60,000 bases of DNA from Squalus acanthias (Eukaryota), in contig CM059431.1 of assembly GCA_030390025.1 (NCBI GenBank), positions 102,426,001 through 102,486,000 on the forward strand. Reading direction: 5' to 3'. Of the stretch, positions 1 to 60,000 are shown piece after piece. The notes under the pieces were generated by a model, which made no database searches, was not told where the DNA came from, and saw only the letters and a program-made list of their open reading frames with translations. Each line of letters opens with the position of its first letter. Within the stretch, counting starts at the first letter, position 1. Made by a program: the position numbers and the translations under genes.

Positions 1-224
1 CTTATGTGGCCCGGTGTCAAATTTTGTTTGATAATCGCTCCTGTGAAGCACCTTGGGATGTTTTGCTACATTAAAGGCGCCATATAAATGCAAGTTGTTG
101 TTGTTGTTGTTTGGTACCTTGCCATTCCTCATGTGAGAGTCCAGACAGGGACAGTGGGCGGGCTATTTGAGCAGAGAGCACGATAGCCAAGTCTGAATCT
201 AACCTTAACGGATATCCACACATA

Positions 225-545
225 AAGACAGACTTGCATTTCTATGGCGCCTTTCATGACCTCAGGATGTCCCAAAGGGCTTTACACCCAACAGAGTACT
301 TTTGAAATGTCGCCATTGCTGTATTGTTGGAAACGCAACGGCGACAATTTGCACACAGCAAGCTCCCACAAACAGCAATGCAATAATGACCAGATTATCC
401 ATTTTTATTTTTAGTGATGTTGATTGAGGGATCAATATTGGCCCCAGGACACCAGGGAGAACTCCCCTGCTCTTCTTCGAAATAGTGCCATGGGATCTTT
501 TACGTCCACCTGAGAGAGCAGACGGGGCCTCGGTTTAACATCTCA
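225..545 (-). mobile_element. same SINE family, truncated by CR1
   Basis: Tail and core match other copies. Confidence 0.85.
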
Positions 546-1097
546 TGCAGTTTTGGTCTCCTTACCTAAGAAAGGATATACTTGCCATAGAGGGAGTGCA
601 GCGAAGGTTCACCAGACTGATTCCTGGGATGGCAGGACTGTCGTATGAGGAGAGATTGGATCGACTAGGCCTGTATTCACTAGAGTTTAGAAGAATGAGA
701 GGGGATCTCATTGAAACATATAAAATTCTGACAGGGCTGGACAGACTGGATGCAGGGAGGATGTTTCCCTTGGCTGGGGGGTCTAGAATGAGGGGTCACA
801 GTCTCAGGATACGGGGTAGGATATTTAGGACTGAGATGAGGAGAAATTTCTTCACTCAGAGGGTAGTGAACCTGTGGAATTCTCTACCACAGAAGGCTGT
901 GGAGGCCAAGTCACTGAATATATTTAAGAAGGAGATACATAGATTTCTAGACACAAAAGGCTTCAAGGGGTATGGGGAGAGAGGGGGAATATGGTATTGA
1001 GATAGAGGATCAGCCATGATCATATTGAATGGCGGAGCAGGCTCGAAGGGCCGTATGGCCGACTCCTGCTCCTATTTTTCTATGTTGCTATGTTTCT
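546..1097 (+). mobile_element. CR1 3' fragment
   Basis: QFWSPYLRKD..RRMRGDLIETYKI..FFTQRVVNLWN, CR1 3' UTR and tail. Confidence 0.93.
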
Positions 1098-1689
1098 AAT
1101 TCAGAGCAGACAGATCAAACCCGAAACCTTCTTGTCCAAATGACTCAGTATCATCTATGGTGAAAGTACCCACTAAGCTATTTGAAGAGTAAAATAACAG
1201 CCCCAAAGGCAATAAAACTACCTCATGAATTTTGTAGTATACATATTTTTTTTTAATGCGATAGTGATCTCAAATCAGGTTTTTGATGGTAATGCTCTCA
1301 CAGTTTATGACATCGAGACTCCTTTATAAGATTTCTGCCTGGTAGTCGCTTTCTGTTTCTGCCATTCTCTATTTAATTAGAATGTCTTCCATTATTGATG
1401 CTTTATATCATTAATGCCCATAGCATATTGTCAAGGATTAGCTCATTAGTAGGTTTACTGCACTTGTGGGATATACGCAACAGCTCACCGTGCTTAAGAA
1501 TTATGAATCTTCAGCAATAAATCCAGAAATGTACCATTATTAGTTCAATATACTCTGCTTGTTAAGAAAACTGTGGTGGGACATTTAAATTAAGACATTA
1601 ATATTCCCTGCGCAATATTTGGAGACATGTCAAGCAGTGTGCAAGAAATACCCATAAAAGGCACAGCTCATGCAGATGACAATAGCGAC

Positions 1690-2530
1690 CCAGAGCGACT
1701 CAATGAGCTGGGTCTACATACTTTAGAGGAGTGCAGACTTGGGAGTGATTTGATAGAGGTTTACAAAATTATGAAGGGACTAAATTGTGTCTATGTGGAC
1801 CAATTATCTCAACTGAATAGGTTTAGGGAGGCCCCAGGGTTACGCTTACATAGAATGTGCAGCACAGAAACAGGCCATTCGGCCCAACTGGTCGATGCCG
1901 GTGTTTATGCTCCACACGAGCCTCCTCCCACCCCTCTTCATCTCACCCTATCAGCATAGCCTTCTATTCCTTTCTCCCTCATGCGTTTATCTCGCTTCCC
2001 CGTAAATGCATCTATACTGTTCGTCTCAACCACTCCCTGTGGTAGCGAGTTCCACATTCTCACCACTCTCTGGGTAAAGAAGTTTCTCCTGAATTCCCTA
2101 TTGGATTTATTAGTGACTATCTTATATTTATGGCCCCTAGTTCTGGTCTCCCCCACAAGTAGAAACATCCTCTCTACTTCTACCCTATCAAAACCCTTTA
2201 ATAATTTTAAAAGATCTCTTATCAGGTCACCCCTCAGCCTTCTCTTTTCTAGAGAAAAGAGCCCCAGCCTGTTCAATCTTTCCTGTTAGTGAAGATTTAC
2301 AAGGATGATACCAGAACTGAGAGGATGTACCTTTCTCCAGTGCTTCTATGCTCTTTTTATAATTTGGAGACCAGAACTGTGCCCAGTATTTCTAAGTGTG
2401 GTCCGACCAAGGTTTGATATAAGTTTAACGTAACTTCTCTGCTTTTCAATGCTATCTCTCTAGAAATGAACCCCAGTGCTTTGTTTGCTCTTTTCAGGGC
2501 CTTATTAACTTGCGTCGCTACTTTTAGTTA
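1690..2530. mobile_element. cluster of older CR1 fragments, both orientations
   Basis: CR1 ORF2 C-terminal peptides in ORFs 1627(+) and 1938(-). Confidence 0.8.
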
Positions 2531-2624
2531 TCTAAGGGCAGTTGGGTGCTAAGCAGATCATCTTTGTCAAGAGAATAGTGGGCCTGTGGAACAGGCTGCC
2601 AGGCTCGTGCAGTGAACGCTGATA

Positions 2625-3075
2625 TAGACATAGAAGATAGGAGCAGGAGGAGGCCATTCGGCCCCTCGAGCCTGCTCCGCCATGCAATGAGATCATGGCT
2701 GATCATCCAAATTCAGTACCCTGTCCCTGCTTTCTCCCCATATCCCTTGATCCCTTTAGCTTTAAGAAATATATCTAACTCCTTCTTGAATATATTTAAT
2801 GAATTGGCCTCAACTGCCTTCTGTGGTAGAGAATTCCACAGGTTCACCACTCTCTGGGTGAAGAAATTCCTCCTCATCTCAGTCCTAAATGGCTTACCCC
2901 TTATCCTTAGACTGTGACCCCTGGTTCTGGACTCCCCCGCCATCGGGAACATCCTTCCTGCATCTAGTCTGTCTAGTCCTGTTGAGAATTTTGTAAGTTT
3001 CAATGAGATCCCCTCTCATTCTTCTAAACTCCAGCAAATACAAGCCCAATCGTCCCAATCTCTCTTCATACATCA
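2625..3075 (-). mobile_element. CR1 3' fragment
   Basis: ORF2 C-terminus and tail; near-identical to the 3' part of 43398-44505. Confidence 0.92.
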
Positions 3076-3662
3076 TTCACTGTACTCCTTCAAGAGAGCT
3101 GGGCCTGCTTCTGGCTGGAGTGGAGATCACCTCGTACAAGAGGTAAGTATTCAGTAACGTAAATCAGGCCCAATGTTATCCCCTGGACTAGCTTAGATCA
3201 CCTAAGGGGGGGGGAGTTGGGCAAGAGTTTTCCAGTTTTTCCCTCCCCTAATTGGCCTGGGTGTTAATCTGTGTTTTTTCAGCTCTCCCGGGCGGGTACA
3301 TGGCTCCAGGTGGGGTAGGGAGTGTCTGATACACTAACCCTCACAACTGTGTGGGACAGGCTGGATGGACCAGTGGGTCATTTCCTGTCCCTCATTTTCG
3401 TATGTTCACAAGTGCATTTAATGCTATCTTTTTTTTCCACTGATACAATTACATTTATGTTGGATCTCTGTTGGGGTTCTAATAAGAGGCACCAATATGC
3501 AAATATGTGCCTCATTCTTAAGTACATATGCTACGCCAACTTTTGCAATCACATCGCTGATTCTGAACCTTTTCTTACTGTAATTCATTCACTTTATTAG
3601 GTTGATTGTGCGTCAATAGACAAGTGAAGTTGGTACAGAGCAAAGCAAGTTTATTCTGCCAG

Positions 3663-4258
3663 TACTTACTGCAATTATATAGGGCCCTGGTGAGACCACG
3701 CCTGGAGTACTGTGTACAGTTTTGGTCTCCTAGCCGAAGGAAGGATATACTTGCCATAGAGGGAGTGCAACGAAGGTTCACCAGACTGGTTCCTGGGATG
3801 GGGGGATTATCCTATGAGGAGAGATTGAGTAGACTAGGCCTATATTCTCTCGAGTTTAGAATAATGAGAAGTGATCTCATTGAAACATACAAAATTCTTA
3901 CAGGGCTTGACAGGGTAGATGCAGGGAGGATGTTTTCCCTGGCTGGGGAGTCTAGAACCAGGGGGTCACAGTCTCAGAATAAGGAGTCAGCCATTTAGGA
4001 CTGAGATGAGGAGACATTTCTTCACTCAGAGGGTGGTGAATCTTTGGAATTCTCTGCCCCAGAGGGCTGTGGAGGCTCAGTCATTGAGTATATTCAAAAC
4101 AGAGATCGATAGATTTTTCAATATTAAGGGAATCAAGGGATATGGGGATAGTGCAGGAAAGTGGAGGTGAGGTAGAAGATTAGCCATGATTTTATTGAAT
4201 GGCGGGGCAGGCTCGAGGGGCCAAATGGCCGACTCCTGCTCCTATTTCTTATGTTCTT
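3663..4258 (+). mobile_element. CR1 3' fragment
   Basis: LYRALVRPRLEYCVQFWSP.. plus 3' tail. Confidence 0.92.
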
Positions 4259-4529
4259 AATTGTGTGGTGTTTAGGAAAGATTACAGAACAAATTTACAA
4301 CTGGCACTTAGAATTCAGTGGTTTAAAACAAACCACAAATGCTGAAAATCCGATAGAAAAATACAATTATATCGCGGGTCTACCGGCATCTGTAAAGGAA
4401 TGTGGCAGATTAATGTTTTAGTTTAGACCTTAAGTCAGAACAGAGTTGAAGGATCTACAGCTCAAACCTGATAGGCCTGTTATGTGTTTCCAAACCATTT
4501 CTGTTTTTACGTCCATTAAGGTATGCAAC

Positions 4530-5065
4530 CAAGAACTTGTATTTATATAGCGCCTTTAACAGGAGTGTTAACAAATAAAATTTCACACTGAGCCACATAA
4601 GGAGATATTAGGACAGGTGGAGGAGGTGGGTTTTAAGGAGGGTCTTAAAAGGAGGAAAGAGAGGCGGAGAGGTTGAGGGAGGGAATTCCAGAGCTTAGGG
4701 CCCAGGCAGCTGAAGGCACGGCCGCCAATGGTTGAGCGATTAATATTGGGGATGCTCAAGAGGGCAGAATTAGAGGAGTGCAGATATCTCGGGGGGTTGT
4801 GGGGCTGAAGGAGATTACAGGAGATAGGGAGAGGGCGAGGCCATGGAGGGATTTGAAAATGAGGATGAGAATTTTGAAATCGAGGCGCTGCTTAACCGGG
4901 AGCCAATGTAGGTCAGCGAGCACAGGGGGTGATGGGTGAACGGGGCTTGGTGCGAGTTAGGACACGGGCAGCCGAGTTTTGGATGAGCTCTAGTTTATGT
5001 AGGGTGGAATGTGGGAGGCCAGCCAGGAGTGCGTTGGAATAGTCGAGTCTAGAGGTAACAAAGGC
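4530..5065 (-). mobile_element. L2 LINE 3' fragment
   Basis: Reverse complement of [22 protein letters not shown] coding region and GCGCTATATAAAT tail. Confidence 0.88.
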
Positions 5066-6524
5066 TAAGCTAATCACTCATCTAATAAAACACAATTACC
5101 TTAATAACATGAATGAATTACAGGAACAAAAGGTTCCAAATCAACCATGTGATTTCAAAAGTTGACGTAGCATATACACTTAGGAATGAGGTACATTATT
5201 TGCATCTCAAGCCAATCAGAACCCCAACAGAAATCCGACAAAAAATAATAATTGGACCACTGGGAAAAAAGCATTAAATGCACTTAACAATTGCCATCTG
5301 ATTTTTATGGTTATTTCTTGCACACTTGACATGCAAACATATGGCTCTAATGGTTTGCAAATATTGCACAGGGAATGTTCGCAGGCAGAAAAACACTGTC
5401 TGTCTAAAGATAAATAGTGTCTTTTAAAAAAAAAGGTATGGACAGATCGGTAGATTCCTAGCCTCCTAGTTCTGATTTCTCTGGTCTATCACCCCATGAG
5501 ATCTAACCTTGTTTCTGCAGGGTCGGTTCAAGCGCAGTTCAAAGCGAGTTTTGCCTCTTAAAACACTTTCATTATATATAAAAACACACACACACACACA
5601 CAGGGCTATCCTCTTTTTATGACACTGGAACTGATCAAAGTGCCACAGAATGACCAATAGGATCTGGAAACGTTTACAATCCTTTAAACATTCGGACGAA
5701 TAACCAACCTCATTCCCACTGAAACTTGATCCAGAAAAGGGAACGGGGAGGAAGCAATCCTGAACCACGAAAAGCTGGGATTGGGGAGGAGGGGAAATCT
5801 TTACATTTACAATTAAAAACTTTTTGAGTTAATTTCCTGAACCCCAATTACTTATTTTTTTTAAAAAATGAGAGGTAAAACAATCCCAACCTTCTGCTCA
5901 ACACATGACAAGGATCAAAGGTAGAGCTTTTTGTAGAGCTCAGGCCGAAACAAAAAGAATTGTTCGGAGGTCCGCTGCAGATACTGGGAGTAAATGGGGA
6001 GGGAGAGGAACATCCAACACTCCGCGCTGGTGGGGTCACCTTCAGCCCCGGGTCTGTGAGCCCCACTTAGCCCCTACCCTGAGCCCCAGATCCAGCTCAA
6101 CCCCAATGACCAGCTCCTCCAACAAGTCCCTACCCCAGTGTGTGCTTCCTCCCCCCCACCAGTTCAAATCCAAGCTCACCTCGGCAATTGCAATCCTCTC
6201 CTGGGCTCTGCTCCTGGATCCTTCCTTCTTTCTTTCTTGCCCCCTCCACTAAGGACTGCAAGACGCTCTTGGGTTTGGGGGGCAGGGGAGAGGGGGCTTC
6301 AGATGTTCAAAGTGTGGTGGTGGAGAAGGAGGCGGAGAAAGACGGGCTCCAGGTCGCCATGTCCCAACTGCTCAGAGATGTGAGCTTCACATTTACTGAT
6401 TGAGTGTGTGCATGAAGAACAGCGCCATCCCTACCAGACTTGGAACAGCAGAAGCGCCGCCCAGCTCAACAACACAACTTACTGGTGAACAGAGGAACAT
6501 TCAATCAATCGTTCAGGTCCGAAG

Positions 6525-7336
6525 AAAGACTTGCATTTCTATAGCGCCTTTCACGACCTCAAGATGTCCCAAAGCGCTTTACAGACAATGAAGGACTTTC
6601 TTTTGAAGTGTGGTCACTGTTGCAATGTAGGAAACGCGGCAGCCAATTTGTGCACAGCAAGCTCCCACAAACAGCAACATGATAATGACCAGATCATCTG
6701 TGATGTTGAATGAGGGATAAATATTGGCGCAGGACACCAGGTACAACTCCCCTGCTCTTCTTCAAAATAGTGCCACAGGATTATTTACGAGTAAATGGGG
6801 CCTCGGTTTAACGTCTCATCTGAAAGACGGCACCTCCAACTTCTTCTTAGGCAGTCCCTCGGAACTGAGGGTGGCTTGCTTCCACACTAAAAATGAGCTC
6901 TCAGGTGACTGATGAGTCCAATGCGGGACCTACAGTCTCTGTCACAGGTGGGGCAGACGGTGGTTGAAGGGGCGGGTGGGTGGGGTGCTTGGGTTGACGT
7001 GCACTCCTTGCGCTGCCTGCGCTTGGCTTCCGCTTGCTCCCGGCGAAGAGACTCGAGGTGCTCGGCGCCTTCCCGGATGCTTCTCCTCCACTTTGTGCTC
7101 TTGGTCTTGGGCCAGGGATTCCCAGGTGTTGGTGGGGATGTTGCACTTTATTCAAGGAGGCTTTGAGGGTGTCCTTGAAGCGTTTCCTCTGCCCACCTGG
7201 GGCTCTCCTGCCATGTCGGAGCTCCGAATAGAGCGCTTGTTTTGGGAGAATTCTGTGCTCAAGTTGCTGGACTGGAACTTGAACCCATTACCTTCTGACT
7301 CAGGTGATGGTGCTATCCACTGAGCCACAGCTGACA
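6525..7336 (-). mobile_element. same SINE family, interrupted by RTE
   Basis: Tail/core 6525-6839, tRNA head ~7251-7336. Confidence 0.85.
6840..7250 (-). mobile_element. RTE LINE 3' fragment inserted in a SINE
   Basis: Reverse complement of ~9665-10059 including the (AAG)n tail. Confidence 0.9.
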
Positions 7337-7599
7337 GAGCACTGAGGATACAAGAAGGGCAGTGATTGGAAAGTATGCAAGATGAATTGGACGCAACGCC
7401 GAAGGTAGAAAACCGAATCTAATTACAACCTTAAAAAAAACTAGTGAATTAGTTTAAAGTTACTTTTCTCTGTTTTTTTGCCTCTCCCAGAAGATTACAT
7501 GCGTGGAAAGTGTCTTATCTGGGTACTCCGGCACTCATGGGATGTGGGACAGGCTTGATGGACCAGCTGGTCTTTTCCTGACCCTCAATTTCATATGTT

Positions 7600-8215
7600 G
7601 GAATCGCTGATTTATTACAAGAGGATTTGAGTTTAAGAGTAAAGACGTCTTACTGCAATTATATAGGGCCCTGGTGAGACCACACCTGGAGTATTGTGTA
7701 CAGTTTTGGTCTCCTTACCTAAGGAAGGATAAACTTGCTATAGAGGGAGTGCAACGAAGGTTCACCAGACTGGTTCCTGGGATGGGGGGATTATCCTATG
7801 AGGAGAGATTGAGTAGACTAGGCCTATATTCTCTGGAGTTTAGAAGAATGAGAGGTGATCTCATTGAAACATACAAAATTCTTACAGGGCTTGACAGGTT
7901 AGATGCAGGGAGGATGTTTCCCCTGGCTGGGGAGTCTAGAACCAGGAGTCACAGTCTCAGGATAAGGGGTCAGCCATTTAGGACTGAGATGAGGAGACAT
8001 TTCTTCACTCAGAGGGTGGTGAATCTTTGGAATTCTCTACCCCAGAGGGCTGTGGAGGCTCAGTCATTGAGTATATTCAAGACAGAGATCGATAGATTTT
8101 TGGATGTTAAGGGAATCAAGGGATATGGGGATAGTGCAGGAAACTGGAGTTGAGGTAGAAGATCAGCCATGATCTTATTGAATGGCCGACTCCTGCTCCT
8201 ATTTCTTATGTTCTT
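7600..8215 (+). mobile_element. CR1 3' fragment
   Basis: ORF 7674-8153 plus TTCTTATG tail. Confidence 0.93.
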
Positions 8216-8389
8216 ATTTAGCTGCTCATGGAGCGTTAGACGAGGCATTGCTTTATAGGCAGGAGTAATATGCTGTGCAACAGAAAGCATGTTGCATAAT
8301 AGAAAAAAATTATATAATAATAATTGCTAAGCACTTCCACAGCTGACGGGAATTGAGTCGTAGGAAGCACTTGTAGAGATGAGTTAATC

Positions 8390-11075
8390 TGGACCAATTT
8401 CCAAAAGACAGGTGGTGCTTAACCAACCTTGTAGAATTGATGAAGAAATAACAGACCGAAACCATAGAATCTTACCAGAAGGAGGCTGCATTTTTTGATG
8501 AGGTAACAGAGAGGCTTGATGAGGGCAATGCAGTTGACGTGGTGTACATGGACTTCCAAAAGATGTTTGATTAAAGTGCCACATAATAAGCTTGCCAGCA
8601 AAGTTGAAGCCCATGGAATAAAAGGGACAGTGGCAGCATGGATATGAAATTGGCTAAGTGACAAGAAACAGAGAGTAGTGGTGAAATGCAGGGAACAGCA
8701 CCAACCGCTGTACATGGCCTTCTTTGATCTCACAAAGGCTTTCGACACTGTCAACTGGGAGGGATTATGGAGTGTCCTCCTCAAATTCGGCTGCCCTCAA
8801 AAGTTTGTCACCATCCTCCGCCTGTTTCACGACGACATGCAAGCCTTGATCTTGACCAATGGTTCCACCACAGACCCAATTCACGTACGGACCGGGGTCA
8901 AGCAAGGCTGTGTCATCGCACCAACGCTCTTCTCGATCTTCCTTGCTGCAATGTTCCATCTCACCCTCAGTAAGCTCCCTGCTGGAGTGGAGCTAATTTA
9001 CAGAACAAACGGGAAACTCTTCAACCTCTGTCGCCTCCGGTCCAGATCCAAGGTCGTCCCATCCTCTGTCGTCGAATTACAGTACGCAGGCGACGCTTGC
9101 GTCTGCGCTCACTCAGAGGTTGAACTCCAAACCATCGTCAACACCTTCACTGAAGCGTACGAGAGCATGGGCCTTACACTAAACATCTGTAAGACAAAGG
9201 TCCTCTACCAACCTGCCCCCGCCACACAGTACTGCCCCCCGATTATCAAAATACACGACAAGGCCTTGATTAACATGGACCACTTTCCATACCTCGGGAG
9301 CCTACTGTCAACAAGGGCAGACGTCGATGACGAAGTCCAACACTGCCTTCAGTGTGCCAGTGCAGCCTTCAGTCGCCTGAGGAAGAGAGTGTTTGAAGAC
9401 TAGGACCGCAAACCCGGCACTAAGCTCATGGTCTACAGAGCAGTAGTGATACCCGCCCTGCTGTATGCCTCAGACATGGACCATGTACAGCAGGCACCTC
9501 AAAGCACTGGAGAGGTACCACCAATGCTGCCTCCGCAAGATCCTGCAAAGCCATTGGCAGGATAGGCGCACCAACATCAGGTCAATATCCCCAGCATCGA
9601 AGCTTTGACCACGCTCGATCAGCTCCGATGGACGGGTCCCATCGTCCGCATGCCCGATACGAGACTCCCAAAACAAGCGCTCTACTTGGAGCTCTGACAC
9701 GGCAAGAGAGCCCCAGGTGGGCAGAGGAAACGCTTCAAGGACACCCTCAAAGCCTCCTTGAAAAAGTGCAACATCCCCACTGACACCTGGGAATCCCTGG
9801 CCCAAGACCGCACAAAGTGAAGGAGAAGCATCCGGGAAGGCGTCGAACACCTCGAGTCTCTTCACTGGGAGCAAGCGGAAGCCAAGCGCAAGCAGCGCAC
9901 GTCAACCCAAGTACCCCACCCATCCGCCCCTTCAACCACCGTCTGCCCCACCTGTGACAGAGACTGTAGGTCCCGCATTGGACTCATCAGTCACCTGAGA
10001 ACTAATTTTTAATGTAGAAGCAAGTCATCCTCGGTTCCGAGGGGCTGCCTAAGAAGAAGAGTGGTGAATGGTTGTTTTTCAGATTGGAGGAAGGTACACA
10101 GTGGTGTTCCCCAGGGGTCGGTACTAGGATCACTGCTTTCCTTGATATATATTCATGATTTGGACTTAGGTGTACAGGGCACTATTTCAAAATTTGCAGA
10201 TGACACAAAATTTGTAAGTATAGTGAACAGTGAGGAAGATAGGGATAGACTTCAAGAGGACATAGACAGGCTGGTGGAATGGGCGAACACGTGGCAGATG
10301 AAGTTTAACGCAGAAAAGTGTGAAGTGATACATTTTGGTAGGAAGAACGAGGAGAGGAAATATAAACTAAAGGGTACAATTCTAAAGGGGGTGCAGGAGC
10401 AGAGAGACCTGGGAGTATATGTGCACAAATCGTTGAAGGTGGCAGGGCAGGCTGAGAAAGCAGTTAAAAAAGCATATGGGATCCTGGGCTTCATAAATAG
10501 AGGCAGAGTACAAAAGTAAGGAAGTTATGACGAACCTTTATAAAACACTGGTTCGACCTCAACTGGAGTATTGTGTCCAATTCTGGGCACCGCACTTTAG
10601 GCAGGATGTCAAGGCTTTAGAGAGGATTCCAGGGATGAGGGACTTCAGTTACTTGGATAGACTGGAGAAGCTGGGATTGTTCTCCTTAGAGCAGAGGAGA
10701 TTTGATAGAGGTGTTCAAAATCACGAGGGGTCTAGACAGAGTAAATAGAGAGAAACAGTTCCCATTGGCGGAAGGGTCGAGAACCAGAGGACACAGATTT
10801 AAGGTGATTGGCAGAAGATCCAAAGGCGACATGAGGAAAAAAATTTTTACGCAGCGAGTGGTTATGATCTGGAATGCACTGCCTGAAAGGGTGGTGGAGG
10901 CAGACTCAATCGTGGCTTTCAAAAGGGAATTAGATATGTACCTGAAGGAAATTTTTTTGCAGGGCTACAGGGAAAGGGCGGGGGATTGGGACTAGCTGAA
11001 GTGCTCTTGCAAAGAGCTGGCACAGGCTCGACGGGCCAAATGGCCTCCTACTGTGCTGTAATGATTCTATGATTC
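8390..11075 (+). mobile_element. CR1 RT fragment split by an RTE insertion
   Basis: VYMDFQK..KQRVVV before 8685, resumes VNGCFSDW..GVPQGS..FADD after 10060; TTCTATGA tail. Confidence 0.9.
8686..10059 (+). mobile_element. 5'-truncated RTE-clade LINE with 9-bp TSD
   Basis: FFDLTKAFD, GVKQGCVIAPTLF, C-terminal CPTCDRDC..H zinc-finger-like motif, (AAG)n tail; TSD AGTGGTGAA at 8677-8685 and 10060-10068. Confidence 0.93.
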
Positions 11076-11490
11076 TGGGCCATTCAGCCAGTCGTGCCTG
11101 TGCCAGCTCTTTGAAAGAGCTGTCCAATTTAGTCCCACACTCCAGCTTTGTTCCCCATAATCTTGCAAATTAGTCCTCTTGCAGTACATGTCCAATTGCC
11201 TTTTGAAAGTTCAAATGGAATCTGCTTCCACCACCCTTTCAGGTAGTGTGCTCCATATCTTAACCCTCTGTGTGAAAAAAATTCTCTTCGGTTCCCCTCT
11301 AGCTCTTTTTGCCAATAATTTAAAATCTATGACCTCTGGTTACTGACCCACTTGCCAGAGGAAACTGTTTCTCCCTACTTGCTCTATCAAAACCCCTCAT
11401 AATTTTGAACACCTCTATTAGGTCTCCCCTTAACCTTCTCTGCTCTAAGGAATACAATCCCAGCTTCTCCAATTTCCAACATCCCTGGTA
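11075..11490 (-). mobile_element. CR1 3' fragment, tail-to-tail with upstream CR1
   Basis: Reverse-complement CR1 ORF2 end and 3' UTR. Confidence 0.85.
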
Positions 11491-11592
11491 TCACCCTGGG
11501 AAGGATAAGGGAAATGCAGTGGATGTGGTTTATATGGATTTTCAAAAAGGATTTGATGAACACCACATAAGAGACTTTATGGCAAAGATAAT

Positions 11593-12336
11593 GGCCCAGA
11601 AATTGATCTCGCTCTGTTCCCGCGGGGGTAAGGCTTCCCCGCGATCTCTCACTCCGCGTTGGCTTTTTCAGATCCAGCTCGCACGAACTTGATGTTCCAG
11701 ACATCAGCTGGGCAGTGCTTGCGTTACCCACCGGCGTAGTGAATTCGTGCGAGCTGTGGGATCACGTGACTCAGTTAGAGCCAATGGCAGCACACCATCT
11801 TCCATTCATAAGTTTCACATACGTGCTGTGAAAGCTATGAATCTTACATCCCCCCAAAATAACAGCTAAACCTCAATTAAATAAAAAAAAAACCATCACA
11901 TTAATAAAATAAGTATAGTTAAATAAATTAACCATTTTAAATAAAAAATTAAATTTTTGAAAAAATTTAAAATCTTTTAAAAAGTTATAAAAATAAACTT
12001 ACCTGTCTTTAAAGTCTCTAAAAAAGATATACCCTGTTAAAAAAAAAATTCAAAAAAAACTTAATTCACTACTTACCTTGTTAAAAGTGGGTCTTACTCC
12101 TCCTTTTTCCATTTCTAAAATCTTCCGTCCTTACCTGCGCGTCCAAAGCACGAAGTGCACAGCGTGCGCGCAGCCTGTAGCGCGCACGCGATGCACCGAG
12201 GAACCGCCCCCTTTTCCAAAGACCAAGTGCCGGTTTTCAGCGCATGCGCAGGGCATGCAGAAAACCGGCAATTGGAGAGAGAATACGCGAGAGTACGCAC
12301 TGCGTACTCTCGCGCAGCGGGATGAATTTTTGGCCC
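11593..12336. mobile_element. Harbinger-like MITE in a CR1
   Basis: TIR GGCCCAGAAATTGATCTCGC / GCGGGATGAATTTTTGGCCC; TSD AAT (11590-11592, 12337-12339); AT-rich core, GC-rich arms. Confidence 0.85.
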
Positions 12337-12559
12337 AATGGCATGTTGAATTAAGAGGAATATGGCCACAAATAGAGAGCTCATTGGAGGGCAGAAGGTA
12401 AAGAGTTGAGGTGAAAAGAAGTTTTACAGACTGGAAATATATGGTGAAGGGTGTTCCACAGGGTTTTGTGTTGGGGCTGTTATATGCATAAATGATCTGT
12501 TCTTAGGAATTGAATGAATATTAAAATTTGCCAAGGACACAAAATTTGGGGCATGGCAA

Positions 12560-13020
12560 ACTCATCTACTCCAATACTCTCCTCCCATCTTCCACCCTCC
12601 GTAAACTTGAGTTCATCCTAAACTCTGCTGCCTGTATCCTGACTCGCACCAAGTCCCATTCACCCATCACCCCACCTACAGTGGCTCCCGGTCCGGCAAC
12701 GCCTCAAATTTAAAATTGTATTCAAACCCCTCCAAGGCCACACCCCTCCCTATTTCTGTAACCTCCTCCAGCCCTGCAACACTTCGAGATCTCTGCGCTC
12801 CTCCAATTCTGGACTCTTGCACATCTCTGATTTCATCGCTCCACCATTGGCGGCCATTCCTTCAGCTGTCTAGGCCCCAAGCTCTGAAATACCTGCCTAA
12901 ACCTCTCCGCCTCTCTCTCCTCTTTTAAGACACTCCTTAAAACCTACCTCTTTGACCAAGCTTTTGGTCACCTGTCCTAATATCTCCTTATGTAGCTTGA
13001 TGTCAAATTTTGTCTGGGTG
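12560..13020 (+). mobile_element. L2 LINE 3' fragment
   Basis: YSNTLL..STLRKLEFILNSAACILTRTK; L2 3' UTR. Confidence 0.85.
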
Positions 13021-13659
13021 TACAAGATTTTAGTTAGGCTGCAGTCGGGAGTATTGTGTATATTTGTGGCAACCAATTACAAGAAGAATATAAATCAACT
13101 GAAAAAGTGAAGTGCACATTTAGTGGGATGTAACGAGATGAGGGGTTGCAATAAGAGATTTGAGAAATTAAGGGATTTAGTCACTACAGCAGAGAAGAAA
13201 AAATTAAGGGATTACCTGATGTAGGTTTTCAGGATTATGAAGGGTTAGTATAAGGGTAAATAGTGAGATGGTACAAGTTTAAGATAATCACAAAAATAAT
13301 TAAAGGAACCATTCGAATCTTTTTAAGAGTGTGGTTAGAATGTGGAATTCTTTGCCACGAGCAGAGTCCATAAGTTCTATTAAGAGGGAACTATATAGAT
13401 GTTTGAAAAAAAGAGGAATATTAAAGTGTAAAGGGCATAGACTTAGAGGTGCTGTCAGAGTAATCTTGAGGAATTGCTGCATTGCAGCCTGTAGATAGTA
13501 TACCCTGCAGTGACAGTGCGCCAGTGATGATGGGGTTGACAGAGTCCAGTGGCTGAGGTACCAATCAGGCAGACTGAGCTGCCCTCTATGGTGTCAAGCT
13601 CCTTGAGTTGTTCCATCTGCATCCATCCAGGTGAGCGGCAGATGTTCCAGCATACTCCT

Positions 13660-13876
13660 TGACGTAAGAAAACTACTAGGCACTTGGTCTAAGCGTTAAA
13701 CAAAGCTTTAATCAACTGTTTTTCAACATGGAGATCTAGTTGTGTCCTTCGCTTGTTCCTGTTAAGGAATGTCCTGACCAAGCTGGGCCTATGCCCGAGT
13801 ATTTATACTCTCCCTGGACAGCGCCACCAGCAGGCCGCCCAGTATTACTTCATAAGTCATGACAAGATTCATGTCA
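13660..13876 (-). mobile_element. solo LTR
   Basis: TGACGT...ATGTCA ends, flanks CTCCT/ATCCT, minus-strand TATAAATA (13807-13800) upstream of ATTAAA (13712-13707); interrupts an old LINE fragment. Confidence 0.7.
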
Positions 13877-14029
13877 ATCCTGACTTAAGCCTTACAGATG
13901 GTGGAAAGGCATTCCAAGGGTCAGGGAGGTGAGTCAAGATGCCCAATACCCAACCTTTGCACTGCATTTGCAGCCACGTTTATGATGGGCTGCTCCAGCT
14001 AAGCTTCTGGTCAGTGATAGCATCCCATC

Positions 14030-15870
14030 CACATTGTGAGTTGACGACACCCACCTCTACCTCAACCTCACCACCTCGTTCAACCCCCTCCACTGCCTCA
14101 GTTGTAAGACTGCTCGTTCGACATCCAGTTCTGGATGAGGCAAAATTTCCAATTAAACAATCGCAAAGACCGAAGCCAGTGTCTCTGGGCCCCTTCCCAA
14201 AACTCAGTTTCTTAATAGCTTTCAGCCCCCTCTCTGGGTATGTCTCAGGCTGAACCAGACTATTCACAATCTCAGCGTCGTATTTCACCGAGCTGAATGT
14301 CTGACCCCACCTCGTTACCTCCAGACTCGACTATTCCAATGCTCTCCTGGCTGACCTCCCATCTTCCACCCTCCGTAAACTTAAGCTCGTACAAAACGCT
14401 GCTGTCCGTGTCCTAACTCGCACCAAGTCCCGTTCGCCGATCACCTCTGTTCTCGCGGACCTACATTGGCTCCCGGTCCAGCAACACCTTGAATTCAAAA
14501 TTCTCATGTTCAAATCCCTCCCTATCTCTGTAACCTCCTCCAGCCCTCCAAGAAGTCATGTTCCTCCAACTCTGGCCTCTTGTCCATCCCCCAGCTGTCT
14601 AGGTCCTAAGCTCTGCTAATTCACTAAATATCTCAGCCTCCCTAAACCCCTCAGTCTCCTTTAATACAACAAGTATTTATATAGCACCTTTAACGTAGTA
14701 AAACGTCCCAAGGCACTGCACAGGAGTGTTAGAAGAAAAAAATTTGACACCAAGCCACATAAGCAGAAATGAGGGCAGAAGAGGTAGGTTTTAAGGACTG
14801 CCTTAAAGCAGAAACGAGAGGTGGAGGTGTTCAGGGAGGGAATTCCAGAACTTAGGGCCTAAGCAGCTGAAGGCACGGCCACCAATGGTTGAGGGATTAA
14901 AATCAGATGCTCAAGAGGGCAGAATTGGAGGAGCGCAGCTATCTCGGGGGTGTTGTGGGGCTGGAGGAGATTACAAAGATAGGGAGGGGCGAGGCCATGG
15001 AGGGATTTGAAAACAAGGATGAGAATTTTAAAATCGAGGCATTGCTTAACCGGGAGCCAATGTAGGTCAGCGAGCACAGGGGTGATGGGTGAACAGGACT
15101 GAGTGCGAGTTAGGACACGGGCAGCCGAATTTTGGATGACCTCAAGTTTACATGGGGTAGAACGTGGGAGGCCAGCCAGGAGTGCGTTGGAATAGTCAAG
15201 TCTAGAGGTAACAAAGGCATGGATGAGGGTTTCAGCAGCGGATGAGCTGAGGCAGGGGCAGAGACGGGCGATGTTAGCGGTGGAAATAGTCTTAGTTATG
15301 GTACGGATATGTGGTCGGAAGCTCATTTCGGGGGTCAAATATGACACCAAGGTTGCGAACAGTGTGGCTCAGCCACAGACAGATGTTTGGGAGAGGGATG
15401 GAGTCAGTGGCTAGGGAGCAGAGTTTGTGGCGGGGACCGAAAACAATGGCTTCGGTCCTCCCAATATTTAATTGGAGACCGTGGAGGATGTCGAGAGAAG
15501 TGGTGGTGAGGTAGAGCTGGGTGTCGTCAGCGTACATGTGGAAACTGACGCTGTGTTTTCAGATAATGTCACCAAGGGACAGCATGTAGATGAGAAATAG
15601 GAGGAGGCCAAGGATAGATCCTTGGGGGACACCAGAGGTAACGATGCGGGAGCGGGAAGAGAAGCCGTTGCCGGTGATTCTCTAGCTATGATTCGAGACC
15701 GTGGAGTTTGAGAGAATACCCTCCTTACAACCTACCTCTTTGACCAAGCTTTCGATTGCCTGTCCTAATGTCTCCTTCTTTGGCTCGGTCAACCTTTGTC
15801 TGATTTACGCTCCTGTGAAGCACCTTTGGACATTTTACTGGGTTAAAGGCGCTATATAAATGCAAATTGT
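14030..15870 (+). mobile_element. L2 LINE fragment interrupted by an antisense L2
   Basis: [19 protein letters not shown] on + strand; 3' UTR resumes at ~15720. Confidence 0.82.
14668..15714 (-). mobile_element. L2 LINE RT fragment
   Basis: [29 protein letters not shown]; flanked by AATAC direct repeat. Confidence 0.9.
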
Positions 15871-16598
15871 TAAGTGTCCATTGATGAATGAAATAGAGTC
15901 TGACCGGTTACTGAAGAATGGAATGTTAAATGTGTCGGTGGGCTTCCCTGATAAGATTATTAGGTCTGGTAAATTTAATTGCGCCTTTGTAAGTATAATA
16001 ATTTACTGTCTGGCAGAGAATTAAAGGCTGGAATACAAGTCATTTTTACTAAAACACCAAATTGTGTTTTAGCAGTTATTACAGATCAGAGGTAGATTTC
16101 CCACCACTTAAAACGTCCACGTTTAAAACTGGCAGTCACTTATATTTATGTCGACGTTGCCGTTACTAGTGTCTGAAGTACTAAGGTTTCTCATATTAAA
16201 TCCACCTCCATTTCCAGTCCTTTCCTCTAGTGTGGAGTGTTGCACATTGGTGATCTTGCCCAATTTACATTCCCCACAGGTTTTACACTGGCAGTCGTTG
16301 GCACTGCTCATTTTCAAATTTCTGTTTCTCCAGCCTTCATTAGCTTTGCTACCGTGTGGGGTGAATTGCATTGCACGAATGGAGACCCCCTGATGCACCA
16401 TAACGGTCACTTATAAGACACTGCTTAAAACCTACCTCTTTAACCAAGCTTTAGGTCGCCTTCTCCGAATATCTCGCGGCTCGGTGTCAAACTTTGTCTG
16501 ATAATCGCTCCTGTGAAGCACCTTAGGACTTTTTACTAGGTTAAAAGGCGCTATATGAATGCAAGTTGTTGTTGTTGCAGAACGCCTGAATAAATGTT

Positions 16599-16825
16599 AT
16601 TTTTCTCTCGCTCCCTGCAACGAGCCACCCACAGCTCCCCGAATTCCAGCCTCTTCAACGGGAGCGATGTTGGCGGAAAGCTTTGGCATCTGCGATGGTG
16701 ACTGGCTACGGCCAGATAGAAAATGTAGAGGTCAACTTTGCAGGAACACATTTTCTGCGCTCCCATTGAAGAGGCTGGGAATCGGGGAGCTGCGGGCAGT
16801 TGGTTACAGGGAGAGAGAATAAAAT
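16599..16825. mobile_element. small element with ~65-bp inverted repeats (MITE-like)
   Basis: CTCCCTGCAAC..CAGCTCCCCGAATTCCAGCCTCTTCAACGGGAGCG mirrored at 16758-16825. Confidence 0.7.
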
Positions 16826-17169
16826 CTTACAGCACAGAAGGCTATTCGGCCGATCGTGCCTGTTCCTTGAAACAGCTGTCCAATTTAGCCCAAGCCCCCC
16901 CCCCACCCATAGCGCTGCAAATGAGTCCTCTACGGGTATATGCCCAATTACATTCCTCCAGGCATTATAGCAGCCATCCCGTATAATGGACAAATCGCGT
17001 TGGCACCAACGCGCCCACTATAAGTGGTGGGGTCTGTATTAACAAAAAGTAGTATGCTTTCTTAAAACTACTGCAATTAGAAGGTATGGTTGTCAGAAAA
17101 AAATCTATTTCCTGCAAATTAGCTGCTGCAATATTGCACATCCCATAGAGAGGGGGGGGGGGGGGGAGA

Positions 17170-17515
17170 AAACTTGTATTTCTATAGCACCTTTCACGAC
17201 CACCAGACATCCCAAAGCGCTTTACAGCCAATGAAGTACTTTTTGAAGTGTAGTCACTGTTGTAATGTAGGAAACGCAGCAGAAAATTAGCGCACAGCAA
17301 GCTCCCACACACAGCAATGCGATAATGACCAGATAATCTGTTTTTAGTGATGTTGATTGAGGGATAAATATTGGCCAGGATACCGGGGATAACTCCCCTG
17401 GTCCTCTTTGAAATAGTGCTGTGGGATCTTTTACATCCACCCGAGGGGACAGACGGAGCCTCGGTTTAACGTCTCATCTGAAAGACGGCACCTCCGACAG
17501 TGCAGCACTCCCTCA
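17170..17515 (-). mobile_element. same SINE family (inside duplicated block; paralog at 23775-24120)
   Basis: Core and tail; both copies truncated at the same point. Confidence 0.85.
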
Positions 17516-18094
17516 GAAAAAGAAACAATTCTCCCCCTTCCAGTTTCCCATACATTGCAATCTCAGGCATTGAAAAAGTAACTTGCAATTTTTAGCATCT
17601 TGAATACCAGAGAAAAATGTTCATCAGGAACTCCTGTGTGAACTATTCCACCATGTTTTGCTCTTTCTAGCCGGAGACAGATGGGGGGAATCCTTAAATA
17701 TTTCCCCGATACAAAGTTTGGATCCCCCAAAAGAATTCTGGATCTACCTACTCTGGGGAAAAGGACAATTGGCAATTTAATGTAGGAAAATCAGCAACAA
17801 ACACACTAACCTCTTTACAAATATTTTGGTACAAACATAATCCTTGGTCAAACTGCTGAGCAAGGAGTTGATCAGATAAACGAATCGTAACAGAAGCCAC
17901 GAGCCAAATTTCCTGTTACTCACTTGTCAATGCTAAGTGCTAACGGCATTTTGAATAAGCGTGTTTGTTGAGTTTATTGGAAACTCCAACCTCGGTGAAG
18001 GTCGATTGATGGGTTAGATTGCCTGATGTAATGTTTTTATCTCAGCATTAAAAAAAAGGAGGTTCTTGCAAAGTTTGTAGGAAGAGAGAAGTCT

Positions 18095-19040
18095 GAAATT
18101 TACAGCACAGAAGGACGCCATTCGGTCATCGTGTCTGTGCCGGTTAAAAAAGAGCGATCCAGCCTAATCCCACTTTCCAGCTCTTCGTCCGTAGCCTTGA
18201 AGGTTGCAGCACTTCAAGTGCATATCCAAGTACTTTTTAAATGTGATGCGGGTTTCTGCCTCTACCAGTCTTTCACGCCAGAGTTCCAAACCCCCACCAC
18301 CCACTGGGTGAAAAAACTCATCAACTCCCCTCTAATCCTTCTATCAATTAGAAACATAGAAAAATAGGAGTAGGCCATTCAGCCCTGCTCCACCATTCAA
18401 TATCATGGCTGATCCTCTATCTCAATACCATATTCCCGCTCTCTCCCCATACCCCTTGATGTCTTTTGTGTCTAGAAATCTATCTATCTCCTTCTTAAAT
18501 ATATTCAGTGACTTGGCCTCCACAGCCTTCTGTGGTAGAGAATTCCACAGGTTCACCACCCTGAGTGAAGAAATTTCTCATCTCAGTCCTAAATGTCCTA
18601 CCCCGTATCCTGAGACTGTGACCCCTCGTTTTAGACCCCCCAGCCAGGGGAAACATCCTCCCCCTGCATCCAGTCTGTCTAACCCTGTCAGAATTTTATT
18701 CGTTTCAATGAGATCCCCATTCATTCTTCTAAACTCTAGTGAATACATGCCTAGTCGACCCAATCTCTCTCCATACGACAGTCCTGCCATCCCAGGACTT
18801 TAAATCTATGCACCCTGATTATTGACCTCTCTGCTAAGGGAAATAGGTCTTTCCTATCCACTCTATCTAGGCCCCTCAATTTTATACACCTCAATTAAAT
18901 CTCTCCTCAGCCTCCACTGTTCCAAAGAAATCAACCCCAGCCTATCCAATCTTTCCTCATAGCTAAAGTTCTCCAATCTTAGCAACATCCTCGTAAATCT
19001 CCTCTGTACCCTCTCTAGTGCAATCACATCTTTCCTGTTA
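18095..19040 (-). mobile_element. two nested CR1 3' fragments
   Basis: Outer CR1 broken at ~18349 and resuming ~18798 around an inner CR1 3' end. Confidence 0.85.
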
Positions 19041-19996
19041 AAAAAAAATTGGGGAATTTTAAACATAGGTGAGACATAAAAAATAGGAGCAGGAGTCGGC
19101 CATTTGGCCCCTCGAGCCTGCTCCGCCATTCAATAAGATAATGGCTGATCTTCTACCTCATCTCCGCTTTCCTGCACAATCCCCATATCCCTTGATTCTA
19201 TTAGTATCCAAATATCTATCGATCTCTGTCTTGAATATACTTCACGACTGAGCCTCCACAGCCCTCTGGGGTAGAGAATTCCAAAGATTCACCACCCTGA
19301 GTGAAGACATTTCTCATCTCAGTCCTAAATGACCAGCCCCTTATTGAGACTGTGACCCCTGGTTCTAAACTCCCCAGCCAGGGGAAACATCCTCCCTGCA
19401 TCTACCCTGTCAAGCCCTGTAAGAATTTGTTGTTTCAATGAGATTACCTCTCATTCTTCTAAACTCCAGAGAACATAAGCCTAATCTACTCAATTTCTCC
19501 TCATAGGACAAACCCCCCAGCCCAGGAATCAGTCTGGTGAACTTTTGTTGCACTCCCTCTATAGCAAGTATATCCTTCCTTAGGTAAGGAGACCAAAACT
19601 GTACACAATACTCCAGGTGTGGTCTCACCAGGGCCCTATATAATTGCAGTAAGACATCTTTACTCTTCTACTCAAATCCTCCTGTAATAAAGGCCAACAT
19701 ACCATTTGCTTTCCTAATTGCTTGCTGTACCTGCATGTTAACTTTGTGATTCGTGTACAAGGACATCCAGGTCCCTCTGAACACCAACATTTCCCAATCT
19801 CTCACCATTTAAAAAACTCTGCTTTTCTATTTTTCCTACCAAAGTGGATAACTTCACATTTCCCCACATTATATTCCATTTGCCATGTTCTTGCCCACTC
19901 ACTTAGCCTGTCCATATCCCCTTGAAGCCTCCTTGCATCCTCCTCACAACTTACATTCCCACCCAGCTTTGTATCAGCAGCAAACTTGGATATATT

Positions 19997-20731
19997 GGCC
20001 CAGAAATTCCGTTCGCAGGCTTCCCGGGGGCGGAGGGCTGCGATCTGGAAAAATCTGCACCTGGACCGGAGGGCTCCCGGGAGGCGCAGAGTTCCGTTGC
20101 TGGGCCTCTCCAAACTGCCGGTGCGCAGGGCCCACGTATCCCAGAGGCGCAGGCGGTTCGCAGCGTCCCTGGGATGCCAATCAGAAGGGAATCTCCCTTC
20201 ATATATTTGACAGGAAGACCTGTCAAATATATGAATAGAGATCACCCCCAAAACATAGTAAAACTTGAAATAAATTTTTTAAAAAATCACATTTTTAAAA
20301 TGACTTTAAACAACTATAAATTAAGTATTTTAAACAAAAATTTTATTTTTTGAAAAAAATTATTAAAGTTTTTAACGGGGCTAAAAATAAACTTACCTTT
20401 CTTTAAAGTATTTTTAAATGATAAATCAGTGGAAAAAGTGTTTTTTTTTTTTTTACTTTTTTTCAACTCTTATCCTGGTAAAAGCAGGCCTTACCCCTGC
20501 TTTTACCAGGCGCGAGAATTGTAAGTGTTTTCTGCGGGCGGAGGGTCTCCAAAAAATCGAACTCTCCACCCGCAGAGGCCCTTCTCCCGGGCAGGCGGAG
20601 TATCTGTCAAGAGCTTTCTTGACAGATCGGAAATGCCGGTTTCCAGTGCATGCGCAGTGCATGCCTAAAACCGGCATTTCCGTTGGCCCTACGGGCGAGT
20701 ACACACCCGTAGGGATCAGAATTTCTGCCCC
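19997..20731. mobile_element. Harbinger-like MITE in a CR1
   Basis: TIR GGCCCAGAAATTC / GAATTTCTGCCCC; TSD ATT; excision restores CR1 ..GGATATATT|ATATTTGGTCCC.. Confidence 0.88.
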
Positions 20732-21523
20732 ATTATATTTGGTCCCCTCATCCAAATCATTGATGTAGATTGTGAATAGCTGAGGCCCAAGCACTAATCC
20801 TTGCAGTACCCTACTAATTACAGCCTGCCAGCCCGAAAATGACCCATTTATTCCTACACTGTTTTCTGTCCGTTAACCAATCCTCAATCCATGCTAGCAG
20901 TATTACCCCCAATCCCATGAGCCCGAATTTTGTTTATCATCTTGTGTGGCACCTTATCAAATGCCTTCTAAAAATCCAAATACACCACATCCACTGATTC
21001 CCTTATCTATTCTGCTCGTTACAACCTCAAAAAACTTGTCAAACACTATTTCCCTTTCATAAATCTGTGTTGACTGCCCAATCCTATTATTTTCTAAGTG
21101 CTCTGTTACCACATCCTTAATAGATTCTAGCATTTTTCCTACTACTGATGTCAGGCTAACTGGTCTGTAGTTTTCTCTCTCCCTCCTTTCTTAAATAGTG
21201 GGGTTACATTTGCCACCTTCCAATCCGCAGGAATGGTTCTAGAATCTATGGAATTTTGGAAAATGACAACCAAAGCATCCATCATCTCTATAGCCACCTC
21301 TTTCAAAACCCTAGGATGTAGGTCATCAGGTCCAGGGGATTTATCAGCTTTCAGTCCCATTAATTTCTCCAGTACTATTTTTTTTTAACTAATACTAATT
21401 TCTTTCAGTTCCTCATTCTCACTAGACCCTTGGTTCTCCACTATTTCTGGGAAGTTTTTTGCATCTTCTTCTGTGAAGACAGACACAAAGTATTTATTTA
21501 ATTTCTCTGCCATTTCCTTATTC

Positions 21524-21673
21524 AGAGGTCGCACATACCAGGTTATAGTCCAACAGTTTTATTTGAAATCACAAGCTTTCAAAGTGATTTCAAATAAAAC
21601 TGTTGGACTATAACCTGGTGTTGTGCGACCTCTCAATTTTGTCCACCCCAGTCCAACACCGGCATCTCCGCAT
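21524..21673. mobile_element. Penelope-like mini element, hairpin form with hammerhead core deleted
   Basis: ~50-bp inverted arms (21524-21572, 21584-21633); 13-bp TSD CATTTCCTTATTC; same family as 57788-58080. Confidence 0.85.
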
Positions 21674-24600
21674 CATTTCCTTATTCCCCATTATAATTTC
21701 TCCTGTCTCAGCCTGTAAGGGACCCACATTTACTTTTGCTAATCTTTTCCTTTTTACATACCTATAGAAGCTTAGTCTGTTTTTATGTCTCTCGCTAGTT
21801 TACTCTCATTCTATTTTCCCTCTAAAAAAATCAATTTCTTGGTCCTTTGCTGAATTCTAAAATCATCCCAATCCTCAGGCTTACTACTCTTTTTGGAAAC
21901 ATTATAAGCCTCTTCCTTTGATCCAATACTATCTTTAACTTCTCTTGTTAGCCACGGTTGGACCACTTTTCCTGTGGGGTTTTTGTGCCTTAAGGAATGT
22001 ATATTTGTTGTAAATTATGTATTAATTCTTTAAATGCTAGCCATTGCTTGTCTACTGTCATACCTTTTAATGTAGTTTCCCAATCTACCGTAACCAACTC
22101 GCCCCTCATACCTACGTAGTTTGCTTTGTTTAGATTTAAGACCCTAGTTTCTGATTTAACTAAATCACTTTCAAACTTAATATAAAATTCTATCATACTC
22201 TTCCCTAAGGGCCCCTTTACTACAAGGTTATTAATTAACCCTTTCTCATTGCACAATACTAGATCTAAAATAGCCTGTTCCCTAGTTGGTTCTGCAACAT
22301 ACTGATCCAGAAAACTATCTTGCATACATTTCATGAATTCGTCCTCCACACTATTACTGCAAATTTGGTTTGCCCAGTCTATATATAGATTAAAGTCCCC
22401 CATGATTACTGTATTACCCTTGTTACATGCGCCTCCAATTTCCTGATTTATACTCTGCCCTACATTACAACTACTGTTTGGGGGCCTATAAACAACTCCC
22501 ACCAATGTTTTCTGCCACTTGCTGTTTCTTAGCTCCACCCAAACCGATTCTTCTACTTGATTTTCGGAGTGAAGATCCTTTCTCTCTACTGTCTTTATCC
22601 CATCCTTTATCAGGGCTACCCCTCCTCCTTTTCCATTTTGCCTATCTCATCTAAAAGTTATGTATCCTGGAATATTTAGTTCCCAACCTTCGCCACTTTG
22701 CAACCACGTCTCCGTAATGGCTATTCGATCAAACCTAGTCATTTCTATCTGCGCTATTAATTCATCTATTTTGTTGTGAATGCTTCGCGCAGATATAGTG
22801 CCTTTAGCTTTGACTTATTTCTACTTTTCCTGATACCACCTTAGTCACTGACGCCCTATTACCTTTGTTACTCTGTCCCTTCCTGACCCACTCTGCTTAT
22901 TTTTACCCAAAACTCTGCTCCAGAGCCTTGACATTTCTCTCGTTGCTTTTAAATTGACTCTTTCCTGAATCCTCCCACCATCCCCCCCATTCATTAGTTT
23001 AAAGCCAAAACCACTTGTGTTCCTGTTTCCCGCGATCTTTCCGCTGATTCAAGATTCAATTAACGGCGAATCAGGGTCCCCCCCCCCGGTCGGCATTGTG
23101 AAATTCCGCCGATTGTGCTGGTTTGGGAAGGATCTTCAAATCGCGCTCATTTTCTTAGATGCACAGGCACCAGTTGGCACGCTTTTAAACATCTTTCATA
23201 TCAAAATATTTAATTTATTAAGAAACTGACTAGTGTACACCAATTAAATAGTTCAGTATAGTTTTAAAAAAAAGTCATGAGTATTTTAAAATCAGGTCAC
23301 TCAAGTGGAGGACTGGCCACTAATGCTTATTTCTGGTTATAAACCCATTTTCAGCTGTATTAATAAAACTGCATCAGGTTACCATTCTTAAATACATCAA
23401 GCAATACTTTTTAAAAAGAAAAAAGTTACGTTCTATTACGCTGCACGATTGCGCTGGTTCATTGATGAGCTGTCCAGTTTAGACCCACGTCCCAGCATTG
23501 ACCCCCCCACCCATAATAGCCCTGCAAATGAGTCCTCTACATGTATATGCCCAATTGCATTCCTCCAGGCATTATAGCAGCCATCCCACATAATGGACAA
23601 ATCGCGTTGGCACCAACACGCCCACTATAAAGTGGTGGGGACTGTATTAACAAAAAGTAGCATGCTTTCTTAAAACCACTGCAATTAGAATGCATGGTTG
23701 TCAGAAAAAAAATCAATTTCCTGCAAATTAGCTGTTGCAATAGTGCACTTCCCATAGAAAAAGGGGGGGGGAGAAAACCTTGCATTTATATAGCACCTTT
23801 CACGACCACCGGATGTCCCAAAGCGCTTTACAGCCAATGAAGTACTTTTTGAAGTGGTCACTGTTGTAATGTAGGAAACGCGGCAGAAAATTTGTGCACA
23901 GCAAGCTCCCACAAACAGCAATGCGATAATGACCAGATAATCTGTTTTTCGTGATGTTGATTGAGGGATAAATATTGGCCAGGACACCGGGGATAACTCC
24001 CCTGGTCCTCTTTGAAATAGTGCCGTGGGATCTTTTACATCCACCCGAGGGGACAGACGGAGCCTCGGTTTAACGTCTCATCTGAAAGATGGCACCTCCG
24101 ACAGTGTAGCATTCCCTCAGAAAAAGAAATACAATTCTCCCCCTTTCAGTTTCCCATACATTGCAATCTCAGGCATTGTAAAACTTGCAATTTTTAGCAT
24201 CTTGAATACCAGAGAAAAATGTGCATCATGGCACTCCTGTGTGAACTATTCCACCATGTTTTTCTCTTTCTAGCCGGAGACAGACGGGGGAATCCTTAAA
24301 TATTTCCCCGATACAAAATTTGGATCCCCCCCAAAAAATTCTGGATCTACCTACTCTGGGGAAAGGACAATTGGCAATTTAATGTAGGAAAAGCAGCAAC
24401 AAAAACACTAACCTCTTTACAAATATTTTGGTACAAACATAATCCTTGGTCAAACTGCTGAGCAAGTTGATGATCAGATAAACGAATCGTAACAGAAGCC
24501 CGAGCCAAATTTCCTGTTACTCACTTGTCAATGCCAAGTGTGCTAACGGCATTTTGAATAAGCGTGTTTGTTTAGTTTAGTGGAAACTCCAACCTTGGTG

Positions 24601-26333
24601 AAGGTCGATTGATGGGTTAGATTGCCTGATGTAATGTTTTTATTTCAGCATTAAAAAGGAGGTTCTTGAAGTTGTAAGAAGAGAGAAGTCTGTATCATAG
24701 AAATTTACAGCACAGAAGGAGGCCATTCCGCGATCTTTTCTGCTGGTTCAAGATTCAATTAGCACCAAATCAGGCCCCGCCCACAAAGCTGGACACGCCC
24801 CCAGGTCGACATTGCGAGATTCTGCTGGTTCACGAAGGCTCTTCCAAAACGCGCTCATTTTCTTAAGCGCACGGGCACCAGTCGGCACGTTTTTAAAAAT
24901 CTTTCATATCAAAAAATATTTAATTTACTAAGAAACTGACTAGTGCACACCAATTAAATTATTAAACAGTTCAGTATAGTTTAAAAAAAAAGTCATTTAA
25001 GTATTTTAAAATCAGGTCACTCACAGGAATGGACACTGATGCTTATTTTTGGTGATAAACCAGTTTTCAGCTGTATTAATAAAAGTGCACCAGGTTACCA
25101 TTCTTGAATACATCAAGCAATACTTTTTAAGAAAAAAAAAGATTTACGTTCTATTACACTGCATGATGGCGCTGGTTTATGGATGATTTTAAGTTTGTGA
25201 TTATGCAAAATGAATTTTAGCGGAAACTTGAATCAAACGTGTTTTGGGAGCAATTTCTGGATTTGCGCCCAAAGCGGAAACCCTATCCCATGATCTTTAC
25301 AAAGAAGGTATCCATCTGGCTTCCAACGTGTCGACACAGATCAGCAGTATGGAGAGGTTAGCGTCATAGGGAGTACCTGCCATCACCTTCACAGCAGCAC
25401 TCAGTGAAGCCAGCTCTTCCATTGAATTTCCCCAGTGTGGTCACCATTGGAGTCAAGGAATACACATTTCTCCCTTCCTTTAAAAGACACTGACTCATTT
25501 TCAGGTTGTTTCATGGAAGGCCAAAGTGTTTATTCTAAATGTGTCAGCTTTGACAATGTCACCAGCCACTGTAACATGGAAGGCACTGTAACCAAGCCAA
25601 TCCTGAATCCTATCTTCATCTGACAAACTTATTTTCCTGCAAGATTACTGGACAGGTACCCTGCCTGATTTTCTCCTCCACTCCGTAACACGGTGTGGTT
25701 CAGTGCTACATTCACTTACCACGGTGGTGAAAGACTTGCTGAGTGAGCTCTCATTAGCTCACAGGCTGCCGCTGTTCAAAACACAGCAAATGTAACTGTA
25801 TGAAGTTAGGAACGAGATGGCAGCACTTACATATTTATAGCTACTTAACAGAGGGTGGAGAGGAGAGAGCGAGTGTGACAGAAAGAGAGGGGAGAGTGAG
25901 TGACAGCAAGGGAGGAGAGAGACAATGAGAGATAAAGGGAAGGGCAGGGAGGAGAGAGAAAGGGAGGCACCGTAACCAAGCCCAATCCTGAATCCTATCC
26001 TCATCTGACAAACTTATTTTGCTGCAGGATTAATGAATGGAGAGGGGACTAGGAACAGGTACCCTGCCTGATTTTCTACTCCACTCCACAACACAGGGGT
26101 GGGAAGCGGAGGAGAGAAAAAGGGGAAGAGGGACAAAGAAAGGAAAGAAGAGGGGAAAGAGAAAAAAAAGATGCTTGCACTACTTGATAAATAAACCAAT
26201 GCTGGTGTGTGGTTATAATACTGCACAATACAAGAGAAAAAACAAGTTTCTGCAATTATTTCCAGAATTTAAAAACACCAAGTCTAAAATGCTTATTTAT
26301 TTGGCAAACACCAGACAGCCCCAAGAACGAAAT

Positions 26334-26389
26334 GTAAACTACAAAAAAACTAATTACTAGGACAAGGCAGGTTTTGCATTGTGTTTATT
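26334..26389 (-). terminator. candidate polyadenylation signal with downstream U/GU-rich element
   Basis: AATAAA at 26389-26384 followed ~35 nt later by GTTTTTTTGTAGTTTAC. Confidence 0.5.
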
Positions 26390-27857
26390 CTGAAATTGCA
26401 ATTACATTAAGAGTTGCTTTCTACAGAAGTTAGTAAAATCCAAAATTTAGCAAGAAGTGGAAAAAAAAGAGAATGTCTAGGAAAATTAACTATAAATATT
26501 TTTAATACTGCCAAAGCAGCTGTCAATGGAATAAAAGTCTGCCATTACTCATTAAACCTCCAGCTAGTTTCAAATATTGCTTTGATTCCTTTGCTAAATT
26601 TACTTCTGTTTTCTTCAAGTTATCTAAATGTAAGGGAAATTAAGTCAGCCAGTTTTGTAAAACATCTGTTTGCCCTAAATGTTAAAATAAAACCCATTAA
26701 AACTTACTTTAGATCTGTGCACCAAGTGTAGCGCCGTTCTCTGCCTCTTCGCAGTTGCGCCACGCAACACCAGCTCTAAAGCTTGCACATCTCACCAAAA
26801 AAACTTTCTACTTAAAAGAGCGCAAACGTCACCGTTTCATAGTTTCAGGTTTGTGTTTCCTATAAAACATACATCAGGATGAAAGTGGCAATGTACTGAA
26901 ATGTGAACGAAAAGCAATGGTTGATATATAAATCGTGCACCTTTTGAATGCATATAAATCTGCAACACCAGGCAATTTAATAATGTTACTTTTATTAATG
27001 CAATTTTGAAGTTGCTTAATAAAGCAAGATACAATTACCAATTTGTCTTTAGAAATAACCCCCCCCAATCTCGTTTCCCTCACCCACCCCTGGAATCAAA
27101 TTAGCAGTGTCGGAGGAGGACTGTCTCTGTAGGAAGGTGATATCCCACAGTAGCCAAGTCACCATGTAATTCAGCAGCAGATCCGTCTGTTCATAGAGAC
27201 AACAGGACATCAAATGAAAACTGCGTTCAAGTTAATAAAGGCGCACTTCACGTGGATTTGCCATTGCATTTGATCGTTTATTGGACTGAGAGGTAAATGA
27301 GGTGCTGCTGAACACGTTAAAGAAATTCACATTTCAGAATCGTTTGCAGGACAGCAGTCGGCGCTTGGAATAAAAATAAAACAGGGCGGGATTATCAAAA
27401 CAGTAGCACAAATGAGAGATCTTGCATGCCGCGGTTTTAACAGGCAGGAGGATCTATTGCCTACCCGGGAAAAGACAATCGCCACACTATTTAGTACTAC
27501 AATACTAGATGTATAGAAATATCTTACCAGTTCAATGCACACCAACACTAGAGCAACTTGTTTCAAAATAGTTATGGTTGATATGAGAAAGTTCTTTTTT
27601 GTTTAAACTGACTGCATTTGTGCCATGTTTTGGTGATACAAATAGAAAAATAACTATCAGTGCTGTAAGGGGCGGGGGTATGAAGATATTCCTCTGTAAT
27701 TTGCAGCAGTCTTAATACACAAATGTGCTGAACCACAGAGCTTCCTGCTACTCACTGCGGTCTGCATAAGTGACCCACACAACAGTTCTCTCACAGAAGA
27801 GGGAGAAAAAGGACAAATCATGAATGATTTTTGCATGTTAAGAATATTTAAGGCCAT
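26360..27857 (-). other. IPO5: putative IPO5 3' UTR
   Basis: AT-rich, apparently repeat-free stretch after the stop; minus-strand AATAAA at 27278-27283, 26991-26996 and 26384-26389; end point inferred. Confidence 0.55.
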
Positions 27858-27944
27858 TCAAGCAGTGTTCAACAGATTTTGTATCGCTGCCTGCTGGGCT
27901 TCGTTGAGCGATGTCATGCACTCGGTCCACAGCGCCCCCGAACC
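27858..27944 (-). CDS. IPO5: importin-5 last coding exon
   Basis: GSGALWTECMTSLNEAQQAAIQNLLNTA-stop, matching the IPO5 C-terminus; TGA at 27860-27858. Confidence 0.96.
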   Translation of the reverse strand, partial: GSGALWTECMTSLNEAQQAAIQNLLNTA

Positions 27945-28359
27945 CTGGAATCGGAAAAGAAAAAAACAAAACAGTACTTTCAGCAAGTTCTGCACAGGGT
28001 ATTTTCAATCCATCATAAAATGTTTTGACACAGCTAAGCTGCTTATCATGCAAGTGCTACCCTCAGTAAGTAAACTGCACCATGTGGTATGACAGTAAAG
28101 TATAGCAGAACACAAAAAACTGTGCCAAGTAGGTTTGAAACTTTTGGAAATGTTTACGTTATATACACACACATTTTTAAAAACAGCACATCTCAAGTAT
28201 TATGCAACATCCATTCAGTTGGTGCATGATAGCAAACCAGTCTGTTTTAATAACATACACGGTAGAAGCTTCCCCAACTATTTTGAAATTGAAAGGCACC
28301 TCAACTGATAACTTCACTCCCCACGTCCCCCCAAACTCGTTTTGTTTTGACATACTAAC

Positions 28360-28501
28360 CTGTACTTGTCGAATGACATTTGCCAACCGTTTGCTACAGC
28401 TATCTTCATTCTTTATAGCTTCATTAGTAAGACCATCAGCAATGATAGCAAACACTCTAGGAAGGCTGGAATTATTAGGCCCAAGCACAATCGGATTGTT
28501 A
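28360..28501 (-). CDS. IPO5: importin-5 penultimate coding exon
   Basis: [23 protein letters not shown]...[11 protein letters not shown]; ag/gttagt; 142 nt. Confidence 0.96.
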
Positions 28502-28749
28502 CTGCGGAGAAAACATTACAATGATTTTTGCTTGTGAAATCAGTGAGTTTCTAAACTTTAGAGTGCTGCACTTACCTCGCTGCGAGATGGCTTTGAATTT
28601 CAGTAACAAAATTTGCCATTTCACCCTCCCCCAAACTATTTTCTAAAATCAGTAACCAATTTCCCCCTTGTTCTGTGCCTTCTTAAAAATGCTGTTCATC
28701 TGTAGTATTTTTCAGTTCCGAAAAAGGGTTTATACTTGAAACTCTGAAT

Positions 28750-29055
28750 CCCTATCTCTGCAAGCTCCTTCAGCCCCACAACCCTCCGAGAACACTGCAT
28801 TCCTCCAATTCTGGCCTCTTGCGCATCCCAGGTTTCCTTCGCTCCACCATTGGCGGCCGTGCCTTCAGCTGCCTAAGCTCTGGAATTCCCTCCCTAAACC
28901 TCGCTGCCTGCCTCTCCTCCTTGAAACCTACCTCTTTGACCAAGTTTTTGGTCACCTGTCCCAATATCTCATGTGGCTCGCCGTCAAAGTCTGTCTCCTG
29001 TGAATCGCCATGGGACATTTTACTACGTTAAAGGCGCTGTATAAATACAAGTCGT
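28750..29055 (+). mobile_element. L2 3' fragment
   Basis: STIGGRAFS peptide and L2 3' UTR. Confidence 0.82.
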
Positions 29056-30631
29056 TGAAACCTCAACTTAGTGTTTTATTGACTAAATCTATCCAGATCA
29101 ATCTTTTAGGTAAAAAAAGAGTCAGTGTGTCATGCTCGCTAAGCCTAGGAAAATGTGACTTGCGTGTTGACACTGTACCTGGTTACACTGTGCTGTAGCA
29201 CCACCTAGAGCCTCACATGTGAATACACAGCATCCAGTCTACAAACTACAGCTGCAGCTTTTCAATTACAATCACCACCACTCAATCCGTTCCCAGTTAT
29301 GCGGGACAGCTGCCTGTAATCGGGCGAATGGCACTGACCATTTGGCATCACCGTAGGTGGCAATTACAAAGGCGCCGCTTAAACGGCATAAAGCGGGCCA
29401 GCTATTTCAGGCAGTTCGAGTAGCTGCGCGATTACTTGTCATTAAGTCCTCACCCTCCCTATGCAAGTCTGAACAAGTGACGTTAATTGCACGTCGAGAC
29501 GGGAGTTTCCCCCTCCCGTCCAATAAACTCTCAGTAACCAATATGCAAGAGCTCCAATGAAATGGGAGGTTGTTGGGAATACGGCAACTCGTGATCCAGA
29601 TTCAGGGTCCTCTTCTGACCACCCGCCCCGTTACAGTCTAGAATCATAGAAAGCTACAGCACGGAAGGAGTCTAACCGCCTCTTAAACGGTTCCAGGACT
29701 TTAATCTCAGCAAAGTTTACAGATTCATCAGTGTGCTGACTGCTGGCACAAGGCTCCTTCCCCCTCACCATTGTTGGAATAAATGGTTTTGCAGAAAAGC
29801 TAGGGTAAGCAAATGCTCATCCATGAGATTTGCTCTTGCACTACAGGGTTATCGGAGTCCAGTGCGCACAGTGCTCAAATCGCATTAGGACGAACGTGCC
29901 CGCTCTAAGCGGTGGGGACTGTATACAGATTCAGGAGCATTCAGTCGACATCCACTCATAAGCTAGTTGCTTCAGTAATAGCTTACAATACCCAACATAC
30001 CGGGGGTAGAACTCCCTCGGGGGCTTTCCCGGTCGACTGTCGAAACTTCTGCAGAAAGCCCACTCCCAGCACGTAAATGGAGTTTCTGCTGATCTTCCAC
30101 CCAAATTCCGGCAGCTGCTTGGGGGAACCCCACCACCCCCACCCAACGTTCCCTATAAGGTGCACGACCGCGCACCCCTCTGCTGGTCCCTCGCAGCCCT
30201 CGACCGGCTTTTTCAATGGCCGTGCAGCCCCTGAAAGGGACCACGCACCCCACCCCCCCAAAAAAAGAGGGAGCATTGCCCCCACCCACCCCAAGGAGAT
30301 GCCCCAAATATTGGTGGGCCGCAAGCTAGAACAGCATGTGGATTCAGCAGCTCAGGTTCAATCGACGCTTGCGATTTGTGTTCGGTTCAGATTTAGAAAG
30401 AGAATCAGGATATCGCTTTACTACAAAACCTGTACCCTCGCATCCTCGACCCAATTTAATAAACACCCGAGAGATTCAACTCTGCCAAATATATCCGGTT
30501 TTTCACAATATGCATCCTTCCGTGTCAAAGACAATTTGAATACATAGAAGCCACGTAGCCCTTAAGTCAGTCAAGTCATTGTAGCAGGTTCCTTTTAAAG
30601 GTAAAGGTGCTGTAAATGGAGGCAAGTTTTT

Positions 30632-31110
30632 TTTTTTATTCGTTCGAGATGCGGGCGTCGCTGGCAAGGCCAGCATTTATTGCCCATCCCTAATTGCCCT
30701 TGAGAAGGTGGTGGTGAGCCACCTTCTTAAACCGCTGCCATCCACGTGGTGAAGGTACTCCCAGTGTGGTTATACTTCTATGTAGTGGTTTGGTACAACT
30801 GAGTGCCTTATGAGGCCATTTCAGAGGGCAGTTAAGAGTCAACCATATTGCTGTGGGTCTGGAGTCACATCGGCCAGACCGTGTCAAGGCGGCAGATTTC
30901 CTTCCCTAAAGGACATTAGGTGAACCTAATTGAACTTTTACGACAATCATGGTCACCATCACTGATACTAGCTTTTTATTCCAGATTTATTTAATTAACT
31001 GAATTTAAATTCCCCAGCTGCTGGGGTGGGATTTCAACTCATGTCTCCAGATCATTAGTCCAGGCCTCTGGATTACTAGTCCAGTAACATAACCACTGTT
31101 ACCGTACCCC
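30632..31110 (-). mobile_element. second tRNA-derived SINE family
   Basis: Reverse complement of 39867-40372. Confidence 0.82.
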
Positions 31111-31454
31111 TAAGTGGGATCCGCTACTCCTGGGAGCAAGTCCTTTTTAGACCATCAGAGGTGGGTCAGGAAAGAACGACTGGAATTTCCCCAGAGTACT
31201 GGCTGGCGACCTCCCAGGTCTCCGTCAACATAGTTAGAAGCCAGTCATGAGAAGATGCACAAGCAACTTCTGGCTTTCAGAATCAGAATACTACAGCACA
31301 GAATGAGGCCATTCGGTCCATCGAGTCTGCGCCGGCTCTTTCAAAGAGCAATCCCAGTTAGTCCCACTCCCCCAGCAACTTTTTCTCCTTCAAGTCTTTA
31401 TCCTATTCCCTTTTGAAGGCTACAATTGAATCTGTATCCACCACCCCGAGACAA

Positions 31455-31915
31455 TAAACCGAGGCCCTGTCTGCTCTCAGGTGGACATAAAAGATCCCAC
31501 GGCCACTATTTCGAAGAGCAGCAGAGGGAGTTCTCCCCGGTGTCCTGGCCAATATTTATCCCTCATATCAACATCACAAACAGATTATCTGGTCATTATC
31601 ACATTGCTGTATCTGGGAACTTGCTGTGCGCAAATTGGCTGCTGCGTTTCTTACATTACAACAGTGACTACACTTCAAAAAGAAATAGGAGCAGGAGTAG
31701 GCCATTTGGCCCCTCGAGCCATTCAATAAGATCATGGCTGATCTGATCTTGTCCTCAACTCCACTTTCCTGCCCGCTCCCCGTAACTCTTGATTCCCTTT
31801 TTTTCAAAAATCTGTTTATCTCCACCTTGAATATATTCACTGACTCAGCCTCCACAGGGTGTAAAAGCGCCTTTGGGATGCCCCGAGGTCATGCAAGGCG
31901 CTGTATAAATGCAAG
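31455..31915 (+). mobile_element. same SINE family with antisense CR1 3' end inserted at ~31681-31858
   Basis: SINE core ..GTGACTACACTTCAAAA, CR1 tail, then SINE tail resumes. Confidence 0.8.
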
Positions 31916-32647
31916 TGTTTGTTGTTTTCGTTTCTCCCATCCATATTTAACCTAATTTCTTGTGCAAATCTTCAATCGCCTTGCGTTACAACAGAATTTA
32001 CACAGGAAAAAAGGGGCGGTTGACTGAACCAAGCAAGATTAGCAATAGGACCAGGGAAACAGACATTACTCTCTGAATACCATGACTTTGCAGACGAAAA
32101 GATTATTTGGTTGTTTTTGTTCCTTTAGAAAAAACCACTGCAGGAACAAAGCTAGATGATTTGGAACGGGATCTCATGTCCACGAACTGAAAAAACACAT
32201 GGCCCTTTCAGTACAGCGGCTCATAAGCTAGGTGTCCTAAACTTCTATTGGCTTCACTGTACACGAACAAATTTTATAAGCTGCTTACATTAGTTCCCAG
32301 CTCGCCTACAATAAATAATGATCAGCATCCCCTTAAATATTAAACAATATTTCTAGAGTTTAAAAAAGTGACAGATTTCGCCAAGCTCCGTAAGGAAAGT
32401 GAAGCCTCTGCGCACAAGATGTTAAAATCAGTAAACATACATGTTGAACATCATTTTGTAGAATCATATGGCGCAGGAGGAGGTGGCCATTCGGCCCATC
32501 GTGCCTGTTCTTTGAAAGAGCCGTCCAATTAGTCCTACTCACCCCCTGCTCTTTCCCACAAAGCAGTGCAAACTTTCCCTCATCTTTTTAGACCACTTCA
32601 CAAGTTATTAGCTGGAATCAGAAAGATGATGGAGGCATAAAACTTGC

Positions 32648-32876
32648 CTTTCAATAAGATCACACAAATAACTGAAAGTGTGAACTGCTTCTTCCTTGTC
32701 TTCATGCAGTGGTAGCCACGAGAGCCAGTGAGGTAAAATCTCATTGACATTTACACATTCTGGTCTGCACTTCATGACTTTTCCTACTGCAGATATGCAG
32801 TTTTCTGTTGCATTAATATTTTCTTTGGTTTTGGACCCTTCCATTTGGATAACCCCTACCAGGAGTGGAATTGCCT
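32648..32876 (-). CDS. IPO5: importin-5 coding exon (ends at GC donor)
   Basis: [32 protein letters not shown]...SYLCDLIE+AG, followed by gcaagt; 229 nt. Confidence 0.95.
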
Positions 32877-34630
32877 CTGTTGGGGGAGGAAAAAAAAAAT
32901 ACTTAAGCATTTTTTAATTATTCTGTCTAGAAACACATCTGACACTCAACTCTGCCAGCCACCCTCACTACCACCACCCCCCGCATCCCACTGCGGTCCG
33001 ATTCCACACAGACAGTCTTCTGACAAGATAATGTCGGCAGATTATTTAATTGCCGATCCTGACCCTTGCTCTCAGCGATGCCCACAAGCGGGCATTCTCC
33101 AGCAAGGGCTCACTCGATACCAGTGATCAGGACCATAGCACATCCACAGCCAGCCGACACATGCTCCAGTTGCCTGCAGCACTCCCGAGCATTGCCCAGT
33201 AAGCTAGAGTGGGGACTGAAGCTGAAACCTGTGCTCAGTAGCACAGTGGGTTTACCCACTGATATGAATGCATCACAGAAACTCAAAACCACCGCATAGC
33301 AATTAGCTTGAACAAAATTTGGAGGACACAAAATGACAAAAAACCTCAAATGAGCGACCAATAAATCTTTCCATTCAAGCACGCCCCATCAAAAGTTGTT
33401 CAATTGTTTTAATTTTTAAGACAAAATATGGTTTAGAGAACATAATATTATACAATAAACACTTGTTTTGGTCACCATTAGGCTACATACACAAAATACA
33501 GCTATGGTTAGAAATTCCATCTCCATGCCACATTTATCCAAAAAAAATGCCAGTGTGACTACAGGACTTTGCCCATAGAATAAATGTAACACATGGAGGA
33601 ACTTTTAGTGATTAGTATTATAGACCAATGCATTTCTTGTCCTAATCCTCAACAATATTGTTTGTGGCAAAACTCTGCAAGGTTGCAATGCTCAGTTACC
33701 TATTCTAAAACACTATTTAACCCATTAACTCATTCCGTACCAAAACACCTTTCTTCCCTGCAAGTGTAAGGGGGGTTGGGGGTGGTAAAAAAAATTCTCG
33801 GGTTAGATTGTTAAAAATTGCTCAAAAATTTGTACCACTATAATGGAATCCCAAATCAAAGCCACTTTCAGTTGCAACATTTCATTGAAAATTAAAAGGA
33901 GAACCCTTTGTGCAACCTGACTTGATTATATTTCTTCAACGCAGCAAAGCTAATATTAAAAGCTTTACATGCATTTCTCTTACTACAATTTGCAATTATA
34001 CGGCGCCACTTTTAAAACAGGCTCCCTCTCCCTCACATTAAAGAGGAAAAAAAGTCACAGTGGATAAGGTTACAGAAAAAACCATTAATAATAGATGCGT
34101 ATAACTATCGAAAGTTTTACACAATCTAGGTCGTCACTGGCTTTTAAAAGAAAGATCAGAATCTCTCTTTTGCGGTCAGCATGAAACAAACAGCATGTTT
34201 CAGACAAAACTGTTATACGATCATGGAAGCATCTCAGATCCAGCGCTCATTTCTAAAACACCAATAAATTAAGCTTTAAAATAGTCAGCCGCAGTTCAAC
34301 TATCTCAGGTTTCTGGCCCCGCCCTAATGGTACACACATGGTGAAATTTGATAGAAAGCATTGGTGACCAACAGACAATGGATTAGATTTTTTAACGGCT
34401 TGTGGTCTGTTCATAAATTAAGACTCCATTTGATTAAGTGATGCTAAAAAAAAATCACTACAGCATCCTGGAATTAAGAGAATGTCAGGTCAATACACAT
34501 TGTAAAAAGGTGCACAGCTAAAAACATTAACGTCACATGCTCAGTCTCTGCTTTAACCCCACATTGTTTGTAACTCAGCTCTTTTGTTGTTCAACTGTAC
34601 AAACAGAAAACCATAACCCATTAAACCTAC

Positions 34631-34850
34631 CAGTACAGAATGGCCTGTAATTCTCTCCACCAAACTGTGCCATAACTCCAATGCCATATGCTGCTGCTTG
34701 TCTGACCTCAGGACTGTTGTCACAGACGTATTGCAACATGGGCCTCAGGAAGTACTCTGCATATTTAAAGGACGTAGGACTGCAATGCTCAATTACATCA
34801 TCAAAGATGCATAAACCCCACTGCTTGTCTGCCCATGGCCTGTGTGGACA
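34631..34850 (-). CDS. IPO5: importin-5 coding exon
   Basis: [25 protein letters not shown]...[10 protein letters not shown]; ag/gtaggt; 220 nt. Confidence 0.97.
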
Positions 34851-34943
34851 CTACAGAAATGAAAAGTATGCATCAGCTTGAAAGCATTGGGAGAATTGGA
34901 GTCAATGTCAAAAAGTCTTGAAATTTTTTCGCTTTAAACTTAC

Positions 34944-35066
34944 GATTAGATTGACTATTAGTGGTAGAATTTGTTCAAACCATGGCAGCACTTTTTCTTT
35001 GTAACAGCTGAACATTGAATGCAAGATGTCCGAAATTTTAGTTAAGATGTAAACATCACTATCATC
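34944..35066 (-). CDS. IPO5: importin-5 coding exon
   Basis: [41 protein letters not shown]; ag/gtaagt; 123 nt. Confidence 0.97.
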
Positions 35067-35293
35067 CTGTAAGCAATTAAAACACTGCATTACACACAAA
35101 TTTAAACGAGTCGAATCCATTCAGAATTTGCTTCTGATAGCCACAGCAACACAAAAGGCCATTTAGAATTCATTAAAAGATACTCAACAATTCTCTCCCC
35201 GCAACCAAATTAATTTGTCACTATAGGAATTTTATTATAGCAGATAAGTTTAAAATTTAACATAATCTATAATAAATAGGTACAAGATATTAC

Positions 35294-35349
35294 TTCGTCT
35301 TGTAAATTTTCTTCAACTTGTTCATCATAGTCTTCATCTTGTCTTTTTG
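35294..35349 (-). CDS. IPO5: importin-5 coding exon
   Basis: KRQDEDYDEQVEENLQDE; ag/gtaat; 56 nt. Confidence 0.96.
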
Positions 35350-35561
35350 CTAAGGGCAAAAACAATGATTAAATTGCAACGTTGTAAGTCTATAATTAAA
35401 AATCTTGCACACAATAGGAGAAAGAGGGGGGAGGGAGGGAGGGAGAAAGCAAGGTAGAGAGGTGACAGAACGATACACAGAAACATCACGAAGTGTGACC
35501 AACACTGCATGAGATTTTCTTGTGTAAGTTTACTAACTGTAAAGATGCATCACATTTATAC

Positions 35562-35673
35562 CTTGTCTCAATTCTTGATTTTTGAAATGTTCCTCTAATT
35601 TCCCCTTCATAATGTTTCCCAGTTCCTCGAGATGCTCCTTGTTTAAGCAGCCTTCACCCATCAACTCTACACA
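35562..35673 (-). CDS. IPO5: importin-5 coding exon
   Basis: [37 protein letters not shown]; ag/gtata; 112 nt. Confidence 0.96.
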
Positions 35674-36549
35674 CTAAAGATCGGAGGAGAGAAACGTGCA
35701 AGAACGGCATCAATAAAAGATTCAAGCACTGAAGTCAAAATTGGGGAGGAGAGCACAGGACATTAAGAAACATGTAGGAACAGGGCAGACGATGCATTTA
35801 ATCGTATGGGATGTTCAAATAATCAGTGCACATTTTGAATAAATATACAATATTAACAGATGCATGGAAACATCTCAATCCAGTTAATTTCATACAGGTG
35901 GTCTAAAGGTTATTACTTCCTCCGTGTGCCTTCCGACTCAAGGTTCTGTGACCAATGCATTTCTGATCACTGCACAGGTGGATTGCATCAGCTCCTGCAG
36001 ATGCATTTGTCGCATCAGTTATTCTGCAGCTGAATGCTTGCCAGCATCCCTTTATCACGTCTAGGGATTCTTTGACTACGAGCACTTTATTAAAAAAAAA
36101 ATTGAGCAACAATGCCCAAGATCAGCCATGATCTTACTGAATGGCGGAGCAGGCTCGAGAGGCCAAGTGGCCTATTCCTGCTCCTATTTCTTATGTTCTA
36201 ACAATGGTCCAGAAGGCATTAAGCTGGGACAGTGCAGGCTGAGCCGTGGATGCATGGGCTTTTAAAATGCGGGATGGGCATTTGTTTTGCACAGATCCCA
36301 AACGACAGCAAATTCACCAGCAATGCCTGGCCATTCAGGAAGACCTCTAGCACTTTGGTGTAAATAAGGCTCTCCTGATCGCTACTGGTCTTTGAAGAAA
36401 GGCAGGCAAGCGAGGGGTTACAAAGGAAGAAACTCCAGAGTCTGCTCCTATGTTAAGTAAAGGGCCTACCAAAGTGCATGTGTATTCTTAGTTTGTAAAT
36501 AGTACACAAGCAGAAGGTAAACTGATTGTACCGAGTGTCTCTCATCATA

Positions 36550-37118
36550 CTTGGTGAGATCACACCTGGAGTATTGTGTACAGTTTTGGTCTCCTTACCC
36601 AAGGAAGGATATACTTGCCTGAGAGGGAGTGCAACAAAGGTTCACTAGACTGATTCCTGGGATGAGGTGATTGTCCTATGAGGAGAGATCGAGTAGACTA
36701 GGCCTTTATTTCCTAGAGTTTAGAAGAATGAGAGGTGACCTCATTGAAACGTATAAAATTCTTAAGGGGCTTGACAGGGTAGATGTTGAGGCGCTGTTTC
36801 CCCTGGCTGGGGAGTCTAGAACTAGGGGGCATAGTCTCAGGATAAGGGGTCATCCATTTAGGACTGAGGGGAGGAGAAATTTCTTCACTCAGGGTTGTGA
36901 ATCTTTGGAATTCTCTACCCCAGAGGGCTGTGGATGCTCAGTCGTGGAATATATTCAAGGCTGAGATCGATAGATTCTTGGGCACTAAGGGAATCAAGGG
37001 ATATGGGGAATGGGGTGGGAAAGTGGAGTTGAGGGAGAAGATCAGCCATGATCTTATTGAATGGCGGAGCAGGTTCGAGGGGCCGTATGGCCGACTCCTG
37101 CTCCTATTTCTTATGTTA
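36550..37118 (+). mobile_element. CR1 3' fragment
   Basis: ORFs 36671/36897 and tail. Confidence 0.9.
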
Positions 37119-37393
37119 CTCGGTGTTCCGTATATTTTGTATACTGCAGAATAAAGCAGCTTATGAATCAAAGGGAGGATATTGCAAGGTGGGAATACTG
37201 GAGCCAGCACGGTTCAGGTAGCAATTAACAAGGCAGACTACAACATCTTGTAGCAGCATAACCATTTCTTCCTCCATATATGTTAGAGATACTACCAAAA
37301 CCTATTTGATATGAATCTTTAGAGGCATCCAAATTCTTATTTCATGCAAAATAAAATTATAACAAGTTTCCTATACGCTACATAAAAGATTAC

Positions 37394-37566
37394 CTTTGCA
37401 AAAGAATGCATAATTTCAGAAAGAACATCAGAATCCGGCTCTGTACCAATCCCTTTGATGAGAGAATCACACATAAAATGCCACATTTGTGTCACATACT
37501 CAGGCCCTTGGACCCGGGCACATTCGAGTAACAGAGGCATCGATTCAGCTGCAGCAACACGAACAC
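37394..37566 (-). CDS. IPO5: importin-5 coding exon (starts after AC acceptor)
   Basis: [23 protein letters not shown]...SEIMHSFAK; ac/gtaat; 173 nt. Confidence 0.95.
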
Positions 37567-38126
37567 GTTTCAAGGTCAAGGAAGGCGGCACAGTATTGAA
37601 AATATAAAAAAAGGTAGACAAATAAATTTAACCCACTGTCATGGAGGCTCCATTAAATTCAGCTGTTTCCTACAATACAGCAGTGACTACACTTCGAAAG
37701 TACGTCATTTGGGACGCTGAGGTCATGAAAGGCGCTATATAAATGCAAATCTATCTTTCTTTCATAACTGGGTTCTAAGTCAATTACTGCTCGATATCAT
37801 TAGAATTTTATTTTCTCCAAAATCGATTTTTCTTTTTTAAAAAAGTGCCCCATACTAAATTTTAATTTGTGTTGTTGAAAAAGTATACAGTAATTAAGTC
37901 CCAATTGTCCCAACAGCATTTAACACATTCTTAATTAAAAAGGTTTTAAAATATACCACTTAATCGTACATAACACTTTTCAAATGTTTCAAGATACTTC
38001 TATTTAAAAAATGTGTTGTAAGATTTTCCCCCTCATTTTGTTAGAGGGCCCAGGAAAGAAGGGGGGTGGGGAAGGAGGGGAATTTTTTAAATATTACATA
38101 CAAGATTGCTTTGAAAGAAAGGATAT
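37567..38126 (-). other. IPO5: U12-type (minor spliceosome) AT-AC intron of IPO5
   Basis: 5' ATATCCTTT (38126-38118), branch site TTCCTTGAC (37583-37575), terminal AC; splicing restores [13 protein letters not shown]. Confidence 0.95.
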
Positions 38127-38223
38127 CATCGTGAAAATAAAATTTAAGAAGCGGCACCATCAGTTTCACCACTTGCTCAGTGTACTCAGCAAACCCTTCC
38201 TTCAGCTCTTTCGCATAACACAC
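38127..38223 (-). CDS. IPO5: importin-5 coding exon (ends at U12 donor)
   Basis: [32 protein letters not shown]+G, followed by ATATCCTTT; 97 nt. Confidence 0.95.
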
Positions 38224-39194
38224 CTAGGAACAGAAATGGCAATTTGTTTATAGTTAATCGTGGAAAGAAATCGGTCCCTACAAAAACACACATTCACATT
38301 TTTTTAAAAAAATAATTTCTCTGGGTCCTGATTGTGAACCAACTGCTTTAAGAAAAGACTCACTTGTACCTGTAAATGTAGTGACTCAGACATATTATGG
38401 AATGACCAAACCCATCAACAACAATGCTGAAGTACTAACAGATCACTTTAATTCAGCTGGGTTGGCAATTTATTTACTTTTTTATTCATTCACGGGATGT
38501 GGGTGCCGCCGGCAAGGTCAGCATTTATTGCCCATCCCTAACTGCCTTCGACAAGGTGGTGGAGGGCCGCCTTCTTGAACCGCTGCAGTCCGTGTGGTGA
38601 AGGTGCTCCCACAGTGCTGTTAGGGAGGGAGTTCCAGGATTTTGACCCAGCACCGATGAAGGAACGGCCGATATACTTCCAAGTCAGGATGGTGTATGAC
38701 TTGGAGGTGGTGGCGGTGTTCCCATGCGCCTGCTGCCCATGTCATTCCAGGTGGTAGAGCTCGCGGGTTTGGGAGTGCTGTCGAAGAATTAGCTCAGTTT
38801 CTACAGAAATTCCAAACGAATGACATCTTCATGGCCCGAGAGAGAGTCAAAAGGTCATTGTTATTGTCTGATACTTAAATTTTCCCAACGCGTTATCATT
38901 CAGAGCCATGTGTTAGGATAGGTGGGAGCAGACAGCTTGCACAGCCTTGAAACCCCAGCCAGACACTTGAATATATATATAGGATTCCTGTGATGTTAAA
39001 AAGCGTTGGGGCATCACAGCTGGGTTCAATTCTTTCCTTGCCGGATATCCTTGGGTGCATTTTCCAAGCAGGGAAACCCAGCATCCACACATGCAGTGGG
39101 CTCTGGATCTCCCGTCAGGAATGGGAACCATGCAAACTTTTTTTTCCCTTCTCAAGACCCGAGGCCAGCTCTAGTGTGTCCCCCTGCCCCAGCC

Positions 39195-39690
39195 GAGACC
39201 CTTCTCCGTCCCACTCCGTCCTCAGCCTCCTACACTGTTCCGATGAAGCTCAGTGGAAGCTCACCTGCACAGCACCTCATCTTTTGATTAAGCACTTTAC
39301 AGCCTTCAGGCCTCAATGAGTTCAACAACTTTGGATCATAATCACGGCTCCCATTTCTTCGGCCAGCAGGTGCTGGCAGTGATTCTGCTGTTGCCATTTA
39401 CACCTCCTCTAGACCCATCTTTTGTTTCTTTACTTGTCCCATTGCCATCCCCTGTTGCCTTGCACCATCATCCCTTTTGTCATTTAATCACTCCTACCTT
39501 CCACCCTATCTCAGACCTTTCCTTTTATTCTTTCCTCCACATCCTTTTTCCCTGGCTCTGTACTTGCTTAAAAACTGTTCAATTTCTAACTTCTCCCAGT
39601 TCTGATGAAAGGTCATAGACCTGAAACGTTAACCGTTTCCCTCTGCAAAGATGCTGCCCTGACCTGTTGAGTGTTTTCCAGTTTGTTATT
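39195..39690 (+). mobile_element. Penelope-like element 3' fragment
   Basis: Degenerate GIY-YIG C-terminus-like peptide (SPSHSVLSLLHCSDEAQWKL..QHLIF), pyrimidine-rich UTR, hammerhead motif. Confidence 0.75.
39599..39633 (+). ncRNA. minimal hammerhead ribozyme motif
   Basis: GTT-CTGATGA-A-AGGTC(ata)GACCT-GAAA-CGTT-AAC. Confidence 0.72.
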
Positions 39691-39866
39691 TTAACAGAGA
39701 TGGGAGTCTTCCTGATCTGCCATACGGTGCAGTGCATTTACCACCCAAACCACTGGGATAAAGTTTTAAATGTTCGTTTCTACCTTCCTTACAGCAGGCC
39801 GATATTTCAGCCAGAGTTAGCGAGACCTTCCTACTTTCCAATCCAGCTTTATAGCCTCAACCTTGC

Positions 39867-40372
39867 GGGTACGGTAGCATAGTGGTTATGTCACTGGACC
39901 AGTAATCCAGGGGCCTGGACTAATGATCCAGAGACGCGAGTTCAAATCCCATCACGGCAGCTGGGGAATTTAAATTCAGTTAATTAAATAAATCTGGAAT
40001 AAAAGCTAGTATCAGTAATGGTGACCATGAAACTACTGGATTGTCATAAAAACCCATCTGGTTCACGAATGTCCTCTAGGGAATGAAATCTGCCGTCCTC
40101 ACCTGGTCTGGCCTATATGTGACTCCAGACCCACAGCAATGTGGTTGACTCTTAACTGCCCTCTGAAATGGCCTAACAAGCTACTCAGTTGTATCAAAAC
40201 CACTACAAAGAAGTATACTACTCCCTCCCTCCCTCCTTAACAGCACTGTGGGAGAACCATCACCACACGGACTGCAACCGTTCAAGAAAGCAGCTCACCA
40301 CCACCTCCTCAAGGGATGGGCAATAAATGCTGGCCTTGCCAGCGACGCCCACGCCCAGAGAATGAATAATAA
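39867..40372 (+). mobile_element. second tRNA-derived SINE family
   Basis: A box TAGCATAGTGG, B box GAGTTCAAATCC, LINE-like tail GCAATAAATGCTGGCCTTGCCAGCGACGCCC. Confidence 0.82.
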
Positions 40373-40677
40373 AAAAAAGAGTATTTTTGAAATTAGAACT
40401 ATGTTCCTAAAAATGACTAAGAAACCTGGGTTTACTTTTGAAGACGCGAATTTTAAATAATACTCACTGCCTGGACCTAAAGGAATAAAGGAACGACTGT
40501 ACTATAACGTAGGCGCTGCATTTTATTCCACCTACATTGCTCAGCTGATCTAAACCTGATGTTTTAATAATTCTCTTCCAAGTAATTGTACACAATGCCT
40601 GGATAACTAGAACATTTTGTTTAAAAAAAAAAGTTTAACAAGGGCCGCGTTAATCTAGTAGTCAATCTGCCACTTAC

Positions 40678-40799
40678 CAACATTTGACAAGCCGTTGCTT
40701 TCTCCTCTAACCCTGCAGTTTTGATTCCAAAGCTCTGCTGATCACCAAGGTTTACAAATTCCCAGCCGTCATCCTCACTCATGTTCTCCATATCTTGCG
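40678..40799 (-). CDS. IPO5: importin-5 coding exon
   Basis: [40 protein letters not shown]; ag/gtaagt; 122 nt. Confidence 0.97.
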
Positions 40800-40839
40800 C
40801 TAATAAAAAATTTAAAATGTACTTTTATACATCATGCTG

Positions 40840-41145
40840 AACAACTTGCATTTCTATAGCGCCTTTAACGTAGTAAAAACATCCCGCGGCGCTTCACAGG
40901 AGCGATTATCGGACAACATTCTACACCGAGCCACATAAGGAGATATTAGGACAGCTGGCCAAAGAGGCAGGTTTTAAGGAGTGCCTTAAAAAGGCGAGGG
41001 GTGCAGAGAGGTTTAGGGAGGGAATTCCAGACCTTAGGGCTCAGGCAGCTGAAGGCACGGCCGCCAATGGTGGAGCAACAAAAATGGAGGAAGCACAAGA
41101 GGCCAGAATTGGAGGAGCGCAGAGATCTCGAGAGCTGCAGGAGGT
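40840..41145 (-). mobile_element. L2 3' fragment
   Basis: Matches 4530-4830. Confidence 0.82.
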
Positions 41146-41592
41146 TAGAAATACTACTTTACACAACTGTCCCTGAAAAGGCTCTTTAGAATTCCTGTTG
41201 TTGCCCCACTAAACATGGACCAACTGTGAAGCCAAAAAGCAAGAGTAGAATTACATAGAAAAGCCATTTTGTTTGCTCTGGTACACTACTGAACACAAGT
41301 TTAAAAAACTTTTCCCTTCATGTAAAATAAATTAAAATTCCTATTTTAGGACCCTGGCATTTGTTCCATTATTAATTTGAAGTCATTATTCAAATTACTG
41401 GATAATTCAAATTTTGAGGGGGTCAAAAAATTCAGATTCAAAAAAGGAGCAGAGTATAATTGTAAACCCATTTTAAAAAGTATTAATGTGCTTGTTTCAC
41501 AGCACTGTCACAATATCAATTTGTGAGCCATTAAACCCGAGCCAGATGATTTTCCTACCTATTCTAATCTCAAGTTGTTGGCTGTTTTATAT

Positions 41593-42034
41593 AGACTTGT
41601 ATTTATATAGCAGCGTTCATGACCTCAGGAAGACTGCTCAAAATTAAGGTGTCAGCCAATGAAGTACTGTTGTAATGTAGGAAATGCAGCAGCCAATTTG
41701 CACACAGCAAGCTCCCACAAACAGCAATGCGATGACTACCTGAATCTGTTTTAGGTGTTGGTTGAGGGATAAATATTGGCCAGGACACCAGGGAGAAACT
41801 CCCCTGCTCTTCTTTGAAATAGTGCCATGGGATCTTCCACATCCACCCGAGAGCAGAGGGGGCCTCGGTAACATCTCATCTGAAAGAAGGCACCTCCGAC
41901 AGTGCAGCACTCCATCAGTACTGCAGTGAAAGTGTCAGACGAGATTGTGCGCTCAAGTCTCTGGAATGGGGACTTGAACCCATGGCCATCTGACTGAGGC
42001 GAGAGCGTGCTAAGAAACTGAGCCACGGCTGACA
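41593..42034 (-). mobile_element. same SINE family, near full length
   Basis: Head, core and tail all present. Confidence 0.87.
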
Positions 42035-43033
42035 CCTTCATTTTGAGCAGTCTTCCTGCAGAATGGAGTTCAAAAACCTGTTCCCACTAATTCACAGCTG
42101 TTGACTGAAGACGCGTCGAACGCCAGCACAAACAGTGTACTTAGTTTCAATTTTAACAAAACATTAATTTGTGAATCGAAGACACAAATGAACCAAACTT
42201 GCTTGGAGGGCAGAAACCAACTTGGCCGGTTTTTGAAACAAAGGGAACAGTAGGTTCCTTCTGTGAGCGTGACCTCCATTTCAAAAGGTAGAGGCTGATT
42301 CTCAGCAACTGTGCAAAAGCTTATCTACTGCCACAAGAACACATTGTTGGTGCTTGAACGTTACAGCCACTCGGTTAGGAAACTGTCGGCATTTTGATGA
42401 AAGTGTCACAAGTTTAACAACAGTAACCTCAGCCTACTCCAAGCTAAATGCTCCTCCCTTTCGAAGCTGCACAGCAAGGTGTGTAGCAATTGTTGCACCG
42501 TCTGCCCATTTTTGAATGAAAATTAATATCCTCTGCAATTCAGAGAATTGTTAAACAAAACTTCTACCCTCTTTAAATAATGGTGTAGCTCTTGCAACAA
42601 CAGTATTGTATCAGTGCGTGAAACAGAGCATTTCAGTGTCATAAATCATTGCTACATCTGAACTCAATAGCAGTTTTTCGGGATACCCATGCTTTTATTA
42701 AACTAAAAATAGGACTATGGTTTTAAAAGTGTTTCTGGCACCCAATGCTTGCATTTGACTGGAATATGTGCGATGTAGATTGCTCAATGCCGAATACACC
42801 TCCCTCCAATCTGCCCCAGTGCATCCTGCACTCTCCAGAAGGGAAGCAGTATTGTGTGCATGGGTGCAGGCCCATGTGCGTCTGCAACTCCTCAATATCT
42901 CACTGAAATGGCCCATGTGTAAACCCAGTGTCAGCAGGCTAAAATTAACTATTGAATCCAATCCTTCGCTCAGCCAACATGCACAAACAGACACACTTTC
43001 CAACACGATACTGATTGAGCTAGGATCCTAGCT

Positions 43034-44563
43034 CAGAGGTTCTCAAACTTTACTTAGTGTACTCCACCCCCCTTCTAGATCGACCAGCTGCCCACTTAAC
43101 CCTACCAGCAGACAGGTTTACTTTTTTAACCCCTTTAATCCCCAAGCATTGTACAAAATGTACAAATTATAATATACGTATACAACTTAGTGTCCGGTGA
43201 TTGGAGGCGCGGGCTCGGTACGTCATCGTCTCTGCGTATCGGTGTTCTCATTGATACAACTTGAAGTAAATTAACTACTTTAACAAATTCCCAGAGTTTT
43301 AAAGCTTCACCTGAGTAGCCTATTATAGAAATGTAATAAATAAAATCCACCAGTAGACAATTTCTCCCATGTACACCACCCCCCCCCCCGCCACCAAACA
43401 TAGAAGATAGGAGCAGGAGTAGGCCATTCGGCCCCTCGAGCCTGCTCTGCCATTTAATGCAATCATGGCTGATCATCCAAACTCAGTACCCTGTCCCTGC
43501 TCTCCCCATATCCCATGATACCTTTAGCCTTAAGAAATATATCTAACTCCTTCTTGAATATATTTAATGAATTGGCCTCAACTGCCTTCTGTGGTAGAGA
43601 ATTCCACAGGTTCACCACTCTCTGGGTGAAGAAATTCCTCCTCATCTCAGTCCTAAATGGCTTTCCCCTTATCCTTAGACTGTGACCCCTGGTTCTGGAC
43701 TCCCCCGCCATCGGGAACATCCTTCCTGCATCTAGTCTGTCTAGTCCTGTTAGAATTTTATAAGTTTCAATGAGATCCCCTCTCATTCTTCTAAACTCTA
43801 GCGAATACAAGCCCAATCGACCCAATCTCTCTTCATAAGTCATTCCTGCCATCCCAGGTATCAGTCTGGTGAATCTTCGCTGAACTCCCTCCATGGCTAG
43901 AACATCCTTCCTCAAATAAGGCGACCAAAACTGCACACAATACTCAAGGTGTGGTCTCACCAAGGCCCTGTACAACTGCAGCAAGACATCCTTGTTCCTG
44001 TACTCGAACCCTTTCGCTACGAAGGCCAACATACCATTTGCCTTCTTAACCGCCTGCTGCACCTGCATGCTTACCTTCAGCGACTGGTGCACAAGGACAC
44101 CCAGGTCTCGTTGCACTTCCCCTTTTCCCAATCTATTGCCGTTCAGAATAATCTGTCTTCCTGTTTTTGCCACCAAAGTGGATAACCTCGCATTTATCCA
44201 CATTATACTGCATCTGCCATGCATCTGCCCAATCACCCAACCTGTCCAAATCATACTGGAGTTTCTCTGCATCCTCCTCACAGCACACACGCCCACCCAG
44301 CTTTGTGTCGTCTGCAAACTTGGAGATATTACATCTAGTTCCCTCGTCTAGATCATTAATATATATTGTGAATAGCTGGGGTCCTAGCACCGATCCCTGT
44401 GGTACCCCACTAGTCACTGCCTGCCACTCGGAAAAAGACCCATTTATTCCAACTCTTCGCCAACCAGTTCTCTCTCCAAGTCAGTACCTTACCCCCAATC
44501 CCATGTCAAATGATGTCTCGCGTTCCCCCCAGGGGTATATGTACCACATTTTGGGAATCCCTG
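43034..44563. mobile_element. hAT (Charlie-like) non-autonomous DNA transposon carrying a CR1 insertion
   Basis: TIR CAGAGGTTCTCAAACT / ATTTTGGGAATCCCTG; 8-bp TSD TCCTAGCT / TCCTAGGT. Confidence 0.78.
43398..44505 (-). mobile_element. young CR1 RT/3' fragment
   Basis: GVPQGSVLGPQLF..FADDTK..FFTQRVVNLWN; frameshift between ORFs 44133 and 43463. Confidence 0.94.
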
Positions 44564-45246
44564 TCCTAGGTGACTCGCTCGCAGATAGACTTCGAATTGG
44601 CCTGGGATCTTTTGGTTTGTAGGGTTTAGTACTAAACTATATGGTGATTTTACCCAGTAGCCATCCAGAGAGCCACAGTAAGCCTTAACTTGAGCCGTGG
44701 GACAATACGCACCAGGGTAGCTCGGGCATAAACAAATTGTCTTGTAAAGTGCAAATAAACAGTTAATATTAAATATAATTGTCAGCCATCAGCATGGAGC
44801 TGCTGGGCTGAATGGCCAGTTTCGGTGCTGCAAATACTTTGCGCCCCTCTTAGGGCGCTAAGCAACCGAACCCCCCCCCCCCAATGTTTTCAAGGGGAGA
44901 CTGGATAGGCACTTGAGGGAAATAAACTTGCAGGGCTCCCGGGATAGAGCAGGGGAATGGGACTGACTGGATTGCTCCACAGAGAGCCAGCACAGACTCA
45001 ATGGGCCGAATGGCCTCCTTCTGCGCCGTTATGACTGACTCTAATCGGGCCTGCTTGCCCAAAGCAGTAAGTATCTCAAATACCCCAAATAATCAGTAGG
45101 ATCGTGGTTCACAATAGCAAAATGACAAAGACCGCGTAAGTTAATTGGTTGTCGGCCTACTTTTAACTTCGAGCTCAAAACACTTCCATTTAGAATGGAT
45201 GAGGGCAGGGAGAAGAGTGCAGCTTGTAGGTGTCTGCTGTACTTAC

Positions 45247-45379
45247 TGTCCAGGAGGGCCACTTCAGGTTTAATTGAAGCAGTCTTCATCAGTGGTCCCA
45301 TAACAACAGGAAGGTACTGCTGGAACTCCTTACCAAGGATCTTACACATTCTTGCCCATGCAGAGATCATGTAAGATAT
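45247..45379 (-). CDS. IPO5: importin-5 coding exon
   Basis: [44 protein letters not shown]; ag/gtaagt; 133 nt. Confidence 0.97.
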
Positions 45380-45524
45380 CTAGGAGAAATAGAAAATTAG
45401 TCTGAGTGACAGCCTGAGGTTCAAATCTCATTTTGTTCCCCCAGAGCTAACAATTAATAGTCAGACCCACAGGATTGGATTGAAAAAATTAATATACACA
45501 GATAGCTACGTGTGTACATCTAAA

Positions 45525-45625
45525 ATAAATATATATATCTATATACACACATACATACACACGCTATCTAACTATATCTATACACAATATATGTTACATA
45601 TACACACAATATATGTTACACACGT
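45525..45625. repeat. TA/CA low-complexity microsatellite with short tandem repeat
   Basis: TATACACAATATATGTTACA twice amid (TA)n/(CA)n. Confidence 0.8.
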
Positions 45626-46159
45626 GCACAGCAAATTTTAAAGCAATATTCAGAAGCATTTGTGGTTCTTTAAGTTTAAGACAAAGCTAATCAAGACTTG
45701 TTTACAAATTACGAAAGAAAATATACATTAGTTTTATTAATAACGTTAGTTGGTTGATTAAAGAGAACTGAAAGTCATTTTAGTTTAAAAGTGGATTTCT
45801 TTTTTATATACACACACGCGAGAAATTGACATTCTGCTGAAGTGTGGATTATTATTGCAGTACTCATCAAGCAGTGGCAACACGTAGTAATTTAAACACT
45901 TAATTAATGGTGCTCCAAGACTTCCTCCCAAGTCAAGTGGAAGTCATGCTGAAAATTGAAGTTTGCTCATTCCATTCCCATTATGGGAGAGAGCATCAAC
46001 ATGAAACAGCTCTAAGTATTGCCACTCAGCTTCGTTTACAGTGGACAGATGACAGCACCACTGCATGTCATCATTCTGATCTGGCACCATGTAGCCAAGT
46101 CAATGCCTCATGTTCAGTTAATAAGAGAACCCTTTCATATGGATAAACCCACTTCAAAG

Positions 46160-46500
46160 GGTTCTGATAAGAGCAAATAAGGAGAAACTGTTTCCAGTGG
46201 CAGAAGGGTTAGTAACCAGAGGACACAGATTGAAGATAATTAGCAAAAGAACCAGAGGGGAGATGAGGAGAACTGTTTTTACACAGCGAGTTATGATGAT
46301 TTGGAATTCACTGCCTGAAAGGGCGGTGGAAGAAGATTCAATACTAACTTTCAAAAGGGAATTGGATAAATACTTGAAAAGAAAAGATTTGTAGGGATAT
46401 GAGGAAAGAGGAGTGGGACCAATTGAAGAGCTCTTTCAAAGAGCCGGCAGAGACACGATGGGCCGAATGGCCTCCTTCTGTGCTGTAAGATTCTATGAAA
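46160..46500 (+). mobile_element. CR1 3' fragment
   Basis: TRGHRLK..FTQRVMMIWNSLP. Confidence 0.85.
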
Positions 46501-47197
46501 CAGATTTTGCCCCAGAGAAAGATGGGCCAATTTTTTTTTTTTAAAAAGGCAACCACCCCCTCTCCAATTTCCTCCCACCCCCTCACCGAGACTCACAGAT
46601 GCCCTCTGTCCTTGGCCAAGTAGCCACTGCACAAATGCAAAGAATTTATAGTCGAGTATCAGTGGGCTAATTTTGACCGTGCTTAAGCTGTATTGTCTTC
46701 CCCAACCATGTCCTCGGCCACAACCACATGCACGCACTTTCCCAGCTGGTTTTAAGAATAGCGATCAGCAGTAGCAAACGCCTGATTTTCCCCCCCTTCC
46801 CCGCCCATCCAATTGCAGTCCCCTGCTCCCCCAACAGCTGCCCCTGGCTATGATCAGCACAGACTGGGGACTTAACACAGGACTTTCTGCTTTATGTGCA
46901 CACCAGGTGCTGCCGGCAATGTTTATAAAAGAAAAGAGCAACTTGCAGCAGAAATCTTCGACTCACCGGTGATTCAGGAAGAACATGAAAGAACTTTTGT
47001 TTTTTGAAGAGCAAAATTAAGAGAACAAGGATCTCTAGCAATTAAAAGATGGGTCTGCTTGTAGAAACTAGAAAACCGGCTATGCTATTTCACTGTTAGG
47101 AAGGCAGCAACATAATTTACAATACAAAGTGATTCCTTACAGAGCGAGACTGCGCACTCAAATACCACATCCTCATTGCCAAAACAAGTCGACATAC

Positions 47198-47281
47198 CTG
47201 TGGGTCGTCATCCTCCAATTCGCTGGAATCGGTTTGGGTTTTTAGAAGCAACTGCATCACATCAGAGGCGTCTTGCATAAA
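47198..47281 (-). CDS. IPO5: importin-5 coding exon
   Basis: [28 protein letters not shown]; ag/gtatgt; 84 nt. Confidence 0.97.
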
Positions 47282-47367
47282 CTACAAAAACACAACTAGA
47301 GTTAATGGAATGAACTGCACTGCCGAACCGGGAAAAACTTTTGAAACTTTTCATAAAATCGGGTTAC

Positions 47368-47586
47368 CTTATCTTTACCAACAGCAAGGCCTATCAGGCT
47401 GATGCACTCGATGGTCTTGCCTCTCAGGAGTCGGAGCTCTTTCTGTACTCCGTTTTCCACAATGTGCTTCAGCGATGGCATGAACAAGTCGTAATATGGG
47501 ACAAATTTCTCCTCTGCAGTGTCGGCCACAGAAGCAATGGATGTAACAACCTGCTCTAGTACCAACTTAGTTCCTTTCTGTATGAG
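47368..47586 (-). CDS. IPO5: importin-5 coding exon
   Basis: [28 protein letters not shown]...GLAVGKDK; ag/gtaac; 219 nt. Confidence 0.97.
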
Positions 47587-47694
47587 CTATAGGGAGAACA
47601 AAACATCAATATATACAGTTTCACTGCAATCTTGAGGTACGTGAAAAATGCTGAATAAGGATACACGTAAACCCCTCTCGTCTCTGCGCAGGTC

Positions 47695-48720
47695 ACGTAG
47701 GAACAGGGGGAGGTCATTCAGCCCCTCGAGCTTGTTCCCCTGTTCAATTAGATCATGGCTGATCTGTACCTTCAACTCCCTTTACCCGCCTTTGACCCAT
47801 ATCCCACGATAGCTTTACTCAATAAAAAAAATCTGCCAATCTCAGCCGTGAAAATTTCAGTTGAACCCCAGCATCCAGCCTTTTGGGGGAAAGAATATTA
47901 CACATTTCCTCTACCCTTTGTGGAATAAGTGATTCCCGATTTTACTCCTGAATGGCCTAGCTCTAATTTGAACATTGGGTTGCCCTGTTCTGTATTCACC
48001 CATCAGTGGAAATAGTTTCTCTCTATGCACCCTATCAAATTCCTTTATCATTTTAACCACCTCAATTAGCTCACCCCTCAACTTCCTAAACTCAAGGGAA
48101 TACAAACCTAGTCTATGTAACCGGTCTTCATAATTTAACCCTTTAAGCCCCGGTAGCATACAGCTGAGTCTGCACTGTACCCGTCAAAGGCCAATTTATT
48201 GTTCGAGGTGCTTTGGCCAAAACTCAACGCAGTACTGCAGGTGGAGTCTGACCAAGTCTCTGTACAACTGAAGCATAACTTCCTCCCTTTAGTATTCTGA
48301 CCATCTTGAGGTAAAACCTAACATCACATTACCTTTTGTACCTGTGCACTAGCTTTTATTGGTTTGTGTATTCAAATCCCTTTGGTTCTCTGCAGTTTCG
48401 AGTCACTCGCCATTAAGAAAATATTCTGATTGTCTTTCTTGGATTACCTCACGTGTCCCCACATTGAACTCCACCTGCCACACATTTGCCCACTCACTTA
48501 ATCTGTCTGTGTTCCTTTGTAACTTCCAGCTCCCATACAACTTACCGTGCCTCCTAACTTGGTGTCATCTGCAAACTTGGATATACAACTCTTTATTCCT
48601 TCATCCAAGTCATTGATACAGATATAGATATGGTGAAAAGCTGAGGCCCCAGTACAGATCCCTGGGGAACACCACTTGTCACATTCTGCCAATCTGAGAA
48701 CATTCCCTTTATCCCTACCT
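47695..48720 (-). mobile_element. older CR1 RT/3' fragment
   Basis: GVPQGSVLGP, FADDTK, LGLYSLEFR. Confidence 0.87.
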
Positions 48721-48774
48721 CAATGACAAACCTCATTATTCTTAATGAGGTCTCAATTTTCATTGCATACCACG

Positions 48775-51700
48775 GATAAGAACATAAGAACATAAGAAAT
48801 AGGAGCAGGAGTAGGCCAATCGGCCCCTCGAGCCTGCTCCGCCATTCAATAAGATCATGGCTGATCTGATCCTAACCGCCAATCTACTATCTATCACAGA
48901 ACCATCTCCTGCATCTAACAGAATTGCACACACGAAATAGGAGCAGAATCAGGCTACACAGTCCCTGGGCCCGCTCCACTACCCACAGGGCCATGACCGA
49001 TCCGAACCTAGACTCATGTCCAAATTCCTGCCCGCTCCCCGTAACCCTTAATGCCCTTTACTTCTAGGAAACTGTCTATTTCTGTTTTAAATTTAATTAA
49101 TGTTGTAGCTTCTACAGCTTTTTGTGGCAGCATATTCCATGGACCTACCACCCTCTGAGTGAAGTAGTTCCTCCTCATCTCAGTTTTGAAAGAGCAGCCC
49201 CTTATTCTAAGACTATGTCCCCTAGTTCTCGTCTCACCCGTCATCGGGAACATCCTCCCCGCATCCACCCGATCCAACCCCTTCACAATCTTATATGTTT
49301 CAATAAGATCGCCTCTCATTCTTCTGAACTCCAATGAGTAGAGTCCCAATCTACCCAACCTCTCCTCATATGACCACCCCCTCATCCCCGGGATTAACCG
49401 AGTGAACCTTTTTTGCACTGCCTCGAGAGCAAGGATGTCTTTCCTTAAGTAAGGACACCAAAACTGTATGCAGTATTCCAGGTGCGGTCTCACCAATACC
49501 TTGTACAACTGAAGCAATACCTCCCTATTTTTATATTCTATCCCCCTAGCAATGAAAGCCAACATTCCATTTGCCTTCTTAATCACTTGCTGCACCTGCA
49601 TACTAACCTTTTGAGTTTCGTGCACCAGGACCCCCAGATCCCTTTGCACTTCAGTACTCTCCAGTTTCTTGCCATTAAGATAATAAATTGCTCTAGGATT
49701 TTTCCTGCCAAAGTGCATCACCTCACACTTTCCAGTGTTGTATTCCATCTGCCAAATCTCTGCCCACTTACTTAGCCTGTCTATGTCCCCTTGCAGGTTT
49801 TTTATGTCCTCCTCACTCACTACTTTCCCTCCCATCTTTGTATCATCTGCAAATTTTGATATGTTACACTTGGTCCCTTCCTCCAAATCGTTAATATAGA
49901 TTGTGAAGAGTTGGGGACCCAGCACTGACCCCTGTGGAACACCACTAGTTACTGATTGCCAGTCTGAGAATGAACCATTTATCCCAACTCTTTGCTTTCT
50001 GTTAGATAGCCAATCCTCTATCCATGCCAGAATATTACCCCCAATCCCGTGATTTTTTACCTTAAGCAATAATCTTTTGTGTGGCACCTTGTCAAATGCC
50101 TTTTGGAAGTCTAAATACACTACGTCCACTGGTTCCCCTTTATCCACTCTATGTTACTTCCTCAAAGAACTCCAGCAAATTTGTCAAACATGACTTCCCC
50201 TTCGTAAAACCATGCTGACTTTGTCCTATTAAATTATGATTATCCAAATGTCCTGTTACTGTTTCCTTAATAATGGACTCCAAAATTTTACCTACCACAG
50301 ATGTTAGGCTAACCGGTCTATAGTTACCAGCCTTCTGTCTACTGCCCTTTTTAAATAAGGGTGTTACATTAGCAGTTTTCCAGTCTGCCGGGACCTTAGC
50401 GGAATCCAGGGAGTTTTGAAAAATTACCAATGCATCTACAATCCCTACCGCCACTTCCTTCAAGACTCTAGGATGTAAGCCATCAGGTCCAGGTGATTTA
50501 TCCGCCTTGAGTCCCATTATTTTACCGAGTACCACTTCCTTAGTGATTTTGATCGTGTTTAGCTCCTCTCCCCCTATAGCCCCCTGTTTGTCCAGTGTTG
50601 GGATATTCTTAGTGTCCTCTACTGTAAAGACTGATACAAAATATTCATTCAGTGTTTTTGCCATCTCCATATTTCCCACCATTAATTTCCCGGTCTCATC
50701 CTCTAAGGGACCAACATTTACTTTAGCCACCCTTTTTCTTTTTATATAACTATAAAAACTCTTACTATCTGTTTTTATATTTTTTGCTAATTTACTTTCA
50801 TAATCTATCTTCCCTTTCTTAATCAATCTTTTTGTTATTTTTTGCTGCCTTTTAAAGTTTTCCCAATCCTCTGTCCTCCCACTAGATTTCGCTACCTTAT
50901 ATGCCCTTGTTTTTAGTCGAATACTATCCTTAATTTCTTTACTTAGCCACGGATGACTGTCCTTTCTTTTACACCCTTTTCTTTTCAGTGGAATATTTTT
51001 TTTTGGAAGTTGTAAAATAACTCCTTGAATGTACACCACTGATCATGTGTCGTCTTACCCTTTAATCTATTTTCCCAATCCACTCTACTCAATTCCGCTC
51101 GCATACCTTCATAGTCTCCTTTATTCAAGCTTAGCACGCTTGTTTGAGATCCAACCTTCTCACCCTCTAATTGAATATGGAATTCAACCATGTTATGGTC
51201 ACTCATTCCAAGGGGATCCTTTACTAGGACATTTTTAATTAATCCTGTCTCGTTACACAGGACCAGATCTAAGGTTGCTTGCCCCCTGGTCGGTTCAGTT
51301 ACATACTGCTCAAGAAACCCATCCCTAATACACTCAATGAACTCATCCTCAAGGCAGCCCTGCCCCATTTGATTTGTCCAATTAATATGATAGTTAAAAT
51401 CCCCCATAATTATAGATGTTCCCTTATTACATGCCTCAACTATTTCCTGATTGATACTCCGTCCAATAGAGTTGCAACTGTTCGGAGGCCTATAGACTAC
51501 GCCCACTAGTGTTTTTTTCCCCTTATTATTCCTTATCTCCACCCAAACTGTTTCATTATCATGATTTTTTGACCCAATATCATTACTCTGTATTAGTGAT
51601 TCCTTCCTTTATTAACATAGCCACCCCACCTCCCCTTCCTTCCTGCCTGTCCTTCCTGATCGTTAAATAACCTGGTATGTTTAATTCCCAGGCATGGTCA

Positions 51701-52310
51701 CCCTGCAGCCATGTTTCTGTAATGGCCACAATATCATAACCATATGTAGTTATTTGTGCCATTAACTCGTCTATTTTGTTACGAATGCTACGTGCATTCA
51801 GATAGAGAACTTTCAAATATGCTTTGTGGCACTTAGTTCCTGCTTTTTCACTTTTTACCAGTTTACCTTTTACTCCACACACTCTGTCCCTTCCTGCCAC
51901 GCTCCGATTTGTGATTCCCCTACTGCTACCTATGTCTATGACCCTCTCTGTTGTCATTTTTATTTTTTTGCTCTCTTGAAACCTCCCCCCCACTAATTAG
52001 TTTAAAGCCCTCTCCACAGCCCTAGTTATTCGATTCGCCAGGACACTAGTCCCAGCACTGGCCAAGTGAAGTCCGTCCCAACGGAACAGCTCTCTCCTGC
52101 CCCAGTACTGGTGCCAGTGTCCCAAGAAGCAAAACCCATTTTTCCCACACCAGTCTTTGAGCCACGCATTCAACTCCCTGATTTTATTTACCCTAGCCAA
52201 ATTTGCTCGTGGCTCAGGTAGTAATCCAGAGATTATTACCCTCGAGGTTCTGCTTTTTAATTTGGCCCCTAGCTGCTCAAACTCCCTCAGCAGAACCTCT
52301 TTCCTTGTCA
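48775..52310 (-). mobile_element. near full-length CR1 LINE (ORF1 esterase C-terminus, complete ORF2 APE+RT, three frameshifts)
   Basis: ORF1 ..NAWLKDWC..DGLHL (SGNH esterase); APE YLNARSIRNK, AITETWL, VYRPP, IMGDFN; RT LDFQKAFD, GVPQGSVLGP, FADD; (TTCTTATG)n tail. Confidence 0.95.
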
Positions 52311-52418
52311 GGACACTATTTAAAAGGATTTCCCCCCTCCCCCCCAATAAAGTTTAATAAAAAATAGTTCACCAAGTAAAGGCTGAAGTGGACTAACCGA
52401 AGGTGGAAAGCAACTTAC

Positions 52419-52592
52419 CTCCTGTAGTTTAGCTACCATGATAACATGCAGGTGATTTACTAGGTTATCTAGGTATGGGAGCAGCAGCGATTTGGGGCAA
52501 TCTTCAGTGAAGTTAATGAGAGCAGCAGCAGCGTGAGCTTGAACGCGTGGATTCGCCTGATCTTCCATAGTTTGCAAGAGGGCTGAAATGAC
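52419..52592 (-). CDS. IPO5: importin-5 coding exon
   Basis: [34 protein letters not shown]...VAKLQE; ag/gtaag; 174 nt. Confidence 0.97.
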
Positions 52593-52878
52593 CTGTTTAA
52601 AAACAAAACGAAACAAAGGCTGACACCCCAAATTGATCTGGTTTCCTTTATGCTCCGACTACATATGAAATTCTACAAATTCCTCAGGAAAGTCAGGCGG
52701 AATGGAGACCAATTATAACTGCAAAATCTAAAAAAAAGTGTGAACGATTGAACAAGACAAAAAAGGTAAAAACAGTTAAATTGTGAACTGTGTTCATTTT
52801 AGCACGAATCATTTATGATTTGATGTTAAAGTACAAGAACAATATTCAGAGGTTCATATCCGAGCAAAGGATGCTTAC

Positions 52879-52968
52879 TTTATCGTGAAACTTTCGCTGG
52901 AACGTTGGTGCGAAGTCGGTGGCCATCTGACCTATTGCATTACAAGCTGCATATCTAACTCTTGGGTG
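52879..52968 (-). CDS. IPO5: importin-5 coding exon
   Basis: [30 protein letters not shown]; ag/gtaag; 90 nt. Confidence 0.97.
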
Positions 52969-53119
52969 CTAAAATGAAAATCAGAAGGAGATTACATTTC
53001 AAATCCAGCAATATTCCTGCAGTGCATCGTAAAAAATGTAAAGGTTTCAATTTGTAGAACACTCAATGTTAACCGAGTATAAAACCATTGCATCTGTATA
53101 CAATTAGGAATGGGACAGA

Positions 53120-53712
53120 CTTATGAGTACAAAAGTAGAGAAGTTATGCTGAACCTTTATAAAGCTCTGGTTAGGCCACAACTGGAGTATTGCGTCCGGT
53201 TCCGGTCACCACACTTTAGGAAGGATGTGAAGGCACTTGAGGGTGCAGAGGAGATTTAACAGAATGGTTCTGGGGATGGGGGATCTTAGCTACAAGGACA
53301 GGTTGGAGAAGCTGGATTTGTTTTCATTAGAGCAAAGGAGGTTGAGGGTGATTTGATAGAGGTGTACAAGATTATGACGGGTTTGGATAGGCTAGACAGG
53401 GAAAGGTTGTTTTCACTAGTTGATGGTACAAGGACTAGGGGACACAGATTTAAGGTTTTGGGCAAGAGATACAGGGGGATGGGAGGGAAAACTTTTCTAC
53501 GCAGCGAGTGGTGAGGATCTGGAACTCGCTGCCGACGGAAGTGGTGGAAGCGGAGACACTCAATGTTTTCAAGGGGAGACTGGATAGGCACTTGAGGGAA
53601 ATAAACTTGCAGGACTATGGGGATAGAGCGGGGGAATGGGATTGACTGGATTGCTCTGCAGAGAGCTGGCACGGACTCGATGGGCCGAATGGCCTCCCTG
53701 TGCCGCTATGAC
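53120..53712 (+). mobile_element. CR1 3' fragment
   Basis: LYKALVRPQLEYCV.. and 3' UTR. Confidence 0.87.
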
Positions 53713-54007
53713 TTATCAGCTCATTACAAATTGACAATTTTTTTTCCATTTTACCAATGCTTATAATCACCCCAAAGCACACCAAGCTCAGAACAAAACT
53801 GGGTGTTCCCAGCGTCACCCTCCCTCAACCGAATTTCTCTTGGTCGCCAGAAAGTGCCGACTCATACTGGCTGAAGGTGCGCAGATGACAACAACCCACC
53901 GAGATCTCAGCCAAATGGCCATCCTTCACGTGCAAGCATTGGCCATCGGCAGGACATTCATTCTACACTTGTACTGAAGTAATACACTTGTATTTTATTT
54001 CACTCAC

Positions 54008-54132
54008 TGGATCTTGAAGAAATAGCAAGACAAAATTCACAATTTCATTGAGGATCCCTTCCATTTGCTGGTGACAGCCTTCCCCAATAGCGGACAAGGC
54101 CATCAGGCCCGCGTGCCTGTACTTCCAGTCAG
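54008..54132 (-). CDS. IPO5: importin-5 coding exon
   Basis: [41 protein letters not shown]; ag/gtgagt; 125 nt; not in ORF track. Confidence 0.97.
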
Positions 54133-55419
54133 CTGCAAGAAAACATCACAGCTTGTGTTAACAACTTGCATTTATATCATAACTTTAATATCGGAAAGTG
54201 TCCCAAGGCGCTCCACAAGAGCGCAGACAAAAATTGAGACCGAGCCAGAGGAGATATTAGGACAAGTGACTAAAAACTTGGTTAAAAAGGTAGGTTTTAA
54301 GATTCGTCTTAAAAAGGAGGGGGGGGGGGGGGGGGAGGAGAGGTTTAGGGAGGGGATTCCAGAGCCAAGGGCCTATACGGCAGAAGGCATGGCCTTCAAT
54401 GGTGGGGCGAAGGAACTGCCAATTAAAGAATCGGCAATTAAGTACTTTTAAGTGTAGTCACTGTTGGAATATAAGCAAATATGGCAGCCAATTTGCACAT
54501 AGCAAGGTCCCGCAAACAGCAGTGAGACCATTGGCCAGATAATCTATTTTAGTGATGTTGGTTGTAGGATAAAGGTTGGATGTTCTTTTAATGGCCCCTT
54601 GACAAAACTAAGTTAATGGAAAAGCAGTCAGAGGGCAAGCCATCAATACAACACATGGTAACTTGTTGACAAGTGCAATATCCCAGTCTTCCAAGGCACA
54701 CATCAATGATTCCCTCAAGTATTCAAGAGCAGAATGCCAGAGATGCGTAACATTGGAAACAGGATGACCAGTAGAACAACTGTACCACAAGCAATACTGA
54801 CTTTCCAAGTGCTGAATAATTTAAGAGTTAAAATAGCTTCCATAACTTTAGAAAGCACCGAGGCAAAAGGAATAGGGCAATAATTTTAAGGGTGAGAGAT
54901 CACTTTAGGGTTAGGGTGAATTCGAGCAAATTTTCAGGAGGTATGATAAACTGGGAGTGAAAGAGATTGCAAGGGATTGGGGAAAATGAGTTTGCAGTAA
55001 CCTACAGCTTTCTACGACCCAAGAGAAAATAATAGAGGGAAGGTTTGGATGTGAAGACACTTTGAATACAGTAAATAGTACCTGTATTTTTCTGCCAATT
55101 ATTCAATATTAAGTAGGCATTTTTAAATGTAAAAAGTGTAGACAATGTCCCATCGCCAGCTATACTTAGAAATATAAAGTCTCCCTGCCCAAACGGACTT
55201 TGCTCCGGTGTCAGCAGAGACCTAATTTTTCACGGTTCTTACAAGCTGCCACCAGAATTTTCCATTTCTGATGTACACCCCGAAACACTAACCCATCTTT
55301 TGCTCTTCACAGGTGCTGCGGTGTAGTACCAGCATTGTCAGGTTTTATTTTAGATTTACATCATTTTTTTTCTTAAGGAACAGATACTTGGACTTGCATG
55401 AAAATCCAATGGAATGAAG

Positions 55420-55745
55420 ATATAAGAACATAAGAAATAGGAGCAGAGTAGGCCAATTGGCCCCTCGAGCCTGCGCCGCCATTCAATAAGATCATGGCTG
55501 ATCTGATCCTAACCGCCAATCTACTATCACAGAACCATCTCCTGAACCTAACAGAATTGGACACACGAAATAGGAGCAGGATCAGGCTACACGGCCCCTG
55601 GGCCCGCTCCGCTACCCACAGGGCCATGACCGATCCGAACCTAGACTCATGTCCAAATTCCTGCCCGCTCCCCGTAACCCTTAATTCCCTTTACTTCTAG
55701 GAAACTGTCTATTTCTGTTTTAAATTTATGTAATGATGTAGCTAA
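55420..55745 (-). mobile_element. CR1 3' fragment with duplicated terminal module
   Basis: Matches 48775-49110. Confidence 0.88.
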
Positions 55746-56570
55746 ATGATTTACACCCATTCATTATGGGTTTTGCGTTGTGGTGAGCAGAGTGTGTTGT
55801 TGGATATACAGTAATCAGCTGGTGCTTGTTACTAATTATAGGAGCTCAATATAAATAGCACTGTGTAAAAAAAAGCCAGTTGGCTGACTACTTCCAAACA
55901 AAATTTACATATAATACAGATCATGCAGCAGGATGCTTTGATTTCATTTAAGTTAATTTAATTGATCGAAATCAACACACAATTAATATGGGAGTGTACC
56001 TGGTATAATCTACACACCAGAGCAAACACACTGCCAGCTGTACACAAATTGGCATAGTGCACTCTACTTAATTCCCTCAGTCTCGAATGTAAAACGATAC
56101 TCGATTTCAATCTGACACGAATGCAGAGTTCTGCCCGGAATCTAGCCTCCCTTCTCACGGCACACCGGCGGCATAAACAGATTTTTATGTTGAGATTATT
56201 AAGGACCACAGGTATCTCAACAAAAAAACAGTAATGCTTCCTTGATGGTGTTACAGCAATATTGTCTTTCTTCACCCATCACCCACCCCCGCCCCATTTT
56301 ATCATTGCTAAGAGGTGGACAGGCAAATTGCTCAATATAGCTTTGAAGCCAACTTTCAAGAGGTGCAAGAACATGGACTACAGTCACTCACCCAGCAATG
56401 TTCACTGCCTCAATGGGAAAGTGTCTTGAGAATTTGTTTAAATGCATTACGATTTTAACCCAAGAAAATCTAAGATTAGCCCTAATGGGCTTTCTTTTTG
56501 CAGAAATGGATTTGACGAAAACAAATACTCATTGTGAAACAATTTAAATTACTGAATGCGCCATACTCAC

Positions 56571-56677
56571 AGTTTTGTAACATCTGCATGATGTGTTCTT
56601 TTATCAGTGGAAGCACTACTTTACCACCAAGGCCACAGGCTATCCTGTCCAGGGCGCTTTCACCAGCCACAGCATTG
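56571..56677 (-). CDS. IPO5: importin-5 coding exon
   Basis: [35 protein letters not shown]; ag/gtgagt; 107 nt, phase consistent. Confidence 0.97.
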
Positions 56678-56984
56678 CTAGGTTAAAACAAAAAAAGTTT
56701 TGAGTTCCAAAAGGAAAACAAAATGAAATCAGGTTACCAGCAAGAATTTTAAAAATTAAGTTCAAGCCAGAAATAAAAAACTTTAAATGGCAGCAACTGA
56801 CTGAAGGCAAAAGGACGCTGCCTGTAATCTTGTTAAATCCAAACTTAAATATCCATTCCGAACCTCATTAACAAGTCTGCTTCTCAAATCAAACTTCTAA
56901 GGTTTTAGCAATCTTGTATCTGCACTTTTGAATTAGAAGAGTTTTAATTTTACTCCAAACTTTATAGGGACATTATACTAAAAC

Positions 56985-57510
56985 AACAATTTGCATTTAT
57001 ATAGTACCCTTAACATAGTAAAACGTCCCGCGGTGCTTCACCAGGAGTGTTATCAGACAAAATTTGACACCGAGCCACATAAGGAGATATTCGGACAGGT
57101 GACAAGAGGTAGGTTTTAAGGAGCTTCTTAAAAGGAGCGGAGATAGGTAGAGGGATTTAGGGAGGGAATTCCAGAGCTTAGGGCCTGGGCAGCTGAAGGC
57201 ACGGCTGTCAATGGTGGAGTGGTTAAAATCGAGGATGTGCAAGAGGCCAGAATTGGAGGCGCGTAGAGATCTGGGAGGGTTGTCATGCTGGAGGAGGTTA
57301 CAGAGATAGGGAGGGGCGAGGCCATGGAGGGATTTGAAAATAACAATGAGAATTTTTTTTAAAAAGGTGCTGCCAGACTGGGAGCCAATGTAGGTCAGCG
57401 AACACAGGGGGTGATAGGTGACCGGGACTTGGAGAGAGTTAGGATACGGGCAGCAGGGTTTGGATGAGCTTAAGTTTATCTAGGGTAGAAGCTGGAAGGC
57501 CGGCCAGCCA
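56985..57510 (-). mobile_element. L2 3' fragment
   Basis: Matches 4530-5065 and 14668-15180. Confidence 0.85.
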
Positions 57511-57874
57511 GGAGAGATTAAGTGGCAAATTATTTCAAAATGTCGTTTCCCTGATGACTTCTAAACTCTTGTACACTATGATTGATTTACCCATGGTAAA
57601 TGAACGGATATACGATTGAAGTAAATAAAGGACGCAGATGAAGATGTGGGACACAGATGGTAACTGGGATTTTTTGGGGTGCGGTTGGTGGAGTCCACTA
57701 GTTTCCTCTTGTGTACTTCCTGGCAACCAGTTAAGGGGGAATCAGCAGCAGCAGCCTGGGAGCTGGCTACCTGCCCCACTTATTCAGGATGCGGAGATGC
57801 CGGTGTTGGACTGGGGTGGACAAAATTGAGAGGTCGCACAACACCAGGTTATAGTCCAACAGTTTTATTTGAAA

Positions 57875-57917
57875 TCACAAGCTTTCGGAGCTATCGATTT
57901 GCTCCTTCCTCAGGTGA
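57875..57917 (-). ncRNA. minimal type I hammerhead ribozyme motif (mirror copy, sense to IPO5)
   Basis: Exact reverse complement of 57979-58021. Confidence 0.75.
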
Positions 57918-57978
57918 AGTAAATTAGATACAGAATCTCCAAATCTACAGGCTTTGGAGATTCTGTATCTAATTTACT

Positions 57979-58021
57979 TCACCTGAGGAAGGAGCAAATC
58001 GATAGCTCCGAAAGCTTGTGA
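57979..58021 (+). ncRNA. minimal type I hammerhead ribozyme motif
   Basis: TCAC-CTGAGGA-A-GGAGC(9 nt)GCTCC-GAAA-GCTT-GTGA. Confidence 0.75.
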
Positions 58022-58142
58022 TTTCAAATAAAACTGTTGGACTATAACCTGGTGTTGTGCGACCTCTCAATTTTGTCCACTTATTCAGCACAGGGTGTAT
58101 AAACTGAGAGGGGAACAAATCCCTTAAAAAGAAAAAAGAAAA

Positions 58143-58597
58143 ACAGACTTGCATTTATATAGCGCCTTTCACAGCCACCGGACGTCTCAAAGCACTTTAC
58201 AGCCAATGAAGTACTCTTTCCCCGCCCCCCCCCCCCCAGAAGTGTAATTACTGTTGTAATGTAGGAAACACAGCAGCCAATTTGCATGCAAGCTCGCTCC
58301 CAGCTCTGATAGTGAGCAGGTAATCTGTTTTAGCGATGTTGGTTGAGGGATAAATAGTGGCCAGGACGCCAGGAGATAACTCCTCTTGCTCTTCTTCAAA
58401 ATAGTGCCATAGAATCTTTTACTACCCCGTGAGGGGGCAGACAGGGCCTCGGTTTAACCTCAGACAGTGCAGCACTCCCTCAGCACTGCACTGGAATGTC
58501 AACCTAGATTTCTGTGCTCAAGTCCCTGGGGTGGGACTTGAACACACAACCTTCTGACTCAGAGGCGAGGGTGCTACCCACTGAGCCACAGCTGACA
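58143..58597 (-). mobile_element. tRNA-derived SINE with Deu-like core and L2-type tail
   Basis: A box TGGCTCAGTGG, B box GTTCAAGTC, core GGCACTATTT..GTCCTGGCCA, tail AGGCGCTATATAAATGCAAGT. Confidence 0.88.
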
Positions 58598-58864
58598 CTG
58601 TGAAAGAAAAATTACACAAGCATTACTGTTCAGCACAGTAACAATTAAGGTTGAGGATCTTGCCAATAGGCAAGAGCACTATTTTGCAATATAGTCAAAT
58701 ATCTATACTCTGACATCAAGCACAATAGCGCTTCGGTAGTCTTTACTCTTCTCTCAATGGATGACTATTACCCTTGGAAGACATTCGCTGCAATGGAATC
58801 TACTTATTATGCCACAGCAAAGAATTAAATAGTCACACAAGAAAGAATCAACCTTAGTACCAAG

Positions 58865-59140
58865 GTCCCGTCTGCTCTCAGGTGGACGTAAAAGATCCCA
58901 TGGCACTATTTCGAAGAGCAAGGGAGTTATCCCTGGTGTCCTGGCCAATATTTATCCCTCAATCAGCATAACAAAAACAGATTATCTAGTCATTATCACA
59001 TTGCTGTTTGTGGGAGCTTGCTGTGTGCAACTTGGCTGCCACGTTTCCTACATTACAACAGTGGCTACACTCAGTACTTCATTGGCTGTAAAGCGCTTTG
59101 AGATGTCCGGTGGTCGTGAAAGGCGCTGTAGAAATGCAAG
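58865..59140 (+). mobile_element. same SINE family, 5'-truncated
   Basis: GATCCCATGGCACTATTTCGAAG..GTGTCCTGGCCAA core and tail. Confidence 0.87.
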
Positions 59141-59317
59141 TTTTTTTTAAAATTAAGCCTGCCCAGTGCAAATCATTAATTGATCAGATTTTATGGTGCT
59201 GTTGTCAAATATAAATTAGGAACACGTCCAAATTACAGTACAGATTCCTTCTTGTTCATTTGATTTCAACCCCTACGGTTTTCCATAAAAAGCTAATTTT
59301 CATTAAATGCGAATTAC

Positions 59318-59405
59318 CTGTCAAAGTCATCATCTTCCAGTTCATCCGAATTTGACCAGTTTTCATCATTCTCTAAATCCACCATCATTGCCAGCATCTG
59401 TGGAA
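59318..59405 (-). CDS. IPO5: importin-5 coding exon (first in window)
   Basis: ag|TT CCA CAG..GAC AG|gt; [28 protein letters not shown] matches IPO5 acidic loop; 88 nt. Confidence 0.96.
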
Positions 59406-59869
59406 CTGATCAAATATTTTAATGAAAAAAAGCTCCAGTATCTGTTAATGTTCACTTTAAGAATAAACTCCGGTTTCTTGAAGTAGGCTGGAAAAAATAA
59501 AATTGGGATTGTAGCACAGCTACCAGTTTAAAAAAACGTTCAGTGCCAGTATACCAACAGTAGCAACTAGGACAGTCCTTACAGAAGAATATAATCTGGT
59601 ATTAAAAACAGCAAGTACAAAAATATCTAGTTAAAACTAAGTCAGTCAGAATAGTTCTTTAATACTGTACTTGATGCAGTCGATTAATTTTTTTTAGGGA
59701 AAGCGTTGGGAGTGCAAGCGGCAGAAATTCACCCGATGCACACTTGTAGTGCATAAATAAAAAATCAACTTTATTATAGCCACCATCCATACATTAAAAA
59801 GAATGAGGTTGTATCATTGTATTTACACACACACACCCATCCCCCCAATACCATACCAACGGTTTACTT

Positions 59870-60000
59870 TAACATAAGAAATAGGAGGAGTAGGCCATAC
59901 GGCCAGTCGCGCCTGCTCCGCCATTCAATTAAGATCATGGCTGATCTTCGACCTCAACTCCACCTTCCTGCACTATCCCCATACCCCTCGATTCCCTTAG
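59870..60000 (-). mobile_element. CR1 3' end (runs off window)
   Basis: AACATAAGAAATAGGAG.. tail and 3' UTR. Confidence 0.85.

Follow-up and report, generated by a model that had tools for sequence, protein, structure and literature searches.

An inverted insertion within an intron of IPO5

The window, a stretch of 60,000 nt from the 3.7-Gb genome of Squalus acanthias, contains exons of IPO5 on its minus strand, with matches to solved importin-5 at E values of 2.5e-25 and 7.8e-16. Exon ends read from the splice junctions delimit an intron of 2,640 nt (59317-56678, minus strand) that harbours a short insertion, 1.1-1.2 kb from both splice sites (Table 1). The importin-5 matches on either side of the insert and the splice junctions confirm the location given in a first-pass annotation of this DNA.

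A repeat finder recovered two inverted arms of 128 nt each, the left one at 57816-57943, 100% complementary and separated by 9 nt, together with a 12-nt direct repeat flanking the insert, in agreement with that annotation. The element had also been called a perfect palindrome, which holds for the arms and not for the insert as a whole: the 289 bp lying between the two copies of the target-site duplication (TSD), at 57788-58076, are asymmetric, with a 28-nt tail at 57788-57815 that has no pairing partner in the insert. The pair is made of one tailed and one tail-less arm. The final 4 nt of the right arm overlap the right TSD copy, and the 9-base spacer includes 2 bases native to the element; base -157, considered as a hint that the arms had different templates, is indistinguishable from filler. 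The minus strand of the insert was predicted to fold into one 128-bp helix of -256.8 kcal/mol (z = -31), a value equalled by 0 of 100 shuffles.

Table 1. Features of the insertion and of its host intron in the window. Element positions (negative and positive) are counted from the start codon of the parent ORF; pLTR, pseudo-LTR.
Feature	Position	Strand	Basis
IPO5 exon downstream of host intron	56571-56677	-	matches importin-5 residues 333-371
TSD, left copy, 12 bp	57776-57787		repeat finder; insert skipped at the relative's empty site; family norm 12-14 bp
Tailed arm, including 28-nt tail	57788-57943	-	156/156 identical to pLTR of intact element L049
Minimal type-I hammerhead, sense in IPO5 pre-mRNA; cleavage predicted between 57879 and 57878	57875-57917	-	sequence
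Central junction	57944-57952		about 7 nt of filler, origin uncertain, and 2 bases native to the element; found once in the genome
Inverted tail-less arm, pLTR -156 to -33 (-29 counting 4 nt shared with TSD)	57953-58080	+	128/128 identical to L049 pLTR
Position -133, Inr-like, putative RNA start	57976	+ (mirror 57920 on -)	arm-end counts
Minimal type-I hammerhead, antisense to IPO5; predicted cut after 58017	57979-58021	+	sequence, isolated-motif fold, family variants
TSD, right copy, 12 bp	58077-58088		repeat finder
IPO5 exon upstream of host intron	59318-59405	-	read from sequence, in phase with next exon

In a related species (organism B, run X6), 57782 and 58083 are joined directly in one contig with a depth of 2.2, which thus presents the empty site. 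Contigs of run X1, which may be the assembly's own sample, traverse both flank junctions without differences (57439-57809 and 58056-58162) and extend less than 31 nt into the element. Coverage by run X14 was confined to repeat sequence, and the portion read of a second sample, X5 (55%), did not reach the insert junctions. That the palindrome is a fold-back chimera of the assembly is hardly credible: the whole insert is spanned by no contig among the runs examined, but a fold-back artefact makes no TSD, one-sided tail or filler, and the clean X1 junctions and the relative's empty site both speak against it.

An intact Penelope-like element carries the same pseudo-LTR

Locus L049 contains an intact autonomous Penelope-like element (PLE) with an open ORF of 892 aa that encodes a reverse transcriptase (RT) and a GIY-YIG domain. 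Its unit of 3,141 nt lies in partial tandem, with an inverted 5' part and a TSD; here and at locus L050 a truncated copy precedes the 3.14-kb unit, which is the pLTR partial tandem arrangement. The ORF matched RVT_1 (E 3e-8) and GIY-YIG at the curated cut-off, and the GxKF, DKG and YIDD motifs are present in the protein. The association of RT with a C-terminal GIY-YIG that characterizes endonuclease-bearing (EN+) PLEs was found on this parent, not on the IPO5 stump; the stump shows another EN+ feature, an inverted 5'-truncated copy with a single-ended tail.

Considering the best 120 of 606 protein matches, the nearest named relatives of the L049 protein are shark proteins, at 80-94% identity. 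The protein has a CX4CxxC linker at residue 753, and two cysteines were read from its translation between the GIY-like and YIG motifs, where a strict pattern search gave no match. The available text of PMC8557442 assigns to Neptune and Nematis both a CCHH motif and a CX2-5CxxC linker that precedes the GIY-YIG domain. By motif, then, the linker points to Neptune/Nematis and the element would be of Neptune type; Penelope/Poseidon are described as lacking this linker. A fragment of a second, divergent RT-like ORF adjoins the intact element (L049:519-1019, minus strand).

Both arms of the IPO5 insert are identical to the L049 pLTR over their full length. This identity bears out the Penelope-like origin that had been suggested, and the very young age was upheld as well; the empty site of the relative and the family norm show the 12-bp repeat to be a true TSD. 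The central junction has a single match in the genome at ≤1 mismatch, and therefore the insert was not copied as a unit. We regard it as nearly certain that the arms are identical to the parent pLTR, that a TSD flanks them, that the relative has the empty site, that the junction is unique and that a tail is present on one arm alone. The insert is, very probably, a dead-on-arrival, 5'-truncated, head-to-head copy of a young autonomous EN+ PLE, and the perfection of its arms would result from both having recently been copied from one template.

The first-pass annotation had instead read the insert as a palindromic mini-retroelement that silences its own ribozyme; on that reading it would be a non-autonomous, retrozyme-like element in its own right, mobile as a unit. 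The absence of an ORF, the flanking TSD and the young age agree with this, as do the thousands of short palindromes obtained by extrapolation (see below) and an identical junction near -130/-133 that recurs in several loci (L041, L068, L069). A genome search for copies, of the kind that had been proposed as a check, nevertheless returned the IPO5 junction once, which refutes the reading for this copy, and the identical pLTR of L049 belongs to an autonomous parent that is still intact. Furthermore, the lengths of inverted insertions form a continuum from 150 to 5,162 nt, the recurrent junction falls on the -133 hot spot, at which repeated joins are to be expected, and tandem units such as retrozymes require in the available text of bioRxiv 10.64898/2026.07.22.740005 were absent. 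This makes the reading very improbable. Regarding named classes, the shared ends and interior of a non-autonomous mini-element or MITE were not found, the junction being unique, the lengths continuous and -156 no hot spot. Non-LTR retrozymes, as that preprint describes them, resemble the insert in being ORF-less, hammerhead-bearing and PLE-derived, but consist of head-to-tail tandem units, whereas the insert has two arms head to head and a junction found nowhere else in the genome; a retrozyme was thus rejected as well.

Inverted copies in the shark family

Exact genome matches numbered 2,462 for a 41-nt pLTR word covering the hammerhead and 20,041 for a 39-nt word 3' of it, with 0 for the reversed control words. 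The first 100 listed places of the 39-nt word, from one contig end, included 32 head-to-head and 0 tail-to-tail pairs, a head-to-head share of approximately 48% of the insertions in this sample (32/~67). Eighteen of these pairs are as short as the IPO5 insert, or near it, which extrapolates to ~3,600 short palindromes genome-wide at a word spacing ≤300. The IPO5 stump is ordinary for its class, with thousands of such stumps in the genome.

A set of 51 inverted rows gave 49 insertions after removal of two duplicates, four compound or atypical loci (L016, L030, L065, L067) being excluded; 17 pairs came from the 39-nt word search and were chosen for short spacing. One arm only is tailed in all 48 insertions with both ends in view, the tailed arm reaching the start codon or a few bases beyond and the other arm ending near -23 to -43 (48/48). 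The longest string shared by the flanks, taken as the TSD, measures 12-14 nt in 45/49. Locus L016 (G000:C2295:191800-195340) is a compound of four arms with a 67-nt tandem array on its flanks, and one of its arm pairs differs in subfamily. In the window itself a second inverted stump of 150 bp, with a 13-nt TSD, was found at 21511-21686, below the last IPO5 exon seen (~27.9 kb).

An inverted pLTR, a one-sided tail and a TSD have been described for PLEs (PMC3846280; scheme in the Fig. 2 legend of PMC8557442). The inverted structure is therefore already known, and the shark family is a new member. The closest description concerns Pen2a of Adineta vaga, which is alike in its head-to-head 5'-truncated copy, single-ended tail of 30-40 nt, short TSD and TATA/Inr-like pLTR motifs, according to the available text of PMC3846280. 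Compared with canonical EN+ PLE insertions, as far as their descriptions go, both arms of the IPO5 insert are cut down to the pLTR end, the TSD of the shark family is 12-14 bp against 8-10 bp, and its copy number is in the tens of thousands. The literature covered, chiefly open-access main texts, contained no description of the shark family and no dual-priming model for PLE inversions, and the formation of tandem and inverted PLE structures is called undefined in the available text of PMC8557442. The IPO5 copy itself, a recent intronic stump among thousands, is of little weight. The family matters more: an intact 892-aa ORF and many young insertions allow the testing of a priming model and of the role of the hammerhead, and thousands of perfect 100-200-bp hairpins, some of them intronic, would be a large potential dsRNA load.

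A fixed arm end at position -133

Across the genome, the base preceding -133 is non-native in 272 copies; the corresponding numbers are 15 for -137 and 15 for -120, which makes an 18-fold excess of arm ends. In a sample of 98 arms, part of which was selected for reaching -129, 27 terminate at -129 to -135. None of the 41 inspected -133 loci continues into native upstream sequence. Examined for the extra G of a cap signature, solo copies ending at -133 carry 0-3 extra G/C-rich bases, and the first letters of 100 listed -133 matches, counted by hand, were G in 40, C in 42 and A in 18.

The position lies 26-32 nt below a TATA-like run, with a TATA-like box at -165 to -159, and it fits the initiator consensus. 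Similar TATA/Inr-like motifs were noted in the pLTR of Adineta vaga Pen2a (PMC3846280, available text). We infer from these counts and motifs that -133 is probably the transcription start of the element RNA; it may alternatively be a strong RT stop. The IPO5 copy extends beyond -133 to -156, without the TATA-like box, and its template was therefore an RNA longer than one starting at -133. A further hot spot at -156 was discarded: the one allele searched gave 1 match.

How the inversion may form

The following route is proposed. The RT-GIY-YIG protein would cut both target strands, 12-13 nt apart, and each target 3' end would then serve as a cDNA primer on a shared sense RNA, at approximately -35 in one case and at approximately +2 to +10 of the ORF start in the other, these positions corresponding to the two internal start sites described in vitro. 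Both cDNAs of the IPO5 insert would have stopped near -156 and then been joined through a short filler. We give this mechanism, taken as a whole, slightly better than an even chance.

Three counts, all read from scars left in the genome, bear on it. The hammerhead variant is the same in both arms in 24/24 insertions (8 of them minor variants), versus 44% between insertions. The inner ends lie within 10 nt of each other in 9 of 14 insertions that were not selected for spacing and have both arms beyond -140; permutation gave a mean of 1.5 and reached 9 in 0/100,000. Among the 49 insertions the tail-less arm reaches further in 25 and the tailed arm in 7, with 17 level (sign test p = 0.002). In vitro, two RT start sites bounding the tail were reported, with extension of both strands and sense RNA as template, in the available text of PMC11167929. 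Dual priming on one sense RNA fits the three arm counts and these in vitro results, and it is the route that the arm geometry favours. Two RNAs from a single source locus, or later gene conversion, could possibly also account for the identity of the arms. The tail-less arms of L030 and L067, which end at -89/-88 and not near -35, count against a two-site mechanism.

The system of the in vitro work, PAc, a Poseidon of Anolis carolinensis, is alike in having two start sites that bound the tail and in the cutting and extension of both target strands. Its start sites lie ~111-118 nt inside the ORF, compared with near -35 and +2 to +10 in the shark family, and the available text of PMC11167929 offers no model for inversions.

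Fold-back of the tailed cDNA requires a longer tailed arm and fails in 25/49. Fold-back self-priming on an antisense template was proposed for rotifer Penelope elements in the discussion of PMC3846280. It predicts the identical arms seen in 24/24, also fits the 25:7 asymmetry, the tail-less arm reaching at least as far in 42/49, and several junctions lie on short palindromes. We nevertheless judge it unlikely: the tailed arm is longer in 7/49, in three by 43, 1,757 and 2,384 nt; the peak of arm ends at a sense-oriented TATA/Inr-like site is not explained by it; and sense RNA was the template in vitro (PMC11167929, available text).

Twin priming on two separate RNAs held by a protein dimer, with cDNAs joined by microhomology, appears about equally improbable. 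In some insertions the two arms differ greatly in length (386/2143 and 1180/298, for example), and the protein is predicted to be a dimer extending both strands in the available text of PMC11167929. Against two RNAs, a single template more readily accounts for inner ends that match at a long distance from the start site (740/740, 1192/1196, 491/501) and for the arm identity in 24/24. In L1 twin priming, cDNA is likewise primed from the two ends of the target, and a 5' inversion flanked by TSDs results, the two cDNAs copying non-overlapping parts of one RNA; the arms of the shark insert, by contrast, copy the same stretch, which yields a palindrome.

Returning to dual priming on one sense RNA, a broader form of the proposal is that the thousands of near-identical inverted copies of this genome document how the inversion and the tail of PLEs arise, with a capped sense RNA that starts at an Inr, 30 nt downstream of the TATA box of the pLTR, two fixed internal priming sites ~35-45 nt apart and little trace of hammerhead cleavage in the inserted 5' ends. 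This we put forward tentatively, at somewhat less than an even chance. If true, the dual-priming reading would replace antisense self-priming, uniting the in vitro start sites with genomic structure.

The hammerhead motif

Read by eye, each arm contains the parts of a minimal hammerhead at the positions of the first-pass annotation. On the plus strand these are stem I (57979-57982/58018-58021), the core (57983-57989), stem II (57991-57995/58005-58009) and GAAA (58010-58013). Stem III (AAGCTT) is palindromic, as had been stated, although it amounts to a single A-U pair over a 2-nt loop and is no foldable stem. Each strand of the insert has one sense hammerhead only. The isolated 61-nt motif folds into stems I and II at z = -1.64 only. 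An Rfam scan of the arms gave no match to a hammerhead model, even at E ≤ 10, and generic hairpin matches alone, below the gathering score.

Among family variants, stems I and II are kept, with a compensatory pair change in stem II, while loop II and core position 7 vary; the invariance of GAAA was fixed by the search pattern. The hammerhead fold is thus conserved in the parent element. The motif is also alike to the metazoan PLE minimal hammerheads of PMC4209133 in being of type I, with a short stem I, a palindromic vestigial stem III and an unpaired base ahead of stem II. The available text of that paper reports opposite-strand pairs 100-700 bp apart and many single motifs from truncated PLEs, with no shark example among them. 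It also reports that a single minimal hammerhead did not cleave as a monomer and that dimers cleaved weakly. In the in vitro system of PMC11167929 (available text), cleavage required protein and was dispensable for insertion, the PAc pLTR hammerhead not being needed. A shark subfamily with a changed conserved-core base at position 4 (L070, L072, L077, L085, L086) still made TSD-flanked insertions, in line with dispensable cleavage.

The insert lies in a minus-strand intron, so the antisense arm comes first in IPO5 pre-mRNA, as had been claimed; the minus-strand fold likewise agrees with the 128-bp duplex that was said to hold the ribozyme, the motif being predicted as fully paired within this helix. 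The self-silencing layout that had also been claimed is a by-product: any head-to-head copy has the antisense-first order whichever strand is read, and the monomer was inactive in PMC4209133 (available text). A single minimal hammerhead would be expected to lack activity anyway, so that self-silencing need not be invoked. ADAR or Dicer, named in the annotation, may act on the duplex. The hammerhead would be a passenger, with one sense copy per strand, no dimer partner, predicted burial in a duplex and a copy without the TATA-like box. It would thus be silent in the insert as an accident of how the insertion formed, and in IPO5 pre-mRNA the insert is, on the predicted fold, most likely an inert intronic hairpin.

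Copies beginning exactly at -91, in the window (21.5 kb) and at L023, prompted a test of the ribozyme cut as a source of 5' ends. With -88 as the one control position, 200 ends at -91 versus 184 at -88 genome-wide showed no clear enrichment, and the cut was set aside as their source. Of 20 loci inspected at -91, 3 held solo copies starting there and 2 held continuous copies; stem-I microhomology joins accounted for 5, and other inverted joins for the rest.

Further ends were observed near the predicted cut. The tailed arm of the stump at 21511-21686 begins exactly at -91 and the ribozyme core is absent. In L030:1374-1546 and L067:956-1142 the stop of the tail-less arm, 3-4 nt past the predicted cut, lies directly against a 12-nt TSD and may mark a third priming site; the search yielding them was blind to ends at -92. 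In L092:121-165 and L099:128-167, continuous copies carry an additional 1-3 bases where the RNA is predicted to be cleaved; these may be scars of template jumping across cut RNA.

In the same IPO5 intron, another abundant repeat is represented by two older copies that face opposite ways (window 58140-58461 and 58859-59148). Pieces of them are 75-89% complementary, and they constitute a second possible intronic duplex.
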